From Octopus vulgaris (lineage: Eukaryota), in the NCBI GenBank assembly GCA_951406725.2, contig OX597821.1, forward strand, positions 20,956,001-21,020,000: a DNA stretch of 64,000 bases. The letters are read 5' to 3'. Positions 1-64,000 of this stretch are shown here, in pieces. The stretch's first letter is position 1. Each line of letters starts with the position of its first letter. Made by a program: the position numbers and the translations under genes. The notes beneath the pieces were generated by a model that worked only from the letters and a program-made list of their open reading frames with translations, was not told where the DNA came from and searched no databases.

Positions 1-12130: not shown

Positions 12131-14238
12131 TTATTAAATATGTACATATTAAAAACATATTAAAAAAAACATTTACTCATTAAATAACTAATTAGGAATT
12201 ATCTAATTAAAATATTTTATAATAAAAATTGCATAACGATATAATTATTGTAACAGATATGCTGCTTTTAATCCCTTGTTATTTTTAGGTGCAAACGAAA
12301 TTGATAAGTTTGATAAAAATTTGTATTGAAAAGAATATTTACAATATTATCATGTATTCAATTATAAATTTTAACGTAATTAATCATAGTAATGGAAGCA
12401 TTGCGTGGAAGAAAATGGATTAGAATGGAAAATGCGGGTACATTCACCTAGATAAGTTATAAGTATTGAACCTGAGAATTTAGAGAACAAGCAGTAATTA
12501 AGGCTGGACAAGGACAGGACAAGAAAAACAAACTTAGAATATCACTGCTAAAAATAGAATTTGCTAAATGAATTTTTGAAACTGTTCTCAAAATAGAGTG
12601 TGCACTCTTTTTTATACATATTTTTTGCTTGTTATTGTATTAAAAAAAAATTGGTTAATATTTTTGATTTTAAAACTATTTTGTACTAAGCTAAATCGAT
12701 TTTGCTTTATTTTTAGTAGTATATTATTGTTTTAATTTTATTTTCTTAACGAGACTCATTACTCCAAAGTTTTAAATCATAAATATTTTGTTATAGAATT
12801 ACTCTCATGGAGAATATATGAAATAAATTTTAAAGAAATAAATTTCTAAAGAAACAAAGAATTAATTTATTTAAAGTTTGCATTATCAGATAACAAAGTA
12901 ATTTCTATTTGTAGTTAGAAAAATATTTAAAATATGAAAGCTAATGAACACAATGAGTAGAAAATGACTAGTTTTTTATAATTCTCAATTTTCCTTAAGT
13001 TGCTATTATGTAATTTTTTAAATATATAATTTGTAATATCCAATGTTTAAAGTGTAAACTTGCAAGGAATTATTCTTTTCGCGAAAATTAAAAACAAATA
13101 GCTGCTTGTGTGTGTTGATATAAAATTTTAAGTATATAAAATATAAGATGCATTTATCTTTATTATAGATTTTAAACATCATAAACGATGTTTCGAATTT
13201 CTTTTCTTTTTCCGGTTTAATTACTGCTGGTTCTATACTGTTCAACGTTCGATATTTAAGAATACTCTAGGGTACTGCGCTTGCATTTTTCATTCAAGCA
13301 TATATGCCTCGTATTACAGTAAGTTTCGTTCTCAGAAATGCAAATTTCACGTTTTATTTTCCTTCCATCTGGTACATAATCAGATGTTTTCCTAATGAAG
13401 AAATTATACGAAATTGATTATTTTAGAATGTATTATCTGAGTTAAACAAATTCCAAAATGTTTTATGTTTCATTTTTAATGAATGTGATTTTGGCTAAAC
13501 TAAAGAATTTATCCAGGAATATATCGATACACCTACATTTTCTGTGGGGAAATGTAGATATTTATATTCCCACTAGGGACCTGGTATATATACGTTATTG
13601 CGTATTTATTGGGTAACATTCAATATTATACAAACAATTAGGTATGTAAATGAATCAGGATACATATCAGTAATAGCTGTTGGTCTTCGTTGAAGAGAAA
13701 ATTAGTGATGCAAGTATATAGTAGCCCCCCGTATAATGTGAAATTATTTTCGTTTTGCATAGAGACAAAACTTAATGTGTTTAAATTTTTAAATCGGCTG
13801 AAGGAAACGGTTTTCTCATGACGTAATCGAAATATTCTACAACGAAAAACGTGTCTCAAACACCTAATGTGAACCTTTAACATATTCGTGTTCTTATTTT
13901 TTTGTAAACACCATACCTGAAAACTTACATATGTTGGATCTGAACTTATTTTGGATTATGAAAATGCATGTCGGTGTGCATGAATATGTAATGCCATGTA
14001 CAACTACATCTGTACGCATGTGTATAATTCTGTTTACACATAAATGTAATTTGTAAGAGTAGCATTATATACTTTTCTGCATGGATATATACAGCTCTCT
14101 TTGTATATGGTATATTCACGGACGTGTGGATCTCAACTCTAGCTTGGTGTCCTTGATATTCAAATAATCTAATTCAAATTAATCCTAAAAATAACAATGT
14201 ATACGTGTGAGTATGTGTGCACGCACGTGTGTTTAGGG

Positions 14239-14280
<42 letters not shown>

Positions 14281-14439
14281 ATATGTCTATATATGTTATA
14301 TGTAAAAAATATGTATGTATATGAAAATAGGTACATAAATACATACTATGAGTATGTGTACAGGTCTACGTTCATATATATGTGCCTCAGCATGGCCGCA
14401 GTCTATGGCTGAAACAAGTGAAAGACAGAAGATAAGATA

Positions 14440-14499
<60 letters not shown>

Positions 14500-14501
<2 letters not shown>

Positions 14502-16908
14502 CACATATATGCCTTTATATACAGAGCACAACATTGTTGAACTAACTATATATGGTCCTCTGCAAACTGTTGGTATCTACCCTATCAGGAGGAGTCAAAC
14601 CTTATCCAATCTGAATTCCCATGAGACGAAATGGGAATCGACCCGCAAAGAGACCTAGAAACAAATACTGCTACGATATTCTGTGTATGCAAGACATTGA
14701 TCTGAAACTCAGCCAGTTTATGTCGACAGTGCAAGCTATACGCGCTAAATATATCCCAGAAAGAAATGTCAGCACACTGTGAAACAAGATTCCCAGGGAC
14801 AGAAAAAAGTCGCATGAGACATAGGTCAAAGATCTCAAAGCGGATGAATAGACAACTGACGGATAGAGAGGTCTGTCTTAACACCGACGCTCCTAGAAAT
14901 TGAAAGCAAGATCAAACTCTCGCATGAAAGGGAAAGAATAGAGAGGGAGGAGAGAAGGGCCGTGGAAAGCATTAAACAAATTCCAAAGCTTTCTATAAAT
15001 TTGCAAAGGAAACAGCTACAACACAATATAAAATAGCACCATTGTTCCAAAGGAATGACTCACAGACAGCAGATCCAGGAAGAATAAGTGAGATACTCAC
15101 AGCGAACAATTTAAAAGTGTCTTCACTTCCCCCCTTGGACACATGCAGATAAAAAAATCCAGCTGAATTCTTTTGAATTGCATCTCTGAAAAAGGCGGCA
15201 CCAGCCATCGATTACATCAACATTGAAGAAACAGATGTAACAGCGGCTACAGATGAAATGAGATCATGCTCCACCACTGGTCCTGATGGATTTCCAGCAA
15301 TTCTCCTAAAGTTGTGCAAGCAGGCTTTAGCGAAACCACTTCAGATACTTTTCCAATGTTCCCTTGCAAGTGGTATACTTCCTAAGAAGCTGAAAGGTAT
15401 TATACGCCCTATCCACAAAGGTGGAAGCAGAGCAGGGGCCAAAATCTACTGGCCAATATCTCTGACTTTGTATATCAGTAAAGTCATGGAGCGAATCATA
15501 AAAAAAAAGTTGATAATGTTCCTAGAAGAAAATGGCCTACTGAAGAAGATGCCTCACACAGCTCCTACAGCATTGTGACTGGGTTTTGAAACAGCTGCTT
15601 TAACATTCAGATGTCAGTGTGATATACCTTGATTTTGCAAAGGCATTTGATAAGGTAGATCACGGCATGATAAGTCATAAGCTACGAGACCTTCGCATCG
15701 CCGGTAAAGTGGGAGAGAGGCTGCATGGCTTGCTAAAAACAGAAGTCAGGTGGTTGCAACTAATGGCGCCCTTTCTGCGGAAAATGAATTCGTAAGTGCT
15801 GCTCTCCAGGGAACTGTTCTGGTGCTATTACCGTTCATAATAGCCCTCTTAGACATGCCCATAGTCCCCCTGATACCACTGTTACTAGCTATGCCGATGA
15901 CGCAAAATTATCGCAGGCAGCAAAAAAGTTAGAGGATGTTACAAGCTTACAGGGAGACCTGAACTCAGTATACAAGTGGGCTGCAATAAACAACATGCAT
16001 TTTGATGCTGGAAAATTTGAAGAACTACAATATAAACTCACTACAAATAAAGTTCAATGTACATTTATAGGACGCGAAGGCACTACAATCCCTGAGTCAC
16101 GGGCAGTGAAAGACTTGGGGATGAGCATGTGCAATGATGCATCACTGGACATGCATATAAGCAAGATAGCTGCAAAATGAAGACAACTGGCAGAATGGGT
16201 ACTGAGGTCCTTCAATACAAGAGTCCAAAAAAGTATGTTGACACTGCGAAGAACCTTTGTTCACGACCGCCTGGACTACTGTTCCCAGTTATGGTCACCA
16301 CATTGTTCCAAACTAACAGCGGTGCTTGAAGCAGTCCAACGTCACTACACTAAAAAGATTGAAACAGTGCAGTGAATGAGCTATAGGGATAGCCTCAGAA
16401 AATTACAACACTACTCCTTGGAGCGAAGGCGTGACAGATACGCTATAACAAACATATGGAAAATGCTAGAAGGGCTAGTACCTAACTTTGGCATTGAGTA
16501 CTATACAAATGCCAGAACTGGCCGCCATTGCATTGTATCAAAGGTGCCGTCCACTCCATCTAAATTCAGGACTAGGTATTACAATAGTCTAGGGTTGAAA
16601 GGCCCACAGCTTTTGAATACCATGCCACAAAAAGTAAGAAATTTGCATAAGGTGGAAGTAGGTGTCTTCAAAAAGGAATTAGATATTCTCCTCTCCACAA
16701 TGCCGTATGAACCAACGGCCCGACATGAGGTACAGACGAGGACTGCGGAATAACACTCAATTATACACAAATGTACCAATAGCTGGGAAAAAGGCCCATA
16801 CAAGAGTGGTGATGTGAAACACCCAGACTGAGGAAGTCAGAAAGACCATGATGGTGCTCCAGCATGACAACAACCGCATGGCTTAAACGAGTAAAGGAGT
16901 AAAAGAGT
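14500..16908 (+). mobile_element. Degenerate CR1-group LINE (RT and C-terminal region)
   Basis: Motifs GPDGFP, PIHKGG..YWPISLT, IYLDFAKAFDKVDH (~15620), LQGTVL, YADD (~15890), LDYCSQLWSP, SLERRRDRY, RTGRHC; tail GGTGCTCCAGCATG...AGTAAAGGAGTAAAAGAGTA; multiple stops and frameshifts. Confidence 0.88.
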
Positions 16909-17044
16909 ATATATCTTGAAAAATGCCCGGAAATGTATTACTTTTAGTGCCGACTAATATCACAAGTGTTAATATAAACTCTAACCTAGTTATTGTGGAC
17001 CTTTATCTCAAGCCCTCAATAGAAAACATATCGCATATTTATAT

Positions 17045-17107
<63 letters not shown>

Positions 17108-17259
17108 TATACATATATATATATTTGTGTATAATTATTATAATTATAAAAAAAAATACGAGCTACTACAGTAATCCTCCCTTCTCAACACATGAAATAT
17201 GTATGTACCTATGGTTTTGTTTGTACGTAAATATATTCAATTATTATTATTATTATTCA

Positions 17260-17715
17260 GTAGTTTTATTTTTATTTTTATAGCGTGCTTTTACTTCACT
17301 ACCGAGCGCAGCTCTGTGTGCCTTGGGTATGTGCTGTGATTTGTTGTGATGCTCTGATGGTTATTGTATGGAAAGTGTTCTGCGTAGGATGTGTGCAGTG
17401 CCTAGTAGTGCAATTTTCTGTATGTTATATGTGTTTGTAAGTCCTGGTGTTTTTGTTATGTATTTGTCTGAATATTTTTTTATCATGCCTAATGCACCTA
17501 CTATGATAGGAATTGTTTCTGTTTTCAGATTCCACATTCTAGTTACCTCTATTTCCAGGTCTTTGTATTTTGAGAGTTTCTCCATTTCTTTTAGAGACAC
17601 GTTGTCATCTGCCGGTACTGATACATCAATTAGAAAGCATTTTTTTTCTTCATGGTCTCTGACAACTATATCTGGTCTGTTGGCCTTAATTTCTCTATCT
17701 GTGTGTATCGGCATA
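17260..17715 (-). mobile_element. 5'-truncated Dong/R4 LINE (RLE domain + 3' UTR), same family as 6500-7665
   Basis: ORF 17361-17714 MPIHTDREIKANRPDIVVRD...LGTAHILRRTLSIQ is near-identical to 7213-7566; (TAA)n on both sides. Confidence 0.92.
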
Positions 17716-18071
17716 TTATTATTATTATTATTATTATTATCATTATTATTATTATTACTATTATTATTATTATTATTATTATTATCATTGTTGTTGTTGT
17801 TGTTATTGTTGTTGTTGTTGTTATTAATATCATTATTATTATTACTATTATTATTATTATTATTTTATTTTATCAAATATATATATATATATTCCTCATT
17901 TCTATACCTGTCCATTCTACAATAATCTTAAGACAGATTGATTATTCAGATTCCACTATTATTTCTCTTTCGATAATTTCCCCTTTCCTATGTTTATGAT
18001 TTATCTAATAAGAATTATATAATACACCTAATAATAATAATAACTGATTCCTTTGTATACATATACATACA

Positions 18072-18106
<35 letters not shown>

Positions 18107-18222
18107 GTATATACATATATAATTGTATACATATGTATTTATGTATATATGCATATGTAAAAGTATGTATATATGTATGTATTTTTTATTTATAACTTAA
18201 CCTTATGAACTTTCTAAACTCT

Positions 18223-18332
18223 CTGACGAAGCCCAGAGGCACACCCAAGTGCCTTATCTACCAAATACTTCAGTTCACTGAAAGGATGGAAGTGAAATGG
18301 ACTACTAACACCTCTTGGCTGAAACTATACTA
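18223..18332 (+). ncRNA. Degenerate hammerhead-like motif with long stem II
   Basis: CTGACGA (18223) AGCC.AGAGG ... CCTCT.GGCT GAAAC (18321); stems I and III are not intact. Confidence 0.35.
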
Positions 18333-18500
18333 CTTTCTATGTTCTATGTTATATATGTTAAGAATTACTGATATTTTTATATATGTAAAGCATAATATGT
18401 TATACATGTATATATATTTTTATAATTGTTTTTTTTTAAAAACATATAATGTCTAAAAGTTGATGAATACCACCTCTTGATCCCCTCCATATTCTTATTG

Positions 18501-18546
<46 letters not shown>

Positions 18547-19164
18547 AGGGAGGGAAGCAGAGAGTGAGGAAGACCTAAATTACACAGCTGTCAGCCGAAG
18601 ATGGAGGAATTACGCGATCCGAGCCAAGTTCTCTAGGCCTTCACTTGACAACAAAATTTCTTGGCAGTTATAGTTGCATAGAGTTACCGGTATATACTCA
18701 AATTTCCCGCAATAATGATTCACGCAGGACAATAGGGCAAGCACCCAAGTGAAGGGAAAGTATCTTTATTGGGAAAATAAAGAAAAATTAACAAGAATTC
18801 ATTGGCTAAGATATTTCCACTGGCAGCACCCGCATTTTCGACTTTAAAAACAACGCTTGATCTGAAAAATATTTAACACATGAAAGAAAATTATTATACG
18901 GAAGTAAAAGGTTCACTTAGGAACACTGAGTTGTGGGGAATATTAAGCAAAACCCAATACAGTGTATTCATTTGTCAAAACCTTTCAAATCGCAGTTTCA
19001 TTAATCTACTGAGTGACAATTGACAAATTGGATTCAATAGTTTGGTTGACAACATTGTCATCGATTTTGTACGTATAGATAAAGGAAAAAATATCAACAT
19101 ATACAATCTGATATATATATGTTATCGACCCTGACATCATAGCCCGAAACAATTAATTTGAAAT

Positions 19165-20251
19165 CAATGATCGTCTCCATCATTTTTTCTCTTCCCACCT
19201 ACCTTCCAATTCCTTTCTCTTCTTTTTCTCTCCTCACCCTCTCCTCTTCCTCAGTCTTCTACTTCTTGTACCATCACCTGCACCACCGTCACCACCACAC
19301 CACCACTACCACCACCACCACCACTACCACCACCACCACCACCACAACCACAACCACAACTATTACTACTACCCTACTTTCTCTCATTCTGTGTCATCTT
19401 TCCTTGTCCACCATCATTACTCCCCCAAGAAATAAGCCTCGAATTTTTACTGCAAACAATTAGAAGAGCTAGAATAACTCGAAGTGCATCGTCAACAGAA
19501 TCCTCGGTGATGCGCTTAAATAAGCTACTGATTCATAGTAGAGTGGGTTCGATATTGTGGCGATGGTGGTGGCGGTGTTGGTGGTGGTCGTGCAGATGGT
19601 GGTGGTGGTGCAGGTGGTGTTACAAGAAGTAGAAGACTGAGAAGGACGAGGAGGATAGAAAAAGAAGAGAAAAGAATAAAAAATGAAAGAGACGATCATT
19701 CATTTCGAATTTTAGTAATCTGAAAGTCCCTAACAATACTTCCGACAAATTTCATGGGGCGAAATCCCAAAGGTCTGTAAGTCAACAATGTAGATGGCTT
19801 GACAAATATCGCACCATCGGTCGTTAATAATGATTCGTGTTATCGGAGTATGTTTCTTATGGTTTGTCTCCATTACCTGAGTTATTAGCATTGAATGATA
19901 TAGAATGCTTGCTGACCGATTATAAGGGTTACTTCTTTCTCGTAATTTCAAGGATCAAGATGTGTTCTGTAGACGTTGTGACATTAAGCGGGTCGCTAAA
20001 CATACGGGCAAAATGTGTTGTTTAATGTTTCAGGATAACGTAAATTATATAGCAAGCGGTGGTGTCCTTGCGGAGCGAAAACAAGCGAAAGTACTTTCAT
20101 GCTAGCTGTGTACACATGCAAGCTGTTGATTTCTTGTGTGTGTGCATATGGATAGCAGGGAAGGGCAAATTCCAAGTGGGTGTAGTGTGTAGCTGCGTAG
20201 ATACACAGGCACACATGAAGATTATGACGACGATGACAATGATGATGTTGT

Positions 20252-20302
<51 letters not shown>

Positions 20303-20460
20303 CGATGATGTTGATGATGAAAGAAAGAAGAAAAAGAGGAAAATTAAACAAAGAGTAGAAAAACAAAATCCTGATAATGACGTGGAGGTGGATAATGATG
20401 GTGGTGGCGGTGATGGTGGACAAGGAAAGAAGATGACACAGAATGAGGGAAAGAAGGGTT

Positions 20461-20501
<41 letters not shown>

Positions 20502-20702
20502 GGTGGTGGTGGTGGTGGCGGTGGTGGTGGTGGTGGTGGTGGTGGTGGTGGTGATGGTGGTGGCGGTGTTGGTGGTGGTCGTGCAGATGGTGGTGGTGGT
20601 GCAGGTGGTGTTACAAGAAGTAGAAGACTGAGAAGGACGAGGAGGATAGAAAAAGAAGAGAAAAGAATAAAAAATGAAAGAGACGATCATTCATTTCGAA
20701 TT
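19165..20702. repeat. Triplicated low-complexity cassette (19165-19420 inverted; 19555-19712 and 20390-20702 direct)
   Basis: GTGCAGGTGGTGTTACAAGAAGTAGAAGACTGAGAAGGACGAGGAGG...GACGATCATTCATTTCGAATT is identical in two copies; a diverged reverse complement lies at 19165-19420. Confidence 0.8.
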
Positions 20703-21419
20703 CTTTTATTCTGTCTGTGTGTGTGATTATTCGAATAAAAAAATGAATGTATGGTAAGTCCACCGGACAACAATCTATTGGTTGTCTCTTTATTTAGATG
20801 AGTAACATATATTACAAATCTCTTACTCTCTCTTTCTATTTCTCTATCTCTCTCATTTTAAATATCTCACATTCTCTCTTCCTTTCTCTCTCTCTCGCCC
20901 TCTCCCAACTAAGAACAAGAAGAAGAACTTCATAATGAATATACACCGTTCTCTCACATTTCAGAGATATAAGGAATGGTAAGTCTGCTAGACGGACACC
21001 GGGCTGTCTGAATTGGCGAGTAAAAAGTAAACATTGCGAAAGCAAGATTTTTATCAATCTCTTCATTATTCCACTCCTCTTCCCCTCCTCCGTTCTGTTT
21101 ACAATCACAACAACAACAACCCGTTTCCTTTCCGTCTCACCTGTTCCCTCTTATCGATTATTTTTCATCTACCTGTATATAATTTTACTACTTAAAAAAA
21201 TAAGTTTCATTCATTTCTTTTATTTTATCATCGTCTTCAACATCGTCGTCATTATCACCGTCATCACCGCCGGTGTCATCATCATCATCATCAGCAGCAG
21301 CAGCATTATTATCATTATCAGCAGCAGCACCATCATCATCATTATCTACATCATCAATATCATCATCATCATTATCTACATCGTCATTATCATCATCTGT
21401 ATCATCACCATACACCATC

Positions 21420-21450
<31 letters not shown>

Positions 21451-21876
21451 TCATCATCGCAACCACCGTCAATCATCATCATCATCATTATCATCATCAT
21501 CATCATGCAGTTAACCACCGCAATTATAATCATTACCACCATCACGACCAATTAATGGTATCAACCAGTATCATGACCACCACCACTACCACCATACTAC
21601 CACCACTACCACCATACCATTTCAATCACCACCACCAGCATCATCACCGTTACCCTCACCACTTCCACAACATCCAAATAGCACGATCTCCAGCACTACC
21701 ATCACCATTCGACTAATTCCAAGACATCTGGTCTGTCTCCCCCACCCCTTACTCACCATTATCAATATATTTCCAAAAAGGTTAATTAAATGAACAAATG
21801 ACACAAAGATCTCTACTTTTCTCCTATTTTATGTCGAGACGGTTTCTTTCTCTCTCTTCTACATCTGCTTTCTTCC

Positions 21877-21935
<59 letters not shown>

Positions 21936-21939
21936 CATG

Positions 21940-21974
<35 letters not shown>

Positions 21975-22913
21975 TATTATTATTGTTGTTGTTGTTGTTA
22001 TTATCATAATAATAATAATAATAATAATTATTATTTTTATTATAGTAACAAAAACATGTATTAGTCTAATTATTACTATCATGATTATTATTTTTCGCTT
22101 TATTCTTGCTTTTGTTCATGTTTTCGCTGATGTTTTTGTTGTTGTTTTTGTCGTTATTGTTGTTGTTGTTGTTCTTGTAGTTGTTGTTGCGGTTGTTTCC
22201 CATCAGTTGTGTCTGTTCTGAGAAAGTATTCGTAAAAATCGATCGATAAGCGAATGTCCGAGAGGAAATAGATTTGCCAAAGAAATAGTCTTTAGTGTTC
22301 CTCTATCTTTCTGTCTCTCTATCTCTCCCTCCCTCCCTCTCTTTCACTCACTATCTTTGTCGGCATTGAGTTTGCAGAAAACAAATAGAAGACAAAAAAA
22401 GTAAAAGATTCAGGATAAAAAGAGAACAAAACCAGATGATGATGATGATGATGAGGAATACGTTGATGACAATGACGAATACGATGATGATGATGATGGG
22501 GATGATGATGATAATGAATATGATCATCATCATCATTTAAAGAATATCATTATATCTTCTTTCCAAACTAATTCTCAGACAGCTGTAATGAGATTCTACA
22601 AACCTTTTCAAAATAAATGTTAAATATTAAATATAATAGCCGTTGGCTATTTTAAGATTCCTTTTCTACTACCATCTCTCTATGTTTCAGTCCATTTCCT
22701 TGTTTTCTTTTTCTTTGTTTTGCTTTTTTCGTGCTTTTAATTTACATTCTATATGTCATATTGAAATTTTGCACATTTGTAGAGTTCTATGTCACTTAAT
22801 GGACAGTTTTTAGGTATATTGAATACATGCTGCTTGTTAGACTTACTTGATGATATATGGTGTCTGTTAACGCTTATATTACATCATATAAAAGAAACTG
22901 ATAAATACATACA

Positions 22914-22946
<33 letters not shown>

Positions 22947-23079
22947 CTATATATATATATAAATACATATAAATATATATAGATGTATATATATATGTGT
23001 GTGTGTAGATATATACATAGATATATACATACATATACATACATACATACATACATACATACATACATACATACATACA

Positions 23080-23107
<28 letters not shown>

Positions 23108-23112
<5 letters not shown>

Positions 23113-23705
23113 CAGGTTGAGTAAAAAGTAAGCAACGTTTTGAACCATGACGAATTTGTACCGGAATTTTGCGGAGCTTAAAATTTTTTGAAATATTTGG
23201 GTGGGGGGGAATTTTTCCAATAATACAGAGATTGATTTCCCAAATGCATCAATGAATTAATATTGCTATATTTCCACCGTTGTTAAAAACATCTGAAATG
23301 GATATTCTAGGAATTTTACTATTCAACTTCTAAAAAGGACGTAAAGCAGCTGTACCTGCTCGCGATATCAACGAAACCCTTGGTGAGGAAATGACCAGTG
23401 AGTGACCAGTTCGAATATGGTTTAAACGATTTCGCAGTGGAGATCTGAGCCTTGAAGGTCGTGAGCGTAGTAGACGCCCATCTGTTATCGATGACGTTTA
23501 ATCAAAGACTGTCATTGAGAAAGATACACCGAAACCACTCGAGAACTAGCAACACAACATCAAATTAGTCAGAAAACTGCCTGAAACCATTTGCATGCGA
23601 TCAAAAAATCAAAAAAATTCGACAAATGAGTACCACTCGATTTGAATAAGAACCAGAAAATGCGCGGATATGAAATTTGCTCTTCGCTTCTTCTCCTTAA
23701 CCATA
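23108..23705 (+). pseudogene. Mariner transposase relic (N-terminal HTH region)
   Basis: Translation from ~23330: KGRKAAVPARDINETLGEE..VRIWFKRFRSGDLSLEGRERSRRP; DK*VPLDLN (WVPHEL-like) at ~23620; possible TIR start TATCAGGTTG at ~23110. Confidence 0.8.
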
Positions 23706-24038
23706 ACTGAAATATTGCGTGCTATTTTTTCGAAGCATAGACGTCTGGTCATAATACATGTGTGGAATTCTGTTTAAAATCCAAGAGCACACATTTATAA
23801 ATATTTAACATTATTGGCTAGATTATAATTGAAATTGCAATATGATCAAACGTCAATATACCGTAGTATGTCATTAAAAGGACTCATACATTTTTCTGTT
23901 ACCATATAAAATTTATTCAGTTGTGTATTAACCAGTCGGACTAATGATTTCGGATTACATCATTTATATGCCTACATACTCACGCAGGCACCAAGACACA
24001 TACCCAGACACATACACACGCACACACACATACATTTA

Positions 24039-24093
<55 letters not shown>

Positions 24094-24094
<1 letters not shown>

Positions 24095-24911
24095 ATTAAT
24101 CAATATAGGGTGGCAAAAAATTTCGCAGAATCTTTTTGCCACCAGCGGCCTAGTGGGGAAAAAATTAAATAGTCATAGACCATTTATAAATTCAACAGCA
24201 AAATCAAGGAACGGCCATAATAGGCCATTCACCCACTAGAAATAACAGCCAAGGCTTCAACCGCAAAACAACATTAATTCCGTAAACCAGGAGAAAATTA
24301 AAAAAACATTTACCCTGTAAATTTAATTTTCTCCTGGTTTACGGAATTAATGTTGTTTTGCGGTTGAAGCCTTGGCTGTTATTTCTAGTGGGTGAATGGC
24401 CTATTATGGCCGTTCCTGATTTTGCTGTTGAATTTATAAATGGTCTATGACTATTTAATTTTTTCCCACTAGGCCGCTGGTGGCAAAAAAATTCTGCGAA
24501 ATTTTTTGCTACCCTATATTGATTAATTATGAATTTTCTGGTTAATTCCGTAATGGAATCGGCGGCTTATATTTGCTGCCGATAAATTTGGCGCGAGTGC
24601 GATGATTTGAAAATTTTAGGTCAGATATTGCTGAGACACTGGTGAAAGTGCCTCGTGTAAATATCTGCTCCGACCTGGGCGTTCTTTACTGATGAATCTA
24701 TCGGCCTATGGAAGACTAGCTTGATTTAATTTAATCAGGTTAGTTTACCATTAAACAATAGAAGAAACGGTGCATCGTATAAAGAATTACAGGGTAAATG
24801 TTTTTTTAATTTTCTCCTGGTTTACGGAATTAATGTTGTTTTGTGGTTGAAGCCTTGGCTGTTATTTCTAGTGGGTGAATGGCCTATTATGGCCGTTCCT
24901 TGATTTTGCTG
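24094..24911 (+). mobile_element. Retrozyme-like / non-autonomous PLE-type element, 483-bp unit: inverted ~225-bp piece + 1.2 tandem units, in (TA)n
   Basis: CTCCTGGTTTACGG recurs at 24331 and 24814; 24094-24320 is the reverse complement of part of the unit; carries an HHR; no ORF. Confidence 0.8.
24682..24786 (+). ncRNA. Type I hammerhead ribozyme with extended stem II
   Basis: Stem I TTCTTTA/TAAAGAA; CTGATGA 24689-24695; GAAAC 24764-24768; near-palindromic stem III ACGGTGCATCGT; GTA cleavage triplet 24777-24779. Confidence 0.85.
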
Positions 24912-24912
24912 T

Positions 24913-24954
<42 letters not shown>

Positions 24955-25377
24955 TATATAGGAACCGTTAAATACGCTGTAATACAATCATACGATAAGA
25001 AGTGTCAAATATTGAAATTATAAAATATAATATTGCGAATAATGTTAAATATTTATAAATGAGTGCTCTTGTGTTTTAAACAGGATTATACACATGTATT
25101 ATGATCAGACGTCTGTGCTTCGAAATAATGGCATGCATTACTCCAATAAATTTTGAAGACATTCTTGGGTTTCTAAAGTGAAGAAATATGTAACCATTGC
25201 TGTCCCTGTGGGTATTTTGCAATAAGCTGCTAAGTATCATTTCAAAAATGTTATGACTCTACAAATCGTCTGCGTTGAGGAATATCACTTAGAACCGATA
25301 TTGTCCTATATTAGCTATTCTTGATTGATAAAGAAATCTTAAGTCTTATTCATGTCATTATGATTACATATATGTGA

Positions 25378-25590
25378 ATGCGGCGAACTAGCAAAATCGT
25401 TAGCGCACCGGGCGAAATGCTTAGAGGTATTTCGTCTGTTCTTAGTTCAAATTCCGCCGAGGTCGACTTTGCCTGCCATTCCTTAGACGTTGATTAAATA
25501 AGTGCCATTTACACACTGGGGCCGATGTGATCGACTTAATTCCTTCCCGGCATTACAGGCCTTGTGCCTTTAGTAGAAAGTATTATCATT
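25378..25590 (+). mobile_element. tRNA-type SINE (family B)
   Basis: GGCGAACTAGCA...GTTCAAATTCCGCCGAGGTCGACTTTG; homologous to 43267-43500(-) and decayed copies near 397-560 and 29540-30010. Confidence 0.75.
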
Positions 25591-25651
25591 ATAATATCGA
25601 TATGGGCCAGCTCGTCAGTCCACTTCCCTAACCACTGGGCCGTTGCGCCTC

Positions 25652-25686
<35 letters not shown>

Positions 25687-25752
25687 GTAGGTCCCGGGTT
25701 GAGTCGGGGTTAACCACAGTAAATAAGGTACTCAATACATAGCAGAGTAAAG

Positions 25753-25861
25753 TAATTTATTTTATAGAAGGAGCTTCTACAGGACTAGAACTGTTTCATT
25801 CAGATGAAATCTTCTTCATCTGAATGAAACAGTTCTAGTCCTGTAGAAGCTCCTTCTATAA

Positions 25862-25870
<9 letters not shown>
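25753..25870. repeat. Perfect palindrome, 56-bp arms, 6-nt loop, abutting (TA)n
   Basis: 25753-25808 is the exact reverse complement of 25815-25870. Confidence 0.95.
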
Positions 25871-25920
<50 letters not shown>

Positions 25921-25925
25921 GAATT

Positions 25926-26120
25926 TATAGAAAAGACAAAACAGGTGAGAGAACAATAAGCAGGTGTATTAGTTTCACACCTGGGAATAATATAAAAGTA
26001 TTTCCCGTTTCGCGCCTACGCTCTTTTGACAGGAAGTATTGATAGGGAAAAAAATGGAAGAAAAACGACAAATCCGAGAGAAAATAAATGTGTACGGATT
26101 GAGTGTCCAAAACACGTACG
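25926..26120 (-). mobile_element. Decayed PLE terminal-repeat-like element with HHR-like remnant
   Basis: Minus strand CTGTCAA-AA-GAGC-GTAG-GCGC-GAAACG resembles the pLTR HHR at 28800/32488/58757; microsatellite-flanked. Confidence 0.4.
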
Positions 26121-26129
26121 CACGCAGAC

Positions 26130-26182
<53 letters not shown>

Positions 26183-27942
26183 GAGAGAGAGAAAGTGACA
26201 TACGGTACAGAATGGTACCAGCATTGCTAGAAATAATAGTGAAAATGGCTCAAATATTCAAAATGACACAACAGCACTTAGTAAGTTGACAAGGGAGACA
26301 AAGCATATATAGCCATATCACGTGATTTCAAATAGTGCCTCTGTGGCTAATGAGTCGTTTTGACGTTTATTTCTAATAATGCGAGCACCTCACTCAACCC
26401 TCTGTCACGTTAGGGAAGTCTTTAAATTTGCATTTAGATTTTAAAACTGCTAATAAGCCACCCACATTATATATATATGTTACCATTTACTTGTTTCACT
26501 CATTAGACTTCAGCCATGCTAGGGTAGTGTGTATGTATGTATATATGTATATATGTCTTTATATGTAAATGTTATTCGCTTTTTTATCTAAGCAGAACGT
26601 CTCCGTCTTCCATTGTTTTGGAGAGGCCAATGGTTTAATCTATCACACCTTTCAGAGGGGATATCTGAATAACCGACCAGTCACATACCACAAATAATAA
26701 ATTTGAACAATAAACCAATCAAAATGATGGTCGTAAACAAAGTGGAACCTCAGCAGAAACTGTCGCAGCCGTTTAGTATTTTGTGCTTAAGAAACCAATG
26801 TCGTTTGTCATTCAAAAATTGGTGTTAAGATGAGTTATAGAAAGCGTAGAAAATAGGGACAATAATACAGAGTGGAAGACCAAAGTATTTGCAAGTTACG
26901 AAATGTGGCTACTGATCGCGGTATTTCAAATGATCTTATTGCGTTTCTCCTTTAAGTTGTTTACAGCAGTATCCTTTGTTATGCTACTTCAAAGTTAAAG
27001 TTCCATGCTTGTACTGCAAGTTTGTTGCTTTGATTCATTGCTATTTTCATTTTACATTTATTTTCATGTTTGAAAATTCCTGGGGGATAAGGGATGGCAT
27101 GAAGATTTAACATTATTACTGTGAGGCGTAATCGTTTTTACTACCATTTCCATTTTGAAGGGTGCAATGTACGCAATGGAAGAAAATGCCAAGGTGAATA
27201 TTTAGTTATCCAAGGTAAAAGGACTGCATATTTTTAATTTTATACCTCTCTTATCAGAAAATATAAAACTATAAACCAGCAATGAAGTAATTTTATTAAT
27301 TGAATGTTGTAAAATCAATTGTCTTTTTTTTATGGCTCCGGATTTTTCAAACGTTAACGTGCAATAGAATCGGTAAGTACGATAATAACTTACCAAATTT
27401 TAACACATTTGGGGGAAAGAAAGATAAGTGTGAGTGTGTATTGAGGTAAAAAAAATCGCTTAGATTCAAAGCTTACTCAACTGAATTTTTAAGTCATCTC
27501 TCCTATTCTCACCTGGTTGAACTTGTAACACAATAATACAGTTCTATAGCTCTGAGAAGAAGAATTTGTATTACGTATTAGTCGGAGTGGTGTCCTTATC
27601 TTGACTGTTGCTTTCACTTCATCGGTCGTATACGACTTAGCCTTTTCCACATGTTTTGTGAATCACCTAAATGCCTTGACTGGAATTGAACTCAGAAACA
27701 CTTCATGACAGCACTGCATTTCAGCACCCTCATTCACTACATTATAACCCTAGTCAATGGATAGGCAGAGGAATAGTTTTTGCATCATATTATAGAGAAA
27801 TGTACCCTTTACTTAACTGTATCACACTACAGCAGTGTTCTCCTTACATTATGTTGCCGCTAAGCCTCCAGTAGCAGTTGGAATTTCCAATGCAAAGAGC
27901 CAAACATGGACAAAGGTGGAAGATATATATATATATATATAT

Positions 27943-28603
27943 TCAAAATTGAGGATTAAATCTTTATAAGAAATTATCTGTAGTTAGCGTGATAAACCTC
28001 GTAAGAGAAAATATCCGTAAATCTTTCCAGTTTGAAAACATTTATTTATATTATATAGAGGGTACTACTATTCATAGATACTGCACGCTAGGAGGGACCC
28101 TTGCGGTCAAAACTACTAAAATAAACAAATTGTACCGAATGCAAAACTTCAAAGCAAGTCATTTAAAAAAAGAATTTAGTTATAAATCACCTGTGATTTC
28201 GCAATTAACGCAGAATATGCATTCTATGCTCATCAGTGCAACAAACTCAAGATATATATGAAAAAAACATAACATTACAAACCCCACAGCCAACCGTAGA
28301 ATTCGTCGTAGAATGTACGAATGTTTATCTTTACATATCTATGAAAATGGCGGGGTTTTATCCTCAGTTTTATCCTCAATTTTAAATTAATATTTTTCAC
28401 CGGAATAGTTCAATACTGAATTTTTGTTCCGAGTAAGCAATTTGTTACCGAAATGCATTGCGAATAAGCCCGCCATTTTCATAGATATGTAAAGATAAAC
28501 ATTCGTACATTTGCATTCGGTACAATTTGTTTATTTTAGTAGTTTTGACCGCAAGGGTCCCTCCTAACGTGCCGTATCTATGAATAGTAGTACCCTCTAT
28601 ATA

Positions 28604-28611
<8 letters not shown>
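27943..28611. mobile_element. TA-flanked fold-back element with hammerhead (family C)
   Basis: Inverted arms 28043-28144/28510-28611 and 28312-28353/28469-28510; homologous to 32751-33062. Confidence 0.75.
28179..28242 (-). ncRNA. Type I hammerhead ribozyme (partly degenerate)
   Basis: Minus strand GTTGCA-CTGATGA-GCA...TGC-GAAA-TCAC-AG-GTGA-TT-TATAAC; one mismatch in stem I, AUU triplet. Confidence 0.65.
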
Positions 28612-28672
<61 letters not shown>

Positions 28673-28696
28673 TATATACATACATACATATATATA

Positions 28697-28904
28697 TAGT
28701 TAATCCAAACATGAAAACACAAAGAGAAAACACAACAACGCGAGGACGTGGAGCAAATATAGTATTATTGGACGCTCAGGAAGGAAGGGAAGAAGGAGGG
28801 TTTTACGTTTCGAGCGGAGCTTTTCGTCAGAAACATAGGAAAAGGAAAGATCCAGAGAAGGGAAGACGGAGGAAAAAAATCGCCAACGTCACACACGCGG
28901 TCAC

Positions 28905-28905
<1 letters not shown>
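28697..28905 (-). mobile_element. Solo PLE pseudo-LTR with minimal HHR (28800-28834)
   Basis: Homologous to the 3' end (58720-58885) of the PLE at 54515; minus strand GTTT-CTGACGA-A-AAGC-TCC-GCTC-GAAA-CG-TA-AAAC. Confidence 0.8.
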
Positions 28906-28979
<74 letters not shown>

Positions 28980-31072
28980 TGCTGTATTTTGGGATGGTCT
29001 CTTTTTGCCACGTAACCACACGAACAATATAGACGCGCACGCTCACACAGATGAAGAAATATAGAGGGGGAAAAAGTGATAGATAGATAGACATATAGTT
29101 AGATATCTCCCTTTTGAGTCAGTGTCTTCACACATATGCTATTAAAATACATGCATGTTCAACTGACCCACATATTGAGTCAACGCGATATATACTACTT
29201 AATTTTGCTCGGTGCACACTACGATTTGACAAAGTCCAGCTCGGTGTTTGAAACCAGCCTGCATGACCAGAGAGTCGTCCATTATCTATTCGCCTATTAA
29301 CGACAAAGTAGCATTCAATACATCTCATTAGATATTTCAAGTTGCAAAGCTGGTTTATATTGTCATCAGGAGACTTATCCATCGATAATTTTATTGTCAT
29401 ACGATTGTCGCAGCAGAATTAATGGTATCAGTTGATAATAATTCTTTCTTGACAGAGTCCGTCATATGTGTTGCGAATTTCTCCGATGTAAGTTAAATTC
29501 TTCGGGACATAACAATTTCATGATCATTTTATATAGTATATCTAATGTATTACTGATTTCAAACTTTGGCACCAGGCTTGCAATTTTGAGGGTGGGTGTA
29601 CATCCATTACATCGACTCAGTTCTCCACTGGTACTCATATTATCGGCTATGGAAGGATGAAAGGCAGTCAACGTCGGTGAAATTTGAAATCAGACCATGA
29701 AGATGGGCGAAATACCACACAGTATTTTGCCCGGCGTGCTAACGATTTAGTAATAATAATACGTTATAGCTCATGTATTACTATTAAAGACAAAAAGACG
29801 CCGTGGATTGTTTGTAGACCGGCCAAAATGCTTCGCACCATTGTTTTCTTGGTTTACATTCTCAGTTCGAATTCAGCCAACGCTGAATTTGCTTGTCAGC
29901 TATTCGAAATCGATAAAATAAAAATTATCCGTGATCTGTGTTCAATGTACTCGACCACCACTCTTCCCGAAAATTTCAGCCCTTGTGCTTTTAAAAGAAA
30001 GAAATTTTAAAGATAGATAGAAATAAGAAAACTTCGTTATGCAAGTGAAACTGAGCACGTTTTCTTCCATTAACATGCCATATACTTACGATACACTAAT
30101 AAATGTTCTTTATCAATATATTCTGCATTTTTAAGACGCAATTAAACTTTACTCTCGATATTTCCTCACTGGAAAAAGTATCCCCTTGAGTGCTACATCT
30201 TTGTTCCCGTAATTTCAATTTTCATTTTCATGCTTAACTGGGATTTGATTGCGTTCTAACATATGAGAATTGCGTTCCATTATATTACAGAGACAGAAAA
30301 TATTTAATGTTAAATGTGGAAGAAATTGGATTTTTAAAAATATATATATATTTATTGACGAAACAACCTTCTTCCTTACTAAATAATTTTTTTCTTAAAT
30401 TCATTTAAGTATATATATCTTGCTAAATTATGTCTATTAAGATATCTACACAACATTCACCGTCTTTATCGCATTCGATAGACAAACATACACACGCATA
30501 TACGAACGAAAACATGCACGTGACACAAACAACAAAAAACACACACGCGCACACATACAAACACATTAGCCCCCCCACACACACACACACACGCATACAC
30601 ATATACATACACTTAAGATTTTAATAGATATGCATGATGAACCTTAACTAAAAGGAAGTTTATCAGCTGAAATTTTCAAATATTCTGAAGCGTATTGCAT
30701 TGATATGTATATAGGTATGTATGTATACATGCACACACACACACACACACACACATATGTGTGTTTGTATGTGTGCGTCTATGTAAATATACATGAATAT
30801 ATATATATATATCTTACTCTATCAGTTCTCTTACTGAACCGTATAGGGAGGGTGAAGTAAACACACACACACACACACATGCATATATATATATATATAT
30901 ATAACATAAGGGACTAAAGCCATCTGAATATGGCTAGGGACAGGGCAGGGTGGTGTTGGTGTTACTGTTGCATTTAGCCCCAGGCGAACATCGACGTCAC
31001 CAGAAAGGCTCGACACCGTCACGGTGCCCTTAACCTGCAAAGGGAGGTAATTCCCCGATGAAGCGGAAACCA

Positions 31073-31118
31073 CACACGGACCATGGTTTCAAGGTGTATT
31101 GCCTATCATCGGCGTGTG
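31073..31118 (-). ncRNA. Type I hammerhead ribozyme (U4C core variant)
   Basis: Reverse complement of 31530-31575. Confidence 0.8.
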
Positions 31119-31529
31119 GTAGGCCTCCGCTTCCTCGACGAATTCTCACTCTGCAGGATTTTCTTATATAGATTTTCAAGCAAAATACATTTGCTGATTT
31201 CGAAAATCTGTTCGAAAGCAATAATAATTCTCTAAGAGGGATATAGACAGTAACTGCTCGATAACATAAGGGACTAAAGCCATCTGAATATGGCTAGGGA
31301 CAGGGCAGGGTGGTGGGGTGTTACTGTTGCATTTAGCCCCAGGCGAACATCGACGTCACCAGAAAGGCTCGACACCGTCACGGTGCCCTTAACCTGCAAA
31401 GGGAGGTAATTCCCCGATGAAGCGTATTGCTTTCGAACAGATTTTCGAAATCAGCAAATGTATTTTGCTTGAAAATCTATATAAGAAAATCCTGCAGAGT
31501 GAGAATTCGTCGAGGAAGCGGAGGCCTAC

Positions 31530-31575
31530 CACACGCCGATGATAGGCAATACACCTTGAAACCATGGTCCGTGTG
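31530..31575 (+). ncRNA. Type I hammerhead ribozyme (U4C core variant)
   Basis: CACACG-CCGATGA-T-AGG-caataca-CCT-T-GAAA-CCATGG-TC-CGTGTG. Palindromic stem III ACCATGGT, GTC triplet 31567-31569; stem I extended by GAAGCGGA/TCCGCTTC. Confidence 0.8.
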
Positions 31576-31789
31576 TGGTTTCCGCTTCATCGGGGAATTA
31601 CCTCCCTTTGCAGGTTAAGGGCACCGTGACGGTGTCGAGCCTTTCTGGTGACGTCGATGTTCGCCTGGGGCTAAATGCAACAGTAACACCCCCACCACCC
31701 TGCCCTGTCCCTAGCCATATTCAGATGGCTTTAGTCCCTTATGTTATCGAGCAGTTACTGTCTATATCCCTTTTAGAGAATTATTATTG

Positions 31790-31853
<64 letters not shown>

Positions 31854-31855
31854 AT

Positions 31856-31937
<82 letters not shown>

Positions 31938-31951
31938 TAGAGAGAGAGGAT

Positions 31952-31992
<41 letters not shown>

Positions 31993-32025
31993 ATAGATAG
32001 AGAGGTAGATAGACAGGTAGATAGA
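31856..32025. repeat. (GATA)n microsatellite
   Basis: Seen directly. Confidence 0.95.
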
Positions 32026-32409
32026 AATACATACATGTATCAAAATGAGAAACATTGTTGCAACCAACAATAACAGGCTTTAGTGTATAAGACAAAAGGG
32101 AAAAGTGGCTACAAATATACCACCTGCACTGACCTGTAATCTTCATACTTGCAGGATCTTGCAAATCATTAGTGGGCCTCAAACGTCACATTCGATTTCA
32201 GCATTATAACTCACAAAGAAAGAGTAGGTTGTCTGATCCACATACGTCGAAACTGACAACAGTCTCCATCATACACATAGATTTATACATAAAAATAAAA
32301 ATACGAAAACAGTGGAAATTTTACCGGTGAGTGTGTTAGAATATAAAGCACAAAAAGAAAATGACTCTCCCCAGACACAACAGAATATATATATATATAT
32401 ATATATATA

Positions 32410-32622
32410 TTTCAAAATGTGACCGCGTGTGTACCGTTGGCGATTTTTTCCTCTGTCTTCCCTTCTCTGGATCTTTCCTTCTTCTATGTTTCCGACGAAG
32501 AGCTCCGCTCGAAACGTTAAACCCTCCTTCTTTCCTTCTTTCCTGAGCGTTCAATAACACTATATTTGTTCCACTTCCTCGCGTTGTTGTGTTTTTTTGT
32601 GCTTTCTTGTTTGGATTAACTT
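32410..32622 (+). mobile_element. Solo PLE pseudo-LTR with minimal HHR (32488-32522)
   Basis: Closely similar to 28697-28905 in opposite orientation; GTTT-CCGACGA-A-GAGC-TCC-GCTC-GAAA-CG-TT-AAAC; (TA)n on both sides. Confidence 0.8.
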
Positions 32623-32680
<58 letters not shown>

Positions 32681-32684
32681 ATAT

Positions 32685-32750
<66 letters not shown>

Positions 32751-32753
<3 letters not shown>

Positions 32754-33056
32754 AAAAAGCCCGCCATTTACCGGATATATGATTTATAAACATTCCATGT
32801 GCTTGGCCGGAGTGAGCAGTTGTCTGTTCGTCTTCGCTACGTAAGGTTGGTAGTTTATTTATGATGTGTTCAGAATCAGTTCTGCTGATGATCATAAGAC
32901 GTAAGTTGAATGTGAAATCACGGTGATACAGAACTAAATTCATTTTTTAAATGTCTTGCTTTGAAAAACTGCATTTGGGTATGATTAGTATAATTTTGGT
33001 AGTAATGACTTTGTCCCTCTTAGTGTGAGGCATTTATGTGTAATAATGCCCTCTAT

Positions 33057-33062
<6 letters not shown>
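32751..33062 (+). mobile_element. ~310-bp TA-flanked hammerhead element (family C monomer)
   Basis: Shares AAGCCCGCCATTT start, TAAATTC.TTTTTTAAATG.CTTGCTTTGAA and CCCTCTATA end with the 28-kb element. Confidence 0.7.
32878..32935 (+). ncRNA. Type I hammerhead ribozyme
   Basis: AGTTCTG-CTGATGA-T-CAT...ATG-T-GAAA-TCAC-G-GTGA-TA-CAGAACT. Perfect 7-bp stem I, AUA triplet 32926-32928. Confidence 0.8.
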
Positions 33063-33118
<56 letters not shown>

Positions 33119-33471
33119 TAGACAGAAAGAGAGTGGAAGCGAGAAAGAGAGAGAGAGAGAGAAACGCTTGGCTACTCTCAATGTCCGTCCTACAAATCAA
33201 CTCAAAGGTTTTGGGCAGCAGCGAGTGGAACATCGGAAGTTTTAAATATCCACCCGAGGTGTATACTGTAGACTACTTATCAAAGGAATGGTATCTTCAT
33301 TAAATGAAGTTTACTTTGTCACAAAGAGGTACATGATAACAAACGGAAAATACCCTTAATCAAGATACCCTTGGCCTGGCGAGAAGACTGCGATATATAC
33401 CTCGCTTGTATATTTACCACTTCCGAGGTTCCGCTCGCTATGAAACATAAGTAGCACGGATCTTATTTACT

Positions 33472-33505
<34 letters not shown>

Positions 33506-34829
33506 ATTAATAAATAAATAAAACATATGCATATATACATACATATATGTACATACCTACCTCTACATGCATATATGGGTATAGGACACCAAATAAACGT
33601 CGAACACAATGAGAAACGAAAACATAAACAGAAAACCAAGGAAATGGGCATTTTTTTAAAACAACGTAAAAATAGAGTACAGGACATACAAAACAAGGAA
33701 AATTCCCCTTCTTCAGTCGCCTTAATTTCATCTACTCCACGTTTCGAAGGTCAAGGCGATACATGACTTCAATTAAATTTTCCTTCCCACGAAAATCAAA
33801 TTAAATAAAATTTGAGATTTTTTTGCGGAGGGGTAAAAATGGTAACAAAAACAGCACAGTAACGACAGTACAAAATATAAACAGTAAAAGACAGACATAT
33901 ATATAGTTCTATAGCACAGCCTATGTACTTTGAAATTTATTCATTTCGATAAATGCATACATTTATGACATTCGTATACAGAACAAACTGTTATATATGC
34001 AGAAACACTTTCCCTCATATCTAGACAGCCTTGGGTCCAGAAACAAGTTATCAACTCAAAATCGCACCAAAGAACTCGAAAACTGTAAATTGAATTCTTC
34101 GTCGATGTTTTCAGTTTATCTATCTTGCTAGTTATCAGTATTTCTATTGATTTAGTAAATTATCTCTATATCCTTTTGCTTGCCTATCTACCTATTTATC
34201 AGGTTCCCTCTTTATCTCTCTCTTTCCTTATCGCTCTCTCTATTCATACGTATATGCATGTGAGCGTGTGTATGTGTGAAAGTATGATGCGTGTGCGATG
34301 GTAGATGCAGGTGTGTGTTCGTATGTGTCTGTGTATACATAGATACACATAGATATACCTATAGAGATATATAAATATTATGCGTGTGATTGGACATTTA
34401 ACAATCAGAATCTACATCCTTCTATTTCATACGTATTTCTTTCACATACACACCTCTGTGTGTATGTGTGTGTGTGCGCGTGTGTGTGTGTGTGTGTGTA
34501 AGTGACGGTGTGTAGTATTGTCGCTCCCGACAGATTTTATCTGTCATAAACAACAATGTGGCAAAGAATACACCAAAGTTGGACAGAGTGTCGAGCTTGC
34601 GTTTGGTCAACAAAGAAATATTTGATAAATACTGAAATATAACAGAACAGAAAAACGAAAGAACAAAATACAGATATATTATGATATATCTTAAAATATA
34701 AAGAAGATATTAAAAAAAAGAGGGCAAATTAATAATATTGGAAAATACATTTATTAGAAGGCTATATCTATCTGAATTGGTTTCTACATATACATATATA
34801 CGTACACACACACACATATATACACATGC

Positions 34830-34867
<38 letters not shown>

Positions 34868-35289
34868 GTGTGTACATACATACATACATATATATACACA
34901 TATATGTACGTATGTATATATAGACACAGATATATGTAATATATGCATATATATATATATATATATGTGTGTGTGTACATACATGCATACATATATATAC
35001 ACATATATATACGTATGTATATATAGACACAGATATATGTAATATATGCATATATATATATTTGTCTTAGGTTTATCAGTATGAAATGTGGTTGTAAAAA
35101 AGAAAGAAATATGAACGAGATAAAAGTCAATAAATAGATAAAAATGTTAGTCAGTAAATGTATATGAATGAATGAATGATGGTGATATATTGTGATATAG
35201 TCGGAGGAGAATTGACATCCGAATAAACAAGATGGACTGGGTATCTATTTTATCTTCGTTTTGTTCTTGTCTTCCTGCTCTTTCCACTT

Positions 35290-35451
35290 CTCTTCTTCTT
35301 CCTCCTCTTCTTCTTCTTCTTCTTCTTCTTCTTCTTCTTCTTCTTCTTCTTCTTCTGCTTCTTCTTTTTCTCCTTCTTCTTCTTCTCCTCCTTCTTCTTC
35401 TTCCTCTTCCTCTTCTTCTTCTCCTTCTTCTTCTTCTTCTCCTCCTTCTTC

Positions 35452-35483
<32 letters not shown>

Positions 35484-35649
35484 CTTCTTCTTCTTTATTT
35501 TCTACTTCTCTTTCTTCTATTTCTTCGTTTTCTTGAGTCCCTTTGAATACTACCTCTTGTTCTGCATACTATTCATCATCACCATCATCTTCTTTCTTAT
35601 CTTCATCATCATCATCATTATCATCATGATCATCATGATCATCATCATT

Positions 35650-35682
<33 letters not shown>

Positions 35683-36058
35683 GTCATCGTCATCGTCGTT
35701 GTCGTCGACTCGTTCTTCTTGTTTTTGTCGTTGTTGTTGTTGCTGTTCTCGTTCTTCTTCTTATTGTTGTTGTGGTTGTTGTTTTCGTTGCTGCTGTTCT
35801 ATTTCTTGTGGTTGGTGTTGTTTTTGCTACACTTATTATTATTGCCAACACAAGCAGCTGAACCAACATTATTGTAGTCGTCGTAATTATCACCATCTTG
35901 ATCATCATAACCATTGCCAAATTCATCGTAACCATCAATATTCTTATTAATGTTGTTGCTCTCATATGATTTTTATCATGCTTGTTATTCTTAGCATTAT
36001 CACCTTCAATTAATTTATATTTTGTGCATGTATACATTATTATCATTACTATTATAGT

Positions 36059-36128
<70 letters not shown>

Positions 36129-36130
36129 GT

Positions 36131-36170
<40 letters not shown>

Positions 36171-36172
36171 GT

Positions 36173-36238
<66 letters not shown>

Positions 36239-36270
36239 GACGACGACTACTACGACTACTACGACTACAT
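35290..36270. repeat. Trinucleotide microsatellite cluster (CTT)n, (ATC)n, (GTT)n, (ACT)n
   Basis: Seen directly. Confidence 0.9.
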
Positions 36271-36499
36271 TTATGATTATATTATTTTCATATTCCTACT
36301 ATTGTTCTTTCATATAAATATTCCAAGTCATCTTTTATAAAGGGACATGCTATACCATTCAAAATCCAGTCACATTTCAGCGTCTATGTCTAGATTTCTA
36401 GAGATATTGAGTTCACAATGGATTCTATCATCGAATGCTCAGCTACGTTCATACAGATACATATATAGATACACACCCCTACATTCATATATATATATA

Positions 36500-37062
36500 T
36501 ATTTATAAATAAGGATAATATCGATATTTAAATATCGCTATCATCAAGTGGCCAGCATAGGAATAAATACCATGCAAAGGTAACAATTATTTAAAATTAT
36601 AAATAAGGGTATCTTAGAGATTCCACTATGCCGAAATAGCAGTCAAAACCCTGACCCTAAAAACCACCTTAAATGTCCAAATCGCGCCATGAGATAAGAC
36701 AGAGAAACAAAATAAACTAGAAAAAAAGATTTTACTGCATAATTCAAGATCCTGGATTTCTGCCTTTGCTACAAATAAGCTCTGCCTTCGTCAGTTGAAT
36801 ATATCAGATGGGCAAATAAATAAAAAAATATATATATACAGAACATAAGTTATACTTACATAAACGAACGTCCATACATATATCATTATGCACGTATGTA
36901 CAAATTGCCCGCCAACCATCTCACAAGCGCGATATGGTCAAATATAAACACCGCAGTGAATACAGTGATGAATTATATTTTGAACATTTAATGTGTTTTT
37001 TAGGGTCAGCGTTTCGACAGTTATTTTGGCATGGTGATATCTCTATGATACACTTATTTATA

Positions 37063-37065
<3 letters not shown>
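36500..37065. mobile_element. Old TA-flanked element with diverged internal inverted repeat (36598-36682 / 36978-37062)
   Basis: TATAAATAAG.GTATC.TAGAGAT..CAC.ATGCC.AAATA...GTC.AAAC.CTGACCCTAAAAA.CAC.TTAAATGT.CAAA occurs on both strands. Confidence 0.6.
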
Positions 37066-37135
<70 letters not shown>

Positions 37136-37290
37136 GTATATATATATCAGTAGAGACAGAGAAAGAGAAAGAGTAATACATATATACATACTATATATGT
37201 ATTTATCTCTCTCTCTCTCTCTCTCTCTTTATATATATACACGTATATGTGTGTGTGCGTGCACAAATATTTATATATATACATTTATAT

Positions 37291-37522
37291 AGTAAATTCT
37301 ATTTGCCAACGTAAGGTGGCAGTCCTGCGTAGGACCATGTTACTAGTTTTTAACCCCAGGAAAACGACTTTTCCAGCTGGTTATCGACACACGACCAGTG
37401 TCTGAAAAATACTTGCTCGCAGTATGTTTTTGACAGGTCATGTGTCGATAACCTGCTGAAAAAATTTAGTAACATGGTCCTCACAGGGCTGCCACCCTAC
37501 GTTGGTCAATAGATTTTAGTAG
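37291..37522. repeat. Diverged fold-back element (~110-bp arms)
   Basis: CCAACGTAAGGTGGCAGTCCTG.GTAGGACCATGTTACTA...GGTTATCGACACACGACC is mirrored at 37436-37505. Confidence 0.8.
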
Positions 37523-37580
37523 TATAGTTACAACTTAGTTCCCATTTAGAGTCAAGACACTAGATGTTTTACTCATTAAA

Positions 37581-37624
<44 letters not shown>

Positions 37625-37631
<7 letters not shown>

Positions 37632-38044
37632 ATATTTCGGAATGGTCATATTGCTAGTTTAGCCAATAAAAACACACGCACTATATATTTGGTGTTATTT
37701 TGCTTCAGTGATATTTATTTTTTACATTAATCTTAATCTTATTTCGGCTAAAGTTCCTTCGTCACACTCCTGTGACCGCATCAGTGGTCCTTTGTTTTCT
37801 TCTCACTTACTTGTGTCTCTCCTTACTAACCGTCTAACGGTTAGTAAGGAGAGACACAAGTAAGTGAGAAGAAAACAAAGGACCACTGATGCGGTCACAG
37901 GAGTGTGACGAAAGAACTTTAGCCGAAATAAGATTAAGATTAATGTAAAAAATAAATATCACTGAAGCAAAATAACACCAAATATATAGTGCGTGTGTTT
38001 TTATTGGCTAAACTGGCAATATGACCATTCCGAAATATAACAAT
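37625..38044. repeat. Near-perfect palindrome, ~208-bp arms, TCTAA loop, in (TA)n; HHR-like remnant at 37881-37924
   Basis: Arms differ at only about 2 positions by eye; CTGATGC-G-GTCAC-aggagt-GTGAC-GAAA within the right arm. Confidence 0.92.
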
Positions 38045-38099
38045 ATCTGTTTCAACACACGACTTCACATAAAAAATCTTGCACAACAAATATTTAAAC

Positions 38100-38215
<116 letters not shown>

Positions 38216-38699
38216 CACATTAACAGCATTATTCCAGAAGTACGAAAGAACACGATATTGAATTCCTTTACCTGTGGAATGGACGTCGTTGTTTCAAAAA
38301 CATTAACGTCAAACATTCTGGCCCCCTTCGTTCATTTGACCCATCATATCTTCCAATCTCGACTCTCCCATCGCCATTGTCTTCCTACTGACGATCTTGT
38401 CTAGCCGTTGACATTAATGTGACATGTAGTTAAATGATCAGTAGCCTTGATTTCACCAGCTTCAGTGAGATCCAACTGTTAACAGTACATTAATAGCGCT
38501 AATTTCATTATTGTCTTCGTAGTATTTTATATTTAATTTGAACATTTTTTCCTGCGATGATGGCGTTATGATATAGGTAACAATTACTTCATATTCCAAG
38601 AGTAATTTACTTTTTTGTGAAGATATATTGAGGGTGGTAACAGCAAATATCAAGAAGCTCAAGAATCTTTCGAAAACTATCGCAAAATACTCTTCACCC

Positions 38700-38945
38700 A
38701 CGATGTGTTATGTCCTTGAGCAAAGCACTTCATTTCACGTTTCTCCAGTCTAGCTGGCAAAAGTGAATTGTATATGTGATTCAAAAGGCTAGCCTTGTCA
38801 AAATCTGTGTCACGCTGTGTTTCTCTGAGAACTACGTTAAGTTATAGACGTGTCTGTGGAGTACTCAGCACATCCAAGTTAGTTTCACAAGGAGGCTGTT
38901 CTGTTGATCGGATCAAGTAGCACTCCGTCGTCGTTGTCGACGGAG
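38700..38945 (+). mobile_element. SINE body fragment (related to 51225-51530)
   Basis: GTCCTTGAGCAAAGCACTTCATTTCACGTT shared with 51306-51335. Confidence 0.55.
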
Positions 38946-39193
38946 GATTTAATTTTCATGATATTACAAAAACCTGTATTCTTATATCCATTCTTTCGGT
39001 TGTGTCCTCTACGATCATATCTCGTCTCTTTTCTTCAAGCGAATATTCACCACCAGTGGGAAATCCCAGAAAAGCTGCATATATCTTTCGCCAACATTAC
39101 TTCTGTTAAGACCATATGTTATGTCGCTTAAAATCTATACATTACACTAATATCCCATGAGATCATTATTGTTATTAATATTATAATAAAGGA

Positions 39194-39294
<101 letters not shown>

Positions 39295-39309
39295 CTAATA
39301 GTCTTATTT

Positions 39310-41470
39310 TCATCATGTGCCTTCACTGCAATACTGAGCACAGCTTTATGTGTCTTGGATATGAGCTGTATTTTGTTGTGGTGCTCTTATTTTCACTCTA
39401 TTGAAAGTGTTTTACGTAGGATGTGTGTGGTGTTTAGTAGTGCTATTTTTTACATGTTATATATACTTGTAAGTCCTATTGCACTTGTTATGTATATGTC
39501 TGAATGTTACTTATCGTACCTAATGCAGCAACTATAATAGTAATTGTTTCTATTTTTAGGGTTCAAATTCGAGTTGCATCTATTTCCAGATTTTTGTACT
39601 TAGAAAGTTTCTCCGTTTCTTTTAGAGAAGCCTTGTCATCTTTTGGTATTGATGCATCGATTAGAAAGCGTTTTCTTTTTCTTGGCGATCTCGAACAACT
39701 CTAACCGGCCTATTCGCCTTAATTCCTCTATCTCTGTGTATTGGCATATCCCAGAGTATGGTTGCTGTGAACTTTTCTGGGGTGTGCCCCTACCATCCTC
39801 TTCTGGTTGTTATTCCGTAGTGCCGGCATAGTTTCCAGTGTATATAGGTCTCAACCCTGTCGTGTCTCTGAATATGTCCGTTCCTAACCAGAACTGGCTA
39901 GACATAGACAATATGATTTAATTCTTCTGCATCACCACATATTCTGCAGCTACTTCTATTTCTTTTCATTAAGCATTTTTGATTATTTCTGGTGAGAAGG
40001 CTTTGATCTTGTGCTGCAATTAAACATCCTTCAGTCTCTGCTTTAAGTCCTGGGCTTCTCAACCATTGTTGGGATTTTGCTTTGTCTCTTTCTTTTCGGT
40101 TTAGCTTAACCGAATATTTGCCACGCAGGGAGTTTTCTTGCCATCGTTTCATGATATGTTACTATTCCAGTTTTAGATTGGATTTCAGTTGTTTTACGGT
40201 TTTTGTTATTTCTTTTTTTCTTCTTCATAGTTGCTAGGTACTATGGCTTCTTTTTCGTATTTATCAGTTTCCTTAAAGACAGAAAGCAGTATTTTGCTTT
40301 GTTCATGTTTTGTGGCTATTCGTATTAGTTTCACTTACTTCTGAAGTAGGTATTTCTATAGTCCTATGATGGTTATTTCGTAATACCTTTCAAGCTATAA
40401 GGCCTCTACCACCTCCGATACGTTGTATGTATAACAATTTTATGTAAGATTTCGGGTGATACATCCTAAATCCTGTCATTATATTGTTGTCATGTCTATT
40501 TTGGGTATTTCATATAGTATCCAGTTAAGAATATTATAGCGGTAACTTACAAGCGGAACAGCTAAAGTGTTGATAACTGTTATCTTGTTTTTCGCTTTGA
40601 GCTCTGTTTTCTGACTCGTCTATAGTAGCCTTTTTTATATTCTCTTTCACTTTTGTGTGCTGTATCGTATCTAGTTCATGTTCATATGTCTGGCTAAGTT
40701 CTAATTGTCTTATTTCATTTGCTTTATCTAGTATGATGTTGTTACTCTTGATTAATTTTCCTCTTTTCAAGGTTGCTTTGGAACATTTTCCTAAGCTAAG
40801 TCCATGCACTGTCTGTAGTAATGTTTCCAGCTGCTTATTATTAGTATCGTGCAGTTATATATCATCCATATACAAGGGGCGGTTGATTGCTTTGTCGTCA
40901 TAACAGTTATACCCACATCCAGTTCTGTTTAGCACGTCAGATGAAAGTGTTAGTCCCAAACAGAAACATAGTGGAGAGAGTTTGTCTCCCTGTAATATTC
41001 CACTTCTAATGCGGATGTCTTTGGTTTTTATGAGTCTGTCTTTTGTCTGGTGCTGTAGCACCCTTTGTCATTTATTTTTGGAATGTTTTTATATATTTTA
41101 TGATTATTGGTGCTACCTTGCCCATGGCTTGTCTTTCTAGGATACTTGTGTGGGGAATAGTTTCAAAAGCCTTTTGATAATCGATCCAAGTCAAACTTAG
41201 ACACTTATTCTTTCCGCGGCTATTTTCAGTTATGGCTTTATTGATAAGTAACTGATCTTTACAGCCGTGTGAACCCTTGAAGCATCTCTTCTGCTCTTCT
41301 GGAGACAGGTTGTTTTCTTCCAAATGTTTGCCCATTCTCTGCGGTATTATTGCAGTAAAGACTTAGTAAATTGTAATGCGGGAGACAAGTTTTCGGTCTG
41401 TAATTTTGTGGGTTTGCGCGTTTAGAGGATTTAGGAATTAGGGTAGTTTTCTTTTACGTGAGCCATTCAG
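39310..41470 (-). mobile_element. Degenerate Dong/R4-clade LINE (RT to RLE)
   Basis: ORF fragments GCKDQLLINK..WIDYQKAFETIPH, GILQGDKLSPLCF, LYMDDI, GLKAETEGCLIAAQDQ; 3' end abuts (TAA)n at 39194-39294. Confidence 0.9.
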
Positions 41471-41707
41471 TACGTACTTTTCGTTTGTTATCCTTCGGGT
41501 GAATAATACGGGTATTATGTGATTTATTCATTTTTTTGTGTATGGTGGTTGAGGACGGATACGGTTTGATGTTGATTGGACCCTAATATGGCGAGTGTGT
41601 TTACACGTATGGTGCGAGAGATAGAGATGTTATACTGTTAAAATACATCATTAATAAATTTTAATAAGCATCACTTACCCGGCTATAGTCCATCACTTTA
41701 GTAGTAT

Positions 41708-41763
<56 letters not shown>

Positions 41764-41859
41764 TTCCATCATTTTGTGGGTCGATCAATTAAGTACCAGT
41801 GAAAATTTTCCCCAAAACGTCAGGCTTTATGCCTTCAATAGAAACGATTATCATTATTA

Positions 41860-41890
<31 letters not shown>

Positions 41891-41900
41891 TATCATCATC

Positions 41901-41938
<38 letters not shown>

Positions 41939-42799
41939 GAGTAGCATTAGTAGTAGTAGAAGCAGCAAAAATAGTAGTAGTTGTAATGTACTGGATTGAC
42001 AGCTTTTCTCAGATATTGTTGGTCTCCAGCAATGTTGTTGTGTTATAGCTGTTGTTGGTGGTGTTGGTGGGGGTTATTATAACGATATTACCGTTATAAT
42101 AACCACATGAGTTCGTGACATTGTTACTGATATCTATTTTAGTTCTAGATTTTTATCTGCTGTTGTGAGGCTGTTGTTGCTGTAGTTGTTGTCAAATGCA
42201 TCTGCAACCCTTGTTGCAGGCATTGAGGATACAACATCGAATTCACTAACACTTCAAGTAACAACGCAAACCATGACAAGATCAACACGAACAACAAAGA
42301 CCGCGAAAAACAACAAAAAACACGATCTTCATTAGCGTAACTCCACAAAAACGACATCAGCAAAAGGGGAAAAAAACACAATACAAAGTGGATAGTACAC
42401 GTATATTTACGCCAGGCTTTTTGTAATCATACCTGCTGTGTTAAAACATGGGATAATATCGCCTTGTTTATATTTCCTATAAAGACAGACATGTTGTATG
42501 GAATATCTTTAGTCACAGGTCTACTAGAATACGACTGAGTAGAGTTAAACAATAGCAGCAACAGTTGTTGTTTTGTTAAAGATCTGCTTCTTATCAACCC
42601 TGTCAACCCATTAAGTTATCTGTAATGATATTCAAGATGGCGTGTGTAACTAGATCATCTGATAAGCGAGGGAGATATTGACGAGGGTGACGTCGACGAC
42701 GACGAGGATGAAGATGATGATGATGATGATGATGATAATAATGTTGTTAGTGGTGGTAGATATATACAGAGGTACTTGCACACACACACACACACACAT

Positions 42800-42861
<62 letters not shown>

Positions 42862-43266
42862 AGATAATAATAATATATAATATATAATATAATATTATAA
42901 TATAACATATATATGTGCATGTGAGGAATTTGTTGGTGGGGGTGTATGTATATATAAAATATTATAGAGTCAGTTAGAAGTGTAGGAAGTTTAAACACTT
43001 GTTGACATTTTGGAATAGTCGGTTACAGCTTGTTAAGTTATTTATATGTGAAATTATCGAGATGGTAGGTTACATCGCGGTTATTGAAGGTCTTCTTTAT
43101 CTCTTTGTTGAACTGGTTATCTATCACGTGCTATTGGATTCAACATTCATATATGTATGTGTGTGTATGTATGTGTAGCTATATATATGTATGGCATTAT
43201 GTGGGCATGTTTCTAGGTATGTGTGCATGTATATTTCTATGGATATGTGTATTAAAATGTGTATAT

Positions 43267-43500
43267 GTGTTTCTTTATTACCCAAAAGGGGCTAAACACA
43301 GAAGGAACAAACAAGGAAAGACAAATCGATTAAGTCGATTACATCGACCCCAGTGCGTAACTGCTACTCAATTTATCGACCCCGAAAGGATGAAAGGCAA
43401 AGTCGACCTCGGCGGAATTTGAACTCAGAACGTAACGGCAGACGAAATACGGCTACGCATTTCGCCCGGCGTGCAAACGTTTCTGCCAGCTCGCCGCCTT
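43267..43500 (-). mobile_element. Well-preserved tRNA-type SINE (family B)
   Basis: Minus strand GGCGGCGAGCTGGCAGAAACG...GAGTTCAAATTCCGCCGAGGTCGACTTTGCC...AATAAAGAAA. Confidence 0.8.
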
Positions 43501-43695
43501 AATAAAATTTGTATATGTATCTATGTTAATATGTTGCTTATTTAATAAAAACAATTATATTTATTTCTCATGTTATTTTTGTCAAATGCCGAAAGAAATA
43601 TTTAGAATAATAGGATTTTGAAAATGTTTCCTTACTTTATTCAAAGCTTTCAATTTCTTTTTTTCAGATTAAAATACGAATGTCATAACGTAGAC

Positions 43696-44100
43696 AACTT
43701 AAACTGGTTTCGGCCATTATCGACCCAGGCCATGACTAACTCAACAGCACCACCAGGAAAAGTCTTTTAGTCAATTATTTCAGGACACCATGGACCATTC
43801 AAGCAGAGAGATGCTGTTGGTTGAGATGTATGCAGGTGTAGGTGGTTTATCCGGTATTTCCTGAAGGAATTTCTCCAGGTACTGTTTGAAAGTTGTGTGG
43901 GTCTTTTTATACTTTAATTTCTTTTGGGATAACATTGAAAAGAGCAGGACCATTTGCAGTGAAGAAATTGTGTCGCAATATTCATAAGTGATGTGATCTC
44001 GGCCTTTATAGGGGACGCATTACACGGGGGTCTAGTCTTGGATGAATTGTAAGCATAATACGAATATCATTTAGATAATATTGGTGGAATATTTCATAAT
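43696..44100 (-). mobile_element. 3' fragment of CR1-group LINE
   Basis: Minus translation LRHNFFTANGPALFNVIPKEIK; tail CATGGCCTGGGTCG..TGGCCGAAAC; homologous to 46080-46378. Confidence 0.7.
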
Positions 44101-45341
44101 CATTATAATTATATAATTGCAATATCATTATATTCAAATATGAATATACATAACTTATAAATTTGAAAGAAATGTATTAAATATTTCGTTAGGAAATAAA
44201 ATTTCAGTATGTAAAACAAAACACCTCAGAACTTAAAGCTAATAATGGAAATGAAATTCTTAAATAATCGAAATTAGTTCCAAATATTACGTTTAGAAAT
44301 ATGACAGAAAAGGAACTTGGAGTAATAAATGCAATTACTTTTTTTGTCTTTTTTTTTCCTTGTTACCCCCGCCCTATCTATATGCTGTCTTCAAAATCTC
44401 ATTACGCTTGTTTACATTCTTCATAAAATATCTAAAAGCGAAATAGTGAATTTGCCTTTAAGTAGTGTAGTATTTGCAAGAGCCAAGCATCTGTAGCTTT
44501 ATCAAAATACATAAATGTATTTGCATATATAACATGCTTTATATAACTTTCTAAATATCATTCCATAATTTCTTTCCACTCAATACACCAAGGAATAAAC
44601 ACCAATAAAAATTCTAGTATTATATACTCGCAGCAATAAAGTCGAACGTTTCTATCAACCATTTTTATATTTGCAAGAGCGAACCTTCTTATACTAGTCA
44701 CAATGTATCAATATATTCACATATATAACACTTTATATATATATATATATGCATATGCATAAATAAAGAACATGAATATTTTCTCAGATTTCATTCCAGT
44801 CGAAACGTCAGCTAACAGACAGTAGCAGCAGAGTTTGAATAATACATATATCTAGAAACATTTTATTACGTTCATATAATATAAGCACGCCAGCTGCTGT
44901 TAAGATTTTACTCTCCGGAGCGTTATATAATGTATATTAATTTATTACGGTGAATGATATCATCGTAACTTTATCACGTAAACATAGCATTTCTGAAATG
45001 TGAGCGCAGGTGTTTCAGAATTTTGAGACATTTCGTAGCGGCGTTTTACTACATATATTTGAAATCTTAGTAAAATCTAGAAGAAACCATTTTTACGGTG
45101 TTCTGTTACAATCGTGTGACAACAGTGAGGTACTAGAGGTCCATAGTAAAAATGTCGTTATATTTAAGTAATGGAAGTGAAAAAAGTAAATATGCTCAAA
45201 TATATTTTCTTTCTTCGCCTAAGAATATATGGAGGTATTGCGTTGGTGACCTTAAGCTATGCCACTTTTATAAAAGACCGTTACATTACATATATGTGGA
45301 AGTGTATGTATATATATATATGTATATATTTATTTTATGTC

Positions 45342-45888
45342 AGGTCACTTTCGAGTGCTACTGGTAACATGTAACCCAGTACAACCTGTAGCATGGTCGG
45401 GTCGTCGGCGTTTAAACCGGCAACCCGACCAAGCTTGCTTGGTGAGGAGGGTGTTTACTGGACACCCTGCGGGATGAAAAACATAACCCGTCAAAGGGCG
45501 GAGGAACTCTTGAGAGTCAACGGCCATCCAATAAATGTCTTAAGGCTGTGTCATGCGCGGGGACATCGAAATAATCGGACTGAATACCCGATCGCGTTGT
45601 TAAACCATTGGGAGTGAATGGCTCCTAGCTTTTGTTTGGGCTTCCTTCTAGAAGAAGGTAACTCATGTAACAGGGATAACTCCGATATAAAACCTGCGGC
45701 TCAGTGGTTACCGATGATGTTGACTTGTTCTTCTTTTCGGATTATGGTTGCTTTTGCTTAGTGAGTGGGATTGACTCTGTGCACAGCCTTTCCTCACTTG
45801 AAAAAAATCTTCTTGCACAGGCATTGCACGATAACAACATTGATTAAGCTTCGTGCAATGGCCATACTCGATAACGAGGGGGCAGCCA

Positions 45889-45890
<2 letters not shown>
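45342..45890 (+). mobile_element. GC-richer ~550-bp non-coding insertion, possibly derived from an RTE-type LINE 5' UTR
   Basis: Sharp composition shift, ends in (TA)n; GGTGAGGAGGGTGTTTA..AACCCGTCAAAGGGCGGA resembles RTE leader sequences from memory only. Confidence 0.4.
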
Positions 45891-45945
<55 letters not shown>

Positions 45946-45977
45946 TAAGAAAGTTGGTTTGTGAAAGCACGTGGGTG

Positions 45978-47748
45978 AATATATAGAAAATAGTAAAGAG
46001 TGAAAAAACTACAGAAGGCTTAAATGTTAAAAAATATATATATTTGCGTCAATATGTCTGAAGAATATTAAAACTTAGATAAAACTTAGATATGTTTCGA
46101 CCAGAGATTGGTCCAGGCCATGTCTAACTTAATAGCACCACCTGATAGGATTATTCGAATCCTGTTTAAGTCAAGTTTTGTTCAAGTAGTGAGTTCTTGT
46201 TGGGAGAGTTGTATCCAATTATGGGTGGCTTGTCTGGTATTCTTTGAAGGAATCTATCCAGACTCTGTTTGAAGTTGATGGGATCCTTTTCCTCTTTGAT
46301 CTCCCTCGGGACAATGTTAAATAGGGCAGGGCCTGTTGAGGAAAAGAAATTATGTTGCAGTGTAAAAAAAATTTTTTTTTTCTCTTGTCGATGCAGTGTG
46401 CATCTACGTCTGAGTGATAGTCCCGTGGAACCCACGTAGTCTTGGTGGCAGCCCGAACATTTTATGACATAAATTATGTTTTCAGAGGCATGAGTAAAGT
46501 TAGATTTGATCTTGAATTTCTGTCCCTCTTTAAAGAGGAATTCTGATCCTTCTAGCAGGTTAGGACATGTTGCACAGTTCGATCTACCACATTTTTTAAC
46601 TTTTGCATCCGTAATTTCAGAAGACAATTTTGCTTTTGTGAGAATCTTTTTAAGTGATTTAGGCTGTTTGTAGCTTTTAATGATTTGGTGTATGTTTAGA
46701 ATTTCCTTTAATTTGGGGTCTTTATGAAGTATTGGTAAATTCTGGGTGATGATGGTGAAGGCTTCTTTGTTTCTGGGGTTGTATGTAGATATGTAAGGTA
46801 GTATTTTCGGGGAAGGTGTGTTGTTGTGTTGAACTTTTCTTAAAGTTTCTATGTTGATTTCTGTTGCACGTCTGATCCCATCCTCTATGAGTTGAGCTGG
46901 GTAATGTCTGTCAATTAGGGTGTTTTTGAGTTCTTGCAATCTAAAGTTCCTGGTATTTTGTTCTGACACTATTGTGCATATCCTTCTTGCAAGGTTGAAG
47001 GGGATGTTTGTTTTAGTGTGTCTTGGGTGGCATGAATTAAAAAGAAGTTATTGTTTGGCGTCTGTGGCTTTGTAAAAGATGTCTGTTTCTATTTTAAGGT
47101 TAATTTTTTTAATTAGTATATCCAAGAACGGGAGCTCCTTTTGGTTGTATTCCATTATGAACTGTATATTTGGGTTTATGCTGTTCAATATGTTTTTATC
47201 ACTCAGACGTAGATGCACACTGCATCGACAACAGATTACATTCCCAGAATATAGAATGATACCTTTTAGTGAGCACATTGAGAAATGCGCAAAGCAACTA
47301 CTACCACAACTTTTAATCTTTCCATTTTACCAATGTGCTTTCGGATCATCAACACAAATTAGACTAAACAAGGAAACATTCTTCATTGAAAAGTACAAGC
47401 CCAGATTCAACCATCCGAACATACTGATACAGAGAAATTCACACCAAGGGAAAGGAAAAATTTTTTAAACGATTATCTCCCTTACACCGGAAGAAATCAC
47501 TCACTACCTCCCCTTATTTAGAACTCTCCTGAATATAAAAATAACGATAACTCTATTCAACATAAACATAACGTCGCAAGAAATTTGAAAAGCTACACGC
47601 GAAGCCGGTCTTTCTTTTAAATTATGTCATTATAAGAGAAAAAAAAATTATTTTTGAATTTTCTAATATTCTTCAGACATATTGACGCAAATATATATAT
47701 TTTTTAACATTTAAGCCTTCTGTAGTTTTTTCACTCTTTACTATTTTC

Positions 47749-47752
<4 letters not shown>
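45978..47752 (-). mobile_element. 5'-truncated Neptune-type Penelope-like element with inverted terminal copy, in (TA)n
   Basis: Minus strand: LNSINPNIQF..ELPFLDILI..TDIFYKATD (RT), CGRSNCATC linker, IIYVIKCSGCHQDYVGSTG (GIY-YIG). Plus strand 47198-47752 repeats the GIY-YIG C-terminus and 3' end; termini 45978-46070 and 47665-47752 are inverted repeats. Confidence 0.9.
46080..46378 (-). mobile_element. CR1-group LINE 3' end embedded in the PLE
   Basis: LQHNFFSSTGPALFNIVPREIK...LDRFLQRIPDKP plus tail CATGGCCTGGACCA..TGGTCGAAAC; matches 43696-44100. Confidence 0.75.
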
Positions 47753-47825
<73 letters not shown>

Positions 47826-47917
47826 GGGTATGTGTGTGTGGTTGTTATCTAGTATATATGAATCACAGTATGTGTGTGTGTGTGTATAATGACTAACACA
47901 TATATTTCCACAATTCT

Positions 47918-48498
47918 CAACCGATTTTCACTAAATTCAAACGATTTACTTATGTCCGGAGAAAGGTCATGCACCATAATATTTTGCCCAGAGCTTCCGC
48001 GTAAATGGACAAATAGGGGGGGGGGCATTTTTTTGTATGTAGAGTCTTCAAAACACTTTTAATCTTTTTATAAAAGTGAAAGGATTTTGTCTATTTATTT
48101 CGTCTGTCAACCAGCAACAGTGATTAAGTTGACTAGGAACTATGTACGCGATGAATATCCAATACCAAATAATCTTAATCTCCATATTTAAACTGCTTTA
48201 ATCTTTGGCAACCGATTGACAACCGATTTTCATCAAACTATACACACTATGTCCCAAGAATGGTCATGCACTATAACATTTTGCCCAAAACTCCCACGTA
48301 AATGGGCATAAAAGGACATAATTTCTTGCATGTAGGGTCTTCCATACTTTTTAAAATCTTTTTATAATTGTTAAAGGATTTTGTTTACTTATTTCGAATG
48401 CCCACCTGCGACGTTTATTAAATTGACTAGGAACAATGTACGCGATGAATATCCAATACCAAATAATCTTAATTTAAACTGCATTAAACTTTGGCAAG
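47918..48498 (+). repeat. Diverged tandem duplication, ~300-bp unit
   Basis: CAACCGATTTTCA at ~47918 and ~48220; ATGTACGCGATGAATATCCAATACCAAATAATCTTAAT in both units. Confidence 0.85.
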
Positions 48499-49059
48499 CT
48501 TACCTTTACCTATATAAATATATCTGTGTGTGTGTGTGTGTGTGTGTTTACTCCCGCCACTGCTAGACAACAGGTTTTGGTGCATTTACGTCCCCGTAAT
48601 AAAGTGGTTCGGCAAAAGACACCAATAGAGTAAGTAAGAATATTGAAAAGCTGTGGGCACTTGAGACCAATCGGATCCAATATCTCATGATGACAATGTT
48701 GAGATTTTTGGTGCTAAGCAGTGACGCTCTGTTCTAAGTAGCCTTCAATGACGAAGTTTGGTAAAGTCCTTCCATGATTTTTCATTACATACCTTTCCTG
48801 CCTTTTCTCTCAGAAGTAGAGTCTTAACTCTTTTAATCTCTCCTAGTAGCTGGCATATCGCACTGTAACGATATTCTTTGTGTAGATTCACTTTATTGCA
48901 TCGAGTTACGTAATTAATCTTACATTCTATGGTGACCATAGTAGGGTGCAGAATCTAAACAACTGAGAAGAAATAACTCAAGAGAACCATCATGATTTCC
49001 TGTGTTCTCGTTCTGAAAGTTCAAATGATCCATCAGGCCAAACGTCGGCATTTTATTGC

Positions 49060-49530
49060 CAACACAGTATTACGCACCTGGAAAGATGCATCATTACTCA
49101 TGTCAATGACAAGGTTGCGCTCTGATTTTTATCCAGGCATTGCAGTCCTACCTGGGCCAGTATATCCTGTCTGCCTTTCACTCGGCTTCATGTGTTGGTA
49201 GCGCAAACCTTCAGTTTTTTCCAGCATTAAACTGCATGACGTCTTCAGCCCACCGGTATTTCGCATTCAACACATGTTGCATGTGCGCAGCATCTCCAGG
49301 GTTCTGTATCCTCTGATAAACATTTGTATCATTTCCAGAGGTAGCAAGGGTTGACCTCTGAGCAGCTGTGTGCATGCTTAATGTGAATAGCAGTGACCCC
49401 AAGAAAGTGCCCTGTAGGACACCACTCATCATATGCTTTTCAATGGAGGTAGTCATGATGGGTATCACCATCTGGTTTCTGTCTTTTAGAAATTCGTATA
49501 GCCACGCCACAGGCTCCCCTACTATGCTGA
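49060..49530 (-). mobile_element. CR1-group LINE RT fragment
   Basis: WLYEFLKDRNQMV..SGVLQGTFLGSLLF..YRWAEDVMQFNAGK. Confidence 0.75.
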
Positions 49531-49931
49531 GATTACGAGAACCATCTGTTTGGTGGAGTGGCGCCCTACCTTGCAATGTACAGAAGCAGTTTCTTTGGCA
49601 TACACAATGGGGGCTTTATGGTTTGATTTTATATTTTTAATAACCCAGTTTTCTTGTATGCTCATTCTTTTTCCTTCTTTTTTCCTTTTATTTCTTTCAG
49701 CCATTTCCATGCTGGAAATCTTCCATAAATAGTTTTTTATCGAAAAAAACCGGCCCCAGCACTTATTCTTTATAAGCCTAGTAATTAATCTCTTTTGTCG
49801 AACCGTTGTGTTATACAGATATAATTACACCAACATCGGTTGTTAAGCGATAATTGGGGTACAAACACAGACACAGGTAAATACACACACACACATACAC
49901 GCACACGCACATACACACACACACGCGCGCA

Positions 49932-49968
<37 letters not shown>

Positions 49969-49969
49969 A

Positions 49970-50075
49970 CACGGTCAAAGGCTATAGTAGAAGACACTCA
50001 CCAAAGGTGCCACGCAGTGGGACTAAACCCAGGCTGGGAAGCATGCTTGTTACCACACAGCCTCACCTGCGCCTC
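49970..50075 (-). mobile_element. SINE family A fragment
   Basis: Reverse complement of 825-925. Confidence 0.7.
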
Positions 50076-51224
50076 ATGGGAGCGTTTCTGCTTTTCCTCA
50101 ATATTTGTAGCGTTTTTTTTATCAGGCGAGACCTTTTTTCACTGTTTTGGCGGTTTTCAATCATTGTATGTCGTCTCTTAAAAAACTTCTCACACCTTGG
50201 GAATTTTGTAGGTATTTGCTACGCTGAAGGATCATGCAAGGCGGATTTACAACAGATCTATCATGATATTCTTCGGCTTTTAATAGAGACGACGTGACGT
50301 CTGCAGACAAAAAAGAAAAAAAGAAATGCCGATGGACACACTTTAGGCGATTATTTTTTGTATCTACAGAGACTAACTTACATTGAGTTTATATTCTTTA
50401 TGTCACTCACTTTTGAACAACAACCATAGATTAATCAGAATATCCAATGAATAACCTACTTGTATAAACGTATTATCATGCCAACCCATCATAGCTTGCA
50501 ATAAGTTCCTAAATAACCTTATAGGTGGTATTCTCAGCTTTTCCTCTTAGAACAATATATTTCATAAACCGACTTAACTAATAACATGTCGTTAGCTATC
50601 GAATTCAAAGCGAAAATCCTTCCTTACCTAACTCTCCGCGCTCTAAACATATGTGTGTTTTCCTTAACATCAAATGAATGGTTCATGCAACTTCATACAA
50701 CTCTTTTCTATCTCATCAAAATTAAATGAAATATATCAAGAGACTTTCAAATGGTGATAGCCATATATTTCCATACAAACTAAATATATAGTAAACAATT
50801 CTACGCAACGTGAAATGTTACATAAGCGTATTAAATTCGAAAACTATGCTACACGTATCTACTAAAAAGACCGAATTCGCATGCTGATGCAGGAAAGAAA
50901 ATACAGACCCACTATTTAAGACCTTTAGTGAAGGAGCTGTGGGAAACAGTGATAATCTTCATGTATACAATTTAAACCTAAAGTGGGCATGATAGAAAAC
51001 TAATTTGAACAAAAGTTTTAGAATTATATTTATAATTATGCATCCTCAATTGGAGTAACGCAGTAAATGAGGACAATAATCTTAATCTTAGTAAAGATCA
51101 AAGGTAATCGTAAAAGGGGACTCATGTAGAAGGGCAATTCTACCGGGAGCTGCCATATAGAATGATTACGAAAAATACACACGAATTTGAAATTAATCCA
51201 TTTCAGACATTCTACAACTGTGAA

Positions 51225-51530
51225 CGTGCATGGCTCAGTGGTTAGAGTGTCGAGCTTACGATCGTGAGGTTGTGAGCTCGAATCCCGGATCAGGCTGCAT
51301 GTTGTGTTCTTGAGCAAAACACTTTATTTCACGTTGCTCCAGTTCACTCAGCTGTAGAATGAGTTGCGATGCCACAGGTGCGAAGCTGTAAAGGCCTTTC
51401 CCTTTACCTTGGATAACACTTGTGGCGTGGAGAGGGGAGGCCAGTATGCATGGGCGACTGCTAGTATTCCATAAAGAACCTTGACCGGATTTGTACCTGA
51501 GAGGGTAACTTTTTAGGTGCATTCTTCCAA
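51225..51530 (+). mobile_element. tRNA-derived SINE
   Basis: A box TGGCTCAGTGG, B-box-like GCTCGAATCCC, followed by TTGAGCAAAACACTT. Confidence 0.75.
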
Positions 51531-51904
51531 CTTTCCTCATCTTGACGTATCTCTATATTTTTCCTATATATGTTACCAACATATATGTTACCAGAATGCT
51601 ATTAAACTGTTCTTTCGATTTTCGATAGCATTTTTCCAAAATTTTGCAATTAAAACACACGATATTTCAACTGTGCTATCGCAGATTTAGTGAACTTCAT
51701 GAAAACGGATTTAGTAAAACATTCATTTTCAAATACGTTTGGCTTCATAATATATCTAAAGGCGAGGGGTGTTATTTTAATGAATGCGTTGCATGGAATC
51801 CCTATTTGCATTGCCTGCTATATAATCGGCTGTATATTTTTTACCAAGAGCTACGTAAATGACGAAATATTTCGAATAGCTATTATACATGGTATATATA
51901 TTTT

Positions 51905-52450
51905 ACAAATGTCACTAAATGTGACTAGGGTATTAGAGAAACACTTACATTGCTAGAAAAAAGAGCTAAGCCGCTCTAGTGCTGTAGTTAACGCACATGA
52001 ATGAAAACACGCTAAGAGTGACCATAATTGTCCGAAAAGTGCCAATCGAGAAATCTTAAGACTGACACATCAGTTTTGGCAATTTCCTTTGCCTCATCTG
52101 TTAAGACAGCTCGTCTGTTCTGCTACTTCCGGGGTCGCTTCGCCATTAGTATTTATGCTTTCGCCATCCAAATATTGGGATGATTTAGCGATTCGCTAAT
52201 GTGTATATATAGAATTAATATAAACAATACTTTGTAATGTTTCACCAAAAAGAATTACAAATGTCACTAAATATAACTGGGGGGTGGGAGGGTAGGAAAC
52301 ACCAGCATTGATAGAAATAATAGCTAAACCGTTAGTGTATATGCTTTAACTAATGTGTATTAGCTACAGCATTAGAGCGGTTTAGCTCATATTTCTGGCA
52401 ATGTAAGTGTTTCCTAACACCCTTGGTACATTTAGGGACATTTGTAATTC
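51905..52450. repeat. Direct plus inverted repeat cassette (51905-51998, 52256-52335 direct; 52353-52447 inverted)
   Basis: ACAAATGTCACTAAAT...GAAACAC..CATTG.TAGAAA...AGCTAA.CCG occurs three times. Confidence 0.7.
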
Positions 52451-53057
52451 TCCTTTTAGGTGAAGCATTGCAACCAGCTGGTTATAATAATCTATTATAT
52501 AAATTCTGTTCTGTCTATGTGTGTGTCTTCTAGGATCTCGGGAAACCGCCATCCGATTGCGCTCGTACCGACGGTTTTAGGGCGTGTATAAGTCTTCAAA
52601 TTAATTACAAACGTCGATTCCAGGTGAGAATGCGATCGATAAAGCCGTGGGAACGTGCATTTGTAGCGCAAGTACACCAGCTGTTGCGATCGATACTACG
52701 CGTACGCGAGAAAAATCCACGTGCAGTTTGTGCAAAAGGCCTGCTGGCTTGAAATAATGCCACAAAATACAGTATATTTAAGAGAGCAAAAAGTAAGATG
52801 CAAAAGAGATATTTTCTTCAAACTTGCCATGAAGGAAGGAAAGACTATTTGTTTTTTTTGTTTTTTTTGCCTTAACTTCGTTTAACAAAATCAAAAATGT
52901 TATTGAAATAAAAGCATGTTTAATTATTTTCAAAAGAAAACACTGATTCCTTTTTATTTAACAGATATGATTCAGAACCGTGTATTGGACGGGTGGGCGT
53001 TTTGTTCCTGATACACACACACACTCACACACACACACACACACACATACACACACA

Positions 53058-53145
<88 letters not shown>

Positions 53146-53305
53146 CGTCAGGCCCCTTTCAGTTTCAATCTACCAAGTCCAGGCGGCCCAAGCTTATAGT
53201 TGAAGATACTTGCCCGAATCTGCAAGTAATGGCATTGTATCTGGATCCATGTGGTTAGCAAGCAAGCTTCATCTCAAACAGACACGCCAGCAATATATAT
53301 ATATA

Positions 53306-53345
<40 letters not shown>

Positions 53346-54355
53346 TAAATTCTTCTAAATTGGTCACTTTAGAAGAAGAACACCTCCATTCTAACGGCTA
53401 TTTACTTGATTTTAACACTGTCTTGGCAGGCTTCCTACGTTCGCGAATCCCTTTATTTATGTACATTACCAACACATAAGGCACTTATAGGTTTGCTTCA
53501 AGTTATTATTTAGCATTATAAAAATATAGAGCCTACTGCTAGGGATTTCTTAGCTTAATGGTTCAGAGCACTCAGCCGGTTTGATTCGCAGTGCTTTTTC
53601 GAATTGTTTATTGCTTTTACCCGCTTTTCTGAGCTGTCCACACAGCTCTCCTGCATTCGCGTGTTCCTTTATGCAGAATATATATTTTTACCTATTACTT
53701 GTTTCATTTATTGGACAACGGTCATATCTGCGGCACCACCTTGAAGGGTTTAGTCAAACAAATCGAACCAAGTACACTTGTTTTAAAAAGCCTGGAACTT
53801 ACGCTATCAGTCACTTATTTCCGAAACGCTAAGGTGCGCAGACTTAAAAAAAGAACCCGGAGTGGAAGCAGTGGCTGGGGAGAAATGCAAACGAAATACG
53901 AATATATATATATATATATATATATATATGGGTGTAGACGTATGTTTTAGTGCTTAGAATATTGCAGACGTGATCGTAAAGTTGTAGTTGCGATTCCTGG
54001 ACGATAGGGAGAGGGATTTTGTTCTTAGGCAAAAAAAAGGAAACACTTTGTTTTATATTACTGCAGTACAAAGTGGTGATGATATACATGACACAGAATC
54101 CAGAAAACTTGTATTATGATGCTGATCATAGCGGCGATGATGATGATGATGATGATGACGACGACGACGACTATCATAATTTTGCGGTTGGGAATGTGAA
54201 CATTTTGGTCAATATTTTGTGTCTGCTTGTTGTGATTGCGGTGTGGTAATCGTAGTGATTTTGATGATGCGTATAGGAAGAAAGGGGTGATAAGTGAAGA
54301 AAACACGCCTCATATGTAAAAGCTTTATGCCTAAATACTGCGTGACGCTGATAAT

Positions 54356-54454
54356 CGTGGAGCTTTTAGGTGTGTTCGCCCAATAAACACTCACAACGCC
54401 CGGTCTGGGAATCGAAACCGCGAGTCTGCTGCCCTAACCACTAGGCCATTGCGC

Positions 54455-54458
<4 letters not shown>
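54356..54458 (-). mobile_element. SINE 5' end, inverted duplicate of 58926-59029
   Basis: About 105 nt identical to the reverse complement of the SINE on the other side of the PLE. Confidence 0.85.
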
Positions 54459-54514
<56 letters not shown>

Positions 54515-54518
<4 letters not shown>

Positions 54519-55859
54519 GTACACAGTGATTCCCCACAATGACGGTCTCCTAGCCCTCCAACACTTCCTCGACCGTCGTCCCGACCCCACCCCCAGCACC
54601 CCCACCCTTCTCCGTTTGGCTGAGCTCGTCCTCACCCTCAATTCCTTCACGTTCGCCGGGGAAACGTACCAACAGGTGTCCGGGGTCGCGATGGGAACTA
54701 GGATGGGCCCCAATTTCGCCAATCTCTTTCTTGGCTACATTGAGGCCCAAGTGTTCTCCCAGTTCTCTGGGCCGACCCCCGAACTATACGGTCGCTATAT
54801 CGACGACTGTGTAGGTGCCACCTCCCTTTCCCGGGAACTTCTCGGCCAATTCATCTCTTTCCTTTCCAACTTTCACCCCTCTCTTCAATTCACCTCCACC
54901 ATCTCCAACACCTCTGTCAACTTCCTTGACATCTCTCTCCGCATCGATCACCCCTCCAGCTCTCTCACCACCACCGCCTTCTTTAAACCTACGGATTCCC
55001 ACCTCTATCTCAACTTCTCTTCCTCCCACCCCTTCCACACCAAACGAGCCATCCCCTACTCCCAGTTCCTCCGCCTCCGACGTTTGTGCAGCCGCGACCA
55101 GGATTTCGAGACCCAATCTCAATACCTGGCCCGCATGTTCAGACTCCGAGGTTACCCACCCACACTCCTCTCTGATGCCCTCACCCGCGCCCGTCGCATC
55201 GACCGCACTACCGCCTTGTCTCCTTCCCCCCGCCCACCCCCCAACCGCACCCCCTTCCCCCTCCTTTTCCACCCCTCTACCCTACCCTTCGTCGCAAGAT
55301 ACTACGTGCCTTCCGTCGCCTCCAGCTTGATCCCACCACCCGCCCCATTTTCCCTAACCCACCCCTGTCCTCTTTCAAACGAGCCCGCAATCTGCGTGAC
55401 CTCCTGGTCCACAGCACCCTCTCCCCTTCCCCCTCAGCCCCACACGGATCATTCCCTTGCTCTAGATCCCGCTGCAACACTTTGCTCTTCATCACCAACA
55501 CCACCGCTGTCACCGGCTCCAACCTGCATACTGTACGCATTAGGCACTCTTTTACGTGCACCTCGTCTGGCCTTATTTACTGCATTAAATGCAACCTATG
55601 CGGGATGCTGTATGTAGGTCAGACGGGACGCCGGTTGTCCGACCGTTTCACTGAACACTTGAGGGACGTTCGCCTACACTCTTTTTCTCCCGTCGCACGC
55701 CACTTCCGCTCGGCCGGCCATTCCCGAGATGACATCTCAGTGTTTGGTCTCGCCCCCCACAATGGTCGCCCACTTTCCAGGCTCCACTTGGAGCAACGCT
55801 ACATCTTCACCCTACAAACTACCACCCCACACGGACTTGACACAGCCCCCTCCTCTTGA
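54515..55859 (+). pseudogene. PLE polyprotein (RT + GIY-YIG endonuclease), 5'-truncated, one frameshift near 55288
   Basis: LYTVIPH, GVAMGTRMGPNFANLF, RYIDD, VNFLDI, IPYSQFLRLRRLCS, RGYP; then in the shifted frame FKRARNLRDLLV, PCSRSRCNT, LIYCIKCNLCGMLYVGQTGRRLSDRFTEH, VARHF, PHGLD. Confidence 0.92.
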
Positions 55860-58756
55860 GACCGTTTTTTTTTTTTTTTTTTTTTCCGGACACACCACCC
55901 ACACACACCCACCCACCTACCTCCCACCCACCTACCTACCTCCCACACGCCTGTTCACACACACACATACGTAGACCCATCTACGTACATACATTCACAC
56001 ATTTAATCACACACACTTACAGACACACATGCACATACACACACACATACATACATACACACACGCATACATACTTACACACACACACACACACACAGAC
56101 ATACATACACACATACACACACACATACATACGCACATACATACACACACACTCACACACACACACCGCACGTACATACTTCACACACACACACATGCAC
56201 ACATACATGTAGGCACATACATACATACATACCCACACATGCACACCCGTACACTGAATGCACACACACATACACCTTTTTGCATCCAGGCAGCCCCCCT
56301 CTTTTCTGCTTTCCGGTTTTGGCTGATGGATCCTCGGTTCCCGCGTAGCGGGGCGTTCGAGGGCCTTTGCGCTCGTGCGCCTTGGCGCGCGCTGGGGGCT
56401 CGGTCGGCCCCTTTGGGCTTGCGTTGCACTGCTTGTGCGTTGTGTGCGTGAGCGCGCTTCGTGTGTGTGGGCTTGCTTCGGATGTGCGCTTGCGTATGTT
56501 TGCATACATACCCACACACTCGCATGCATCCCTACCCACATACATACACGCACACCTACTCACACACACACATACACACACACACATACCCGCACACACA
56601 CACACATACATACATACACACACATACCCACTTCAGACATACACACACACAGACATACACCCATACACCCACACTCACACGCATACACACACACACATAC
56701 ACACGCACACGTACACATACACACACACACACACCCACATACATACATTACACTTGTATACACACACACTTACATTCATACACACACACACCTACACAGC
56801 CATACCCTCACTCAGACACACACATCTACCTACACACACACAAACACACACTGACACACACCCATACATAGATACATCTACACACTCACGCCTACACACA
56901 TACATACACACATACATAAACACACACACATACACATACACACACATACGCACACACGCATATACTTATACACATGCACACACACACACATACATACATA
57001 CACCCATATACATACACACACACATACCTACATACTCCTATACGCACATACATACACACAGACATACACACATACACACTCACACAAACATACACACACA
57101 CATACTTACACACACACTCACCTGCACGCGCACACACATGCATGACAAACACTCAAACACTCATACACTCACACTCACATACGCACACACCAACATAAAC
57201 ACGCACACGCACACACACACCTACACTCCCACACACATACACACGCACCTACATACACACACGCGCGCATACACACGCATACACACATACATTACACACG
57301 TACACACACACCTACATACACATGCACACACACACACACACAAAACATGCACGGACACACCCAGACATACATACATACACCTATATACACACGCCTACAC
57401 ACCTACATACACACACATATACACACGCCCACACAGCTACATACACACACATACATACACACATACACGGACACACCCATACATACTTACATACATACAC
57501 CTATACACACACGCCTACACACCTACACACACACATGCACACACACACACATGTACGCACATACACACACATATACGCACACACATATATACCCACACAC
57601 ATGCACACACACACATATACGCACATACATGCACGCATGCACACGCGCACACCTACACGCATACACACACACACACGCACGTACACATACATACATACAC
57701 ACACGCATACATACACCCATACACATACATGCATCCTACACACACATACATACACACTCACACATACATACACACACACGCACTCACTCACACACCTGTA
57801 TGTTCGCGCACACACATGCACATACACACACTTCCCCACACCCACACGTACATACATACACACTCATACACACATACACACACACACACACACGGACATA
57901 CATCTATGCACACACATATATACACACATACTCACATACATTCATCGGACACACTGCCACCCAGACATACACACAGACACACTCACACATCCACACGCAC
58001 ACATACGTACGCGCACACTCGCAGGCTCGCGCACACACGCGTTTGCGCCGGTTCGCGCACGCATGCGCCCCGCATGCACCTCGCCCTTGGACCCGACGAG
58101 ACCTCCCGCTCGTTCCTGGGATGTCGCTTGTCGTTGGGTTTTCCCACGCCCGTCTCCGCGGGACCACTCTTCCATCTTCCCCTCCGCTGGAGTCCTTTTC
58201 CTAAACCCCCCTTTTTTTCGTTACACACACGCGCACACATATACACACATTGCTTAAACATATACATCACTCTTACACACATTCAATCTACTCGCCACTA
58301 ATACTACCACGACACTGGACACACACACACACTACTACTCAACACACGCTGGCACGCTACATACGCCCCCACCCCTTCCCCTCCCTCCCTTCCTCCTTCC
58401 TCCCTTTTCTCACTACTGACCTTTGTCTGCTATGCTGCTGCTATGCTGACCACCGTCTCGCCCTGCCTCACACGCCTACACACAGACGCACACACTAACA
58501 CATACATATATTTTTTGTTTTTTTACCTCGCCTCACACACACACATACACACACGCACACGCACACACTCACACATACACACACATCTGTTGCGTTACCA
58601 ACCTTGTCTCCACTCTTTTGCCTTTAAAAACCCACTTTGCTCTTGTTATCGTAAACATCCGCCTTTCACCATGTGCTACTCCTAACACCAGCCGTTTTTT
58701 TCTCTATCTCCGTTGCCCGCTCCGGGATCTTTCTTTCCTCTCTCTTCCTTCTTTAT

Positions 58757-58791
58757 GTTTCCGACGAAGAGCTCCGCTCGAAACGTCATAC
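58757..58791 (+). ncRNA. Minimal type I hammerhead in PLE terminal repeat
   Basis: GTTT-CCGACGA-A-GAGC-TCC-GCTC-GAAA-C-GTC-ATAC; palindromic stem III ACGT; one stem I mismatch. Confidence 0.75.
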
Positions 58792-58882
58792 CTCCCTGCT
58801 TCCATTTCCTGAGCGCCTATTAATAATAATACTGTAATTGTTCCATTGTTGTTGTTTTTTTGTTTCCCGTTTGGATTAAAAT

Positions 58883-58925
<43 letters not shown>

Positions 58926-59215
58926 AGAGGCGCAATGGCCTAGTGGTTAGGGCAGCAGACTCGCGGTTTCGATTCCCAGACCGGGCGTTGTGAGTGTTTA
59001 TTGGGCGAACACACCTAAAAGCTCCACGAGGCTCCGGCAGGGGGTGGTGATCCGTGCTCTACTCTTCCGCCACAACTTTCTCTCACTCTTTCTTCTGTTG
59101 GCCTGCTCGCTTAGCCAGCGGGGTGGCGTCATTCGAAGGCTAAAACAATGCGAACGCATTGTGACCAGCGATGTGTAACAACATCTGATGGTCTGGTCGG
59201 TCACGTGATCACGTG
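58926..59215 (+). mobile_element. tRNA-derived SINE
   Basis: A box TGGCCTAGTGG, B-box-like GTTTCGATTCCC, ends CACGTGATCACGTGA. Confidence 0.75.
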
Positions 59216-59220
59216 ATATG

Positions 59221-59261
<41 letters not shown>

Positions 59262-59310
59262 TGTGTGTATTTATATATTAATATATAATTACAAAGATAT
59301 AATTATAATA

Positions 59311-59446
59311 AAGGGTGCTGATAAACAATACCAAAACGCTAGAGATGAAAGCCAAATGGCGCTACAACCACATTTGCACTCCGATGAGCTTTCAGCACAA
59401 TTTGATGTCTGTCTTTAACATGTTCGTGTTGTTTATCAACACCCTG
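59311..59446. mobile_element. Tc1/mariner-type MITE
   Basis: TIRs AAGGGTGCTGATAAACAA / TTGTTTATCAACACCCTG with TA on both sides. Confidence 0.65.
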
Positions 59447-62400
59447 TATTATAATTATATCGTTATAATTATATATTAGTATTAATTGTTACCTAGATGG
59501 TTTTTATTGCATGCTGGCTATTTGAAAAAATCTTTATAATGTTTTTACCATTAATTATGCATAAATATATATACATATATATGTGTGTGTATATGTGTAT
59601 GTGTGCATGTATGCATATGCTTATGTACACAAATACTGTGGGGGTTGTATCTAAGAAGTACAACTCTATATAGAAGTTGCAGACCAATTCATTTAGGCCT
59701 TATCCCAGCTTTCGAAACATAGCGGAAAAGGTTTTTCACTTAAGTAAACAACAGTCCCACGTCGGTTCAATTTTGCAACATCAAATTTCTGGCACTTACT
59801 TTTTAATTTTATTAAGCAATGATAAATGAAATCCCTTATTTAAAAATAGAATGTACTTTCCAGTTCGAGAATCGAGCCATCAACTTCAGGATTGTGAATT
59901 AAACAGCAAAACTACTATGCCACAGTCATTGGTAATAAAAATCAAGAAATATCAGGCTGCCTAAACTGCCACCTGTACTTACAATACAATCATGTCCAAA
60001 TACACCAATACCAGCAACTTTTCTTTCGTCGTTATCGTATAATCCACCATCGTATTATTGTCTAGGCAGAGGTGGTTCTAAGTAGGCATTGTGTTTCTTA
60101 AATCGTGTTATGGCTGACAAAACACTAAAATCCCAATTCGTTGCCGAAAGCTGAAGAACATTGAGTTATTTAGAATAAGAAGGCATGACGGGAAAAATAA
60201 CTTTAATCCTCGGAAACCGACAGAAATCGAATAAACAGTTGTGATTACTGATGCATGTCGGGAAACTACTTCAGGCATCGCCGGAAGGGGGAAAATATAA
60301 TGCTTTGTGTTGGTGAGGCATGACGGGAAGACATGATGAGAGTGAAATAAGTTAAATATGGCATAAGATAGCTGCAAATATATTTGTATAGATTTGCTGT
60401 TTGCTACTGCTTTCGTCAGCATTCCTGCGTCTATTTTTCAATTTCGATAGTTTGTTATTTTTGCAACCATTATTATTGTTACCTCTATTGTTGTGATGAA
60501 TGCTTTCATTTATATATTTATTTATTTACCCATTTATTCATTCTTTTATGTATTTATTCATTGTAAATTTCTGTATAACCCTCATGCCATTTTTGATTGA
60601 GTGGAACTCACATCAGAGGCGTTGAGGCTATCATCGTATTGGAGTTGTTATTCTTGTCGGTAGAGGTTTTGCGCTTTTTTCGCTAAAATTTTAAATGAAG
60701 TTGTTTATATGCCAGAAAATTTGTTGAATGATTGATAGGTTCGCATCCTTCCAACATCAAGGCCAAAACCAATGTTTCCACGAACGGGTTCTTGATTCTC
60801 AAAGCTTTAATCTGAGCACCTTACGAAGTTTATTGAACCTCTTAGATATGACACTAAAATCTCTTTCAAAGCTCACACTACCATCTTAAAAAGGGAAAGA
60901 TACATTGAATAACGTGTTCAAAGTAACACAGTAACTTTAAAAATTAAGACGATTGCAGAGTCGCGTCTGCAAATCGTTGTCCGTAGGTTGGGTGTTTTTT
61001 AGGCCTAAGCAGAGGATAAATAAGATGTCATTTGCAGAAAATATAGAATCACTCTTTTGTTATAAGGATTAACAATACCAATAATAATATTCATCATTCG
61101 GGGTGAAGAATTTGTAGAATCTATCGAGATGTCTATATTGCCTTATTCGTACTAGTACTCATCACAGTGAGTTAAATCACGCACAGGTAATTTGGCACGA
61201 GAATTGCATGAAAGGCACAGGTGTCTCTAAAAACATTCGATGACTTCACGAGTAGAATTTCAGTTAATCAAACAACTGAATACTCAAATGACTGATCCAA
61301 ACTGATAATTCTCTAAATGCCGACTCCTGTGATGATCCAAAACATTGATGTCATTGAATACAACGTTAACAGGAAGAAATCAAATAACCTCAGTTGTCTT
61401 CGCGTGCTATATAAAAGTATGACGCAAGTATTTTTAAATATGTACAAAAATATGTACATGGGAATAGATAGTAAATAACTTCTCAGACAGATTGTAATAG
61501 CATAAACAATTTCTCTGATTCTCTTTTAAAATCCAAAACGAAGAGCTTCGAAAATGCACTTTTGTTCTCCATAAATATGTTACTATTTAACATGATGACA
61601 ACAGGCAATTATATTTCACGTCTTTCTTGATGCTGTACATGTAAGTCTCTGAATGTTTACGGAGCACTGGTACAGTTCATAATTAAACAGGAAACTGGGC
61701 GTTTTATAGCCAGGTAATTTACATGAATAGCAGTTAATTATATTTATATTTCAGTGTTAGGCTCAGGAAGATTTCACCTCAAAATATAAATAGAAAATAA
61801 ATATTCTCTATCTCTCTCTAAAACCGTAAAGAAATAATTATAAACATTATAAACATATGGAATAATCATACTAATATGGTCACACGTTTACGATGAGTGA
61901 TATATCAATGAAATCTTACCAAGCACCTCAAAGTTATATTTTATCCAGGGAGGAATGGTAGTATTTACATAGGATTGCAGCAGGAACGTAACTCAAAACA
62001 GGCGAAACAAATAGAGCAATAAGCTTGTCAGACGATTAACGAATCTAGCAAACCATTAAGTTTTATTGCAAAGCGATCTTTGTATTGTTTTCCCAGCCAA
62101 ACAGAAGCCAATAATATAATATCACCATAAAGTTAAAGCGATTTACCAATCACAAATCACAATACATTTAGAAGCGAAACATTAAATACGAAAGAAGCTC
62201 AAAAGACGAAATGATAATGCGCTCCATATTGCATATAACGGGTATTAGTTCAGATTAGACGGCTTTATGTGTGTGTCTGTGCGTGTGTGTATATGTGTGT
62301 TTGTGTGTCTGTGTGCGTGTATGTGTGTGTGTACATATAAATAATTGAAAAGTGGTTAAGTGACCATACATATGAAAAATTATGGCTAAAATGTAAATAA

Positions 62401-62467
62401 AATTGGAAAAGGCACAGAGATATATTTTAGAGAATGTTTAATCTTTTCGTTACAGTGAGTGATTTAA

Positions 62468-62506
62468 AATATAACCGGTTTCGACGTATCCATCTTATCA
62501 AACATT
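62468..62506 (-). ncRNA. Minimal type I hammerhead-like motif, U3-A8 core variant
   Basis: Minus strand AATGT-TTGATAA-GAT-ggatac-GTC-GAAA-CCGG-TT-ATATT; palindromic stem III ACCGGT; inside a microsatellite-flanked insert of about 62335-62575. Confidence 0.5.
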
Positions 62507-63175
62507 AAAAGGGATTTTTAGGGAAGTCAAAGAGAAAACAAATCAGGAGATAACAGAGTGAACCCATGTTTTAGCTGATATATATATATATATATATGTA
62601 TACATACAAACTTATATATACGTGTCGGTATATATATATATATATATATAATATATAATCAAAATAAGCAACAAGGATATACAAGGTAGTGTAGTACAAT
62701 CGTTTCCTGCTACTTTTTTTTATTAAACACTTTAAGTATTACATCAGTTTTAAAATGTCGAGCAATCTTCTGCCACATATAGAATTTTTTAATTAAATAG
62801 ACAATGTAATTGCCCCACGTCCAGAACTACTTACCTCCCTTATACAATATTTCTACTCAGGGACTAGTTAGAGCTAACAACGTTTGATAATCGGTGCGGA
62901 TTCAAAGCCAGTGAACAGCAAAGACGACATGGAATCTCTTGAACAATTCAAAATAAGGAATTTAATTACACTTAATTCTACCTCAGTTCATATAATTGTA
63001 TTTTTATCGTTACTTTTTATTAAAAAAAGCCTTTATATATATTATTTTGATATTCAATGTGCATTTTCGCTGTTTTTCTTCTCACTTTCTCGCATTTCCG
63101 TTCCACGTGTTTCTATTTACTTTTTGAAACATATTCCTATCATATATATATAACCAAGAAAAAAGAATGGATCGG

Positions 63176-64000
<825 letters not shown>

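What the first reader, a model, noticed from the sequence alone, without database searches (positions are those of the whole stretch)
30899..31790. 360-bp hammerhead repeat in tandem-plus-inverted arrangement, with a ribozyme on each strand
Seen: near-identical 360-bp units (about 1.45 on minus, about 1 on plus) between (TA)n tracts, with HHRs at 31073-31118(-) and 31530-31575(+). The core is CCGATGA, stem III is the palindrome ACCATGGT, the site is GUC, and stem I has a long extension. No obvious similarity to the 483-bp family. Inference: a young second retrozyme-like family. More than one permuted unit fits reverse transcription around a circular or tandem RNA followed by a strand switch.
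Basis: partly seen in the sequence, partly recalled or inferred. Interest (0 to 1): 0.75.

Follow-up and report, generated by a model that had tools for sequence, protein, structure and literature searches.

The report
Two-armed retrozyme with Penelope insertion footprint
This is one of hundreds of young copies of a 360-base protein-free repeat that carries a predicted self-cutting RNA fold, a known kind of jumping element; its copies sit as two back-to-back arms that stop at two fixed points, which suggests that a Penelope-type enzyme likely copies the RNA from both sides of one DNA cut.

Summary
Observation confirmed: 1.46 units (minus) joined head-to-head to 1.02 units (plus) in (TA)n, one type I hammerhead per arm. 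It is not an assembly artefact. The genome holds 1,219 exact copies of the ribozyme motif. Of 49 two-armed loci, 44 have one arm ending at site A (about 176 nt after the predicted cut) and the other at site B (about 221 nt). Insertions at non-TA sites carry 10-13-bp target duplications. The 45-nt offset is the 'tail' of Penelope-like elements (PLEs); two intact PLE families and the unrelated 483-bp family in this genome show the same pairing. So it is a non-LTR retrozyme, most likely moved by a PLE enzyme that primes once from each target strand, not by a strand switch. Arrays (up to 9 units) carry one haplotype in all units, which favours repeated reading of a circle; some uncut or cut linear templates also show. 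Two loci join 360-bp and 483-bp family sequence. The partner PLE was not found; cleavage and circles are untested; this locus cannot itself release a monomer. Known kind. The scan found this family and reading before on other DNA of this genome.

The parts
30883..30902 (.). left (TA)n target tract
   Evidence: sequence
30901..31424 (-). left arm, 1.46 units, unit position 14 to site A; 3' end (ribozyme sense) points outward
   Evidence: mapping; 4 differences from the right arm
30901..30903 (-). site A end (unit 176; the last AT probably comes from the target), inferred priming site 1
   Evidence: 53 of 111 arms end at unit 170-178; in L216 the final unit lacks the array's variant at 177
30918..30937 (-). 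short hairpin about 15 nt before site A (also 31278-31297 minus and 31711-31730 plus); a similar hairpin precedes the first end in the sister and 483-bp families
   Evidence: folds; role is inferred
31073..31118 (-). type I hammerhead, predicted cut after 31079
   Evidence: motif scan
31424..31425 (.). head-to-head junction of the two 5'-truncated arms, blunt
   Evidence: of 49 junctions 18 are blunt, 21 overlap by 1-8 nt, 10 have inserts
31425..31791 (+). right arm, 1.02 units, unit position 216 to site B
31504..31600 (+). extended stem I enclosing the ribozyme
   Evidence: folds
31530..31575 (+). type I hammerhead (U4C core, U10.1.U11.1, palindromic stem III), predicted cut after 31569
31746..31790 (+). 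45-nt 'tail' between site A and site B; ends at site B, inferred priming site 2
   Evidence: 54 of 111 arms end at unit 215-223; 78% identical in the sister family against about 60% for the unit
31791..31837 (.). right (TA)n target tract

Best explanation
It is one insertion of a young, non-coding 360-bp hammerhead repeat family (a non-LTR retrozyme) whose two back-to-back arms end at two fixed sites 45 nt apart, and it is likely pasted by the reverse transcriptase/GIY-YIG endonuclease of a Penelope-like element that primes once from each cut target strand. Steps: (1) inferred: arrays are transcribed, and the hammerhead cuts part of the RNA into monomers that a host ligase would close. (2) Inferred from 10-13-bp duplications: the enzyme nicks both strands of AT-rich DNA about one helical turn apart. 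(3) Pattern shown, mechanism inferred: one 3' end primes at site A and the other at site B, often on 1-4 nt of microhomology. (4) Inferred: each enzyme reads on through the cut site, up to 9 times, probably round a circle, at times along uncut or partly cut linear RNA. (5) Inferred: the two cDNA ends are joined bluntly or on microhomology, giving the head-to-head junction.
For: A+B pairing in 28 of 32 two-armed loci of the best-score sample and 16 of 17 in a second sample taken by position, with the prediction noted first; 44 A+B against 1 same-end locus, binomial p = 3e-12. Target duplications of 10-13 bp around the whole two-armed unit at L056, L295, L305, L341, L348, L354, L355. Same pairing in 4 of 4 two-armed loci of an intact 775-aa PLE family and 2 of 2 of a 781-aa family (RT and GIY-YIG by Pfam), and in 10 of 10 loci of the 483-bp family with both ends in view. 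In vitro a PLE cuts and extends both strands and starts at two internal sites that bound the tail (PMC11167929). 88 of 111 arms cross the cut site, 51 twice or more; 202 of 208 crossings are letter-perfect over 24 nt and the other 6 are substitutions. 74 of 83 variants seen in 2 or more units of a locus are in all its units; both arms agree in 16 of 17 informative loci. Neither arm fits inside the other in 7 of 44 loci, this one included. L230 has a 360-family arm ending at A joined directly to a 483-family arm ending at that family's second site.
Against: No autonomous PLE with a matching tail or ribozyme was found in the GIY-YIG and PLE loci examined, so the partner is inferred from geometry. 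Cleavage and circles are not shown; the ribozyme departs from consensus at U4 and at 10.1-11.1, and its active fold is 7.4 kcal/mol above the minimum-energy fold. 9 of 83 multi-copy variants are not in all units, and L064 has a variant only in the terminal unit of each arm, which fits a linear multimer better than a monomer circle. Arm lengths are uncorrelated (rho 0.06). The two 5' ends lie within 12 nt of each other in 7 of 44 loci against 3.3 expected (p = 0.04), so some fold-back is possible. In PMC11167929 start sites did not differ between strands and uncut RNA was the main template.
Confidence: 0.78

Rival explanations
1. Same PLE enzyme and double priming, but the template is mainly an uncut or partly cut linear tandem transcript; arrays regrow by template jumps or by DNA-level unequal crossover, and circles play no part.
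For: Weak ribozyme variant; L064 and L045 variant patterns; 3 arms start at unit position 2-3 and 12 of 111 within 16 nt of the cut against 5.3 expected, p = 0.007; uncut RNA is the main PLE template in vitro; the 2026 preprint favours local amplification by unequal crossover.
Against: Whole multi-variant haplotypes fill both inverted arms (L216: 12 units; L232: 9 units) while private substitutions are only 76 in 81,513 bases; crossings of the cut site show no indels, unlike end-to-end jumps; linear copying alone can only shorten arrays.
Confidence: 0.3
2. One priming, then fold-back or strand switch: the first cDNA self-primes and is copied, and the endonuclease resolves the second end at the tail (the first reader's idea; self-priming is proposed in PMC3846280, endonuclease resolution in PMC8557442).
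For: 37 of 44 loci allow the short arm to be a copy of the long one; slight excess of near-palindromic junctions, L210 a perfect one; variants symmetric about the junction in L045 and L063.
Against: 7 of 44 loci, this one included, cannot be built so; most junctions would need loops of over 45 nt; L230 has arms from two unrelated families; L064 carries its variant in the terminal, not the mirrored, unit.
Confidence: 0.12
3. Assembly artefact (chimeric fold-back reads) or a plain satellite rearranged at DNA level.
For: Palindromes are hard to assemble; the left arm of L050 looks noisy; this locus's own junction was not seen in four independent runs.
Against: Flanks are not mirrored, the two ends differ in a fixed way, target duplications bracket the unit, and the structure recurs on many chromosomes with different junctions.
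Confidence: 0.02

Closest known systems
Metazoan non-LTR retrozymes (coral, mussel 350-390 bp, axolotl 330/350 bp; PMC7229834, parts 2-4 of 6 read)
   Same: Tandem 150-450-bp non-coding unit, type I hammerhead in each unit, GC below 50% (47%), duplications longer than 4 bp; U.U at the base of stem II as in axolotl HHR_Amex2; PLEs proposed as mobilisers.
   Different: The parts read describe no two-armed insertions or fixed paired ends; cleavage and circles are shown there and untested here; core is U4C here.
Non-LTR retrozymes as non-autonomous PLE derivatives (bioRxiv 10.64898/2026.07.22.740005, parts 1-3 of 5 read, supplements not seen)
   Same: Same conclusion on the partner class.
   Different: That work rests on co-occurrence and pLTR homology in Xenopus and leans to local amplification; here no pLTR homologue was found, and the evidence is the insertion footprint, with arrays arriving ready-made.
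Endonuclease-bearing Penelope-like elements (PMC8557442 and PMC3846280, passages; PMC11167929, main text)
   Same: Partial tandem plus inverted 5'-truncated copy, tail on one end only, 8-10-bp duplications, (TA)n targets, two reverse-transcription starts bounding the tail.
   Different: No ORF; tail 45 nt against 30-40; whole element is the repeat unit; strict one-arm-per-site pairing was not stated in what I read.
Non-autonomous Chlamys elements such as MRC1 (PMC8557442, passage)
   Same: Non-autonomous PLE passengers with multicopy head-to-tail insertions.
   Different: They resemble their autonomous partner at the 3' end and belong to a group reported to lack canonical hammerheads.
L1 twin priming (recalled, no call)
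   Same: Both target strands prime, giving an inverted 5' part.
   Different: There the second priming site is variable and the first is the poly(A) end; here both are fixed internal sites and both arms can run for several units.

Membership tests
Metazoan non-LTR retrozyme | Tandem repeats of 150-450 bp | tested here: met
   360-bp period, arms of up to 9.1 units
Metazoan non-LTR retrozyme | Type I hammerhead in each unit | tested here: met
   motif in every unit; 1,219 exact 34-nt copies, control 0; no Rfam match at gathering score
Metazoan non-LTR retrozyme | No protein coded | tested here: met
   longest ATG-started frame 50 codons on either strand of the looped unit
Metazoan non-LTR retrozyme | Target duplication longer than 4 bp | tested here: met
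   10-13 bp at 7 two-armed loci and 1 single-armed locus; not readable at this locus, which lies in TA
Metazoan non-LTR retrozyme | Two consecutive ribozyme units (needed to release a monomer) | tested here: inconclusive
   met by 40 of 62 loci of the family, not by this locus, where each arm has one cut site
Metazoan non-LTR retrozyme | Self-cleavage | not testable with these tools
   indirect only: slight excess of 5' ends next to the predicted cut
Metazoan non-LTR retrozyme | Circular monomer RNA in cells | tested here: inconclusive
   closed 390-nt contigs in runs guessed to be RNA fit circles and tandem transcripts alike
Type I hammerhead | Core C3 U4 G5 A6 N7 G8 A9, G12 A13 A14, A15.1-U16.1, H17 | tested here: inconclusive
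   all met except U4C, a natural variant with lower activity (PMC3088659 passages); the sister family has U4; the only common core variant is at N7
Type I hammerhead | Stems I-III supported by comparison | tested here: met
   97% of cells paired, 3 pairs changed on both sides between the two families, slid controls 4-54%; 1 window copy and 7 hand-picked sister copies, so in effect one comparison
Autonomous PLE | ORF with RT and GIY-YIG | tested here: not met
   none in the unit
Non-autonomous PLE passenger | Tail on one end, inverted 5'-truncated copy, (TA)n target | tested here: met
Non-autonomous PLE passenger | Sequence similarity to the pLTR of an autonomous PLE | tested here: inconclusive
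   none to the 775-aa or 781-aa families (64 and 46 of 200 shuffles as high) or to other GIY-YIG loci fetched; only 150 of 6,136 GIY-YIG candidates were scored

The most novel reading that the evidence does not exclude
A Penelope-type enzyme dimer assigns one fixed RNA start site to each target strand and rolls round a ribozyme-made RNA circle from both, and it can load two unrelated retrozyme RNAs into one insertion, recognising them by shape rather than sequence. That would explain the PLE tail, the inverted repeats and retrozyme arrays in one step and name a testable enzyme-template pair.
Probability: 0.4. Interest if true: 0.7.

Novelty: new member of a known kind. Interest (0 to 1): 0.47.

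Why it matters
The element class is known and its link to PLEs is in print, but how PLEs make tails and inverted repeats, and whether retrozyme circles are the templates, is open. This very young family gives countable footprints: a near-strict one-arm-per-site rule, seamless multi-round arrays and hybrid insertions. They turn the dual-priming and rolling-circle ideas into direct tests with a 360-nt RNA and two intact PLE proteins from the same genome.

Tried and rejected
Rfam: 0 matches. Second ribozyme on the opposite strand: rejected, no stem I. Partner search: Pfam GIY-YIG search, 150 of 6,136 candidates scored; comparisons of the unit, tail, sister and 483-bp units with the loci fetched from it gave only separate neighbouring insertions; a tail-followed-by-other-sequence pattern (30 of 203 matches read, 18 more fetched) showed no partner ORF. 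Possible PLE-retrozyme hybrids at L072 and L110 were rejected: TA tracts or host DNA lie between. The 154-bp insert in L060 is a copy of DNA 1.4 kb away, not PLE sequence. RNA: no RNA holder listed; in runs only guessed to be RNA the unit assembles as one closed 390-nt contig (X3, X6, X7, X14), which does not separate circle from tandem transcript. This locus's own junction was not bridged by any listed contig; a hole proves nothing. A first motif scan with too strict spacing printed nothing; a first pair count used wrong columns and was replaced. Dropped rows: L050 (noisy left arm) from all counts; L221 also; L041 and L052 from the arm-agreement count as uninformative. Sampling limits: sample 1 is the 40 best-scoring of 761 candidates; sample 2 needs the start of the tail, so A/A loci with both arms under one unit would be missed; loci were picked on the B end and used only for duplications. 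Literature searches listed no paper stating the strict pairing or two-family hybrids; subscription papers and all supplements were not seen and may hold them.

Full report
Observation. The sequence is as described. A minus arm (30901-31424) and a plus arm (31425-31791) of a 360-bp unit meet head-to-head between TA tracts. I number the unit from the base after the predicted cut (31570 = 1). The minus arm runs from unit position 14 through one cut site to 178; the plus arm runs from 216 through one cut site to 222. Each arm holds one type I hammerhead. The unit folds far better than shuffles. Rfam does not detect it. The second CCGATGA on the opposite strand has no stem I and is not a ribozyme. 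Because each arm has one cut site, this locus cannot release a cut-to-cut monomer; 40 of 62 loci studied can.

Family. A search of the own genome (an animal genome of 2.8 Gb; octopus-like is my inference and the wording of earlier notes) gave 761 candidates, 40 scored, with units 98-100% identical in most rows shown. The 34-nt ribozyme core occurs exactly 1,219 times, control 0. Private substitutions are 76 in 81,513 bases, so the family is very young. An older sister family of about 60% identity (3,025 candidates) keeps the ribozyme with a canonical CTGATGA core, the same stem I, a changed but still paired stem II and a changed but still palindromic stem III. It keeps the 45-nt tail at 78%. 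The one common variant inside the core lies at the free N7 position. U4C and U10.1.U11.1 are known natural variants, the first with lower activity (PMC3088659, passages); the U.U base occurs in an axolotl retrozyme that cuts better as a dimer (PMC7229834).

The main pattern. I mapped 39 loci from the best-score list, the window included and L050 left out, then noted a prediction and mapped the 23 further family loci among the first 100 tail-pattern matches on one chromosome. Of 62 loci, 49 are two-armed and 13 single-armed. The 3' ends point outward and stop at site A (53 of 111 arms, unit 170-178) or site B (54 arms, 215-223); 4 stop elsewhere. In 44 of 49 two-armed loci one arm ends at A and the other at B; 1 is B/B-like, none A/A, and 4 have one end elsewhere. 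The 5' ends are scattered round the unit. At non-TA sites a 10-13-bp duplication brackets the whole two-armed unit, often overlapping the element ends by 1-4 nt. So both arms arrived in one event, and the inversion is not an assembly artefact.

What this pattern is. PLE insertions are described as partial tandems with an inverted 5'-truncated copy and a 30-40-bp tail at one end, with (TA)n targets for some clades (PMC8557442, passages) and 8-10-bp duplications (PMC3846280, passages). In vitro a lizard PLE cuts and extends both target strands and starts reverse transcription at two internal sites that bound the tail (PMC11167929, parts 1-2 of 4). This genome has two young PLE families with open 775- and 781-codon frames holding RT and GIY-YIG. 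Their two-armed copies show the same tail-less/tailed pairing, 4 of 4 and 2 of 2. So does the 483-bp hammerhead family, with a tail of about 100 nt, in 10 of 10 loci with both ends in view. No PLE with this family's tail was found.

Two primings or a strand switch. If the second arm were copied from the first cDNA, it should fit inside it and start near its end. In 7 of 44 loci, this one included, neither arm fits inside the other, and 26 of 44 have 5' ends more than 45 nt apart. There is a small excess of near-palindromic junctions (7 against 3.3, p = 0.04), so fold-back may make a minority. L230 joins a flawless 360-family arm ending at A directly to a 483-family arm ending at that family's second site. 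L061 has a 360-family arm ending at A opposite an arm that passes from 360-family into 483-family sequence and ends near that second site. Both obey the pairing rule across families. Both lie in TA, so no duplication can be read, and a later insertion with a target deletion is not excluded, above all for L061.

Circle or linear template. For repeated reading of one short template: 88 of 111 arms cross the cut site, 51 twice or more, up to 9.1 units; 202 of 208 crossings are exact and the other 6 are substitutions; 74 of 83 multi-copy variants fill all units of their locus, and the two arms agree in 16 of 17 informative loci. Against a pure monomer circle: 9 variants are not fixed, L064 carries one only in the terminal unit of each arm, and 5' ends are somewhat enriched just after the cut (12 of 111 within 16 nt against 5.3, p = 0.007; 3 at positions 1-3, p = 0.07), as if some templates were cut linear RNAs. 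That enrichment is more obvious in the 483-bp family. Arm lengths are uncorrelated. I put about 60% on circles being the main template. RNA data do not decide it (see Tried and rejected).

Comparison and verdict. The element meets every retrozyme feature that can be tested here (PMC7229834, parts 2-4 of 6). A 2026 preprint already argues that animal retrozymes are non-autonomous PLE derivatives (parts 1-3 of 5); its supplements were not seen. It is a new member of a known kind. What my searches did not list is the strict one-site-per-arm rule or the two-family hybrids. Earlier notes of this scan reached the same reading on other copies in this genome; I had stated mine before seeing them, and they are not independent evidence. 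Their short texts do not mention hybrids. Interest 0.47.

Noticed in passing
L230:2156-3728 (G000:C1:70526400-70531400) and L061:2402-4365 (G000:C3:23844300-23852300): Insertions that join 360-bp family and 483-bp family sequence, with ends that follow the pairing rule across families; 2 of 62 loci.
   Followed up: partly
window 24092-24912 and 63317-64000: Copies of the 483-490-bp family: type I hammerhead with a long stem II, two-armed, ends about 131 and 236 nt after the cut, so a tail of about 100 nt, longer than the 30-40 nt described for PLEs.
   Followed up: partly
L100-L115 and L260: Two young PLE families (781- and 775-codon RT/GIY-YIG frames), each with a second upstream frame of about 450-480 codons; the 775 family has a minimal hammerhead with a CCGAAGA core, and my scan found none in the 781 family's 3' region.
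   Followed up: partly
L116:6575-6818; L150-L179; L233-L249: Older sister families with the same tail and ribozyme layout; several subfamilies; L236 holds a 119-bp tandem of a tail fragment plus TA.
   Followed up: partly
L068, L221, L224, L280, L350: Arms with short stretches of a related subfamily's sequence, suggesting template switches or an intermediate subfamily.
   Followed up: no
L036, L210 (both arms), L212, window 31424: Five arms start at unit position 14, inside the stem I extension; noticed after the fact, possibly a stall or joining hot spot.
   Followed up: partly
L225 and L038: A variant in alternate units (period two), as a dimer template or a later duplication would give.
   Followed up: no
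window 37624-38046, 4746-4874, 52204-52501: Other near-perfect long palindromes, the first next to TA tracts; may be further two-armed PLE-type insertions.
   Followed up: no
window 32875-32940 (+) and 36740-36800 (-): Two further hammerhead-like motifs with long stem II.
   Followed up: no
window 31431-31790 laid on runs X14 and X15: Runs labelled as two other organisms hold the unit with 1-6 differences; labels are coded and were not examined.
   Followed up: no
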